Of a stretch of DNA of 64,000 nt, positions 1 through 64,000 are shown in pieces. Location: assembly GCA_036172245.1 (NCBI GenBank), contig JAYWIR010000009.1, forward strand, positions 558,001-622,000, read 5' to 3'. The DNA is from Raillietiella orientalis (taxonomy: Eukaryota). The notes beneath the pieces were generated by a model that saw only the letters and a program-made list of their open reading frames with translations, ran no database searches and was not told the DNA's origin. The position numbers and the translations under genes were made by a program. Position 1 is the stretch's first letter, and every line of letters begins with the position of its first letter.

Positions 1-1500
1 GGGCGAAGAGGCAGCTCCTTCAGATGACAGATGCTTCTTCTTGCGTCTGTTCTCCGCATCCAGAGACGTGGTGCCGGCATGATCCCGCTCTTTTTGTCCG
101 CATCAGCGCGCGTGGAAACGCGGTTCCCAGAGCGCCGTCGCGATTCACTCCCCACTGAAACTTGAAGGTCGCGCCCCTGGTGGCCATGAAGAGTTCAACC
201 AGTCGATTGGAAACCACCAAACCAATGGCCATCGGGAGAACGGAGCACTTCCTTCTAAGATGGATCTTCACCAGACTAGACTTGCTCCTCTTCTGAAGTG
301 CTCTTGAGTTCTCCTTTCGGAAGACGGATGCTCCGCGTGGATGCATTCTCGTGCGCGCTACCGCGATCTGTAAGCAGCAAGATCTGCAGACTAGCGGCCG
401 CTGTTCCCCCGCCACCGCGGCTGCCGTGTCCATTTCAAGGGATTCGGGAAACCGCGGCAGGAGGTGAACGCTGACCACGCGACCAGCCACCACTTCTGCT
501 GTTCCTCGCTTCACGATGCGCTCTTTGTTTCCTTCCATCAAGCGGCGTAGGAAGCAGCCTCCTTGGAGACGCCGATAGGGGATAAATCTTCCCTTTCTCC
601 AAAGCTTCCTGCTCTTTCGTTGCCTGCATTCGCGATCGGTCCGACTTGAAGATGGCCGTCGCGCTCTAGTAGAGGAAGTTGGGGAAGCGGGTCGGAGACC
701 TTGAAGCCTTTCTGCGGAAGGAACGGAGGTGCAGCGAGCCAGGAGTGACGAGACGGGTACCTGATGGGAACGATGATTTTTGAGCGGCATCAGAGTGCGG
801 TTTGCTTTCTGGAGAACTCTCGCCTGCTGGACTCCAAAGGAGGCACCTTTCACCTGCTGTTGGCCCCAGGATGGTCTCCTGAAGTGCAGCCGAGGTGTGT
901 CCCCAGATGCTCGACGCCAAGTAAAGCATCGTAGAGTGATCCTCCAAGGGAACCTCTCCCCCGCTCCTTGGATGCTCTTTGACCATGAGCTTCGACCTCA
1001 CTCTTTCAGTCCACCCGGGAGTGGCTGTGCCGTGAGAGGGACTGTGCCTGTCCATGATGCAGTGGTCTCCCCAAGTTTCAGTTCCTTCCAGAAAGCCCCC
1101 TGGTTCCCTACTTGCGAGCAAGATGGAGGGCTCTTGTTTTTCCAGTGCACCTTGATCTACGACGCGTGATCAATCTGCTAGGACTCAACTGCTGTGGAGG
1201 ACTGACGGAAAATTCTTCCAGGAAGAGCAGGATTCGAGAGTAATGAGGGGGACGCGGAGCTGCGAGAGCGGACCGACCTCCTGGAAGTGGCGAGCTGTCT
1301 TCCCCACCAGAGACAGCCTTCTCTCCAGGAAGAACGAGGTCGATCATCGGCAGCTGCACAAAAACACCTGCGTCGGGTTGCCCGATGGGCCCGAATATCT
1401 AAAATCCTTTTCCCGAATTCAAAGCCGAATCCTTCCGTCTTTCGAATCCGAGAAATCCCGGCGAAAAGGATCCTGTTCCGCAGACTTTAGGAAGAGAGCG
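1..1500 (-). mobile_element. Degenerate 5' (zinc-finger) region of a NeSL/Utopia-like non-LTR retrotransposon, cut by the window start
   Basis: Minus ORF 20-853 has decayed C2H2-like motifs (LVCRSC..., TFKFQWG...CRHHVSGC), similar in style to the N-termini of the other minus-strand copies. Confidence 0.4.
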
Positions 1501-1571
1501 TTCGGATTCAGATCGCAGCGCGAAGGGGTATGTGCTTTGTGTGCGCATGCACGCGTGTACACGCTCATACG

Positions 1572-1591
1572 CACACACACACACACACACA
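1572..1591. repeat. (CA)10 microsatellite
   Basis: Direct reading. Confidence 0.95.
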
Positions 1592-1639
1592 AAATGGAGC
1601 CTCCGCGATCGGGCAAATCCTACCGGATCGGGAAAGAGA

Positions 1640-2450
1640 TCCGTTCCCTTGGGGATTGTCTCCCTGGCTGGAGGTAAGGTGATTGGGGCAATGAAGGTTG
1701 CTCGGCGTCGGGTTTTTCGCGCGCTTTCGGCACGGCGCGCTCGGCCAGTTTCCCAGAGAGGCCACGGCAGGGCGCGCCATCACCCGCACTGTCCATGGTG
1801 GCACTCACTCCGGGGAGAGAGCCGATGACGCAGCGACGGTGCTCGGAGGTTTCGGTAAGGGAGCTGCTCGTGATGAACGTGGCCGCCGTTCGAGATGCAC
1901 CACCTCCGGGTACACCTGCTTCAACACCTCGTGGGTGTCAGTCTCATGGCTCTCTCTTTCCTCTCCCGCTCCTTCTTGTTTTCTCTGGTGGCCTTCTTCC
2001 GAACCACATTTATCCACCTTAATGACCTCTTGTTCTCTTTCCTGCACGTGTAGTCTCCGGGTGAGCGCGAATAGTGCACCTTGGCGCTTGTTTGCGAGAG
2101 GACCTCCGAAAACGAGACGAGTGTTGCAGGACCTCACATCCGGTTGTCTTCATATTCCTATCGTTCCCTTGATGAGGTCTGCAACACCTCCGGATTGGAA
2201 GCATTATAGGAGGGAGTGCAGTTTGTTGGGACTGACTCGCCAAAGGAGAAGGGACGGCGAAAACTTCGTGGGCGAGGTTAAGCAGGAAGTGTCTACGAAT
2301 CTCTGCAGTGGAGGAACCTTTGCTCGGACAGCTGCTGCGTAGAAACTCCCAGAAGGCACAGGAGAGCAGATGTTGGGATGAAGACGTCAGCATTCCAGCT
2401 GAGATCTGAAATTTTCCGGTGGCTTATTTTTATTTTATTTTATTTTTGTT
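1640..2450 (+). mobile_element. Decayed 3' end of a Tx1/L1-like element
   Basis: zf-RVT-like VSWLSL...CFLWWP..HLST...CTC, then a T-rich 3'UTR (ttatttt)n like the other copies. Confidence 0.4.
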
Positions 2451-3799
2451 TGAGAGGTAATCTGAAAACGCGTCATTCTTATGAAAGTTTGAGACTTTGA
2501 CGCACATCGGAGTTCAATCTTCACGCTTGCATCAGCGTCATACGTCGGTCATGAGTGCTCTGCGTTGGTCCCGATGCGCGCGAGCAAGATGCCTTGCTAT
2601 GCACGTCACGGGGTCGTCAAGGAGACCCCGTTTCCATGGATATCGATCCCGGGAACGCAAACGATTCATTTCACAGTGTCACTTCCGAAATTAAGCAGAT
2701 CCAGGGCCTTATTCCTTCTTTCGAGACGTTCTTAATAAAGACCGGATACGTGCAATCAGAAAGAGCAACCAAATATGCGGCACAAGACATGAAGCTAAGT
2801 GCAATCCCTCCAAGCTCAGCGTCGCGTTGTCATTGGGATAATTGATAACTGAGAGTCCTCGTTATTGATTTCTCTCTTCAACATCAGTGCCTTACGTGTT
2901 TCTTTTTTTCTTTTTTCTTGTAAGGAACGGCAACTTTGAAGCAGTCGGCAATAACCGAAGATTGCCTGCTAAGCTGGGAATAACCTTAGTTTCATCTTTT
3001 ATCCGTTTTTCCTTCCTGCCCTTAAAACTGGCCGCTGTGACTGCTGTCAAGCATGAAAGCAGCAACATCTATATGATAGCAGATGAGGTTTGTTCGGAAA
3101 GGAGAGCGTGGCAATTGGGGAACACGACACGTGTGAAATGGGAACGATCTGGAAGCTTTCGAGGGTCCGGGATTCTTGAGGATGCGAGCAGCACGCAGAT
3201 CATCGAAGGGACAGAGAAGGCCTTTGAGCTAATCTCGGACGAGCACGCGTCACACAAGTGGCGTAGGAAAACTTCAGGTGACAGCTTGCCTGCTGGAGCT
3301 TTCCGCCAAACCCCAGAGGGGAGCTTCGGAAAAGTCATCCGGTTTGATACGCGGCAGCGGTGGCTTGGCTGTGCCAGAATTCTGGCTCCACAGGTGCTCG
3401 CTTTGGCAGATTACCCAGAAGGCGTGAACTTCAGACCACTTTGAGATGGCGCACTTCCACCATGTGGCAGTGAAATGGCGTTCCCTGCGCTATAGATTGG
3501 CAGGGCATGACGTAGTTGCAGAGTTGCTGCTCCTGGTTTTGTCACTTGATCAATGAATGGAGGACAAGAAAATAGCGTATGCCGATCCTCAATGAGCCGG
3601 CCTGTCCTCGTTTCTTAGTTTGCCTCGCGTTCGTTGCGAAAGGAAAAATGCTCTTCCAGAAATATCCAAGAATAAGGGGGCACACGTTACGGGTCAGAAG
3701 GATCGAATTCGATGACGGGATCCCGAGACCTGGATTTCTAGTTCCTATTGTGCTTTTCGAGAAGAGAAAAAAAACAGCAAAAAGCAAAAATCTGGGAGC

Positions 3800-6700
3800 T
3801 CCCTGAATTCTTCCAGATGCGTATCGTTCCCCAAAGAGCAAGGCTCCCTTCATTAGCTCGGTCTGCACAGAGCTACTGCCTCGAGAAGACATTATATCCG
3901 TGCTGTCGGGTGGCTTCACTGGAACCGAAGAGCTCTGAAACAGAACGATTTGCAACATGCTTCCTCCCCCTATTCCTCAGCCTCTGCAGATTCTTCCGAC
4001 GGCATTCTGTTTTGAGTTTTGCATGTGATTTTTAAAAACCAGTGTGTGAGGCATCACCCTTGCACTTTGTCCACACGGCTGTTCCCTGACCCGGGTACGT
4101 TGGTGGGTAGACTTCACAATAATCAATCAGGTTTCTTGTCCCCCGAGGTGATCAGTTGAGAGAGAGAAGAGATTTTAACGGTGGGATTGCCTTGTGCCAA
4201 CATACCCTCAATAACATGCTCACGGTGATAATCAGGAAATCGAATTGTGAATCAGCTTCCACCATGGATCGGTGAACAGCGTCGTTCACCACGATGCCCC
4301 TTCTGCACAAGTCCTGGGAGTTCTGGTTCCAGTTTTTGGGGGATGCCGAAATAGCACCGCGAGTTTCAGTGGAAGAGGCCAAACATGCAAACTGTTTGTT
4401 TCAGGACAGTCCTATTTGCCAGGATCAAGCCAGAGATTAGACCGGTCTGAGAATCCAGTGAGTCGTGTCTCTTTGGCATCTCTTAGCGGGTTCTTGATCC
4501 GTGGTGTGCCGGTGAGTGTGGCTCAGCAACAAACCTTCATTAGAGATGTACACCCGGATTGTTCCTGTAGGCTTTTTTTGAAAGAAAGGATGTGTCATAT
4601 GTCAACTGTGGTTCGTATGACTCTTCAGGCATTGGCAGCCATCGGCACTTATAATCCAATGCAAAGAAGGATGTTGATGGATGAATCAGCATTCTGCTGT
4701 TTGATGAACAGCATCCGTTTTATGGACTAGCATTCCATGTGCCACATGATTTGCGCGACTTGCTGCGTTAGTTGAGGCTGGAACATACCCTCCAGTGAGA
4801 TGACGTGGAAGTCGTTGGCATTCTGCTTCTGGCACACCAGGAAAAGCTTTTAACGTCCATTTGACGATCGAAAGAAAAGTCGGAAAGTAGGATAATCATT
4901 TTGTGATTCCAGGTAGTGCCTCGCTATATGAGGAAGCATTTAGAAAAGATGCAGTCGACTAATCTCTGCATTCAAGTTTTTTACTGTCAACAGGATCACA
5001 AATACCAACTGCAGCCAGATCTTGTGGGGCCATGGCTCCTACTTGCAGCATATCGTGACCTCTGCTTACTGGCATGCCACTTGTCAACATCTCTGCGAGG
5101 GACACTTGCGTGAGTCAGCACCGAATTTCGAAAGCACGGACATCCTTCCACATGGCAGATGTGATGATGAACAAAACGCTCTTCCACTGTCTATGCTTCC
5201 TGGGCTGATCCTGGATCCTGGACCTTCACCCTTCTGTTTACGCTGCTTCTGTGAGTTTCCCTGGCTCTCTCATCCTCCCTCCCACCACGCAATACTCCCC
5301 ACTGTCTAAACCCTATTTCCTGGGGACATCCCTTGCATGCAATCCGGAGAACGAATCCTTTCCTCCTCTCCTTCGCTCTTCGGGTCTCGGTGATTCCGTG
5401 AAGCGCGCTTTGGCATGTACTTGGAGTAAGCGCCTTCCTTCCTCACGCTCCGCACGCTCACGCACGTGCAGCAGCGAAAAAATCATGTATGGGCACGTGG
5501 GTGAGTGCTTCCTCGAGAGATGAAAACAGAAAAAAATTCAAAAACTTCTCTTGAGCTCATCTTCGGATGATTCTGCATGATCCATTCTGGATGAGGCACA
5601 TGGATTTGGTCCATGAGACAATCTGACAGCAAGACTTCCAGGAAAATTGACTCGACAGATCTCGCATCCATTCCAGATGGTTCTCGGAAAGCGAAGCTAG
5701 CCTAGGAAAAGAGAACGCTAACTCTCACCCATGGAGCTCCTCTTACCCTTTGAAGATGCGAGTTGGACCATTACCAGAGAGGAAGGAGATACCTTGCAGA
5801 AAAACCATCTTCTCAGAAAGAACAAAACACGGATATCGTGGAGAAAAATCAGCATTCCAATGGAAGGATATCGAAAGAAAATAGCTCGGTTCCACAACCG
5901 AAAAAACAAACCTCCTGGTGGTGATGGATGTCATTTATGACCTACCGGAGGAAGGAGGGGGGGAAAAGGGGAGTAAAGGGACAATGACCGGCGTTTCTTT
6001 ATGAAGACCCCGAATGGAAAGTCTCGTCAGACGAGAGATCCATTCTGTGGATGTTCCTCCCCTTTAAGGAACATCCAAATGCTGTTGCACAGGTGGCTCC
6101 TTGTCTAAAGCACTCTGAACTTGATCTGGGCCCTCTTTTTAAGAAGAGAAAGCCACCCACATTAGGTCTCTCTCGTATTCCATCTGTCATTTTCCTTCTC
6201 TTCGGCAAGCCATGCGGATTCCTTTTAGGGAAAGCGTTCCAAAAAGGGAAGGAACATCTTGAGGGTGTGAGATGTGACTCCTTCCAGGCTGGGGTCACCA
6301 GGATCAACAGCAACGGAGAACGGCTTAGATGACATTCGATGAACTCAGGACATCTTCCAGGGACTCGAATGTGGACAATACATTCATTTTTTTTTTTTGA
6401 GATACCAAGGCGGCATTCCCGAGGTGACCTCGGAGCCCAAGGTTTTCTGACTCTTTACATGAGCTGCCGTAATGCCACTGTTTTACTGCACCTCTCTCGT
6501 ATAGAGCAGCGCTCCCACACCTCAACGGAGCGACTTCCAAGCACACCCTCGGGTGGACAGAATGTCTGAGGCTGCAGCTAGGCTGGAGATGATGGTACAC
6601 TGCCGGGAGGCCTGCTTCCAAAGAGAGACTCAGGAGGAGCTCCTCTCTTCGCGAGAGCCTTTCCTGCTACATTTTCCCGGAATATTCTCTTCGGATAATC

Positions 6701-7750
6701 TAAATCACTTCTCCAAAAACGCTCGCGGCTGCGACGAATATACCAATTATCGAAAAAGATGATGGCGTTTGGGTTTATCCACTTCATTGCGGCTATATAA
6801 GTGGCCAAAGGTCTCTCGGAGGCAAGGACGACCCATCACTTCTGTGCTCGTTTTGGTCGGAGAAAGGAAGTGAGAAGAGTGCTCTCTGCATGAAGGAACG
6901 TTCCATGATGTCGGTTGCTCTCCACTGAAGAGAGAGGAGGACATCAGCCTTACCCACCGTCACGTGGCAGCTCTGCCAGGAAACCCCACCGACGAGCACC
7001 GATCATTAGGCCGCCATTTCCTCTTTTCCTGCTCCGTGCTAAGTAGTGGCCGCCGAGGTGGGAACTGAGGCACATCGTCACTCCATAAGCTTTCCCCAGC
7101 CTTGGGAGGCATCGATTAGAAGAACCCAACCCTCACCTTCTTCTGAGCTGCAGATTGGGCTGGGAATGGTGGCAAACGCCTCTTTTCTTCCGGACGGCCA
7201 TCTTCGTTACGTTTACTCATCCAAAGTCCATTTTTACCAGCGTCTGTAGCCACGGCCCTGCGCTACAGATCCGTGGCATCGATGCAGCGCGACCTCGCAC
7301 AGCCTGCGGGCGTCCCGACAGAGAGCGCGAGCGCTGCAGATGATCCTCCGTGTCACTGCTGGAGACTATGGAAATCGTGCCCGTTAGCGGGCGGTCCTTC
7401 GGTAGCGAGAATGCCGCAAAGGAGTGGACTATTTCTTTTCTTTCCTGCTTCTCTATTTCCTTCAAACCCGTCCTCCTCTTGCCAGGGATTGAGTGAAGCG
7501 ATGCTCACGGCCTGGTTTTCTGAGGACGTTCCATTGCCGTCGGGACTTTTGGGACTTCGGCTGGCGCATCCGCGCGCAGTGGTGCTTGTTCTGCAATCCT
7601 CGACGACCTTTAGCCCTGGCTTCCTATTTGGAATCCTGGAAGACAAGGGACCGTTTGTGCTCTGCTGTTTCTTTGGCTAGGAGCCGAAGCTCGCGGTTTG
7701 CGAGCGGTCGATCGCGGAAGAAGCGGAGACAGAAACATAGTAGCCTGCAA
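3800..7750 (-). mobile_element. Near full-length, heavily decayed NeSL/Utopia-like (RLE) non-LTR retrotransposon
   Basis: Ordered minus-strand remnants: zinc finger (RCLPRLGKAYG..CLSSHL, ~7100), linker homologous to 11650-11850 (~6130-6250), pre-RT (DARSVESIF...EVFEFFS, 5483-5671), RT (AMWKDVRAF, ~5140), post-RT (IKRMLFIK, ~4710), knuckle (QDLCRRG, ~4300) and endonuclease KPD (~4130). Many stops and frameshifts. Confidence 0.6.
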
Positions 7751-7879
7751 CGACGGCCTTGACACCTCCGTAAGGTCTTTGAAGTGGGGTTTGTTTTCTC
7801 GTCTTTGAGTTCTTTTTGGTCTCGGACTACGGCACTTCCGTTCTACCCCCTGAGGTTTTCACCCGGTGACTCTGAGACG

Positions 7880-9905
7880 TTAATTTATAATAGCAAACTA
7901 CAAGGAAGAGGGGAAAAGAATCCCCTCAAAAACAAGAAATGCCAAAAAAAAAAAAAAATTCTTTCAGGTTAACCACCAGCATGCAGGACGACTTCTAAAA
8001 ATTGGGAAGCGGAAGGAGGGGACAATAGATAAATAAAAAAGGCAGGAGGGTGGAGGCAAAGGTCTTTGGTTAAAGGTGTTCCTTTCCTTCTAGAAGCGAC
8101 TCTGAATGATCTCTCTGGCAACTTCTGGCAGATGAGACCACATTGCTGCTGTCCTCATGAAGGCTGCTGACATTCTATCGATCTCTATTCGTCGCGAACT
8201 TGACTTCAACATATGACAGACTGTTACTATGGAGCGAATGAAACAGATTGTTGCGATTACAGCGCTCTTCTTCAGCCAGCGTCTAATGAAGAAGCGTTAC
8301 AGCAGTCCAAAGAGGTCTTCTGAGAGTTCTTCAGGGCACTGACTCCCAACTGGAGGTGCGGTATTGATTCCATTGCCTACACCTCGAACAGATCGAAGAG
8401 GCAACTCTTCCGGAAACTAGGTGTCTGCACTGATTGAACTGGAACCCCCAGTGCAGCAACAACAGAACATGCTCTTTCCAGGGTAGCGAAAATACGGAGG
8501 TGTCCACGCTAAGGAAGAAGACTACGAGTTCTCCGGGGGACACACCAAAGAAGTTCCACTAGAAGAACAACCGGGCCCTCCCCCTGAAGTGGCAGGAGTT
8601 GTCACTTCTGCTGCTGCACTGGGATATCCCGCGCAAAGCCCTCCGGTCTCACTTGACCTGGGGGACTGTGAACCCCAACTGTTGCAGATGCGGAAACGGT
8701 AATCTTTCCTGCACCTGCTTGAAGACTGCGTTGCCCTCCGGCCCCTGTGGTTGCCTTACGCAATGGCACTTGACGAACAATCTCCGGGAAGTGACGAAGC
8801 GCCTCTTCGTGCACGATGCCCTTTTTCCTGCTGCATCCCCAGCAGCTCTTTGCTGTCTACGAGGGAATGTAGCGGCCTGGAGCTACGCGAGAGGAGGACG
8901 GAAGGAGAGGACGCCATCTGCTTTGCTTTGCGCTTACTGCGAGCGGCGACAAGATGGCCCCACCTGGGGCATACCTCTGAATTCTTTCCAGGATACCGGC
9001 ATCTGCCGGTATCCCGAAAGAATTTAGAGGACGCCCTCCAGAGAACAGTGATCGCTTCCCGTGCCCCCTAGAGTTTTTTTATTATTGCTTTTTATTTTTG
9101 TTAGCCCTCTGCCCCTCCGCTGCCAAGGCGAACCTCGCCAGCCTGCGTGCCGGTTACTCGGCAGGTTCCGAACATTTTTGGACGATGTAGGGCCGATGAC
9201 CCTAAACATATATGTTTAGTATTTTTTATAATAAACGCCACGGCGTTACCGGGTGTTAAATCAAGCAGGTCATTTCATTGGAGGAGCCCCTTCTCCAGGA
9301 AAAGAGTGACAGCGTTCATCAAATCGCTCGTCTTGCAGCCGTCCAGGAGTTTCTCGACTTCAGCAATGTTGCAAGAGAACTCCCACCCCGCCGTTTGACT
9401 GCTGTCATCGTTTGCCCTGAGGACACACAGTGCTGCGGTAAGGGCTGTGAAGCTATCTGGGATCACTGTGTCCAATCCTGCAGGAGATCTCCCAGAGGAT
9501 TCCGAAGGAGACTTTGCAGCAGTCGTACTTCCTCTGGGGGCGCTTCCAAAGAGGCAACCAAAGACTCCAGAGCCTCCTGTCTCAAGGAGTTACAGTTTAT
9601 GGGGCGACAGAAGATCCACGAGTGGACTACTTGTAGATAGAACAGATGCCTCAGGGGGTAGCCAAATCCGATCCCACGGCGTAGGTTGCGCTGCAGAAGC
9701 GAAATCCTCGGGCAATGCGCTGGAAGCGCGTTGCCCGAGGATGTGGCGTGCCGGAGCACACCAATGGGAAGACCACAATTTCCCACACAGGGAGAGAAGT
9801 CGGAACTTCACCTGTAGTCCGATCTTCTCAATGCTCAGGGTGCCCAAGTCAGCGTCGTGGCGCGGTCCATCGAGACTTTCAGGCGGATCCGGGACCTTAA
9901 AGAGC
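7880..9905 (-). mobile_element. Tx1/L1-like element 3' portion, interrupted at ~8830-9262 by an oppositely oriented LINE 3' end
   Basis: IEKIGLQVKFRLLSLCGKLW (L1/Tx1 LSL.GK motif) and CSRC..ESIPHL knuckle; clear nucleotide homology to 16580-17000, 30000-31000 and 32300-33240. Confidence 0.75.
8830..9262 (+). mobile_element. 5'-truncated LINE 3' end (Tx1-like) nested in the previous element
   Basis: ORF end ...LEDALQRTVIASRAP*. The 3'UTR (ctcgccagcctgcgtgc...tactcggca...aataaacgcc.cggcg...ccgggtg) is closely homologous to 34690-34850 and more weakly to 20900-21015. Confidence 0.65.
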
Positions 9906-10249
9906 CCATGAAACGTTTCGTAGGACGCGCTGCACCCGGATCTTCACCGAATGAGGGGGTGGGCAAACAAAAAATAAAGGGCGGAGAAGAGGGTAACAAA
10001 AGTGTTTCAGATGACTGCCTGAGGTGCCTGTGTTTCTGCCCGCACACTTCCTGGAGGAGCCGATGGCTTTTCCTCTCTTTTCCTGCATCAAGGGAGCGAC
10101 GGCTTCCTATGTTTCATCCTCCTTTCGCTTTTCCTTCTTTGCTCCTCCAACGCATTTTCTGTGAGGTCACTGTTGCCTGCAAGGTGGCGTGTGGGCATAA
10201 TGCCTTTCAGTTGTTTTAGCCAGCAGCTCGAGAGTTCTCCGCGGCCCCG

Positions 10250-11200
10250 TTGAAACGAGCTGCTTTCGTACCGTCGGGGCTCGCCGTCTCCTGGAGATTC
10301 GATGATGGGACACGCCCTCTTCTGGTGCCTCAAGCCTCCCATTGCGGCCGCATATCTGCGCTCTACTTCACGTGCCACATCTCGACGACGACTACGTCAC
10401 CTGCCTGCAGTACGAAGAATCCCTTTCAGGTCGATTACCGCCGCTCGTGCTGAGCTCAGCACATGGTGAGCTTTCTCCAAACCCTTGGACGGGGCGAAGC
10501 TCGTGCGACAGCCCGTGGACAGCGGCATGCTGCTTTAGCGCCTCAGCAATCTCACAACCCGAAACCCATGTTCCTAAGGTGCAGTAGTAATGATCTGCCC
10601 TCCCTGGACGGTAGTATCTACCGCCCGTCAATGCTCAGCATAGCCCATAAGAAACGGTCTGCGAAAGCGGCGTCTCTTATCGGCACGGCCAATTCACTGT
10701 GCTCCTCCTGAGCATCACGAGGGGCAGTCCAGCCGCTCTCAGAGTGCCCCATCCAGCTGTGCTAATCACCCAGCTCGCGCGTGACCCCTTTGGAAACGAA
10801 GCTGATCGCCTTCTATTGGAGAGCGAAACTGCAGCCTTGGTCCATGTGCGCCCACGTCTCTTTTCTGTCCAGAGATGTACCGTGGATGGCAGCATCCCCC
10901 TCCCTGTCTTTCCATGAGCTCGCGGATGACGAGTTTCGACCCTGGAAAGCTCGGATTCACGCGGCTGGAAATCCTTCCAGGAGTAGCTCCGGTGTTTCCT
11001 CCGGCTTGGTGCGAAGCCGACATCGTGCAAGAGCTGGACACCTCTTCACGAAACTTACACTGCCCACGACAAAGAAAGAAAGTAAACGAAACAGCATTCG
11101 GACTGCACACACGGGTGCAAAGCACTCTAGAGAGTCGATAACCTCTCCAAGGTGGTCTCTTTCGGGTCAGCAACTCCAAAACAAAGCCCTCTCGAACGAG
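10250..11200 (+). mobile_element. Decayed post-RT/zinc-knuckle region of an R2-like (RLE) element
   Basis: FWCLKPPIAAAYL, FYWRAKLQ...VPWM...KARIH and TRLEILP...WCEA..QELDTSSRNLHCPR resemble R2-type CxA..ET..H..CPR motifs. Confidence 0.45.
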
Positions 11201-11329
11201 TCAGAACTGCAAAATACACGTCTGCTCTCGGCATGCCTCCAACAAGAAGAACGGGAAGGGGTGGGTGATGTCACTGTTTTCTAGAGAGTCTGACCACAAG
11301 CTCTCTGAGGGCACCTTTCATTTCTCACT

Positions 11330-14300
11330 GTAGGGTGGCCTACTCATCTCATTTATCTAAAATGAATGGATTTTTCACAGTTGAAAAAGAATGCCGATAC
11401 GTTGCTCGTGCGGAGCGGGTCTACTTCGCTCCCTTGTCCTTTTCTTGTGAATGGTCTGCCACATCCAGCACAAAAGGAGATTTTTCTGCCAGAACGCAGA
11501 ACCCTGATATTTGCCTCACTGCTCGCTGGTTTCAAGGCATTCTCGTGGACATTGGTCGAGATCCTCAATAAGTTCCAGCGGCTCTCTCCCGACTCCTGAC
11601 GAGCGCTTCTTCCCCTCTTCACTTTGCCACGTACCTCTTTTCGAGGATGATGTCATGAAGCTGTTAAACAGCCCAAGTTTTAAGTCTCGAGAACCCCAGT
11701 TCCAGAAACAAGTTGGTTTTCTGTTGCTGCCGCCCACATTGGGTCTATCTCTTGTTCCTTCTCCGTCATTCGCCCTCTTTCCGGCAGAGTATCTGGATTC
11801 CTCTTAAGAAAAGCGTTCCGAAACGGGAAGAAACATCTCTTTGTTTTCACTTTCAACTTTGGATTGCAAGAGAGTGCCAAAAAACTCTAATAAAGATGAA
11901 TCGGAGAATACAGAGAAAGATGAGGGCGCTGACCGTGACCACCCCTTCGTCTTTCCTTTCCATTCGTTGCTTCAGTTTCCCGCCAAGCAGTTTTCTAAGT
12001 CTAACTCCTCTCTTCGTCCGGGCAGGAACTTAGCAGTCCAAGAAAAGAGTCAGTCTTGGATTACCATGGAGAGCCTTTTTGCTGCCTGAGGAAGCACCAT
12101 TTCCTGGCCTACAAGCATGTGATCGACTGAGAAAAAATTTCCAGCTCCTTGCCCTTCCAGGAAAGAGGAAAGCTTCGAGCCATTACGAAAATGACGAAAG
12201 CAAATGGCTGAGCAGTCCACTTGCTTTAGTCTTCCATATTAAAGGATTCCAGCTTTTTATAGAATGAAATAGCAGATACAGGAAGGAAATGCTCCGATCT
12301 TTCGATAGACGTGCTGCTTCTTTGAAGATGATATCTCAGAAGCTGCAAACTTGGAGGATTCAGTTCATCCTTTCCGTTTTTTTTGCCTGCACAGCTTCTT
12401 GGACTTTTGTTTCTATATGCGACGAGTAGCCCCATCCTCGAGTTGGAGTGTGACGGCTTCTCGGCCTGTGTGAGGCCATTTTGTCAGACCTGAACAGAAT
12501 CCTCCGATTGAGGGTTCTAAGAGGCGAAGACTTTCCCTGAGGATTAGATGGATGTACAGTATCGGCCGTCACTCCTGTCGATCCTGAGAGTACTGCACGC
12601 ACTTCCTGTAATCCTGCTTTCTGGCGCGATTTCCGAAGTCAAGAAACGCCACTGTGCGCTGCATTTTAAGATCTTCCGTCTCCCAAAGCGGTTTTCTTTC
12701 ACACTTTCTCTCCCCGTTCCTTGCTCATGTTTCACGGACGTCGAGGCTGTGTCGAAGCATGAGGTCCTCCCTTTTCCCTCGGAGTATCGAAAACGACACT
12801 TTGACAGCAAAGGTTCAAGGATCCCTCGAAGGGTACGCAGGTTACAGCGACTGAGAAACTGGGAAACTCACTTGCTTCCGTACAATCTTCAGCATCCACG
12901 AGGATCGAGCCGAGAGATGGAAAGGGAAAGCGTCAAAAAAGCTCTTCCGTTGCGGCTCCCTCCAGGTTGCCGGGAAGGAGTTTGCAAACGCTCTGGAGGA
13001 AGTGGCAGGCGTTCCCGTCTTTAGAACTGTGCATATCGAGGGACATCACGAAAGATCGTGGAAGAGATGCATGATTTCGGTGTGCTCGCGGGAAATGCAA
13101 AGAACAGGCGGAACCTTCGCTGATTTTTGCTCTCTGCCCCTGCTCTGTGCTTTCCTTCTCATACTGCCCTCTTGAAGAATCACTGCGTTAGCCATCCGCA
13201 GCAAAACATCAGAACCTACTTTCCATCCCACTCATGATTCCAAACAACCGTTTCTGAGTAAATCTGCCACGTGATGCATCGTCATCCGCCGTCGTGGCCC
13301 ACTGCACCTTTCCTGCAATCCCGAGCTCTCCTGATTCCCCACACTTCACCCCCAGAAGAATCTAATTACCTTGAACGATCCTCCAGCTGTTCATTGTATG
13401 AACAGATCGCATAGTCCACATTTGAATGCGTTTTCCCAAAACCCTTTCCATCTCATGCATCCTGAGCAACTAACTGTAATTTTCTGTTAGCGTGAGGCGA
13501 CTGCATCTCACTTTTGGAAGGATTTCTGGACCCCGTGAGAGCTTCCCTGTTCTGTGCTTTCACTACAAGGTCACCTTTTTCTTTGCCAAAGTGCAAGCAG
13601 GAACTGTTCCGCAGCAAGGGCATTTCGCATCCCCACGTATTGTCCGCATCAGCGTCTCTTAGCTACCTTCGAGAAGCTTGCTTCGTCTCCTGCTTTACCG
13701 GAAGTGTGGCTTTTGCAAAGATTGGACAATGCAGCTGCGACTGAATGATTTCTCCTCAGACTTCGTGAGCTTATCTCAAGCGTTTCGTGAGATAGAGCAT
13801 GTTTATGAATTCAGCGGCATGGTCTCAAATCCTCTTGGGAGCATGTAGTTAATTTTCTTCAAAGGAACATATTTACAGACAGACTTTCGATTCTCTAGCC
13901 ATTCTCAACCAAGTCATCACGAGACCAAGTGATGAGACGTCTATTTCGGCTCAAAGTACGAGACAAACTCTTACAGCACATTTGCCTTTTTCTTCCACCC
14001 CTTTTCCTAGGGTTTCCCAAATGCACTGGAATCTGGCGTTCCTATTCTCAAAAGCCAGGTCTACGGATGGCTCTACCACTGAAGAATAAGGAAGGGAAAA
14101 TGAAGATGAAATGAGAAGCTGCACAGGAAGTAAGATGTTGGTCCGGTGTTGGCCTCAAGAACCTTCACCACAGAAATAATCTCGGAACCTTCCAATCAAG
14201 TGAAGATGGTTCAAAGCTGCCATGGCACCCGGTGATGACATTTTCCTCAGTCGGCGTCCCCGAAACTGAGTTTCGTTGCACAGGAAATTCAATGACGTCA

Positions 14301-14950
14301 AAAGGGGGCTTAGGACAACTGGGAAAAAGGAAGAGATGGGTGAAATCCGAATCTTCCATAAGCTGCGAATGCATTCGAAGAGAAAGAAGAATTTTTTGTT
14401 TTCGCATTTTCCGCTCTTTTCCTCCAGTAGTCTTGAAACATCTTGAAGAAGGGAGTTATCTCACAAGAAAATGCCCGTGAAATGCAACTGTGAAGATAAT
14501 GACCGGAAAGAAAGTGCTGGATTCCTTAGCGTCCAAAGTGATGAACTTTCAGGAAGAATACGGCTAGCAGGGAGAGCTTTCATTTCAATGATCACTTGGG
14601 AGATCGCCCTCCGTCCATTTAACAGAGACAGCAAGGCAGCGGCATTAGAATTGGGTCCCTCCGAGCGCTCCTAGCAGATTCTTATATCCACTCCAAATTT
14701 CGTGCATGCCTTCGTATCCACTTTCTTGCTCTTTTCGTCCGCATGTATTTGCTACCATGGTCTATAAAACGGTTCAGCATCCTAAAAAGCGGAAAAGAAC
14801 CCATTCACTGTTTTCCCACATCTATCGTGCACCAGATGTGACGATTCAGAGAGGCTCACCAACATGAAGGAACTCGATAAGGAAACGAGGCTACAAGAAA
14901 TAGGGGAGGGAAACCTTCCTTGATCATTACTAAAATGTGCTTTTGAGGAG
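11330..14950 (-). mobile_element. 5' half of a decayed NeSL/Utopia-like element
   Basis: Zinc-finger remnants (FKCGLCD ~13420; LHCPI ~13725), nucleotide homology of 11650-11850 to 6130-6250, and pre-RT segment ANIRVLRSGRK...NVSAFFF (11353-11622). Confidence 0.5.
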
Positions 14951-15919
14951 CCCGGAGAGGAATGGTTTAGCAAACGGATGACGCTTCTTTGAACCGCTCT
15001 TTGATCCTGAATCCTACTTTGATCCCAATCGGTAGGTGGCAGTCACTCACTTGCAGATTAGCGCTGCGTTGTCTGCAAGAAAAAATAGATAATGCACTGG
15101 CACTCCAGAATTTGCTGGTTTTCTTCGAGGGATTTTCTTTAACCGCCACTGCTATGTCGCGGACTGGCTGCGGAGGTAGACCAGATGACAGAGCGAAGCG
15201 AATGCAAATTGCCATCCAAACATTCCCGATCCCTTGATCCCATCGCTGCTAAGATGGGGGAGAGATGCAAAGTATGAGACCTTTTCGTTCTTTGCTTTGC
15301 TTAACTCTTACTCTTGCCCTCTTTCTCCGAGGCAACACCACTGCCTAGTCATCCAGAATTCTTCAGCTTCCCTCACGGCCTATCCGGCTTTGCTTTTCTC
15401 TCTCTCTCTTTCTCATTTTATGGTTTAATAAGAAAGGTTTCGGCGTGATCCGGTGTCAAAATCCACCTCAGTGACTCTCTCTTCTGGCTGCGTGCATCCT
15501 AGGCAAGCAGATCCAGCAAAGAGAATTTTTGAGGGATTCTCCGGCCTCTTTCCGCACTCTACATTTTGCTTGTCCAACTACAGGAGCCATGCGCGTTGTG
15601 AGAGAAATGAGCTCAGCCCCATTCTGCGCCCACGAATCCGACTGAGTGCGGTGTGCCCCATTCCCTTGCTTCGCTCAACCTTCCAACGTCCTTTGAGGTC
15701 AAAAAATTGACTCATCCTCTGCAGGCCACGAAATCTTTGAGGTGAAGAAGGACGCAGCAGCTGAGGCAGAATCATCATTACATTTATCATATTCTCCATC
15801 TTCCTATCTTGCTGCTTCGATGATGGGGCTGGTGGTCGCAGCGAATTTTTCCCTCTTTGGCGGCATCGTTCATCTCGTCCAAGAGCTCCTGTACCTGGTC
15901 CCCGCCTCCCCTTCCCTTG

Positions 15920-16570
15920 TGCCTGCAGGTCATCATCTGGCTGGTACCCGAGCCGGTGGGTCCGGTAGGTGTCGCGGGCATAACTGACTCATGAAGCAGC
16001 CATAAGCTGCCTCGCAAAATGACGAAACCTCGTCATTTTGCGAAGGACTGCAGCATTTTTTGGATCCCGTGTTCCAAGAATACCAACGAGGACCACGGTG
16101 CTTGGCATCCACTTCTCACGGGGAAATCCGTGAGACAACATATCGATATCTGATTTCTTTGTCAATCCTTTCAAGGAGGGAAAGCACCAAATTGTCGTCC
16201 TTCTGAGGCACCAAATCAGGTCTCAGTGGCGGGCCCGCAGCAAAGGTGCGTTGATCTGCCGGCGCCAGTTTCCATTTTGCTGCTTGAACAGCGCCATCCA
16301 TGGTTGCACTAACCATCGCATCGTGCCTGGCTGTTTGTGGCGGTGATTTGTTTGTACGAGAAGACGTCTTCGTGCTTTCCAGGCACTTTGTTCTTAGCCA
16401 AAAGGCCGAGGTCAGCATCTGTTGTTCCATGCGTGGTGAGGTGCTTTTTTTTGCAGACACCAGCATAGGACCAGTATGGAACCTTTGCTCTAGTTCTTTC
16501 TCCCACGTCTTCATTGTTTTCATCCCTGCGTTCAGCAAAGGCACAAATGACTCGAAGGCAGTAAGAAAAT
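15920..16570 (-). mobile_element. 3' end (restriction-like endonuclease) of a Utopia/NeSL-like element containing the U2 fragment
   Basis: RHDAMV...DQR...LRPDLV, then VLVGILGTRDPKNAAVLRKM...ARQLMAAS*VSYARDTYRTHRLGYQ. This fits the NeSL/Utopia C-terminus pattern (VGxLGxWDPxN...SRDIYxEH..G.RQ). Confidence 0.85.
16384..16410 (-). ncRNA. U2 snRNA 5' fragment (about nt 8-34, stem I up to the start of the branch-point recognition sequence); non-functional remnant
   Basis: Minus strand reads CTCGGCCTTTTGGCTAAGAACAAAGTG against recalled U2 CTCGGCCTTTTGGCTAAGATCA(A)AGTG: 19 nt exact, then one mismatch. The rest of U2 is absent. Confidence 0.8.
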
Positions 16571-16574
16571 AGCC

Positions 16575-17130
16575 CTTCTCAATTAGGAATGCACATCAGA
16601 ACACTTTCCCGGGTGTTCCTGGCTGGTGTTCCATATACGCGATGAATCCTGAGGTGTGCGGCTGTCTGCAGGAGAACTGGAGGTGCTACTGCCTCTAAGT
16701 TGATCAACAACGAGGACAGATGCCTCAGAGAGCAGCCAAATCCAATCCTCCGGCGTGGGTTGCGTGGCAGCAACGAAAGAAGTCCTGCACTGCCGACGCA
16801 TCGCTGGAGGATACGGCGAGCTGGAGCATACCAGAGATGACCACAATTTCCCACATAAGGAGGGAGGCCGGAACTGCACCTGCAGTCCAATCTTCTCGAT
16901 GGTCAGGATGCCCAAGCCAGCGTCCTGGAGCGGCGCCACCCTCCAGAGAGAGGAAACGGAAACTGTTGCACCTCGGTCAGTTTCGTCTCTTGCAGCCCTG
17001 CAGGGCAAACCGGCATTTTCGGATGCTGAAGTCTGAGGTTGACATCCGTTTCTTGGAGGTGTCTCTTCAAGAAACGCCACTTTCGAGTGGTGTTCCAGGT
17101 GCTTGGCAATTACCTCCCTGGATTTGTGTC
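16575..17130 (-). mobile_element. Tx1/L1-like post-RT fragment
   Basis: LTIEKIGLQVQFRPPSLCGKLWSS; 16710-16940 aligns by eye to 9640-9870. Confidence 0.75.
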
Positions 17131-17194
17131 TCGCACACGCGCTATTCTGATTTCAACTCTGAGGATTAGTTCGGTTGGATCTTTTCAGTTTCAA

Positions 17195-17630
17195 AGTTCA
17201 TCGTGTAACGCGAGGAACACGCTATACGAACCCGCGTTATACGAGTTCTATGGGTTTTGCGCGTGGGTAATAAGAAAAGATTCATAAAATATATCTTAAA
17301 ACGTTGTGTTATTTCATTTGAAAGCAAAAAATAAAAAATAAAGTGTTTCTTTATTATTCAAGTCGAAGAACAAAAAGCCTTTTAGATTTTCGCTGGCGTT
17401 GAATGCAAGAAAGCAGTTCTGTTTTGGTTTTAGCTCCATCGTTGATGAAAAAGTGTCTCCTCGAGCCATTCACGGAGATTTAGTTTAATTTACTTGCATT
17501 AGAGACAGCTGAAATGACTCCGTACCACATGATTAAAATCCGCCCTCCTAGTCGTACGGGACTGACTCATTAGATGATGGGGCCGTTTCGGGTACCGCGT
17601 TATACGGGTACCTCATGACACGGGAGTCTT
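17195..17630. mobile_element. Possible non-autonomous DNA transposon (Tigger/pogo-like MITE)
   Basis: AT-rich core bounded by repeats of CGCGTTATACG and its inverse (cgtgtaacgcg ~17202, ccgcgttatacg ~17232 and ~17595). Terminal inverted repeats are not cleanly resolved. Confidence 0.35.
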
Positions 17631-17649
17631 TTCCGCTCTGGCCGCCACC

Positions 17650-19320
17650 GTCCACATGCTTGAACCCTTTGGGCCTCGTGGCCGAACGCCCCCGCCCCCG
17701 TTGCGTTTTTTCGCAGCCGCGGCAGATTCCCGGCAAGTAAAGCGCGTGGCCTTCCCGCAGAGTTCCGTGGAAGAAAATTCTCAAGCAGAACATGAGGCGC
17801 CCACCCCATTTCGGGTGAGCGGACCCCACCTACAGAGATTTGAAATTTTGTGTTGGAGGCCTCCCGGAAGAAAGGTCCTCCTCCTCTCCCGGGTCCTGCG
17901 AGGACCCGAGAAAGCGCCTTCAAACTTGCAGATCGCGCAAGGCTCGACATGTAGCGTACGCGTCCTGGTGCGGTCCACCAGAAGCTGATTTGCAACCAGC
18001 CGGATGGAACCGGATCCTAAGCTGCCATCGGACCAGCAAACCGGAAAGCATCTTCCTCGATACCAACCGTATCTCATCGGGAAAAGACCGCTCGAAGGAA
18101 AATTATCACAAGGAATTTCTTTTACATGTCCTTTCACATGAGCCAGGCCTAGGAGCAGCGAGCCTCACGGCTAGAAGGCCCACGCCAGTCCCGAGTGCCA
18201 GAGGAAATGCGCAAGGACACGCCATTGACTGGTTCACTTACCTGATCTGAGGCACCTGTAGAAGAAATTCGACCTTGGGAAGGGTTCCCGCATTTGCGAT
18301 GATGCTGATAGCAAGCATCCTTTCGTACGCAAGGAAGGACTGAGAGCTCTCGAGAGAGACAAGACGGACCTCTCACATGTGAACCGGATGACTCTTGAGC
18401 ACGACCTGTCCATCTCCCGGTACGGTCAGGTAGAAAAGGCCTCTCTCTCGCGGGACAACAAATCCTCTTGCTGACCTCATCTAACTCTCAGAGCGTATGC
18501 CGAGTAATGCCAAAGATATCCTGGAATCGAGGGAAGACGGAAAGAAATTTCCTCAGTGAACGGATCACAGATTTACGAGCAGAGCCCACTGGTCGTTCAT
18601 CTGAGATTCTTGCGCAGGAGAAGCCGGAATTTTCGCTAGATCTATTATTCCCGGACCAGGCAAAAGTAGTGCTCTGGAAGACCCTCGTCCCCTTCGAAGA
18701 TCTGACCCGGTCGTCAGCGCGGTCCCCTAAAAGCACAGAAACCTTCAAATGGAGCAGAAACTGGCGTTCAGTTAAGATGATGTCACTCCCACGTAGCTGT
18801 CTTTCCTTTCCTTTCCGAGCAGCCGCCGCGGAGGGAACAGACACCTGACTTTAAAGAGAATTCCTTCTTGGCAGACCTTAGCAGCCCTCGTTTCGCTCCT
18901 CCACCTGCTCCTTTAGAAAATCAGAACCGAAATTCCCACTTATATTTTCTTCGTCTTTACGACTGCAGGGACACCAGCCTCGTAAGGAAGAAGGCAAGAG
19001 TGGGAGCAGTCTCGCTCTCCGGAACTTCGATGGAACGGCCGATCTTCCGATCCATTCCGGAGGGAGCTGATCCGACAACTGCTGATGCTAATCTGATTCA
19101 ACAGTTGATCCACTGGTAGCCGAGAACCTTTACCAAGGCTTTTGATGGTCCGAAGTACCACGGGAAGTCGGCTGCCTCGCAGGCGACGCACTCCTGATGC
19201 AGAGAAAGCGTGCTCTTGGACCCGAAGCCAAGGTCCTTTATTCAAAGTGAGCAGACGCGCAGCTCTGAGCTCCGGCTATCCTCATCCTTCGGCGTTGTTT
19301 CGGCGACGAAGACCTTCTGT
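17650..19320 (-). mobile_element. Decayed RT-to-endonuclease portion of a NeSL/Utopia-like element
   Basis: RT remnant (LRVCSL*IKDLGFGS ~19240), post-RT PSQGRI...RDWR (18149-18376), RLVANQLLV...CKFEGAFSGPRRTRERR, and terminal ISVGGVRS...VLLENFLPRN. Confidence 0.6.
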
Positions 19321-19379
19321 TGCCTCCTCCCTGGAGGCACAGGATGCAAGGATTTTGCTTTGCGCTCGGTCGGACGCCT

Positions 19380-21025
19380 CCCATGGGTCCTCTGCCGCCC
19401 ATTGAGCTCGGATGCCTGAAGGCAGGTGGTGGTTGTGACCTGCACTTCCACCTCAGGAATTCTCATGGAAGTGCTTCGTCCCCTGCGCTATCTTCTCAAC
19501 GTTCCACTGGGAGATGCCCTGCAGACTCGACGAAGTGGACCCCACTGACCATCATCTCCCTTGCCGCAGTGCTATGTACGCTAAGGACAGCCAACGGCAG
19601 CATCCTACCAGCGGGAAATTCTTCTGAATCATTACGGTAGCGAACAAACTCCTTAACGACAGGAAGGAGAGCAAGATAATGCCTACCGCCACTTCACGTT
19701 GTCGGGTCAAGGGATCACCGGAAGAGCTGTTGAGTGTGTTCTTTGATGAACTGATGGTCTCTCGGTTTTTGGACATTTGAGTGTTCCCCTTGAGGTGGAA
19801 ACCGAATGTGCTGCTGTTTCTCTAACCAGCAAAGATATTTCGTGTCCAGGGGAGTTGCATCCATGTTCTGTTTGAGGTCATGCGAACAGAGTGCTCTCCG
19901 AGAACTGTGTCAGAGGGTGTCTTCAGCGCTCCTGCACCGCTGTGGAATATACCGCTGTGGACTTGCTGCAGAAATTTTTTGTGCATGGAAGATCTTGGGT
20001 GGGCTCCCTGATTGCAAGCAGATGCTGCACACGCGCCTTCATCGAAGCCCGCCATGTGATGGAGTCTCGGTTGCAGCGAAGGGTCACCCGCATGGCAACA
20101 GCCTACGTGAGGACGACTGTGATGTGGCCTCACCTTCAAGAAGTCGAGTCGCAAATCGTCGTCCTTCTGAGCCGGCACCATTCCAGAAGAAGCTCCCAAT
20201 GTCAAAGACCCTGTCCCTACCGCCTTCTTTTTATTTATTCATTCAGTTGTCTGCCCTTCCATCCTGCTTCGGACTGACCCTGCGTATTGGTGACCCTTCT
20301 TTTGAACTTCTTTTTTTGTTTTTATTTTTGTTTCGGGAAAGGTGCTCACAAGTTGTTTTATTCTTTTTTTCGCGAACTGTGCCCGCACCTATTTTGGACT
20401 GCGGTGCCCTCCAGGAATGTAGCGGAGGCTGGCAGCAGCACTCCTGCACCGGAAAGACACCGCTTGAGATGTGCTGCGACGGTTCTTTGCTCCGGGAGGA
20501 CTCTCGACGGGCGCGGTAATCGCGACCGTGGGTTGCAACCGTGCCATCGTCGCGGCCCGACATGTGCTGGCGACCACCACATAGCGAAGGGAAGTCGCTT
20601 GTATGGCAGCTTTCTACTTCGGGATGGCTGCAAGGTAAACTCATCTGGAAGAGACAAAGGAGGAGATCACCAGCATTCAGCATCGGCTGTTGGATCGTTA
20701 GGAACGGCGGACCCCGGTGACCCTGGTTTCCTACCTTCCTTTATTTTATTTTATTTTCGTTCCCTATTCACGTCTGCTTCGTAACTTCCCTGGTGTTTTT
20801 CTTTGTTTTGACCCCGGTGCGCACAGAGAGAACCCAAAGATCTTTACCCCATACCACCCAATTTACTTCATTTAGTTATTTTTCTGTCTCTGTTCCGGAC
20901 TTCCCATCATTCCAGCCTGCGTGCCAATGGACCTTCTCCTTTACTTCTTTTGTCGTCGGCTGGGAACTGCTCTCCCAACTGGTTCATTTTTTATAAAATA
21001 AGCGCCACGGGCGTCTTTTGATCTA
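19380..21025 (+). mobile_element. Two tandem Tx1/L1-like 3' ends (~19380-20330 and ~20340-21025)
   Basis: Both carry the PHL..C knuckle region and the family segment (g.tg.gga.ggctgcaaggt..ctca) shared with 30790-30840, followed by T-rich 3'UTRs. Confidence 0.6.
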
Positions 21026-21029
21026 AAAG

Positions 21030-22200
21030 CTAACTTCTTCATCCTGGTGCTGTGCAGCATTCTGGAAGCATCCGTCTCCTCGTCCGAAGGTACTACGCTG
21101 CTCTCCAGGTATGAGGGTGTGTCTGCTTCGAGACCACTCGCTTGCACCGTCGGAGTTCCAGCGCCAAAGGGAACAGTGCGGTCCCACGGATGAGGCTGCA
21201 GGCGCGAGAAGCAATTCGGCTCGGGAGATAGCGAGCCATTGGCTCGGACGCACGCAAACGGATCTTGTGATTTGGGGGGAGGAAGGGGAGCCTTTCTTCA
21301 CCCCTCAGCCAAGTCTCTAGCTCACTACTCCATTGGTTCCCATAGCAGTGCGTCGAGATGTAAGCTGCAACAGATGTCAGCGACTGCTCTGGATGAGCCG
21401 ATCTCTCTGGGGACCTTCAATTCTCTGAGAACGTGCTGCTAGGCAGATCGCGTTTGCGCTCGGGTCACTCGGGAACAAACACGCTGACTCCCCTCATCGA
21501 AGTCTGATGCTGCGCGCCCATGACAACGGATCCCCGGCCGAAACTCAACTCAAAAGAAGGAAAGGAGAACGATTCGACACAGAGGAGAACGTCCAGCATT
21601 TATCCCCTGAATCAGGAAGATTCTCGCGCTCCTGGTGCACTTTGATTCCCGAGCTACAAGATGAATGTCCATCCTTCCTTGCCACCGTGAATCCAGCGGA
21701 AATACATCACAAAAGGGAGAAAAAGCTTGCTGAGCATTCTTTTCTCAACTGACTGCAAACTCGACAGTGCAGAAGAATGACTTTGCGTCTTCGTCATACC
21801 ACGAACAGATAGAGGAGCGCACCCAGTGCTCCGTTTGACGGCAGCACTCTCCACTCTTCGCTGTGGGTCGAACCCAACCTCCGACGCACACCGACCTCCT
21901 CCAGGTATCGTCTACCCTTCTGAAGTAGACCACAAGTGGAATCGTCCTTTCTGCAAGGTGCTCTTGTGAAACGCGTGCTCCGAACCAGCGTGGCCTGGTC
22001 GGTCTCAGATTCCACGGTGCTGAGGTCGATTCGCCAGCCAAGGATTCGCAGAGAACTTGTCGGTGGCGCCTCGGGCAGCACGCAGGTCGTCGTTGGGAAG
22101 TTCTGGAGCAAAGCATGGCAGAGCGACCTTCGAGCTTTAGGAAATCAGCAGCTCTTGCATCATGCGCGTAGAATGAGTGCGTCGGCAACCGATGCCTTGC
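21030..22200 (-). mobile_element. Decayed post-RT region of a NeSL/Utopia-like element
   Basis: ESTSAPWNL (cf. S.LAPWQ), RVDDTWRRSVCVGGWVRP, LSWARSIR, QWLAISRAELLLAP and knuckle RRCKRVV..THPH occur in the expected order. Confidence 0.6.
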
Positions 22201-22479
22201 ACATGGAAAGGGTCATCAAAATCAAAAACAAAAAAAAAAAGCGTGTTGGAAATCGCTTCCCTTGAAACTTAGCATCCCTTCTAAAAGGCCGGTAGTGACC
22301 TCACGAGGAGATCGTCACCATTGGCCTAGGACCAGGTGGCCAATGATTCGTCAACATTGGCTACCTGGTCCGGTTATTACGTAGAGTAACCAAAATACAT
22401 TGGTGTGGTAGAACCGTTGGTTTCACCACGGCTTAGAATCTGCCGAAGAGCGGTACGCAGACTGGCGATGTCGGCTTTG

Positions 22480-23200
22480 ACAGCGTAGGGAAGGAGAAAA
22501 CAAAAACAAAAAAAACACATAAAATAGGGAAGAGGAGGACCGTGGAAGTGTTCACAGTACAGCGCCCAGCGTCCTCTGCATCCTGTTCAGAATGTTGGTA
22601 AGCTCTGCCCGTATCACGCCCAGTGGGATCATCTCGAGACGGTCTTCAGGAAGATTTGTGTCCAGTGGATGGCGTCCTTGCCATTTCGGCCCTCTCCTTC
22701 TGGCGTTCTAGGCCACCGTAATCCTGCGAAGACAGAAGAGGACTGCGAGGGACGCGGCTGGTGGCAGCAGTGCGACACGAACGAAGAGACGTCTGAAAAT
22801 GCCCCTGGGTTCGCCAAAGAGAGGATCCTGTGATCACCACGAGGCAATCCTTAAGAAGTCGGAGAGCAGCACAGTCCAACAGCAGGTGCGGGAGGATCTT
22901 CTTCCCGCACCTGTCGCACTCTGAGCGCCCACACACCCCCGTGTCCAGTGGTGAAGGTGCGTTTTGCAAGGGATCCCCCATGCACCACCGGCAACGCCGA
23001 CTCCCACCACTTGAGGAAGAGAGTACCACTGTTTCAGCACGCTGGGGTCCGCTCCACCTCCTTCAGAGGGATGTAGAGCAGCCCTTCCCAGAATAAAAGT
23101 ACGTGGGGTGGGACACTCAAGATCGCATAATCAGTTCCCGAGCTGTCCACGTCCCCAATAGTTTCTTCTTTTCTGCTATGCAGCATGCATGGCCTAGCAT
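22480..23200 (-). mobile_element. Tx1/L1-like 3' end
   Basis: Intact CCHC knuckle SECDRCGKKILPHLLLDC in ORF 22646-23029. Confidence 0.7.
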
Positions 23201-23274
23201 GATGGAAACCCTCTGCGATTCTTCTGTTTTCGCTGCTTTCCTTCCATATTTTCTTTTTCCTTTTTTCGGATTTT

Positions 23275-24032
23275 CTTTTTGAGGGTCCTTTTTGAGTGCT
23301 GAACAGCCGTTTGTCTCCTTAGGGAAGGCTCACGAAGCTCTTGAACACTGTCCACGCCACCCGAGGGGGCGTGTAACTCTTCAAGTCAAAGAAGTAACCC
23401 AGGAAGGACCATCCCATTGAGCCCAGGAAGGGCTTCGGAGGAAGTTCTCATACGCTTGGGAGAAAACTTCGAAGGGAATCCTCATCCTGGTTGTCTGCGA
23501 AGGGAACCCTAAAAGGAACCTCTTCCACATTATCTTCGGAGGGAACCCTGAAGGGCGCCACTGCTGTAATTTCTTTTCTGGAGATCACCCACAAGGGAAT
23601 GGCTCCTTGTTTGTTCCTCTGAAAAGGATCCTGAAGGGACGCTCCCCAATTTCTCCGGAGGGAGCAGAGCGCTTCTGACACTTTGGAGAGGCAACTCCCC
23701 GAAGGTATGAACCAGCTGCATGCTACGCGATGGAGTGTCCTCCTAGGGGAAAGGGGAGCTCCTTGGTTCCTAGAAGAACCCCGAATTCCTCGAATTCCGG
23801 ATGCCCCCGTTAAGTGACCTCGTTAAAGGCCACTCATCGGGTGCATCCACCACCGGTGCCACACCCGAAGCCAAGCGAGGCCAACCAGCGTCATTCTGAG
23901 GGAAGAACTCGAAACCTCGTTGAGACGCACCCCTCGTTCTCGGCGTCGATCCTTCCCAGGGCGGGATTCGAACCCGCGGCGCTCGGTGCCACGTGGCTCG
24001 GAGTCCTCAGCCACGCGGCCGACGACGAGGGC
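23275..24032 (-). mobile_element. tRNA-derived long SINE, copy 1
   Basis: tRNA-like head with B box GGTTCGAATCC (23974-23964), shared body (gatgacgctggttggcc...ggcttcggg.gtggcacc) and conserved 3' motif acttgaagagttacacgccccctcgggtggcgtgg. Confidence 0.85.
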
Positions 24033-24299
24033 CTTAATCCAAAATCTCAAGACTCTGGAAGTGCACTCTTTTATCACTCGGGGAGCCTCAATCGCCCTGG
24101 GTGCCAGGGAAGACGCTATTTGGCGCTGCCGGGTCCAACGCAAAAGAACGCCCTTAAGAAGTCGCTGCTGCCGGGATATCCGCTCCGAGCATCCATGCAT
24201 TTTTTATCCGTCCATGCGACGAGATGGTCGGCTCGACGAGGCAGTTCCTAAGTAGATTTATGCATCCTGGTTCCCGGTCACGTTGAGAGATGCGTTTCA

Positions 24300-25545
24300 G
24301 GAGAGATTTTGATGGCCTGGAGGAAGAGGGAAAGGAAGCCATTAAACCTGATTTCGAAAATGGAGAGCGGACGCTGACAAATGCATCTACATCCCGGGGA
24401 ATGCATTCCCGAGCGCATCTCGGGAGCCCCACTCTGGCCAGCCCGTTAATGGGAGACGGATCGACACGAGGGCAAGATCTGGTATGCGTAGAAGAAAGGG
24501 AACCCGTCGCAAACTCTAGAACGCATATGCGCCCTTACGGGAGCTTTTATTACGGAGACCCGAAGAGTATCTGCCGGCTCGGGGCGACCTCTCTTGCGGA
24601 AGCCAAAGAGAAGCCGCCACTTCTCTTCGGAGAGGAAGAAGAAACACCCCCGGCCGCTCTTCCCCGGCTCTTCTTCCCGGCACACCGCGAGAATCCTTTG
24701 AAGGTCTTCCAGCCTGAGGACAAACCGTCGGGAGAAACCTCAGTTTTCCCGTCAGGCGGGAATTTTTGTCTGCGTCCTGCATCCTGCCAAACTCCACCTG
24801 CAGCTGGACTGACGAAGACGCGATTTCTCTTGCCGTGGCCGCACTGCTACGACCGTCACTGTCTAGACCTTCGCCTGAGCATTCGGAAAGAGGATGAGGC
24901 TCCATTGGTGCCTTCGCTACGTCACGAGAGAGGTGCCATTTTTCCAGCCAGTCAGTCGGGCGTCTTTTTCTGATCTGAGGAGCATCATTCCTTCTTACAT
25001 TCTCGCACTGGCTGTTGCGGGGACGACGGATGCGTCAAGGAAAAGGACCTCTCCGCTCCAGTCGGACGTGACACACCTCTTCCCTCTTATTTCTTTGAAA
25101 AAAAAAAAATTCCCCAAAGAGATGCTTGCTCCCGATGTCACGTCCGTCGAGATGCACATCCAGCGCTTCCCGCTGATTGGTTCGGTTGCCTGCTCTTCCT
25201 AAAGTCGGGACTTGAGGACCTCACGCTCGCACGGAGGGCGCGCTGGGTATCTATCCAGGATTCCCTGTCATGACGTTTGCCCAGACGAGCAGGGTTCCGG
25301 ACACGAGTCCGGAGAGCTCGGGAACCCTCGTGGCAGCCCGATCGGCCTTGCCTTCGACCGCAGAGCCGAAGACGAATGACTTGTATGGTCAGTGTTCCGC
25401 GCGCGCTCCTGACCGGCGAAACCCTGTCAACTTCCGGTTCCACCGTGTCCGAGTTTGGCCTGCCTGCCGGAGACTTGGGCGGGGAATGCATCGGCCGCGC
25501 CTCCGGCAAGATCCAGGCCAGCACTTGTACCTCGCCTCCAGACAA
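24300..25545 (-). mobile_element. Decayed RT body of a NeSL/Utopia-like element, between two SINEs
   Basis: ESWIDTQRALRASV (RT W.D...AF.SV-like) and LRREVAASLWLPQERS...Y (post-RT LxLPxxAS motif). Confidence 0.55.
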
Positions 25546-25551
25546 ACCTGA

Positions 25552-26300
25552 CTGCGTTGGTGGCCGTGCGGCCGCGTGTGGTACGAAGCGTTGCGGGTTC
25601 CAATCCCCACGTGAAGGATCTGGGGAGACGGAGAAATAAGGCGTGCGTCGTGGGTTTCGAGTTCTCCCTGCAAGATGACGCTGACTGGCCTGTAGGCTTC
25701 GGGAGAGGCACTGGAGGAAGTCGAATGTTCCCGTTGAGTGTTCAGGATTGAAAATGGCCCTCCGGGGTCATTCCAGGAATCAAGGAGCCATTCCCCTCCG
25801 GTTGGAAAAATGGGCTGTCCTCCCTCTTGAGGGTGGACCGTACATCGCATAGCATGGGACTCGTTGATACCCCCACCCCTCGGAGGATTGCCTCACCGGA
25901 GTGTCCAAGAAGCGCTCTGCTCCCCTCGAAGAGAACCCTTCGGAGAAATTGGGAAGCATCCCTTCGGGGTTCTCTTCAGAGGAGGAACCCAAGAGCGGAT
26001 CTTTCTGAATTCCCTTCGAAGATGACATAAAAGCGACCCTATTCAAGAGACCCCTCCGGAGAGAAGAGGCTCCTTTTGGGGTCTGCTTCGGAGACATCCA
26101 GTGAGAGCGTTTCCTTCGGGATTCCCCCACCAAGAGTAAGAGGAACGGACTCCTTCCTCTTGAACCTTCCTGTATTCCTCCGGGATGACCCCTTATAACT
26201 TGAAGGGTTACACACGCACCCTCGGGTGGCGTGGGGAGTGTTAAAGATGCTCTCCCGAGGAAGCTTAGGGTTCTTGAGTACTCAGGGAACCAAGAAAAAT
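25552..26300 (+). mobile_element. tRNA-derived long SINE, copy 2
   Basis: B box GGTTCCAATCC at 25596-25606; same body and 3' motif (acttgaagggttacacacgcaccctcgggtggcgtgg, ~26198-26234). Confidence 0.85.
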
Positions 26301-26309
26301 TTTTGCTAT

Positions 26310-26820
26310 GGCGCTCTCTTATCGCCCTGAGGATGGGTTTCCCTTCCAGGATGAACAGAAGGGAATTCAGTGTGGCATGCTTCAGGGGCGAAAAGATCTG
26401 TCGGCGCGTCTAGTCGACTGCGCGTAAGTTGCACCATCGGTATGCAACGCTTCGAGCATTCCCTAGCTCGCTGCAGCATCCTGGTCGGCGCGTGATGAAA
26501 GGGATGGCAACAAAATCCATTGCCAAAGTCTGCGAAGAAAGCGCCGAGGTGCTTCGAGAGGCGCCACTAGAGTGGAGCCGGTAATCCGAAATTTGGCTCC
26601 GGGCCAGGACTTACTTGGCAAGGGAGGGAGGGGGGGAGAGTTTGCGAACAGCGCTGAGTTGTCCAGGTGCGTTCGCATTGTTCTTGGAGCATGTTCCATT
26701 TGCTCCAGGGCCGTTGGAGAAATAGCGAGAAGAGGGCATCGCAAGGGGTCGCAACGAATTTCATGAAAGCCTGATCGAGAAGAAACAATCTGGGCATCCC
26801 GACTGTCTTATAGCCACAGC
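26310..26820 (+). mobile_element. Possible R2-like endonuclease remnant
   Basis: TRVEPVIRNLAPGQDLL...VRIV resembles EP...PDL...D.+V of the R2-type RLE. Confidence 0.3.
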
Positions 26821-27050
26821 TGGTGGTAACGCGATGGTCATCTCTGTAAGCAACACGTCACGCCCTTCCATGAGGAAAACGTGACGAGCGCGCACGCAAG
26901 GGCATCTGCTGGGAAACTAGGCTGATGCTTTTGACGGAAATTATCTCGATCCAGATATTCAATTATTGTATTTTCAGTTTTTCCATTTGAGCATTTGATC
27001 AGTCGGCATCATTTCAATGTCGTCAATAAAATTATGGATCGATAAAAAAA

Positions 27051-27075
27051 GAAAAGAAAAGAAAAGAAAAGAAAA
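27051..27075. repeat. (GAAAA)5 simple repeat
   Basis: Direct reading. Confidence 0.9.
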
Positions 27076-27199
27076 CTAGCACGCAGAAGTGAGAACCCGG
27101 TTTCTTCGGGGATGTGATGCCATCTATGAATTTGCAAAGGCACCTTCGATACGTCAGTAGAATTTCGAAGCTTCTCTTTCGAGAACGCTTTTGTCCGAA

Positions 27200-28550
27200 C
27201 GAGTTCTCGCTACAACCTTACCTTGGTTTCCGTAGAAACGCTGCCTTTGAAACAACTCGTTCGAACCAGATCCGATCAATTTCAGCAAGAATTGCTCCTG
27301 CTTTGGTCTGTTGGGTGCGGAGATGGAAGCATCCAAAACGTCCATGCTTTTCGTAACGCGTCGATTTCCAGCCGGATGCCCCGAGCACAGATGTATAACC
27401 CATGGGAATCTTTAGGACCCCAGGATATACCGACCGGTCTTTCTCAACAACGTGAACCATCTTGCGCTGTCTTTGGTTGAGCGCTCCTTTCCGGAGAGTC
27501 TGCACAACTGAATCGAAATGTCTTCCAAACTGGGAAGGATAAATAGAGACGGTGTGAGGAGGCAAATATTAGGAAATCCATTGTCCAGATCGATGATGTG
27601 CTCCTGCATGGCTCTTCTGCTGTTCGGGGAATCGCTGTGCCAAGGCGAAGCTTCGAAATTTTTCCGCTTCCGAAATTCGCAGTGCTTCCGTCCCGAAAAC
27701 CGATAGTGCCATCCATCTATGAGCAGCAAGGCGAATCATTGGAAGTCCCTCAGGCAGCCCTATGAGTATTGGGTTCTTCTCTTCCGGAGCGCGGTGGGTG
27801 CGACGTCTGTGCGCATAACGAAAGGCGTAAACGCTCCCATCTCCAGACGGAGGCAGCAGCATCAACTCATTCTGCATCCGATCGAATCTGGTTCAGATGA
27901 GTTGCTTTCTGGGCAGCGTCGCCCACTCAGGAGGATCGCACCATTTGCTTTTCAGACCCCCCGTCCAGCGTAATGCCGCGAAGAGGATCCAGAACGGCGC
28001 GATGACGCACAACATTCCACGCTCAAGGGACCATAGAAGGTGTGGACGGCTCAACCAGAAGAGCAAGATGCAGATGCGCGGCCGTCAGCATCGGCTGTGC
28101 TTGTTCAACCCGGAACGGAACAACATCGAGCGAGAAATCATGAATCAGCAAACGAACTTCCTTAGCGATCCGTCCGGGCAGGTTTGCGATTGTGATGGAC
28201 TGTGGTTTAGGGATGATCTCGAAACACCAAAGCATTCAGCTCTTTTGCAGTGCAGAGAATGCTAGGAAGACTCAGGCAAAGCATAGGTCCATGCCTTCTG
28301 TTGCAAACGGAACAAAAATGGGGACTGGAAACAACGAGCAAACTTACTGAACTTTACTGGAGTCTTCATTTTAAAAGACGTCAATCCCGCGAAGCCATTT
28401 CGACTCCGTCGGGCTGGGGCCGACGTCGATTTTTTTGCTTTTTTGTTCGCTCAGGTGTTGCGAATTGCCCCGAGTCCTATAATCCGGAAAAATTAAATGT
28501 ATTGATGCATCTCTCCCTGAAGACTTCCTCTTGAAATCTTAGCTGGATGA
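27200..28550 (-). mobile_element. Decayed 5' region (possible protease plus zinc fingers) of a NeSL/Utopia-like element
   Basis: Remnants AHLHLALLV...VLDPLRG...MQNE (Ulp1-like order), followed by AMQEHI and FRFSCAD zinc-finger-like motifs. Confidence 0.35.
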
Positions 28551-28749
28551 GATCCCGAAAAGTAACGTCATTTGGACGGAAGCCATTTCCTTGCAAGTTT
28601 GCATCTTTCATTAAAAGGACGCGATCCTGATTGAATTTTTGAGCAACGCTGGCAGCACCGTGCGGGATTCGAAAAATGGCCGCGGTCAAGATGGCCGCGT
28701 GGAGTCAGCGTGGGCGGGACAATTTACTGCCAAAGTATTTTGCAAACCG

Positions 28750-28995
28750 GGCATTTGGATATTTCGATTTTCTCCAGGTCCCACAAGGGGTGGGGTAAAT
28801 TTATTTTCATTTTTTAAATATCATTCACACGACAGTCACATTCATACAATACACTACTTGTTCTGTATTCACTGGAAGTCCTTGGGATTCACTGAAGTTC
28901 TGCACTTAGGGTGGGTATGCGGGTGTTTGGTCCCGGGCGTCGTCCTCGATCCTCTTAAGGATGAGTCTGTACGTCCAGGCATTTGGATATTTCGA
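28750..28995 (-). mobile_element. 210-bp 5'-truncated LINE 3' end flanked by an 18-bp target-site duplication
   Basis: Exact direct repeat GGCATTTGGATATTTCGA at 28750-28767 and 28978-28995. The insert on the minus strand is an ORF end WTYRLILKRIEDDARDQTPAYPP*, then a 3'UTR with AATAAA and a short A tail. Confidence 0.8.
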
Positions 28996-29994
28996 ATGTG
29001 CGCTTGTTCTCTCCACCCTTTCGTTCTCCCTTTTCCTTTCCTGTTCCTTTCCTTCTTTCTCCCTCCCTCCCCTTCTTCCCCTCAAGAGGAAACCCTTAAT
29101 ATCGCTGAACACAAGAAAAAAAAATCCCCTCAAAAAACACGCAGCAAAGAGTAAAACACTGATACTGGAAAGCCTGACTGCTGGGGTGTCTCCGGAGTTG
29201 TTGCAAGCAGTCTGAAGTTACCATAGTGAAGGGAAACACTAAAAGGGAAACCGAGATGCATTTTTTGAAAAATTCCTTCTTTGAGAACACCTAACTACGG
29301 AAAGAGGATGCGACTAAGCTGGATTTAACAGGAAACTAGCCTACGGATGCAGGTTTGTAGGATGTTTCCAAAGTGGCTATCTCATTCGGATAAGGGATGC
29401 CATATCATCATAAGCGTTTTTCCCCGAAACACAGAATCCACGCACGCTGTATCAGACGTGTCCGATGACGTGGAACGAAATTTTCCCTTTTTCTTCGTCA
29501 TCAAATGCTGAGGATTCATCTCTACGGCCCCCGCTGGCACCATTCATGGCGATGATCTTATCCATCTCTCCTCTCAAATGTTCTTCAGCGTTGAAAATCC
29601 GAGATGTCTGAAAACTTTCCAAATTTCCAACTGCGCGCGATACCCAACAGCAGTTCCGTTCTTCCAAAGCGCTCCTTCTGTGAGTTGTTGTTTTTTTTCT
29701 TACTCTCTCTCTCTCTCTCTTTCAATCCCACCCTCTCCCTTCTTTTCCTTTTTCATTTGTTCCTTGAAATGGGAAAAAATATGGAGAACGGTGAACTCTG
29801 TACGGGGAGGCGTTCGCCGCCGCTGAGGACCGAGAGGCCATCTCGCACGTCGGCCGTCCGACAGGAGGACAGCGCAACTGGATTGAGGGGAGTTCTCCGA
29901 GGACGCCTAAGAGCGGCAGCGAGTCCTTCCTGGCCTACAGGCCCGAACCTCAGCGAAAGGCCGATCCGAAGCAAGGAACCTGCCTTCCTCGACT

Positions 29995-31395
29995 GATGTC
30001 AGGACTCGGTCTCGGGAACTGTCCTCGTGGTTGGAATCCCTGCCTTCGATCACCGAAACTGGAACATCAGGCGGGAGCAGGCGCTGGAGTCCAAGGTGAA
30101 CACTCTGGAAGTGCTTCGAGAAGAAATGCGACCGCTGCGGAATCGCCTACATTGGCATCTGAAAGATCTCTTGCAGAGCTGGACGCAGTGGTTCCAGATA
30201 ACCGTCACACCCCTTGCCTCAGCACTGTGTGCCCTCAGCACAAACGATGACAGCAGTTAACCTGAGGGATGGGAGTCACCATTGCAGGAGTCGAGGAAAC
30301 CCCCGGCGGCGGCAAGACAAGCGGGGGACAGTGCCACTACCCGTTCCCGAGCGAAGGCAATCCTTTGGTGGAGCGAACTGCTTGACATGCCTCCCCGAAG
30401 AACTCGTGATCTCTTCCCTGTGTGTAGTCACCACCGTGCTCCCGTTGCGGTGGGACGGGGTGTCCTGCTGCTTCTGCACTGAAGGAATCCCAGTGCAACA
30501 GCGCAGGACCTGGTTTCCGGGGAAGTTGCTGCCTCCCCGAGCTGTTCCAGGTGCGGGGCGGTGGAATCTCTCCCTCACCTCTTGTTGGAGTGCCTTCGAG
30601 GCCATTCGGCGGAGACTCTGTTAACTGATCCGCCACCGGAGGACACCGCCAAGGACTTTCTGCGACGCTTCCTTACTCAAGGCGGGCTGACGGCAGACAC
30701 CGTCATCTCCACGAGATGCTGCATCCGCGCCATAGTCGCAGTCCGCTCCGTGTGAAAGAGTCTCGTTCGCAGCAAAGGGAAACCATCCGAATGGCTGCCG
30801 CCTTGATGAGGACGGCTGCAAGGTGGTCTCACCCGCCAGAAGAAGTCATCAGAGAGATGACCACCAAACAAAGCCGCACCTAGGAAGAAGGGAAAGACTG
30901 AAACCAAAGAGCCCCTGTCCCTTCCCTCCCGCTTTTTTTTTTTTTTTTACTTTATTTATTGTCCCCTTCTTCCGTTCCTTACTTCCTTAGAAGTCGGTCT
31001 GCGTTTCGGTGGTCAACCCCAATGAACTTTTTTTTTTTGATATCTCCTGCATTCAGGGGATGCTGTGCCCCTCTGACTTCTGGTTTATTTTTTAAATAAA
31101 TCTCCCGGCGTGACTGATTACAAATCACTGGTTTCGGATGAGTCTGCTCACAGTCGTTCAAGGATTCCTTCTTCGTATTCCACTGCTCAGATTGGGTCAT
31201 TCCATCGCTCTCTGTTTCTTCCCCCCTGTCTTTTTTTTCACTTTATTTATTGTCTCCTCCCACCCGCTCCCTATTCCCTTAAAAGTCGGACTACAAGCCG
31301 ATGGTCATCCCTAGTAAACTTCTTTTCTTTTGGCATGTTTTCTGTATTCAGAGGACCCTGCTTTCCTGATTTGTGGTTCATGTTTTAAGCAAACG
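29995..31395 (+). mobile_element. Tx1/L1-like 3' end with a second, diverged copy of its 3'UTR
   Basis: SCSRCGAVESLPHLLLEC knuckle; EQALESKV..LQSWTQ is homologous to QEALESLV..LQDWTQ at ~9500. 30935-31100 is repeated with divergence at 31230-31393. Confidence 0.8.
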
Positions 31396-31779
31396 TCCAG
31401 GAGAGACCGGGTGCAAACCTTTTTCGACTCGTGCGCCGAGTTTCCTCTTTCCTGACCAGTGGGTCCTACACCTGAACGGTGTGCACATGTGGTCCACAGA
31501 GCGCTGAGGTGACCCTCGAAGAAATCGGCTTTTCCCCCGGTTGCTCCAGGACGCTTCTTGCAATCAAGAAACATACAAGGGGAGTATGGTAGGACTGTCT
31601 CTCCTACCACGTGGTCCACGGATTGAACCTGCTGAGAAGTCTATAGGCAGACCGGCGAGGATTGCCTCGAAAGGAGAGGGAAAAGGAACCAAAAAAAAAG
31701 GAAAAAGAATTCAATTTATTTTTATAAATAGATGAAAACTTTGAAAGGTCATGAAGGGTTCAATTATGCCAGCGGGAGT

Positions 31780-32140
31780 TGCACGGGGGGCTTCAGTGCA
31801 ACAGCAGAAGCGCTGACTCCTGTCATCGGAGGAGGGTGCGGTCGTCCAAGAATGCGGGGAGCCACTCGGGATCTCCACGGGGTATTCCGAGTAGCTCGCC
31901 CCCGTGCAAAAGTCCTTCCAGCGGGCTACTCAGGGTCACAGAGTCTGCCAGCTGACCTGTGGTCCAACCACTAACGCTTACCCTCTGGATCTTAGTTCCC
32001 TGTGGAGGAGAGCAGCAGGTGATGTCCGAATTCGGAGACTGGCAGACCGGACCGGACTTCAGGTCAGAGAGAGCGTGTTCCGACAGATTTGCATCCGGTG
32101 ACGCCAAAGCTTTTATTTCACATTAATAAAATAAACCTAC
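31780..32140 (+). mobile_element. 3' end of an RLE-type non-LTR element with AATAAA tail
   Basis: VVQECGEP...APVQK...YPLDLSSLWRR...QICIR*, followed by taataaaataaa. Confidence 0.35.
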
Positions 32141-32199
32141 AATCTGGAAAATACACCGTCCAAGCGGCGATTTTCCTATAACAAACTGTCCAAAGAAAG

Positions 32200-33240
32200 T
32201 TTTCAAGTGGTGGGTTCACCGACACTCCCGACCGGTTTCCTGAATGTCCAGAGCGGGAGGATAGGGCGAAAAACAAAAATAAAAATAAATTCCAAGGAAA
32301 GGGGTAGGGGCTTTGGCTCTTCCTGTTTCTTCATGAAACACCAGGAAAAGTCCGGAACGGGCGGAAGTGGGCAGTAAACAATTGTATAAAGGGGAGGGTG
32401 GGCCAAGGGTCACCGGCAATGTGCGTTCCTTCCTTTCAGAAGCGGCGCAGGATATCGGCGATCTCCTTCTTGACTTCCTAGTCTAGGTGAGGCCACCTGG
32501 CAACCGTTTTCATGTAGACTGGCGGCATCCGTCCGCTGCTTCAGAGACTTCAGCAAATGGCGGGACGTAACGATGGCACAGATGCAGCATGTCGTCGCTA
32601 TCACGGTGCGTGTCATGGCTCCACCTCTTGCGAAGAATCGCCGCAGAAAGTCCGTCGCAGTGTCTCCGGTACGCAGGAGCGCCAAATTCAACTTCCGAAA
32701 AGTTCCTGAAGGGCACTGCAGTCCAGAGAGAGGTGCAGGAACGATTCAATTGCCCCTCACTTCAAACAGTTAGGGACACGACGCCCCAGAGATCTTCTTC
32801 CTTCACTGGAAACTTCAATGCAGAAACAGTAGGATGTCCTGCTTCCATTTCAACGGGAACACGGAAGTGTTTCTACGCAGGGAAGGGACAACAAGTTCGT
32901 CGGAGACCACTCTGAGCAGCTCGCTCCATTATCGAAGCAGTCCCTTCGCCCTGTGATGTGGAGTCCACCAGCTCACTCTACTTCCAACCGCCCAGCAGTT
33001 TTGTTCTTCCTGCAGTGGTGCAGGACAGCTCGCACCTTGCCAGTAGGTAACTGTCATCACTTTCTCTTGGGGCTGACAGGACTGCAGCAGTAGGCGTGGC
33101 GGCCTGACGAGCAGTCTTCTACGTGTCCTACAGGGCATCTTCCTCAGAATTCCGATAGAGGGAGCAGACTGATTCTTCCAGGAACTGTGTTTGGGAGAAA
33201 GCAAGATAGCGCACAGAAAGTCAGGAAGTTGATGGCCCTC
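32200..33240 (-). mobile_element. Tx1/L1-like 3' end
   Basis: NCLK*GAIESFLHLSLDC and DTATDFLRRFFARGG..TVIATTCCICAIV, near-identical in protein to DTAKDFLRRFLTQGG..TVISTRCCIRAIV at 30640-30740. Confidence 0.8.
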
Positions 33241-33629
33241 CACCATCTTCCCATTTCTCGGCCTCGATGATGAGGCTTCGGCACGCGAGCGTGCTGCGTT
33301 ACGGGAAGGGGGATCGGCGATCTGCTTGCGAGGGAGGACGAAAGGTACAGACGAAGAAACAAAGCAGAAAGCAAAACCGGATGCTTTTCGTGGAGCCTTA
33401 CGTCTCCCTTCATCTTTAGCCTATAGAACCCATCCCTGCGTCCCTTTCTGACGTTCCGGTCCGGAGCGCGAGACTCGTGGTCGGCCTGCCCGATGGTCGC
33501 CTTTTCCGCGTGAGCAGCAGAGGTAGCTCTGATGCTTCGCCCTAGAGAACGAAGTGCCCGCACGAAACGGAAGTCCCGAGCGCGCTCCGCTCCTTCCTAC
33601 TTCCTTCCTGGGTTCTGTTTTTTCTGCTT

Positions 33630-35171
33630 TCGTTCCACAGATCCGCTCTTGGTTTTCTCCTCTGCAGATTACCCCAAAGGGGCGCTTCTGAATTTCTACA
33701 AATGGCATTTCCAGAAGGGAGCTGCGCGATTCTTGGACACTCTGGAGAGGTAGACCCCCGAGGGGGTATCAACTAGCCCGCGTCGGAGGCCTTGTGGTTA
33801 AGGCTTCCGCGTGTGGCACCATGCGTCGCGGGTTCGAATACTTCGGCAGAAACTCTGACGCCTCTGCGTCGTCGAGTTCCGAGTTTCTCCTGCAATGGCG
33901 CTGGTTGGCCGAGACATTCGGGCGTGGCACCGGTGGTGGATTAAGCCGGAGGCCCCCGATGAAGGCCGGAACAATGGGATTCGACCTTCGGGTCCTCCCA
34001 GGAATCAAGGAGTGGGGAGTTTCCCCCTCCTGTCCTGCAACGGAGAGCGGACCCCCCCACCGGGGGACCTTCCGAGTCGTCGCCTCTTCACAGAGTGCAC
34101 AAGGAAGCGAGAGCGATTTCCTGCGGGAAGCTGCAGCGCCCCTTCTGAGTTTCGGAAGCGTCCCTTCGTGGTTCTCTTCAGAGGAGTGAATAAAGGAGCG
34201 GTTCCCTTGCGGGTTCCCTCAGGGGAAGAAATTCCTACAAGCGGATCCTTTCCGGGTTCCCTTCGTAGAAGTTGAAATTAAGTTGAAATGGAGAGGACAG
34301 CCCCTCCCCATTGGTGGGGGGGTGTCCCTCCGGAGAGAATGAGGAAGGAGATTCCCTTCGGGGTTCCCCTTCGGAGACAACCAGGATGGGAGGTGCGATC
34401 CCCCCCGTCCGGGGGGATCCCTCCCCAAGCGTGAGAGGAACGGACTCCGAGCCCTTCCTGAATTCATAGGGCGAACCTCATCCCGGGGTGCCCCCTATCC
34501 TGAAGAATTACACGCCCCCCTGCGGGTTGCCGCGGGCGGAGGGGCGTGGAAACAAAATAGTGTGTTTAATGTTTAAAAAAAGAGCCACGTGAGCCGCGAG
34601 GCACGCGACCGGCTCTGAGGTACTTAGCGAACCAAAAAAAAGAAAACTCTTAAAAAATTTTATTGTTTTTATTTGTCCTTTCCCCCCCCGCTGCCGAGTC
34701 GAACTCGCCAGCCTGCGTGCTTGCTACTCGGCAATTTCAGACTCTTTATTAGAACATTTTTTAGGACGCTGTAGGGGCAATCGCCCTACACTTGCTTGTT
34801 TGTTTTTACTAAAAAATAAACGCCCCGGCGCACCCGGGTGTAAAAACCAAAAAAAAAAAAACTAGCTCCATGCTACGGCTCGCTTTTCACAACCGAAGGA
34901 GAATCCCGAAGGTAACCAGCTGCTTGATTCATTGAAGGACTCTGGAGAGTCAGCCTTCGATCCCGACCGGTCAACGGGGCATGCGGTTTCCGTACGCTTC
35001 CACCATTGCAACACCCGAAGCCTACAGGCCGACCAGCGTCATCCTGTGGGGAGACTCAAAACCCGCAACGCACCCCCCGTTTTCGGGGTCGATTCTTCTC
35101 AGGGCAAGATTCGAACCCGCGACGCTCAATGCCGCGCGCGGAGGTCGCAGTCGCATGGCGGCCAATGCGGC
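33630..35171 (-). mobile_element. tRNA-derived SINE copy 4, split into 35171-34861 and 33777-33630
   Basis: B box GGTTCGAATCT at ~35107-35117. The rejoined halves (ggggtatcaactagctccatgcta) are colinear with copy 2 (ggggtatcaacgagtcccatgcta, reverse complement). Confidence 0.85.
33776..34860 (+). mobile_element. tRNA-derived SINE copy 3 fused to a Tx1-like 3'UTR and poly(A), inserted into SINE copy 4
   Basis: Head with B box GGTTCGAATAC at 33831-33841, SINE body to ~34640, LINE-type 3'UTR 34650-34850, poly(A). Flanked by AACTAGC at 33771-33777 and 34860-34866. Confidence 0.85.
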
Positions 35172-37900
35172 TTCCTTCCTGGGTGCCAAGGGTTCGACCA
35201 CCTCTTCCGCCGGGTACCGCTTACCCAGGAAATCATTGACCGGTCGCGCCTTGGCGAGGTGGCATGGCAACCGAGCACCAGATTTCGCACGTGTCGTCTT
35301 TTTCTTCCCGGCGCAGAGCGGTACCTGATTGGCACGGCGGCCTCGCGCATCTAACTGTGAGCGGACCCATCGCGCCACCGAACCGCGGAAGAACGAGGGC
35401 AACCACCGCGGGAGGAACTGCCGCCGGTGTTCGATCTCCGTATGCTGCGGTAGTCTTCCGCTGCTGGGATTTCTTCCACGGGATGGTAGGCGCCATCTTT
35501 CTGGGCCAGGGCCGGTTCTTGGCTGACTGCCCTGTTTGCAAAGGCGGGGAGGGGATGATCCGTTCCGGAGGACCAAACTCCTTCGCTCTTGGGTCAGCAT
35601 CTCGCTCAGAGGCAGAGTTTTTTCGGGAGATCGTCAGCAACTCCCGGCAGGAGGGTCCGCCGAAGCAGGGAGAGGGCAGACTCCCTGGCGTCTGCAAGAC
35701 TGCAAGGAAGCACGGCCATTCTACCCTCGAGGAGACGGTCGCTGAACTTCAAGAGCGGGTCTGTCCTATAGCAAACCCTCTTGCCGCAGCATCTCCTTCC
35801 ACTCGGCACAGCAATGACACTTGCCCACCGGCTGCCAAACATCAGGAAAGGGAGCGCCTTCGGATGGCTAGTCCCCGCATCAGCTCGCCGGCGCCGCGAC
35901 CGCAACCGCCCGCCCAAAGGGACTCAGCGACCTCTGGGCGCGCCCTTCGGAAATACCTTCCGAAGGCATTCAAGGCAGCACGGAGCGTAAGCTGCCATTT
36001 TGAAGGGAAGCGAAGAAAAATTCCCCCTGGTTTAGAACATGGTGGCGGTGGGGGGAGGGGAGGGTTCTTCGAAGAGGAGCAGGTGCTGGATGCCTCGATT
36101 CACCTTTGGGCGGCTGCATAAAGCTCCTACAGCCAATTGACCAGCCAGAATCTCTGCGAACCTTAGCCAGAGTTACCTTCGTCTCCTCTCTAACCAGACA
36201 TGGTCCTCTATTTTTGCGCTTGTTCCAGTGCAGCACTGCGTTACAAGAGGACATGCCATTGCCCCTGTCGGACTTCGGCGCTCCGTTCGCCTCAGACCAG
36301 TGAGAATAGGAGCGTAGGAGCTGTAAGTGGATATGGAAGAATGCGTATCCTAGCGAGATGAGAAAAAACACCAAGGGCATTCTACTGGGAGGAGCAATCG
36401 AAAGGTTGCAAAGAAAACAGCTCTTCCGAAAGAATTCTGAAACTGCGAGACAAAAGAAATGGGCGAGACAACATCCGAAACCTGAATTCGAACAGCAGGA
36501 GCCGCAAGTGCAGAATTCAAGGACCGCACTGGGAGCCCAGAGTGACCCTTCGGAAACTCCGATCTCGGACATGAGCCAGAGACACTCTGCCTTTTTCCAG
36601 GCTGTCCTGCACACCGATATGAATGGCTGCTTCCGATGTCCGGAAGCATGCCGTCTTTCCTCAAGGGAATGACCTTCCATTATGGCAGCGTGGCATCCAG
36701 TATTACCGGATTACGAGAGGAAGATCCTTGGTGCCGAAGAATTGCACCATTGCTTAATAAAAAGCAACTGATGAAAGAAGAATGGTAGCAACACCGAACC
36801 TTGCTGACAACTGCTTTTCAGGATGGCACAACAGTGCCAACACATGAGGGGGGAACCTCCAGCTGTGCAGACAGAGCAGGACACTGCCTCAAGGACCACT
36901 TTGGAGAAGATCGGGAAGGAATTCTCCTTCAGAGGAGGAACTTTTGAAAGGCTCGACTACAGACAGAGGCGGAGCGACGACTCCAAGAACGCCTTGCAAA
37001 AACGCACCAAATTAGGATGCATTTTTTACGTTCATCCCGCACACCAGGTGTCTCCCGCGGAGGCAGCTGTAAGATGAGTTGACCGCGAATCAAGCGGTCA
37101 GTGGACGCGAACCAAGTGACCCTCGCTGATTCCATTCACACAAACACATCGCGTGTTGTTTGCGACGGAATCAATAAGGAATCGATGACCTAATTTAATA
37201 AGGATCATGAGAATTCCGCATGCTTCCTACAGAGAGAAGATCTCTGTTTTTAGTCTCCGGTCGTACGTGATTTCTCCCGAAGCACCTCGAGAAAAAGACA
37301 GTTTTCTCACTGTTTCTTCTTTTGTATTCAAAACAGCACTGAGAGTAATCCTCCAGTGATGGAAGCGAGGAAAGAATTCTTTCTAGTCCAGAACATCGCC
37401 AGATCGGAGCTCATTCCAGGAATGTATTCCAAATTTGTGGCAAAATGCTGTTTCAAGAAGAATTCCTGAATGTTGATCTTCAGACACGGAGGCCGTTGCC
37501 ACCGGCATCGACTTTACTGGCTACCGTTCTACGAGGACTCTCCGGAAATTGTAGTCAAAGCACTGACTTTCACTTCCCCTCCTCAAACCACTGTTCCCTT
37601 TCATTGATTTGATCGTTTGAAAACTGGATGTGAGCAAGCCATGCGTAAGCCACTTGCCAGATTCTTTGTCAAAAGATGTTGCTGCAGCCATGAGAGGCAT
37701 TTTTTTGTGAGAGGAGGAGTCCTGTTGAGAGAAATAGCATTGGGAACCTCAGTGAGTGTTCCTGAAATGAAGGAAGCTGCGATTTCAGTAGGACTTGATC
37801 TTGGACTTTCAGCAAAGGTACGTATGTTCAAGGGATGTCTTCCCGGTTTACTTTCTTAAAAGCAACCAGTTGACGAAGAATTAATCCTCCGTGGATTTCT
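35172..37900 (-). mobile_element. 5' half of a decayed NeSL/Utopia-like element (possible Ulp1-like protease, zinc fingers, start of RT), ending at a SINE
   Basis: FFPRFHHWRITL (~37360), NSSYSC (~37070), CSVC and RRHASGH..ISVCRT zinc-finger remnants, pre-RT HTEIEH..SFF and KTTRAKSGARLPCHL (TAPGPDG-like position). Confidence 0.5.
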
Positions 37901-37949
37901 GATGGCGAAAACCCATTAGTGGTTTTAGTATTTCCTACTGGAAGAAAAG

Positions 37950-39000
37950 AAAGACAAAAATTAGGGATGCAGTGAATAGCAGGGCGGGATGAGAATGCTG
38001 CAACCAACCCTGTTTACCAAGTGGACGCTTGGAGATAGGCACCGTACTGGAGCAGGATGTCGGAGCCTTCTTGAGCATCCAAAGTACTAAGCGCGATGCC
38101 TCCAGTAAAGCAGATGCACAGATGCATCGATTGCGAACACGGATAAACATGAGGCTGCCTTGTAACCGAGTCCCGACTTTGTATCCTTCTCCCTGGCGTC
38201 TGCCATGCATATAATCGGAGAGATTGGTAATCTGAGCCTTGGTATTTGGTAGCCTCCTCGGTCAATGGTGCACTTCTAACCTGACACCATGCGTCCAGGA
38301 GTGACCCCCTCGTTCCTAATATCTCGTCCCTAGACATTCCTACTTGATCAGTGTCTTGAACGCGAAGAGGCCACGTGCGGAGTCGAACTGCCGGTCGCTT
38401 CCTCTCCAGCGGTCTCCATACGCTGCACGAGCTACAGATTCATACATGCCAACATGTCTGAAGCTCCATAGGAAACGAATGAGAGATTCATCTTGCCGAC
38501 GGTACCGCAAATGGAGTGAGATGCTGCCGCGCATTCCAAATCATGAAGCGTGGCACTAAACTGGAACTAAACGCCATCTAGCACAATGCGTTTGCTACAA
38601 CAGGAAGGCGATTCTTGAGCATCGGGACGTCCAGACCAGCAACCAAGCAACACCTGACATGGAGCCGTCGTTTCCATCCGAACTCTCCCTGGAAAGCGAG
38701 CCAGGTCGCCATGATCGACTTGTTTGGAAAAAGGGTGCTGCAGCTCCGAAGAAGCGAGCAAGCGAAAATACTGCAACCAGAGCTTTCTCTCCCACTCTTA
38801 GGGCACCATGAGTCGGTTGCAATTGCCATCGGCTCATCAGGATTTGGAGATTCCAAGAACGGAGATGTTTCGAGAGAAGAAGGAGCCTCTGAAACGCAGG
38901 CGAACCACTCTGTTTGCGGAATGGACGAAGGGGTTGCATTGAACGAAGGTCTTGAAGACCTTCAGCCCCACGTTCCGTCCATCTTCAAGTTTCATGCGTG
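37950..39000 (-). mobile_element. Decayed RT/post-RT fragment of a NeSL/Utopia-like element
   Basis: VQCNPF (QG.PLSP-like), ISVLG, CSTL, AYGDRWRG..D...FAFKTL, SLLDAWCQVRSA and RQGEG...SLMFIR...SRL occur in the expected order. Confidence 0.5.
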
Positions 39001-39099
39001 TGAGGATATGGAATCGATTCCATAGAGCCTCCGCCCGCATTCGCACCGATTCGTACCCCGTTCTTTTGGGTCGCCGGTATTCTGGGCGGCTTTTTTCTC

Positions 39100-42000
39100 C
39101 GAACGACGTCCCAATCTATGGCTTTGTCGGATGCAACAGCTACATTGCATGTCAGAAGATCTGTAGGAAGACTCCTCATCTTATCGAGGTGCAGCTACGG
39201 GGTCTCCTGTTCTCGAATGACCTCTCCATTTGGGTAATCTCGGCCTCCCCCTATTAGGGATGGGACGGTCATCTGAACATTCATCTTCGACAGGAAGGCA
39301 TCAAGGTCTTCGCTCGTGGTCTTCTTCCTGTCCGAAGAACCTCCGAACGCATGTGCTCTCAAAGAGGCAAGCAACGTCCGGGATGACCACTTTTCCCTCT
39401 TCCTTACGTAGTCTCAGATCGGAACCCGGACAAGAGTCTCGCCCTGCAGGGAAGAGCCTCTTGCAGGAGCCAGTTCTCAGCTCCCTTCGGTGGAACCGTC
39501 TTGAATCGGTAAAGAAATGGATCGTGTCGGAGAGTGTACCGGTTGGGAATGCCTCCTCAAGCAGGGATTCTGTGGAGGTTCCCAGCGTCTCATCCCGAAC
39601 TGGACATCTTCAGCAGCTGCGGTCTTGCTTGCGACATGCAAAGCCCTCTGATCCTGAGAGCGTTGGTCGCTTGAGGCATTCGTCATATAAAAATCGGATG
39701 GACCTCTTATTGAAGTCAGGGAGCGCCTCGGACTTCCATGCAACCCGACGCATGGCAAGAAAAGACTCGGGATTCCGGGAGTCGTGAGTTGCAAACGAGC
39801 GCCGTCCTGCAGGGAATCTTGAGCCATGTTGGACGAAAGTGGGAAAATCTGAAGAGGATGCCGATTTTCTCATCTCAAGGGCTGAACTTGGGTTTGGTAG
39901 GATCGCTCTGTAATGAGGAAATGAGAAAGGTTGAGGTTCCCCATCTGGGGTTTGACCCACATCCGTGCGTTTCCTCATCCTGCAGACCCAACGCAAATCC
40001 CATGAGAGAACTCCTTGGGAAACTTAAAGGGGGAAGAATCAATCTTGATATTCTAACGATCATTTAATTGGGAGGCATCCGCGCCCCATCCACCGAATCC
40101 AGAGTCAAATCTGCTGTCGGAGCACGCTGCTTCGGAAGACTGCTTGCAAGTTGTGCTTGAAGCAATCTCACCAACAAGTGTCGGACTGTCTTAGAGCTGG
40201 GCTAAGAGTCAAAAGGAATCACACCTCTATCGAATTTCTTAGCTTTTAATCATTGCATTTTCCCATGTCCCTGCGCACTATGATACCTTCACTTCTTGCT
40301 AGTCCATATGGAAAGCAAAGATAGAAGAGCGGAGGCAATGAGGAAGTTCTCGTTTCTAACTCAAACAGAGCGCGAGCTGATGATGCCTGAATTTTGGGAT
40401 CAAATAAGATGGAGCAGCTGCATTCTGCAATGCAGAGCTCCTCTCGTATGCTGTTTCTGGAGGAGGTTGAAAAAAGATAAAACGCTGTCTTCAGTTCTTG
40501 GAAGATGGACTGACGATGACTTTCTCAAGCCATTCTGTTTTGGAGAGCTGTGAATGTGCAGCAGGAGATGCACCATGTAGAAAGGATTGTTTTGGTAGCT
40601 CTAGACCAACCAAAATGCAAAGTGAGGTATACGTGTTGCAGCGCAGATGCCCGGTGAGATGCTTCCTGTGGTGTTGAGAAGTTAATCTGATGCACACGGC
40701 ATCAACTGCAAATGGCTCTAGTGCAGCGTCTTCATGAAATCGGCTTCTTTTAGACTCGGTAAGCGTCACCAACCGTCTCCACGAAAGAAGTGCAACTTGT
40801 GTTGCTTTGGAAGAATGATTACCATCTGTCTTACTCATGTTGCATAGCATAAGTAAACACAAGGTATCTTCTAAGCAAGTGCAGTTTGCGGGTGAAGTGA
40901 TCTTTGATCCCCCCTGGTGGAAACCGAGAGAGCACTTGGATAAGAAGCTCCGAGAGCTCAAGAAATCCAAACTTAAGCGCAGTACCTGGTGCAGCCTCAT
41001 CGATAAACACATAATCAGGATCTTCCTGTCGTATAGGTGAATTAGGAACCTGGGTCATGCGTACACACATATGGAAAAACCACTGCTCCATCTTCGGCGA
41101 CTGTGGCATTGCATTTCGACCTCCAGGGCCTCCTGCGATGAGCAGGCGCTCATGACGGAGAATTTTCTAAGCAGTGCATTGGTAAGTGCCACGTCGGGTC
41201 GCCCCTGAGGGAACTCTGCCGTTAGAGTGCTGAAGCATCGCGTTCGTTAACCTGGGACGAGGCGATTTTTTTTCAAGGTCATATGAAGTACCTTTTCCGA
41301 TGCCCTTATAAACGATCACAGCAGGTGTGAAGCGCACAGATTCCGATGGATTGCTTTGGGAGATTGGAAAGTACTCAACGCCAATTAAGAAAAATAACGA
41401 AGAAAAGATGTCAAGGGAAACACCAACGTAAAGCAGAAAGAGGATTCGTTATTGATTTAGGAGTTCTTGCTTCATCTGGAAAACTGTTCTCAGGTTGGTT
41501 GGTGTACTTGGGAAGCTGTTACGGTGGCAGTGACATAAACTCAAGATGAGGCTGTAATTTATGTGCAAGACCTACTCCAAGTCTTTCCAAAGGGCTGAGT
41601 GATGATGACTGAAAATGACAAATCATTGCTCTCACTTTAGAAACAACATTCTTCGCTTCTTTCCGTCAGAGGACTTCAAATGACCCCATCATTGAAGGGA
41701 AAAGGAATCCTAACGCCAGAAAATGTCATGGATACTGAGGACTGTGTGCTTTGAGCAACGTACGTATTTGCAAGCAACACATTGTTTCCTTTAATCCTTA
41801 AAACTCTCAGGATATGTTTCTCTCTTCGTTCCGTCCTTGCTCTTCTAGAGCCGTCACTGAGTTCCCCCAACGGCAGATGAGGTTCAGTAAAATTATTCGT
41901 CTTCCGACTTGGGGCAAAGGCTTGTTCAAGTCTTGAGGACCTTACCTGGAATAGGCTGGTTATACGCACCCCATATTTTGAGGGTAGCTTTCTTGATCCA

Positions 42001-43090
42001 GTCTTCCAGGTCATCTGTCTTCCTGTAATCAAATTCCAGTTTCCGATGTAGTGATCGAGGAATGTGTTTGCTGGAATCCTTCCGTGCCACAGTCCACCTG
42101 CCTGATTCATGCCATCTTGAATATGAAAACCACCATTGCATCGAATACCCTGATCATTTTAGCTAGACGCACTCCATCCACGCCAAGGCATTTGAGGAAC
42201 ACATCTAAAATTGGAAGGCCCTATGTGAGAGTCACTATGATTTATCACATGGGGGAAAATACGATTGAATTTCTGAGCTGGCGGTATGTGCAGTATTGGT
42301 ACTGGCGATGATGGCAGCGATCGTTATCCTACTGCCCTATTTAAAAACTGCGATGGATCCAATTCGCGAAAAATATTCTCTCATTCTTTCGACGAAATGG
42401 GGATCGTCTCTTCAGCGCAGTAAAACGAGTACTCATGCCTGGTAAACCAAGGATGCAGCAACGCAGGAGCAATAGCGTGCAACTCGAAAATGCAAACGGG
42501 AAAAATGCCGTCACACCACCCGCTGACTTTCACTGTGCCGATGATCAGATAAACAAGATTTCGCAAGATTCAGCAGCACGAAGAGCAGCTTCGTGAACCA
42601 TCCGTGAGTTCCTTTTTCCCCAATTGCATACGGAAACCTCGGGATTCATTCCGTGAGTGCATGCATAAAGATTTGATTGCTTCTACGCATCGACCAAATA
42701 CAGGGAAACGATGCGTAGGTCGCAAGCAGGAAGGCGGAGAGGATGGAGTGGAATCCCTTTGCGCCACCCAGGATGATGCAGGACTCAGTTACTTGCTCCA
42801 GGAGAGATTGGGACACAGCTGCTCGTGGAATCCCCAGTGGAACTCGGGGAGTTTTTCTCCGGAAGACATCCTGACTCCGAATTCTCATTGGAACCTCCCT
42901 TCAAAGGAACTCGCAACCACGGTTCCACGGCGCCACCGGTGCTGCTCCTCCAACATCGCGAGTGCCAAAATTGGATCCGTTGTGATAAAATGTCAGCTGC
43001 TTTACTAAAGAATCGATTCCGAGTTTCATTGCTTCTCGCTTGGATTTTCAATTCTGATAGGGTTAGATACTGGAGATGCAGAAAGGTTGA
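39100..43090 (-). mobile_element. Near full-length decayed NeSL/Utopia-like element
   Basis: Zinc-finger remnants 42400-42750; RT QWFFHMCVRMTQVPNS and CLEDTLCLL...LLSWRRLV; IRFLYDECLK...DRSC*RCPVRDETL knuckle (~39600); PGSDLR...VVIPDVACLFES endonuclease (~39380); LIGG...NGEVI...DKMRSL terminus. Confidence 0.7.
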
Positions 43091-43098
43091 CGCAGTCT

Positions 43099-43184
43099 CA
43101 GATCAGTCTTCACCGTTAAATAACGGTGAAGACTGATCTGTCTAAATAGATATCTGTCTAAATAGACTGATCTATCTAAATAGA
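43099..43184. repeat. Perfect 20-bp inverted repeat followed by three short tandem copies of ATCT(G/A)TCTAAATAG
   Basis: CAGATCAGTCTTCACCGTTA-aa-TAACGGTGAAGACTGATCTG (43099-43140). Confidence 0.95.
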
Positions 43185-43189
43185 TAAAA

Positions 43190-44370
43190 AACACTTCCCA
43201 TGTCTATGAAAAGGTCCGGATGTAAAACGTGGGTTCTGAGTCTGCTCCAACTTTCCTCTCGTGGTGTTGAGAGGAAGCCATCAAATAAAAGGGGACACTC
43301 CAGGACAGGCCTAGAGAGTGTTCTTGAAAGATGAGAATCTCTGGTGCTGCGTTCACCGCAGTGCAGACTGCTGACCCGTGGCTAAACTTTGCAACAGCAG
43401 AAACTCCGGCTGCATGTCAACTTTTGTTGCTTACATTTACAATCATACAACAGGTTACAGGGAGGGGCTCTTGACATTCTCCCGGAATTCCTCCTCTGTT
43501 CATCTGAGGCGTTCGTCTCCCCTCAGCATGCTGCTTCCCCAGTTTCCTGTCCTCTGTCTCGCGAGAGCTGACCTCTGGGGTTTTCCGGCTGCATCTGATT
43601 GTCGGTCCTTCGTGTGACACGGGTTACATGGACATCGCTGGATGCACGAAGCCACCATTCAGTGCCTCATCACCACCAAGTGCTTTTTCGGAATCCCTAG
43701 ATCCTGCAGCACTTCTTCGTTACCTGGCTCCCAGAGAGTCAGGTAACGAAGAAGATGAAAACCATGCACCCTGCATTGTTTTCCTTCTCTACCCAACTTA
43801 AGGGCTACTTCCTTACACTTGTCCTGTTTGCTTCTTCTAGCTGTGCTAAACACCTCTTTTTCACCTTCGAATGGACAGCGGATGTCCAACACAATTATAC
43901 GGTTTCCTTTCTTCATCACTAACTCCGGTTTTAAGAAGGAATTCGTTCCTGGAACTCTCTGGTTAGTGGACACTGGGGTTCACTTTAATTCATCCACCGC
44001 GGCCCTGCTGATGATTTCTTGGATCTAATATATGAGACAGCATTTCTTCTTCTGTCCGGCAGCTCCGACATGCGCGTTCCTCTGGTTTCACCCTTGGTCC
44101 AGCCCTCACTGGTAGGACGTTTAGTCGGTCTGCGTGAATGTATCTGTAGTCATGGAATGTCAGTTAATCTTCATTGGTAAGGAAGAAGCTTATGGCGTGA
44201 TGTAGGCCCACATACTGCACAGCTTCCTCTTTACTGTTTTTGGACTAGGGACTGCCAGGAGTGCTCTCTTAGCAGTGCTGTCACACCGGAGCCTTCTCAC
44301 CCTAGCAAGACTTCTTCTGAACGGCGAATAGCCAAAAAGCCACTTCACTCTTCCAAGATAAGCAGTAAAC
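43190..44370 (-). mobile_element. 5'-truncated Utopia/NeSL-like element: best-preserved zinc knuckle plus restriction-like endonuclease and 3'UTR
   Basis: FFLTNED*LTFHDYRYIHADRLNVLPVRG, then ACRSCRTEEEMLSHIL (CCHC). ORF 43659-43973 reads NQRVPG..LKPELV...IIVLDIRCPFEG..FSTARRSKQDK...LWEPGNEEVLQDLGIP...MR (PD-D-K RLE domain). Confidence 0.9.
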
Positions 44371-46149
44371 GGTCAGCTATCACCCGCTATGCACTACCGA
44401 GGAAGGAAACTCCAATCTGGGCAGAAAGCCCGGCCTCGTCTGAAAGCATGCAAACGCCGAACCGGACAGGACTCCCTTCTGCAATTCCTTCAGAAGGCTC
44501 GCGGGTCGGCTTCATGGCGACACAGTGCTTGATGGGATGCAAAGCTTCCTCAATGTTTCCCGCGTCCTTTCGTCGCTTTGCTTTCCTGTAGCTGGAAAAG
44601 CGGCCGCGTTCTTTCGAAATCTGGAACGAGGGCGCTGGAGTCCCGCAAGGAGCGATTTCGAAGCGAGCGCACTCAAACGCATTCTCAACCCCAAGACGGT
44701 CCACTCCTGAAGGCTTTCAAGTGCGCTCCTTGGTCCCGCCGAGATGGAAAGAAGGAATTATCGAGGGAGAGACGCCACCTGGTGGAGGACCGCATGCAGT
44801 GGCAAGACGAGGCTCAGATGCTCTTGAAATTTTCCTGCTTCGGAATTCGTTTCTCTGCTCTTCCTTGCGGGCTGCCCTGCCTGGGAAACGCCGGCTAGAG
44901 AGGAAGTAACCACTTCGGGGGATTCCGGAGTTGTCCAACCAAGAGCATCTTCGGCAAGACGCACACCCGGAGCATCTCCCAGGACTTCATCGAGAAGGTC
45001 GCTGCCGAGAGGTGCGCATCGCTCCAGGAGTGTCTGCAGGGGATTACTGGCGGGAACGCCTTCCGATTCATGCTGAGTTCAAAACTTGACCAGTTTCTGG
45101 AACCATATGAAAAGTAGACAAATCGACATGAGGAGGAGGATGCGGAGAGATGCGGGGCGCGAGAGGCGAGACCTTCTTACCTCTCTTTTCGGCGGAATTC
45201 GGAGCTCGGAGGGAAGCGAAGGCTGCGGCAGGCTTCCACGAGAGCACGAAAAGATCTTCCGCAAGCATGAGCGCGAGGATGTTTTCTCGGATCAGAGAAG
45301 CAGCGAGCGTTCACAGGGATTGCAGTAGCGGTTCAGAGAACCACACTCGGGAGGTTGGAACAGGCTCCATTCCCGAAGTAACGTTCAGAGTGAGAAACTA
45401 TGGATAAGCCCAAGCGTCGGTCTTCTATCGACATTCCTCTTAGCTGAAGAAGACCGAGTGGAGGAAGCGGTCTGGAAGGGTTTTCTCTGCCAAAGCCTCT
45501 ACGGATTCTAAACAGTCAAAACGTCAAAAAGTCCAGACAGCGTCGCCTCCACAAAGGAGCTGCGAGCAATTTCCCAGAATTCCATAGACACGGGGAGCGA
45601 GTTTCAAAAATCCTTGTAAGGTCGTGGAGCTGCTTCTGGAGATAAGAGAGCCAGCTCTCGTGGGAGCGAGCACTTCTAGCTGCGGGAAGAGGAAGCAGGA
45701 AAGCAGGAACTTTGCAGAAAACGTCGAGAGCCTAAGCACTGCAGATGAGCCCCGGAAGATGGGAAGAGGAAAAAAGGTACTGATCCACATGAGGCAATCG
45801 CGATCCCTCAACAGAGTTCCGATGAGGCTGCGACACAGATCTCGCAAATTTCCCACCGGCTCCACAGGAGTTTTCGTTCGCTTGGCAGAGAAGCTCAGAA
45901 AATCTAGGTCACTGAGGAGTTGAATGCAAGGAACGGAGCAGGTGGTCACGATCTGTGTACTCTTCCCCCTGAGCAGTGTTCGAAAAGATGCTGGACGGAG
46001 GAGCACAGACTAGCCTCCTACGTGGTACGCGTAAGAGACCAGTTGATGAAAACTAAAGATTCCAAGACCGCACCCACGTGTGTGAATGTCTCGTGAAAAA
46101 CGTCAGAAAAAGCACGCGTTCCCTTCTAGCTGACTCGTTTTCCCTTGCA

Positions 46150-48168
46150 ACCTGTTATTGATCACACGCGCGCGAGGCATGCGGTTTGGCAGACCAGTGG
46201 ATGTACGTGGACGAAAATTTTCTGTATTGACTGGAACCTGACAAGAAATAGCAAATCTTGCACATGCGTTGCTATCCCTGTGTGCATTTCCTAAGGACAC
46301 CTCCTCGGATATATATCCCTCAAGCTGAAGACTGTCTTCCTGAATCTTTCCAAAGGAAGAATCGTGAGTTTGTAAGCCCCCTGTCGTTCCCTGGTCAGTC
46401 TGGAAAAAAACTGCTCGGGGTTACAAATTCTTTCTTATTTCAGAAGGTGATGTTCAGATTCCGTTCATCTCAAGGATCAATATGAAGCTCACAAGACCCT
46501 CACATGCATAGATTCACTTCCTCTTTCTTTCACAAAAGAGAAAAAATTCGACGATTTCACAGTAACCAACAGAATCAACGGGATGAATTTGAACTGTATA
46601 ATCGGGTTGATGAGCCATTGAATGAGCTAACTTTCCGATTCCCCACCTACTGAAAACCAGGAAATGGAATTCGAACTTGAGCATTCTGCACTGTAACTTC
46701 TGGATTATACAAATGAAAGCACAAAAGAGTTGAGACTGTTTTCTCAAATACTTTGATTGATTCATTAAGGTTTATTTTTTTGGGAACCCTGATATTCCAG
46801 ACACAGCTGATGAGAGTTGCATTGGGAGACTAAATGCAGATGATAAACACACGATAAAGAATGGGGAAAACCTGGCACTCTAGTCACTTGCAACTCAATC
46901 AGCAAATCTCGGGAAAAAGCCATTGAGAATGAAGTATCGAGATTCCTCTGTTGGCAAGAAGATGGCACTTGACAAATCTTACAAATCGCTTATTTGAAAC
47001 CAGATACAAATTGGAAAGTCTTGCGTGTTCATAAGAGGACTCGCTCTTCTTTGCTTTATTCCTACTTGACCGATAATCTGCGTCCTCATTGAACACTAAA
47101 AAAACACAAACCACCATGAACAAAGAACTGCAAATATAAATCATCCTGAATCTTTGTTCACTCATGAATAAAGCTTAAACTGTTAATGTAAAATGGATAT
47201 GAAAGAAAGCACCATATAGAATGCATCCAAGAAACCTTGTAGCACGGATTCTTTTATCAGACCCCATTTAAGGGCAGTCAGAAATAAGAGCACTCGATTT
47301 ATTGATTATATCGATATCGAACAATACTTTTTGACTCCCACTGCCATACAGTTTCGCGTTTGTAACAGAACACATGCTTATTTTCTCATTCATCAATCAA
47401 GTATACTTAATTCTACTGTCTCTTTCGCCAATTCGGGTACAAATCTTGAGAATAGAGTTTGATTAGCAACTTGTTTGTGAGTACGAAATATCTTAATAAC
47501 TCAAGACTTCTTCAATATGCAAGGTTGAAAGAGAGGCATCACAGTTTCCTAAGAGATAGAAAGGAAGTTGGGCTTTTTAGTAAACAAAATCAAAAGCTTA
47601 GAATAGATATAATCCGTCGCTTACGTAGTTTCTACTTAAACCTATGAGCACGTATAACTTTCACAAATATTCACAGGACTTCTGGTGCTGCATGTTTTCG
47701 TCGAAAATATACATTCAGCGAATAAGTGATTTTGCATTGCATTTTCTTCGTTCACACATTAGGAATAAATAAAGGACGTCGAAATAAGCAGTGAATGCAC
47801 ACATGCAAAACAGATGGAATGAAACTGGAGATGAATTTTTTTCCACCATCTTTGCATAACTTTCTGAAGAGTGAGGCATATTTTCAATGTTTCGGACAGA
47901 ATCTCACCAATTGGAATATCTGCGAAGCCTTTTTCACAAAATTCATGCTACTTGGATGCGATACTCGTTATATTGTGGAGTAAAGAGTATGTGCTATCTT
48001 TAAACCATCAATACAGAACGCAAACATACTCATAAGAACTGCTATCGAGGAAGATGAGCTCTAGGTGAGATCTCTTTCTACTTCCAAATGGTGCAATTTT
48101 ACTTACCTCTTGTCATGTTTCTTGAGTTTGCACTGTTTCCTCAATAGGCTGATTTGTTCCGTTACCAT
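46150..48168 (-). CDS. Candidate uncharacterised multi-exon gene, head-to-head with ROPN1L; exact structure uncertain
   Basis: A series of minus-strand donors/acceptors with short introns (donor 48106 gtaagt; introns 46982-46948 and 46887-46830). They link open segments such as ...SNKRF|RNLDTSFSMAFSRDLLIELQ|SPNATLISCVWNIRVPKKINLNESIKVFEK..., MNFVKKASQIFQL|KVMQRWWKKIHLQ (IQ-motif-like) and TDQGTTGG...LEGYISEE|VPVNTENFRPRT. I could not join all segments into one frame. Confidence 0.35.
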
Positions 48169-48650
48169 TTGGTTTTTATCAAAAATCCAGCTGATCAAAG
48201 CGTTCGCATATAAGCTCGAAATAATAATTAATGAAGATCAACGATCAGCTAATGTGATAGCATTTCAATTCTTTTTAATTCTTTGCTTTTCTGTTTGAAA
48301 AATAAAAGGTTTCTCGTCTACTATGTTTGATATTCTCACATATATCGATGTTTAAAAGTATGCTAAAAAAAAAGTTGGCAATGCTGCGTCCAAATTTCCA
48401 ATTCGTTGGACGCGTACCTTCGTTTCTTGATCCTGAAATGGGTGCATAGAAACGCGCTGGAAAACACGAAGCAAGGTTTGTTATTTTACAGTTTCGCATT
48501 TTCTGCTCGCATATCGGAGCGGGGACGGCTGCAAACCTACGAATTGTGGTTCGTAGGGAGCCTAAGTGCACTGCTGTGTTAAAAGGATGAACACAGAGTT
48601 TCCCAGAAATCATTAACTCCAGAAGAAGCGTGGTGAGAAATCCTTTCTTC

Positions 48651-50236
48651 ATGCCGGAAAGCTCCAATAACTCAAATCAACCATTTTATTCGGTATGCCA
48701 AATTACGGTACCGCCTCAGTTTCCAGATATCCTGAAGCAGTACACAAAGGCTGCTATTAGAACTCAGCCACGAGATTTGTTGAAGGTATGCCTGATGTAA
48801 AAACGATCTGATTTTCCTTTAAAGTGGTCAGCAGCATACTTCCGTGCCCTCGCCAACAATGAAATAACACCAGTCAAGGACAGACTTGAGATCCAGCCAG
48901 TTGCATCCCAAGAGGGACTAACTGAAGGTACCTTACGTATTCTGAACAAACTGGTGAGTTCCCCCCAACACAGCATCTTTTCCTCAAAGTAGAAAGAAAC
49001 CACTACCACTGCCATGTGCTAACACACTTGCACACAGAGTGCAACTATCTGAGTATAACCATGGCTTGCATGTTTGATGCTTGTACATGATGTCCCTATC
49101 TCCTTCATTTGTGAACATTGTTAGTACGCAAAGTGTCCTGATTTTTATTTGGTCTAAAGTTTTCAGTTTCTATGCAGTTTTTTTTTTTTTTCCTATCTTT
49201 CACATGTCTATGGCATGATTATCTGATCATCTTCAGAAAAGAATGCTGTTAGAGTTCTTAAGTGAAGAAATGATACATTGGAATTATTCACCTTCACATG
49301 AAAGATTACATCATGTCTCCCACTTGCTGTGTTATTGTAGGTTACTGCTTTAGCATGCAGTCTTCAAAAAAATGGATGAATGAAAAGTTGCTTCACCATT
49401 TCATGTCATGTTATTTTGTACCTTTAGTATGAATTTGTAGTGAAAAACAACTTGCCATTATCCATTAGCATTATCATGGGTTCATTTTGGATCAGAAATT
49501 CTTAATTTTGATAGCCCTCACTTTGATGGGATTAAGCTAGTAGAGTGTTATTCCTTATATTTGTCTTTGGAAAGCAATCTGGATAGTACCTGTGATAAAA
49601 ATTGTAGAGAATGCCATGTAATTTTAAATAAATTTGGATTACAGCTCACTTGTGAACTTTGTTTCAGGTCAATAACCAGGAATGTATTCCTCAGGAATTT
49701 TTAATTGAAAAATGGTCAGTGTTAGGATTAAACATGAAGCTTTTATCTCATCTATTGCAACTTGGAGACTTTGGAGAGAAACTGGAATGGCTGCACTTTC
49801 TTGCTTTGGCTGCTGGTACTCTGGTGGAGGTACTCAATCTTCTTGAGCTGTGCTTGTAAATTATTGCACTGCTGCCCCAACTTGCACCTGGAAATCATGA
49901 GCTCGCTGCTTCTCTCAGAGTCTTCTTTGCAGACTCTACCTGAGACTCTTGTCCTGCTCTGTGACATGTTAACCAAAGATCCTGAAGGAGGTGCATCATT
50001 CATTGCATTTGATACATTTAAGGTCAGTCTGATGTATGTTACTGTGCTAAATTGCACTTCAGGATGTATATGAGTACATGGCACAGATTGATGGAGACAT
50101 CCCTGCAGATATGGTCTCTAATGCTTTACTATACTTGAAAGGTGTGTCAGATGCACAAAATGGCAAAATTGCACCACATGATTTTCTCTCAACACATTGC
50201 CCTTGTCTCACTCCTGAAGATACAAACATGGCATGA
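48651..50236 (+). CDS. ROPN1L: Ropporin-1-like protein (RIIa dimerization/docking domain; radial-spoke RSP11-type), 5 exons, 229 aa
   Basis: Exons 48651-48785, 48825-48953, 49668-49829, 49933-50022 and 50063-50236 join by GT-AG introns (39, 714, 103, 40 nt) into one open frame: MPESSNNSNQPFYSVCQITVPPQFPDILKQYTKAAIRTQPRDLLK|WSAAYFRALANNEITPVKDRLE...EWLHFLALAAGTL...LCDMLTKDPEGGASFIAFDTFK|DVYEYMAQIDGDI...CPCLTPEDTNMA*. These motifs match ropporin/ROPN1L. AATAAA at 50277-50282. Confidence 0.95.
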
Positions 50237-51551
50237 AAGTGGTCTGGTTGCAGACCAAAGTTCAATTGTCAAAAATAATAAAGCAGCTTTACTGTATGAA
50301 TCACAAGTGGAAATATTTATTTTTTTGTTGGGATTTAGAGACCCACTCATATCCTGGAAGGTACGTGGAAGCTGAAAGATCAGGTGCATTGATTTCAACA
50401 ATGTATGTGAGGTGGTTGCATTTCTGATTCCTGACTTTGGTACTTTTGGTACTCCTGACATGCATTCAGTATATTGTAAAAGCATGAACTAATTTCCTTC
50501 CTTTTCTCTCTTTTACCCAAATCATTTTACCGTTGTTGCAAATGTGGCAATCCCAAAACCACAAGCCTTAATGGTGTAATGGAAAGTTGTGGTGCTTATC
50601 ATATGCATGGTGTAAATTCAAACCTTGATTGCTCTTGCATTAGGTTACATTGAGAGTAGGAGTTCGTGAGCTTGCTGTGGAAGTAACAGAAGTCTTAGTA
50701 GATCAATGAATGACTTGAATTCTCACCTGCTTGAGCAATTCTTTGTCTGGATTGGCTTCCTTCAATCTTTCTTTTGATAGTTTCTCGTGAATGCTTCAAA
50801 AAAAGAAGAAAGTATGATCACAGACCATTTTCAGAGCATAGTCTTTTTCCACCAAATATTTGCAACCTGCTGCACTTTGATATACAGAGCATTACAATGA
50901 TGTCATCACATTCACAGACATTTCAAGAATGAAAGTTTTGAGAATTTTATCGCGCAAATAAGCCAGCAAGCATTAATAAGACCTTTATGATTTGTCTTGC
51001 CCTGGTGTTGCCTTATCAGTAAATTTAGTAAGCTTATCCCATGATTCTGTATGGAGGGTCTGCGATAATATTGAAGCACCACCTCACTGGCGACGAAAAC
51101 CCATCCTCTTTCCTTTCCCAAAATTTCAGAAAACTTTTCCATGGTGAATTTTTGGAAAGCAACTGCACCCGAAATCACACGCCCAATATGAGCACGGTGA
51201 TGAAGGTTGCGACGGTTTGCTCACCACTTCTACGTGACAACCCACCGATTTTGCTAACTTGCTGTAAGACTGTAGTGACAAGCAACAGCAAGCTGTCCGA
51301 AGTGAGCGCAGAAGGTGGGGCAAATGGAAAGGTTTAAAGAGTGGTGAGGGTATGAGGAAGGATAGCGACTTTCCAGCAGTGGAAGATGGAAATCGTCCAG
51401 GTCAGGGAGCAAAACGCTCAGGGCAGTAGAATGCCAGTATCACGCAAGAGAGTTATTAAAAGAAATCGAAAAGATGGCGCCATGAAGGGAATAGAAATTC
51501 CTCTTTAGATGCATCACTTGCTACCAATATAGATTGCTCCATGACCTACAA

Positions 51552-51582
51552 CTTACCTTCTCATCCGGGATGAGAAGGTAAG
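51552..51582. repeat. Perfect 15-bp inverted repeat with a 1-nt spacer
   Basis: CTTACCTTCTCATCC-g-GGATGAGAAGGTAAG. Confidence 0.95.
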
Positions 51583-54500
51583 AGCGCGTGTAAGCCACTG
51601 TGACCGGAAATGAGAGGACAACCGGGACACACGAAACTTCATTCATTTTGGACAACAGCCTAAAAGATTTCTGAGTATCAGATCGGTTCGCATTCATGGG
51701 ACGACTCCCAAACATGCCAATCGCTTTGACTTCGCTGTTCGAATTCGCTGCATCAAATTGTTCAGTCGATGGACAAGCAGAAAGTTTGGGCACCAAGAAG
51801 GATCTAGAGAAGACACTACTGGCATCGAGGGGAAGGTGGGGTCAGACTGCCTCGTCTTGCAGGTACCGGTCGGTCTGCTGTTGACGCGAGTTAGAATGAG
51901 CAAATCCAGCATACATGATCATGAGCGTTTTTCGAACATGAATAGGTTGTAACTTATCATGCACATTTCGTTATCATTTTATTTTCTGTTCATCGACAGT
52001 CATCCCTGATTGATGAGAGCTTGCAGAACAAAGTTCATGATCCCACTACGCTTTCATGAATGAACACTTTACTGATTTAATAACCACGATCTCCCAACAT
52101 GCTTTGAAAATCAGATATCGGGATTCACGACGTCTCTGAGACTGACGGCAGGATCCTCTCGAACAAAATTTTGCTCCTAGTTCCGTCTCCTGCCTTCATT
52201 GGATCAGATGTCTCTTCAACCTGCAACTCATGACAACCGTCGAATCCAGGATGACTTCCCCACTGGAGGGGGCGAATGTAAATTCACTCCGACGAAGAAA
52301 GACTTCAAGAAGCCAGCAGACATAAAAACGCACACCGGGCCTGCATACAAACTCCTTAAGATGCATCCTTAAAACATGTCGATACCCGGCAAACAAATGG
52401 ATGGATGAACATTTATATGACGATTGCTCGAAGGTAAGTCTCATCCTCGTCAAGCTACAGGAAGAAGCCGGAAACATCTCCACTGACAAGTGCTCTTCGG
52501 CTCCTAACATCTTCGGAGCAAGTCCTCATTAAACTCCCCGCACGCAATGGTCGCGGAAACAGCGCAGTCGCCACCGTGGGGCCGAGGATCTCGCGGCATT
52601 TGAAGCACGGTATTATACCAAGAATACGTAGAGGATGCGCAGAGAAAATGCACAGTAGGATGCCAAACATCAGGAAGAATCCAAACTGCTGGGATTTTGA
52701 TAACCAGCAATAACCACGGAATTCAATTTGGATATATACGTGAGATGCCACTGGTCATCACGTGATTAGCACTGAATGACGCGGGCTTCGGAGCCCGAAA
52801 GCGTGTCATTTCTGCAGAGAGAGGCACACACATCAGAAATAAACATGTTCTGTATTGGACAACACTGTGCATCAAGGCAATTCTTGTACCCCAGAAACTA
52901 CCTGAGGTTCCCTGATTAAAGTTCCCTAAAGGGGTGACGCTATTCGCCTAAAGTTGACTGCCGTCGCAAGTGACGCCAACAGGAACTCAACGTAAAGGAG
53001 CAAAAAAAGACCACGAGTCTTTAAGTCTCATCCTAGATCAGTGCTTGTACAACTCCAACTCCCTCACTAAGAAGAACGAAAGTCCAGTAACATAAAAAAG
53101 ATGATGCAAAGAAAACTAGAACTGGTTCACAACCAGTCCAGAGTGAACTTATCACTTCGGGACCTGGAAACCCTGTTTCACAGCTCAGACCATCGCACTC
53201 GGTGAATAATGACCATGAAAGAGGACCGAAAAAACGTTGCAAGGGCCGCCAAAAAAGGCAGCCAATTACAGCGGACCTTGAGCTCCTCTAGCACACAGAC
53301 GAGCAGCTCCTTCGGAAGCAGCAGTGGTGCTGCAAACTCACGAGAACCTAGCACCTGAAGAACGACGACGACCCCACAGGAATCCCGATCCACAGAGTCC
53401 GAACGCAGGCACCTCAAGAAGAGAATGAAACCCACCAGTCTCCAGCAACACTTGGGCACTTTCCGCCCATACCAGCAACTGTAGGCGCGAGCTTGCCTTC
53501 GGATGACTGCAAGCTGCAATTCCAACCTTCTGACCTATTCGAGCCAAGTTGAAAGAATTCAGGCGAACCAGACGCCAACTGAGGCCAACGAGCCGCCCAC
53601 TCGGCATTCCACGTGAGACAAGAAAACGCACACAATCGGAAGCGTGCTGTGCACCATCGAATCTCACGGGCAGGCACCACAGCTTCTCAAGCTACCAGTA
53701 ATCCTCCAGTATGCACATTCGCGCCAATCATCCTCCCCTGTCGTGCAGCATCCATACGAGATCTCGGAAACGGATGAAGCATCGGAGGTCGGCCAAATCA
53801 CTGACCCCACGTAGAAAACTGGGACTGCGACCAACGGATGCAGAACGCTGCGTACCCAGCAAGAGCCTCTTGCCAACGCGCGAGACAAAGGCTCCTTGCC
53901 GCCCGAAAGCACGCACCTGACCCCGCATGCCACCTTCCACCGACGCTTCCACACATCGCATTCTTTCCCTTCCAGCTGGTCAACCCCGATCGTGCATCGA
54001 AAGCTGCCTCTAATAAACGCCTTAACCGTTACCCAGCCTCTGCACCTTGGGGACGGCAAAAGAAAACTCTAAAAAGAAAAAAGTCGAGTGCGACTTCCTC
54101 CGAATATCCCCCTTCCGCCCGCACGCTCTTCGCCACCACGACAACCACGAATCGCTGGAAGCGCTGAAAAGCGCGCACAGCCGGCCGAGGAGGCCACCGA
54201 ACACCGTGGCGCACGAGAAAGGAACGTCCTATGCCGAGCACACACAAAAGAAAAACTCGCGAGCACGCACCTGCTCTCCCACCGGTGAGTACCCCTCGTC
54301 ACGAAACCAAACTCCTGCGGCTCATTTCAGGCGACCTTCGCTTCAAACAGATTGCCGCGAGCTTATTCCTCCTGGCCACTTTTCCGCAACCGCGTCCGAT
54401 CAGTCGGAAGCTCCAAACCGAGACCTCGAACTTCTCGAGGCGCGCTCGGCTGACGCCGACACTGACCGCAGGGGAAACCAGCATCCGCTTTCGCATACAC

Positions 54501-55719
54501 ACCACGCCAGGAAACGGCAGGCTTCTCTCCCGGTACAGCATCTCATTCGCCTTTTTCCACAACGTACACAAAACCATCACCTCTCGGCTATCTTTCTTTC
54601 GCGCACGCAAAGTCTGCATTCCCGAATTGTCCAAAGCAACGCCTTTCAAACAGGCCGACAAGGCAGCAGCAAGCAAACCAACTCCACCTCTCCCTGCTCT
54701 GCAAACCAAGGAATGCGCCCAGCGGAGCTCCACCCCCCCGTCGCTTTCCCACTTATCCTCTGGAACAAGTGACGCGTACTCGGCGAACGAGTCCACCACG
54801 ACCACCACACTTCTCGCAGCAGCGCCGTCTGTCCGAAGGGAAAACGAAGACTGTCAGCACCATCGCAGGAAAGACTCGCACGAAACTCCTTGCAGGGAGG
54901 GAGTTGGCGGATACCGCGTCACTCCGCGTGCCATGGCAAAGTGACTGCGCCGGTGCAGCCAGCTGTTCAATGCGCCCACGCGACGAACTAGCGGCCCCTT
55001 CCTCGTGTGGAACACCTCAGTGTTTTTCCCTTCTAGTGGAAGACGCAGTTCCTGAAGTGAGGTCTGCAGTGCGATAGGCGCTGGCAACTCGTCTACGGGG
55101 GAGCCGCAACCACAAACTCGACCCCGAACCTGCTGTTCGACTGCGCTGCCCTCCACCAACTATGCCGAAAGAGGACCCTGACGCTTCGGTGACACCGCCC
55201 GTGACCCGCAGCGACGGTTTTTCGCGCGTCGCGGGCTCTCGGCTGGTGCAGTCATGGATCGAGTGCGCGCCATCGTCACGGTCGGCCATGTCTTGCAGGC
55301 GCAAGCGAAACGAAGGGCGCGGTAAGGCGTATGGCGAACGCCTACATGAGCATAGCTGCCGGATGGCCGAGAGGAAAGAGCAAGCGGAGATCGCCGGCAC
55401 CCAGCGTCGGCCGTAAAAGAAAACAAAGATCCACGCAGGGAGCCCCTGTCCCCACACAACCCATCTTCCGTTACTTTTGAATTTTCCCTTTCCCACCCGC
55501 TCCCGACTTTTGATTTCCTTTTCAAGAAGCGAGAACCATCGACCCCACGCATCACTTTTCTTGATTTCTTTCGTGTCCCCTTCCTCCCTTCCCCTACTAT
55601 TCGAAATCTCGACTTGAGTCTCGGTCACCCTCCCGTTCCACTTCTTTCCCTACCTACTAATGCTCCTGCTGTTTCTTCTGGAGCAGTTTTTCCCAATTCT
55701 TTTTTTTGTTTTTATTCAG

Positions 55720-56514
55720 CGAACCACGGAGCCAACCGGAGCCGCTGGCTGAGAATGCCTGCAGCCGGCCACCAGCTCCGCAGTTTGCGTTGCGAACACG
55801 CCTCAGTCTTCCCATCCGATGGAGCGCACCGCATCGCGTCCGATTGCTCCGATGGGAATTTCGATCCCACTCGCAACTGCGGGCTGCATCCGGAAATGAC
55901 CCGGGGGCAGCAGTCAACGTCTTTCCCGTGGAGCACGCTGGCTACAAGCGACCCGATCGCTTCCCTCATCCAAGCGGTGAGTCATCTGCCATCTCCTCCC
56001 CGTGCTGGACGTGAGAATTCTTTGCCAACCGTTTCATCCACCGTCTTCCTTGCTAGACTGCTTCGAAATGCGAAGGGTGACGCATCCCTGTTTCTACGAC
56101 GGGCACCCCACGTCGAAGCTTGCTACAGAGGAGTCTCTCCGAGAAAGTGCGCACCGTACTCCGGAGCTCACTCCATTCATCTCGTGAGCGCCACAACTTT
56201 TCCCCTCCCCTTTTCCGTCGGTTCACCGTCCGCCCCCCAGCGTCCTGCGACTCTCGTGCATTTGCAGCATTTCTTTCCATCTCCAACATCTTCGTCCGCG
56301 TCCAACCAGCTCTCTCACCCGCAACCACCGCTCGCTCTTCAGCAAGGGACACCTCGAGCTCTTTCTCCCAGTCTGCAAACACCCACAAATTCAAAAGACT
56401 GCACCGCCGATTGCAAACTTCCGCTTTTATTCCTTTTGCCGCCTCCTCGGACCCTTCGAACCAACACCGGAAACCCACGCAATAGACCGTGGCTGCCAAA
56501 AGACGGAATTCTGA
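55720..56514 (+). CDS. Candidate internal exons of an unidentified plus-strand gene
   Basis: Strong acceptor (long T tract + ttcag) at 55719, donor gtgagt at 55977, acceptor 56056, donor gtgagc at 56184, acceptor 56240. The exons splice in frame (..RPDRFPHPS-DCFEMRRVTHPCFYDGHPTSKLATEESLRESAHRTPELTPFI-SVLRL..). The DNA is GC-rich, so open frames alone are weak evidence. Confidence 0.3.
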
Positions 56515-59281
56515 CGTCGTTCGTTAAACACTCCTTTACCCTCGCAATCCATCCGATGTCCTTGCTCAGCTTTCCCTTATTTCCCACAACATTGTAAAAA
56601 AAAAGCTGTCCAGACGGCCACGCTCCTTCCCTTTGGGTACGGGATTCGGAAGACAGCAGCACCATGGACCAAGCGTTCGATCGACCAGCTTCGGATGGCG
56701 CCAGCGAGGACTCTTCTGGCACACTTACCAGGGTGCACTCCGGAGGCGGCGGAGTCGCCCGCCAGCGGATTACAATGCGACCAGGTTGCGTGGGGACAGC
56801 AGCCCTTGCAGCTGTCTGGCCCTGAAATATGGACCACGTCTTCCTACACCTCGAAGGAAAGCGCCGCTGCTTCAGAATCTTTCGGGGAGGTCCACGCACC
56901 ACCGGCCGATCCGTGGGCTTCGCAGCAAAATCCGGATCTATGGACCGAAAGCACTTCCGCAATGGCCGCCGATTCCTCGATAACTGCAGTCTTCACTGAG
57001 GGCAGCTCTGCCTGGACCCCTTCAGGGACTGGACGCCGGTAACGCCGGATCTTCCGGACCCCATTGGAGACATGGTGAGCGGCCCTGCTCATCCCGGTGA
57101 ACTTTCGCAGCCGGCAGACGCTCAGGATTCACCCTCCTCGCAAGAGGACGTGCGCGTCACCGGAGACGGTAGCATTCCCGACGGAGGACGCACCTCCCGA
57201 AGGACGGCGGCTCGCAACAGCAGCGATCCTTTGTCGGAAAGCGTAGACACCAGCGCACCAGGCGGCTCTCGCCTTTCTGGCACCGCTTTCCACTTCCGGG
57301 AAAAGCAGCGCCAAAAAAAACATTCGCAGCATGCTCTTCTGCGTTCCTCCTCGGAGTCCACGACCGAACGCATCGCATAAATAAAATCCCAGCTCCTCGC
57401 TCTCCACCCTGCGCTATGTGTGTAGCGCGCCAGCAGCTGGGGTGGAGCGTGGCGTGCAAATCCGTTTAAGAACTTGCGCGCGGGGGCTGTCGTGGCACCA
57501 TCGATTCCACCGTCGTCGCTCGCCTCGCGCATGAGCACTCCCTCTGTCCCCGACGTCCCTCTTGCTGCTCTTCGGGATCCCCACCGCGGCAACCGTCGAT
57601 GCAAGGCGACAACCTTGCTTGGTCTCGGGAAAGGGCTCAGCAGGCGCGGTCGTCCGGGGGTTCCAACGAAAAGCGGGCAACACGAGACCGTCGTTCGAAG
57701 CCCCCGGCACGTCTTCCCGCCAAAACAGTCCCACCCTCGCTCGCGTTCGTGCGCCGACCTTCAGCATCTCGGCCGCCGACGAAAAGCAGCGGCACACCTC
57801 TGCGATGGTGCGGCGAGTGCGTGGCACCTCCCACCACGCAGCCATACGCAACCGCGGTCGCTGCTTACACGGACAGCCCATCCCGTTGCGCCGAGCGCAA
57901 TCCAGCCCTCCAGCCTTGGGCTCGCACGAAACCCTTTAGGTGCTCGCGACGGAAGGGGGACGAAGAGCAAGTCGAAGTTCGTTCTCCGCACTTCCAAGTG
58001 CTACAGACCGCTTCCTGAAGTCAGGCAGTCAGTCGTCCGCTTCACTGCCTCGCAGGCGCGGATGCCTCCATGCTTTCCAAAAACTCGGAAACCGAGAAGC
58101 CAACGGCCCTCAACGCAAACGCACTGCAGAGATCCACAAGAACAACGTCCACTGCTCCTTCCCGGGAGAAGCAAAGTCAGATCGATCCGACTTGCGGATC
58201 CCAGCTCCATCCGCAACCCTTCTGCGCGACAAAAGTCCGCTCTGCTAGCGAGCAGCACCAGCAGCAGCCGCGCCACCGCTGCACAGTCGCCAACCCACCT
58301 GCAACCGCATTCTGGTAGCACCCGACCTCGCCCTCGGATCAGGCACCGAGATCCCTGCAGGAGCGCCGTTTTGCAGCTCGGCGACCGCTTCCCGGAACAC
58401 GAATTCCGTCCAACAAACATTACGCACTCTGCTTGTGCTCAAGAAACCACCAAGCGATGCGCAACACCCCATCCAGCAGTGCTTTCTTCCTTCCCACCTA
58501 AACACCTTACTCGCAATGCTCCATCTTGCAAGCAAACCGCACTGTAGGAGTTGCCTCCTCGTATAGCATGAAAGCAGCGTTTCCAAGCACCTGCCTCATT
58601 AAACAACAACGTACAGCAGCAGCAACGTACTTTATTGCAAGCATCACTTTTGCAGATCTCTTTGCATGCCACTGCACTCCCTCGTGTGCATGCATGCGGT
58701 GCACTCTCCACATACCGTGTGGCAGAGATGTCTTTTTCCCCTGATGCTTCCTCCTGATACACTGCTCTACCCCAACACCATCGACGTGTGCTATGCAGTT
58801 TAGCCCAAGAAACTATTCCATCCACCATGGTATTCCCAGAATGAGCACAGCAACCCACTAGCCCGCCGCTGGAGCCGTACACCAGACAACCGATTTTCGG
58901 TGGAGCAGCTACTCCCGGAAAAACCTTCACTTGGATGGAACAAAGTTGTGTACACCCTCTGCTTCCTGTTGCAATCCTCAATACACCAACAACACGTAAG
59001 GTGCAAAAGCACCCACTCTTCAATTGCTTTCTGTTATTTTCTTCAAAACTGATTGCAACCAAACAATCAGCCTCCATCTGCATCTTTCTTCCATGCAACA
59101 CACGAATCTGGAATTTCAGCAAGGCACTGCCAACCAGCTATCTGCCCATGCAGCATCTCCCGCATCAACAACATGCCAATGTGCTTTCACAACACATTGG
59201 TGGTGGTGGGAACAAAAAAAAAAAAACAAACAAAAATGGCATAAAAAGGAAAAAAGAGAACGTGGAAAAGCATTCCTAGCA

Positions 59282-60742
59282 TCAAGTGCTCGGTGAGTCT
59301 CCATCCGAATCGCTATTGTACGAGGTCAGCAATCCTAAACCACTTGCACATGGCTCTGCTTTTTTACGCACTTTCACCAGGGGACCCATCTTGACAGCTG
59401 ACGACAAGCTACCCACACTTCTCTGCCAAGATTCAGCTCCAGGAACTTCCGCAGCTCCTGCTTTCTGCAAAGCAAACATCCTGCATTTCCATGCCACCTC
59501 CCTTACCTTCTCAGAAGCAGCATCCTGCCCCACTTTCGAAGCCACCTTCTTGGGAGCTGCCTCCTCACCATCGGAGGAATCACTGTCAGCAAGCCTTTTC
59601 ACCGTCACCTGCCTAAAGACGGATCTGCACCAAAATCAGCTACCCTCTCCCAGCCTCCCCATCACTTACTGAATGAACGCCTCATCCTTTTCTTCTTCGC
59701 TAGGTTGAGGACGGACCCAGCTACCCAAAAAAGCATCGTAATCGATTTCCGAATGACGCTGACTCAGTTCCTTCAACTCCTCCAATGCCTCCAGCATCTC
59801 CATTTCATGTTTCGACGCCTTGGTTCGTTTCTCAAGCAGCTAACACCACGTACACCTGCATGAATAAACAACCTCCCAACCTTCCTCGACCATACCTTCA
59901 TTGGATTGCTTTTCTCTTCTTCCAACTGCTCTTGGTATTCCCGCTCTGCAGCCTCCTCCGCCAATTTCAACGCCTGGAAATTCCGGGTCGCTCCGGCCTC
60001 GATCACGTAATCCGTGTTTTGCGGATCCGTCTACAAACCCAAAGCCCTCCCGCCACACCCATTCCATTGCTCACGACGCTCACCTTAAACGCTATTTCCG
60101 ATAGGCACCTCGTGCATTTGATGTAAAAACGATAGATACGGATCCCAAGGTAATCCTCATTTTCCACATCTTCCTTTCTGGCATTGAATTTTTTGCCTTT
60201 GTAGATGTATTCTCCGCACGTTGTGCACCTGCAGCACCACCACCACACCACCATCGACCCGACGCAGCCAAGCACACAACGCTTACCTCATGTTGAAAGG
60301 GGCCATCAGTCGCACAGTGAATTTCCTGTTTTTCGGTTGTTTGATCCGCGGGATTTTCGACGGATCGAAATCGGGCGGATAATATTTCTGGAAGAGGAAG
60401 AAAAACGTGCACCAGTCGTCTGAGAGACGTGAACAACACTCCCTCCCTCCCTCCCTTCCTAGGGAAGGCAACATGCGATTTCTTGCTTTCGAAACAGTCA
60501 CTCAGCCCTTTCGAGCCCACTCCCAGCCTTCGTGAAAGCAAAAATACTGCCCCGTGGTTGCCGTCCGTTCCCAACTACGCGCCGCACCAGCCCAAAGGGT
60601 CCTCGGCGTGCATTCCGTTCGCGTTGCAATTCACTCGTGCAAGCAAACAAACCAAGCAACAAACATTTCTCACAAAGGCCCACGCGTGCTTAAAGTGCAA
60701 AGCTCAGCTCTCACTTACGTTCAAAACTTTCCTCTCCGACAT
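59282..60742 (-). CDS. YJU2: Splicing factor YJU2 / CCDC94 (Cwc16 family), 7 exons, about 291 aa
   Basis: Exons 60742-60719, 60387-60287, 60228-60084, 60030-59896, 59839-59670, 59624-59507 and 59464-59282 with GT-AG introns (331, 58, 53, 56, 45, 42 nt). Translation: [22 protein letters not shown]...[29 protein letters not shown]...[41 protein letters not shown]...NPMK|LLEKRT...[12 protein letters not shown]. This is the hallmark YJU2 sequence with two CxxC pairs. Confidence 0.97.
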
Positions 60743-61274
60743 GCTGCCTGCCTTCTGCTTTCCACACTCGAACCTGCGCTCCCACTGCCTCTCCGCTTGG
60801 CGCACGCCGCAACCCGCGTCAGGCTTGCCAACATCCGTTGTGCGCGCCCCTGCTCTTCCGCCGTTCCTGTCCCGGACCCGCTCGGCATTCCTGACAGCGC
60901 ATTTTGCTTGGGCTTCCTCCCTTTTTCCCGCCCATCGTGCCTTGTTCCCTGCAACGGGGGGAAACGGCAGCAAGCAACTAGCAAAGCACTTGGGAACGCG
61001 AGCTGATGGTGTTTCTTTTTTTCGTCTCGCGGCAAAACTCGTTAAGCCTTCGTCGTTCCGGAATCCTCTCCCGCACGCGTTCTGCAGCCGTTCCCTTCGA
61101 CTCTGAATGTTCTTTTGCTCCCTCTCGGAGTGTTGCTTGGGCCATCGCCGCTCGTTGCAAACTCCCACTCGTGTCCTTCCTCACTCTCAGTTTTCACGTA
61201 TTCCTTCCGAATGCAGCCTGTCCCTCTCGATCACCTTTGTCAAGTGGACACGGTTTGCATGTGGATGTGTGAGG

Positions 61275-61824
61275 ATGGCGTCGCGGACGTTGCGGTCGAG
61301 GCGCCCCTTTTTCGAACTAATCCGCTCCAGAGTTTTTTCTTGTGCTCTTGGTAAGCCGAGTGGTTTTCGAAGAGGAAAGTGCAGCTGCGTGGATTGATGC
61401 AGCAACGTGCGTCATTTGCGGCGTCTCATCCTTCACTATAGACTACGGACCAGCGATTCGAAAGCATCTGCCGAAGTATGTGCCCCTTTCGTGCTCTTTT
61501 ATACGTCGTCCGTTCGCAGAGTAGCAAACCTTGGCTGGTTTGCAAACCTTGCTCCAAGAAGTTTTGGAAGCGGTGGAGCAAGTGGAGTGGGGACTCTTGT
61601 GATCAGGAGTGTGAGCGTATCATGTTTTCTCTCTAAGCATCCCTCTGATGTGTGGCTTGAAAATGTAAGAATCCGTTTCGTTCCCTCTTCACACCGATAT
61701 CTCTTGTTCTCGTGTTTCGTAGGAACGCAACGGAAAGATGAGTGGGAACTTTGCTGGAGGTAGGGATCTTATTTCTCATTGCAGAGTAGTGCTCAACCGT
61801 GTTTTTCCAGAAACTCAGATTTAG
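61275..61824 (+). CDS. Candidate uncharacterised spliced gene (about 131 aa), divergent from YJU2
   Basis: ATG 61275; exons 61275-61350, 61403-61475, 61520-61664 and 61723-61824. Introns gtaagc..cag (52 nt), gtatgt..cag (44 nt) and gtaaga..tag (58 nt) keep one open frame: MASRTLRSRRPFFELIRSRVFSCAL-ATCVICGVSSFTIDYGPAIRKHLP-KVANLGWF...HPSDVWLEN-ERNGKMSGNF...ETQI*. No family recognised. Confidence 0.4.
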
Positions 61825-63054
61825 CGGAAAGCTTAGTCGTTGCAACTTTTTTAGTTTGAGGTGTGACGAAGCTGAGTGAGCGTGTTTCTGTATGAGGTTC
61901 CAGATCCTGATTGTGGGATGGAAGTTATGTGTTTGATTGAAAATGGAGAGAATGTGATTTTGTGAGCAGATCTTGCTGATTATCTTCAGAGTCGTTATTT
62001 CTCATGCATGAGGGTTTCACGGAACTGCAAGCAAAGGAAACAGAAGCTTTGAGATCTTGTGTTCAGCATCCCTATGATTTAGGTGAAGTATGTTTGTCAT
62101 TGCTTGATGAATGGGAATTTCAGAAACTTTAAGTTTACGAATATGAGATGAGACATCATCAGAATCGATTATTGCATGAGGAATCACTGTGTTCGTTGTA
62201 GTTGGTAACATCACTGCTGGTTTCACTATGCTGGTTGTACAGCACATTCATTAGAAAGAGTAATAGACTGTGTGGCTTGTGTAGAACCAGGAACCGAGCA
62301 AAAGTTGAGGAAGAGGAGCGGTACTTGTTAGCACAAGAGTGATTCCTCATTTCTGTTCGATTTTATAGCAAGTGATTGGTGCGGAGGAGATGCAATTGGC
62401 GTGCGTGGATCCTGTCGGATACTAGGAAGCTAAGCGCTAATATTTCTGAAAGGTTTGTAAGGATGGCTGCATGCAATTGATGAGCAAATGCTGTAATTAG
62501 TGGTGTTTCTCTCTGGTGAAGGATAACATTGGTTTGGATTCTTTTACATACATTACTTTTGTGTTACTCTGTGTCATTGCTGAGGCAATTGTGGAATTCT
62601 AGAAGTTATGAAATGCTGATTCACTATTGCAAGTTTTCTGCTACAAAGTGAACGGGAAGAAGTTCATCATGGGATCGTGACTCTGTGTTCTGCAGTTGAT
62701 CATGTAGAAATCCTCTTATTTCTAATATTGAATTGGTGCCAGTTCATCACGCTGCTTCGTAGTTCTTCAGACTGATCATTTGTGAATCAGTGAATAGTGA
62801 CCTTTGCACGGATTGCATGTTTCAATAGTACTGTGTTGTCGGATAGTTTCTTAAGGGAGAAACTGTTGATTACTTAATTTTGATATTATTATCAAACTCA
62901 TATTAGAGGGGATAATTATGATTGTTTGGAGTTTTTCTTTAGTATATTCTATTTTGCAGTAATGCTTTTGGAATATTGCTTTCTAGATTTGGTACTTCTG
63001 TAAGTTCTGTTTGACGGAAAATTTGTAGTAGACAAGCATGGTTGACAAAAAGTT

Positions 63055-63068
63055 GTTGCCTACGAAAT
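63055..63068 (+). promoter_or_regulatory. Possible X-box (RFX) motif upstream of TTC30
   Basis: GTTGCC-TA-CGAAAT, 67-80 nt upstream of the ATG of a ciliary gene. Good left half-site, degenerate right half. Confidence 0.25.
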
Positions 63069-63134
63069 AGGAATCGCCTGTTGGAGAATCCTCGCGGTCT
63101 GTTTATCGGCTTGCATAGTTGAATTGGCGACAAC

Positions 63135-63760
63135 ATGTTGTCTAGTGCTATTAAAGAAGGGAGTTATACTGTTACCGTTTATAATTTGGTAAGTTTTCTG
63201 TGAGTGATAAATTGTAAGCTCATGATGTGTTTGTTATTGGTTTGTAAATTTGCGCATAATACGTTACACTTTTCAGATTAAAGAAAAGAAATTTAACGAG
63301 GCTGTCAGTGTTTTGAGTTTTATGTTGGAATCTAATGAAAATGTAAGTCCTTTTAATTTGGTGGTAAGAAGCACTTCTTGGCACTTCGTTGAGTTTTTTC
63401 AGCACAGCAAGGTTTGATTTATTTTTACTGTGGTTGTGTTTTGCACTCATTCCTCACCCTTTTCAGATTGCACTATGACATTTGGATCTTATTTTAAGTG
63501 TTTTTATCATTTCTTCCTTTTGTACATGCTGTAGTCATGACATTTTTCAGTCTAGAGCGATATTATCCATTTTGGCCTTCTGCTACTATAACCTTCAAAA
63601 CTATGTACTCGCAGCAGACTGCTACGAAAAGTTGTACCAACTTAATCAAGATGTCTCCATGTATAATTTGTATTATGCACAGTGCTTGTATCAAACCAGA
63701 CTGCTCGATGAAGCATTCAAAGTCACTTTGCAGATCGAAAATCCAGACCTTGCAAAACAG
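63135..63760 (+). CDS. TTC30: TTC30/IFT70 (fleer/DYF-1) intraflagellar-transport TPR protein, first three exons; gene continues past the window
   Basis: Exons 63135-63188, 63277-63342 and 63551-63760 (introns 88 and 208 nt, GT-AG): MLSSAIKEGSYTVTVYNL|IKEKKFNEAVSVLSFMLESNEN|SRAILSILAFCYYNLQNYVLAADCYEKLYQLNQDVSMYNLYYAQCLYQ...DLAKQ. This resembles the TTC30 N-terminus (GEFTALVYRLI...SRAGLSLLGYCYY...AAECYEQL...YRLYQAQALY). Confidence 0.92.
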
Positions 63761-63842
63761 GTATTACATTAGATATTCTTTATTTTGTATAATGATATTG
63801 CTTAGTCTGTTAGTTGTATCAATAAGCCTTGAAACTGGTACT

Positions 63843-64000
63843 TCACAAATGAACACCATAAACTGGTAACTTCACAAAAAACGCTCCTACCAATATTAAG
63901 CCTTCTACTCCTAACCCCTCATCCCCCATTCTAACAATCAACCTATCTTCTACAAAATTAGTAACACCAATTAAAAACCATAAAGATCTAAAGACCATAT
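63843..64000 (-). pseudogene. ND4: Nuclear mitochondrial insertion (NUMT): fragment of NADH dehydrogenase subunit 4, in TTC30 intron 3, running off the window end
   Basis: Abrupt switch to G-poor plus-strand composition. The minus frame in the invertebrate mitochondrial code reads MVFSSLWFLIGVTNFVEDSLIVSMGDEGLGVEGLMLVGAFFVKLPVYGVHLW (TGA=Trp). AFFVKLPVYGVHLW matches the ND4 signature AFxVKxPxYGxHLWLPKAH. Confidence 0.88.

Follow-up and report, generated by a model that had tools for sequence, protein, structure and literature searches.

How a short piece of U2 snRNA sequence came to lie, on the same strand, just ahead of a chain of endonuclease-like motifs is the question raised by this locus. 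It was addressed within the window, by which we mean the whole stretch of DNA analyzed (64 kb). The reading we prefer, tentatively and with a rough probability of 45%, is that the locus may be the dead relic of a 5′-truncated, U2-targeting LINE of the Utopia type, with a restriction-like endonuclease (RLE), in which the U2 scrap would be a remnant of the target at the 5′ junction. The element would then once have been U2-specific.

Direct reading of the minus strand at 16410..16384 gave CTCGGCCTTTTGGCTAAGAACAAAGTG, the 27-nt sequence reported by the initial annotation. Its first 19 bases (16410..16392, minus strand) were identical to U2 nt 8-26 (19/19), which comprise stem-loop I plus AGA, and the remainder (16391..16384, minus strand) resembled U2 nt 27-33/34, the differences being one substitution and one additional A. 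The Rfam comparison suggested earlier supported this in part: in E-value mode, positions 8-25 of RF00004 aligned to 16410..16393 (minus strand) with 18 of 18 bases identical, but the score of 15.7 bits was below the gathering score of 46, and the E-value was 1.2 over 801 bases and 6.1 over 3951 bases. The low score is due to the match being short and local, not to poor identity. At the gathering threshold, no RNA family was found in the whole 64-kb window.

Reference lines for U2 are printed in the supplement of Kojima & Jurka 2015 (PMC4640811). The lines for human, Phytophthora, and Acanthamoeba run ...CTT CTCGGCC, then TTTT, TTAT, TCTT, or TTCGT, then GGCTAAGATCAAGTGTAGTA up to the insertion site and TCTGTTCT beyond it, and the fruit-fly line reads ...GATCAAAGTGTAGTA, with CAAAGTG. 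Among these printed lines, the first 19 bases of the 27-mer were identical to human U2 and to some of the P. infestans copies; past them, A replaces T, and the extra A is present also in fruit-fly U2. Measured against the same lines, the 27-mer differs from human U2 by one substitution and one indel and from fly U2 by two substitutions with no indel. The single mismatch claimed at first would hold only if the host U2 read ...GGCTAAGATCAAAGTG (a TTTT loop with CAAAGTG). The sequences flanking the 27-mer share nothing with U2 (GAC vs CTT over the 3 bases before it, CCTGG vs TAGTA over the 5 bases after it).

A pure chance resemblance could draw on the Rfam E-value of 1.2-6.1 and on a score one third of the gathering score, but it is effectively refuted by the unbroken 19-base match and its rarity in shuffles. 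At three mismatches or fewer, the 19-mer occurred once in the window, where 0.01 occurrences were expected (100 shuffles, 1 of which reached one), and by our own arithmetic, about 5e-7 exact matches would be expected in 128 kb, counting two strands. Judged by its sequence, the 27-mer is therefore U2-derived, its similarity lying beyond chance, and on this point the earlier claim stood. It is not a U2 gene: nt 1-7 and everything beyond nt ~34 are missing. What it shares with a U2 gene or pseudogene as modeled by RF00004 is stem-loop I together with the first part of the U6-pairing region; it holds only ~27 of the 192 model positions, and the branch-point-binding GUAGUA, the Sm site, and the 3′ stem-loops are absent from the locus.

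Close to the 27-mer, 7 bases away and on the opposite strand, lies TCTGTTGTT (16418-16426, plus strand), one mismatch from U2 nt 39-47. Of such 9-mers at one mismatch the window contains 42, where 24 were expected; many belong to TCTTTTCTT runs, and the neighboring copy is probably a coincidence.

The U2 match ends close to the site used by U2-targeting elements. As set out in the sections of Kojima & Jurka 2015 that describe it, Utopia is a non-LTR retrotransposon of the NeSL clade that targets U2 snRNA genes, has a restriction-like endonuclease and the domain order ZF-RT-ZF-RLE, and integrates at the nt 38/39 boundary of U2 in the same orientation as U2 (PMC4640811). According to the same sections, it has precise junctions at its 3′ end and variable ones at its 5′ end, the latter "as is observed in the cases of R2"; of 65 Utopia families, 11 had U2 flanking them on the 5′ side; and the old reptile copies lie mostly outside U2 genes, with only short U2-like strings at their junctions and mostly without U2 nt 39+ after the 3′ end (PMC4640811). 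Keno, a LINE of the Tx1 clade with an apurinic-like endonuclease, is described there as using the same U2 site. The 3′ end of the 27-mer lies 4-5 nt before the nt 38/39 site given in that source for both elements, in agreement with the earlier statement that Utopia and Keno insert a few nt downstream of this segment. For Keno, the likeness to the relic ends with this target site a few bases past the U2 segment: its APE endonuclease is N-terminal, with no RLE after the knuckle, whereas the motifs of the relic are of the restriction-like type.

Downstream of the 27-mer, which forms codons 62-71 of a 159-codon open frame (16595..16119, minus strand), endonuclease-like motifs were found. RLE LINEs include R2, NeSL/Utopia, R4/Dong, HERO, and CRE. 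In the text of Mahbub et al. 2017 on motif hallmarks (PMC5678591), RLE LINEs show, in order, a CCHC knuckle, RH where the first helix begins, PD, D/E, KX2KY, and GXW, with GXW placed just past the fourth strand. The corresponding residues of the frame are listed below together with the other features of the window.

Features of the locus and of the repeats in the window (coordinates are window positions; strand as read)
Feature	Position	Strand	Basis
U2-derived 27-mer	16384..16410	-	Rfam match and printed U2 reference lines (PMC4640811, supplement lines)
Candidate knuckle start, L67-R68-T69-K70-C71	16383..16397	-	Comparison with the knuckle spacing quoted from PMC5678591; 1 of 4 zinc ligands
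Endonuclease-like motif chain, one stop-free frame	16146..16328	-	RH/PD/E/KxxRY motifs (hallmarks quoted from PMC5678591)
RH: R90-H91	16328..16323	-	ORF 16595..16119
PD: R-P126-D127-L-V, 34 residues past RH	16223..16209	-	ORF 16595..16119
D/E: E142	16172..16170	-	ORF 16595..16119
KX2KY: K146-E-I-R-Y150	16160..16146	-	ORF 16595..16119
Candidate fourth strand and GXW: TVVLV-GIL-GTR, Trp replaced by Arg	16067..16099	-	Frame of ORF 16222..15992, via a frameshift; a reading only, after the hallmarks quoted above
Interval between segment A and the 27-mer, ~300 bases	16411..16712	-	No repeat, domain, or U2 similarity
Segment A, fragment of a different repeat family	16713..16938	-	77% identical to 9639-9865
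Multi-copy family piece	30041-31059	+	nhmmer profile
Multi-copy family piece	19391-20340	+	nhmmer profile
Multi-copy family piece	20376-20811	+	nhmmer profile
Multi-copy family piece	54709-55510	+	nhmmer profile
Multi-copy family piece	33184-32340	-	nhmmer profile
Multi-copy family piece	9611-9255 and 8604-7922	-	nhmmer profile
Second tail copies of the multi-copy family	31213-31341, 20828-20952, 55531-55646	+	nhmmer profile
Second tail copy of the multi-copy family	32332-32189	-	nhmmer profile

Sharing strand and frame with the 27-mer, the motif chain begins 18 codons (~60 bases) downstream of it. When the window was translated in all six frames, RH/PD/Kxx[KR]Y within one stop-free frame occurred once, and 2 of 500 dinucleotide-preserving shuffles reached it (mean 0.004). 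A narrower pattern, RH[DN]...[RK]PD[LIVM][LIVM], likewise had a single occurrence in the window, against 1 of 300 shuffles, and a looser chain ending in KxxxY was reached in 22 of 500. All of these patterns were fixed after the sequence had been seen, so the shuffle counts flatter the chain; even so, the only RH/PD/Kxx[KR]Y chain in 64 kb lies 18 codons past the only U2 piece.

Similarity searches did not recognize this region as an endonuclease. Pfam at E<=1 identified none in the local ORFs, phmmer of the 159-aa ORF against 1.84 billion representatives gave no match at E<=0.001, and the PDB at E<=10 returned neither R2 nor Prp8, the weak matches being unrelated (PsaD, E=0.66; nucleocapsid, E=0.37). 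Word-indexed protein searches accepted 0 of 179 candidates among longer proteins and, in a further search, 0 of 1284 candidates at E<=10, and Atlas searches gave no usable match. A single-sequence AlphaFold2 model was unusable (pLDDT 44). When six local ORFs were compared with the window by tblastn at E<=50, only noise was obtained outside segment A, and no second copy of the endonuclease-like relic was found in the window. The motif chain and its rarity favor the claimed co-oriented endonuclease downstream, no profile or database recognizes it, and the chain may, judging by its motifs and their placement, be a true endonuclease remnant.

Toward the end of the endonuclease-like frame, the two arms of a perfect inverted repeat, 14 bp long, enclose a 4-base loop (16012-16043), and the pairing extends to a stem of ~22 pairs. 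The predicted energy of this hairpin is -31.3 kcal/mol (z = -5.2), a stability that none of 200 shuffles reached; the hairpin accounts for the weak matches to miRNA models at this position.

The 27-mer had been said to sit where the CxxC of the zinc knuckle should be, and the spacing bears this out. For RLE LINEs, the passages of Mahbub et al. 2017 on the knuckle give the spacing CX2-3CX7-8HX4C and place a conserved Arg between its first and second Cys (PMC5678591). In ORF 16595..16119, the conserved Arg and the second Cys (C71) are present at the knuckle position, and the position of the first Cys falls within the U2-matching bases. Farther downstream (~16361-16341), neither the His nor the last Cys is kept, and the full CCHC knuckle required of an RLE LINE is therefore not found in this frame.

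Upstream, the locus has a different character. The reading frame is open for 61 codons upstream of the 27-mer and through it, a run that is unremarkable: stop codons are rare in the window (3.1%), so open frames mean little, and 18% of window codon positions have at least 61 open codons upstream. Counting 23 residues back from the knuckle position leads to RFHTGP, at approximately the place where the R2 linker carries KXRINALP in the description by Mahbub et al. 2017 (PMC5678591); the likeness of RFHTGP to RINALP is at chance level (p ~0.1-0.25 over 10-30 positions). The open frame and RFHTGP were accordingly rejected as an RLE-LINE linker. Farther out, the only repeat within 3 kb of the 27-mer on this side is segment A, whose copies elsewhere continue into the ~1 kb unit of the window's multi-copy family. 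Because segment A belongs to a different family and the ~300 bases before the 27-mer match nothing, the description of the 27-mer as embedded, with element-like sequence on both sides, was unsupported.

Two further proposals were examined and rejected. The first took 15900-16712 as a diverged copy of the multi-copy family; the nhmmer profile gives no match there, and local alignment to the family scores 13-14.5, which equals the shuffle means of 13.7-14.4. The other took the end of segment A (...GGCATCTGTYCT) as a 3′ end abutting U2 nt 39-46. That string is internal to the repeat family, since two copies (c9 and c19) continue from segment A into the rest of it, and Rfam found no U2 piece at the end of segment A.

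Much of what a complete U2-targeting element would show is missing. Across 7.2-22 kb, the Pfam scan of 100 minus-strand ORFs (29 + 71) of at least 40-45 aa did not turn up a reverse transcriptase, and the scanned window ORFs of at least 100 aa yielded neither a reverse transcriptase nor an APE domain. The lack of a reverse transcriptase nearby is as expected for a strongly 5′-truncated copy, and it leaves the relic, unlike Utopia, without phylogenetic placement; the N-terminal zinc fingers of Utopia are also absent from it. The U2 3′ half, sought in the window as TCTGTTCTNATCAG at <=2 mismatches, gave 0 matches against 2.6 expected, and Rfam detected no further U2 piece in 12500-16760 besides the 27-mer. 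The relic has no defined 3′ end, and U2 from nt 39 onward (TCTGTTCT...), the most regular hallmark of Utopia in the junctions described by Kojima & Jurka 2015 (PMC4640811), was not found after it. No direct repeats flanking the relic were found that would represent target-site duplications.

We consider that these observations are best explained by a decayed 5′ junction. The 27-mer and the motif chain, each rare in the window and ~60 bases apart, stand in the order and orientation predicted by Utopia biology as far as the cited account describes it, and the relic resembles Utopia, the closest known system, in its endonuclease-type motifs after the knuckle position and in the co-oriented U2 5′ fragment ending 4-5 nt before nt 38/39. 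The variable 5′ boundaries of Utopia and its old reptile copies with short U2-like junction strings, both as described in that account, are further points of likeness. The junction itself may have arisen as follows. The element would have nicked a U2 gene or a U2-like copy at the usual nt 38/39 site and used the nick to prime reverse transcription; cDNA synthesis would have stopped within the zinc-knuckle coding region, and attachment of the 5′ end a few bases short of the nick, on its upstream side, would have cost U2 nt ~35-38. Through later decay and rearrangement, U2 nt 1-7, the 3′ half of U2, and any defined 3′ end would have been lost and the reading frame broken. Several points count against a 5′ junction. 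U2 nt 1-7 are absent here, unlike in Utopia and unlike what a simple target remnant predicts; the endonuclease, seen at this locus only as a motif chain, is recognized by no search, and one of four knuckle ligands is kept; and there is no U2 3′ half, target-site duplication, defined 3′ end, or second copy in the window. The family name Utopia is a candidate assignment that draws only on the endonuclease motifs paired with the U2 scrap.

The strongest competing explanation is that an unrelated U2 fragment, either a pseudogene piece or filler DNA at a break, lies in noncoding DNA beside motifs that resemble an endonuclease by coincidence. It agrees with the blank results of the profile, database, and fold searches of the flanks, with the post hoc nature of the motif tests and the frequency of the looser KxxxY chain in shuffles, with the little that open frames mean where stops are this rare, and with the absence of both U2 ends from the 27-mer, as expected of a random internal piece. 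We nevertheless regard it as unlikely, because the stricter chains are rare (2/500 and 1/300 shuffles), because the chain follows the only U2-like piece in 64 kb at a distance of 18 codons, with strand and frame in common, and because the U2 match ends just before the site of the U2-targeting elements. Somewhat harder to sustain, and in our view quite unlikely, is the proposal that the U2 scrap was carried with the element RNA. Transcripts from the U2 promoter would bring a leader of U2 nt 1-38, and a template jump or internal deletion would yield a short derivative (leader, knuckle, endonuclease, and 3′ end) that could land anywhere; in a variant, the reverse transcriptase would have jumped onto free U2 snRNA. 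Co-transcription and template jumps are established for R2. The anatomy predicted is common to this proposal and to the 5′ junction, and a copy that landed outside U2 would be expected to lack the downstream U2 3′ half, which was not found here. In the last 9 bases of the 27-mer, moreover, similarity to U2 nt 26-33 overlaps with the codons for x-K-C of the knuckle position, in keeping with a jump at a few bases common to both. Opposed to this, a copied leader or snRNA should reach nt 1, whereas nt 1-7 are missing, a gap that fits poorly with either a 5′ junction or an RNA-carried scrap; no second copy of such a derivative occurs in the window; and the proposal depends on an endonuclease that no HMM recognized.

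The 27-mer could also be the family's own sequence, an old capture of U2 stem-loop I in the linker before the knuckle, with element on both sides. The frame open for 61 codons upstream through the 27-mer would accord with this, as would RFHTGP at 23 residues before the knuckle position, near the place of KXRINALP in R2 as quoted above. Both features are at chance level, however (18% of positions; p ~0.1-0.25), the upstream 300 bases match nothing and the next repeat comes from another family, and for a perfect 19-base U2 identity to stand in old coding DNA, either selection or a recent capture would be required; we find the idea very doubtful. A more specific version, in which an RLE-LINE lineage keeps U2 stem-loop I in its own reading frame just before the knuckle as a captured copy of the target, is a long shot. 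If it were true, the kept stem-loop could pair element cDNA or RNA with U2 genes during integration.

The preferred reading, a 5′-truncated insertion with a target remnant at its junction, has known counterparts. The 5′-truncated R2 insertions in 28S rRNA genes have variable 5′ junctions; they share with the relic a 5′ part of the target joined to a truncated element with a small target loss at the junction, and they differ in their target and in that the relic lacks the target's other half. Chimeric snRNA-LINE retrocopies such as U6-L1 arise by template switching and usually start at snRNA nt 1. In them, too, an snRNA piece stands before, and co-oriented with, a 5′-truncated LINE, but those chimeras involve L1 and normally begin at nt 1, while the relic is without nt 1-7. 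This kind of insertion is already in print, and the relic is at most one more decayed member, not a new system; nothing points to a present function. Should the reading be true, the locus would be one more fossil of the U2-targeting LINE lineage and a data point on the spread of such LINEs and on the formation of 5′ junctions, offering no new mechanism and no live element. The segment 16397..15992 together with the 27-mer is usable as a seed for better copies and for disrupted U2 genes.

The surrounding window has 51% G+C and a CpG observed/expected ratio of 0.5-1.0, and it looks free of recognizable genes. The Pfam scan covered 300 stop-free ORF translations (29 + 115 + 82 + 74), including 203 of the 207 ORFs of at least 100 aa, the other four being plus-strand ORFs at 16.7-18.2 kb; none of the 300 reached the curated cut-off. 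No tRNA genes were found in the window, and its tandem repeats were uninformative. Self-comparison revealed only old, diverged repeats (57-84% identity), including the LINE-like multi-copy family, with copies 57-77% identical. An nhmmer profile of this family (6 sequences, 999 positions) detected 7 strong pieces and some tails. The orientation bias to which the U2 scrap had been tied was not borne out: the pieces of this family, the only multi-copy one in the window, are divided between 4 on the plus strand and 3 on the minus strand, counting the copy at 16.9 kb.

The multi-copy family has a knuckle of its own (CSRCGAVESLPHLLLEC, ~30540-30590, spacing CX2CX7HX4C), after which the frame ends ~55 codons later. 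It shows no RH/PD/K endonuclease motif chain, and no RT, APE, or endonuclease domain was found in it; the layout may be that of an APE-type LINE C-terminus. Its match to Pfam zf-RVT (E=0.014, 16.4 bits vs a cut-off of 27.5) is at noise level over 300 ORFs, and a word-indexed search with its knuckle ORF gave 0 matches at E<=10.

Directly after four copies of this family stands a second copy of its own tail (profile ~850-990), and these doubled tails suggest a tandem duplication of the 3′ end within the multi-copy element itself. The copy at 9.6-7.9 kb is interrupted at 9260-8557 by ~700 bases of another repeat, which recurs at 34660-34845, 22436-23021, and 31625-31845. An inverted repeat pair of ~700 bases was also observed at 23339-23992 and 26247-25578 (64% identity), with related pieces at 34151-34388 and 34919-35136.
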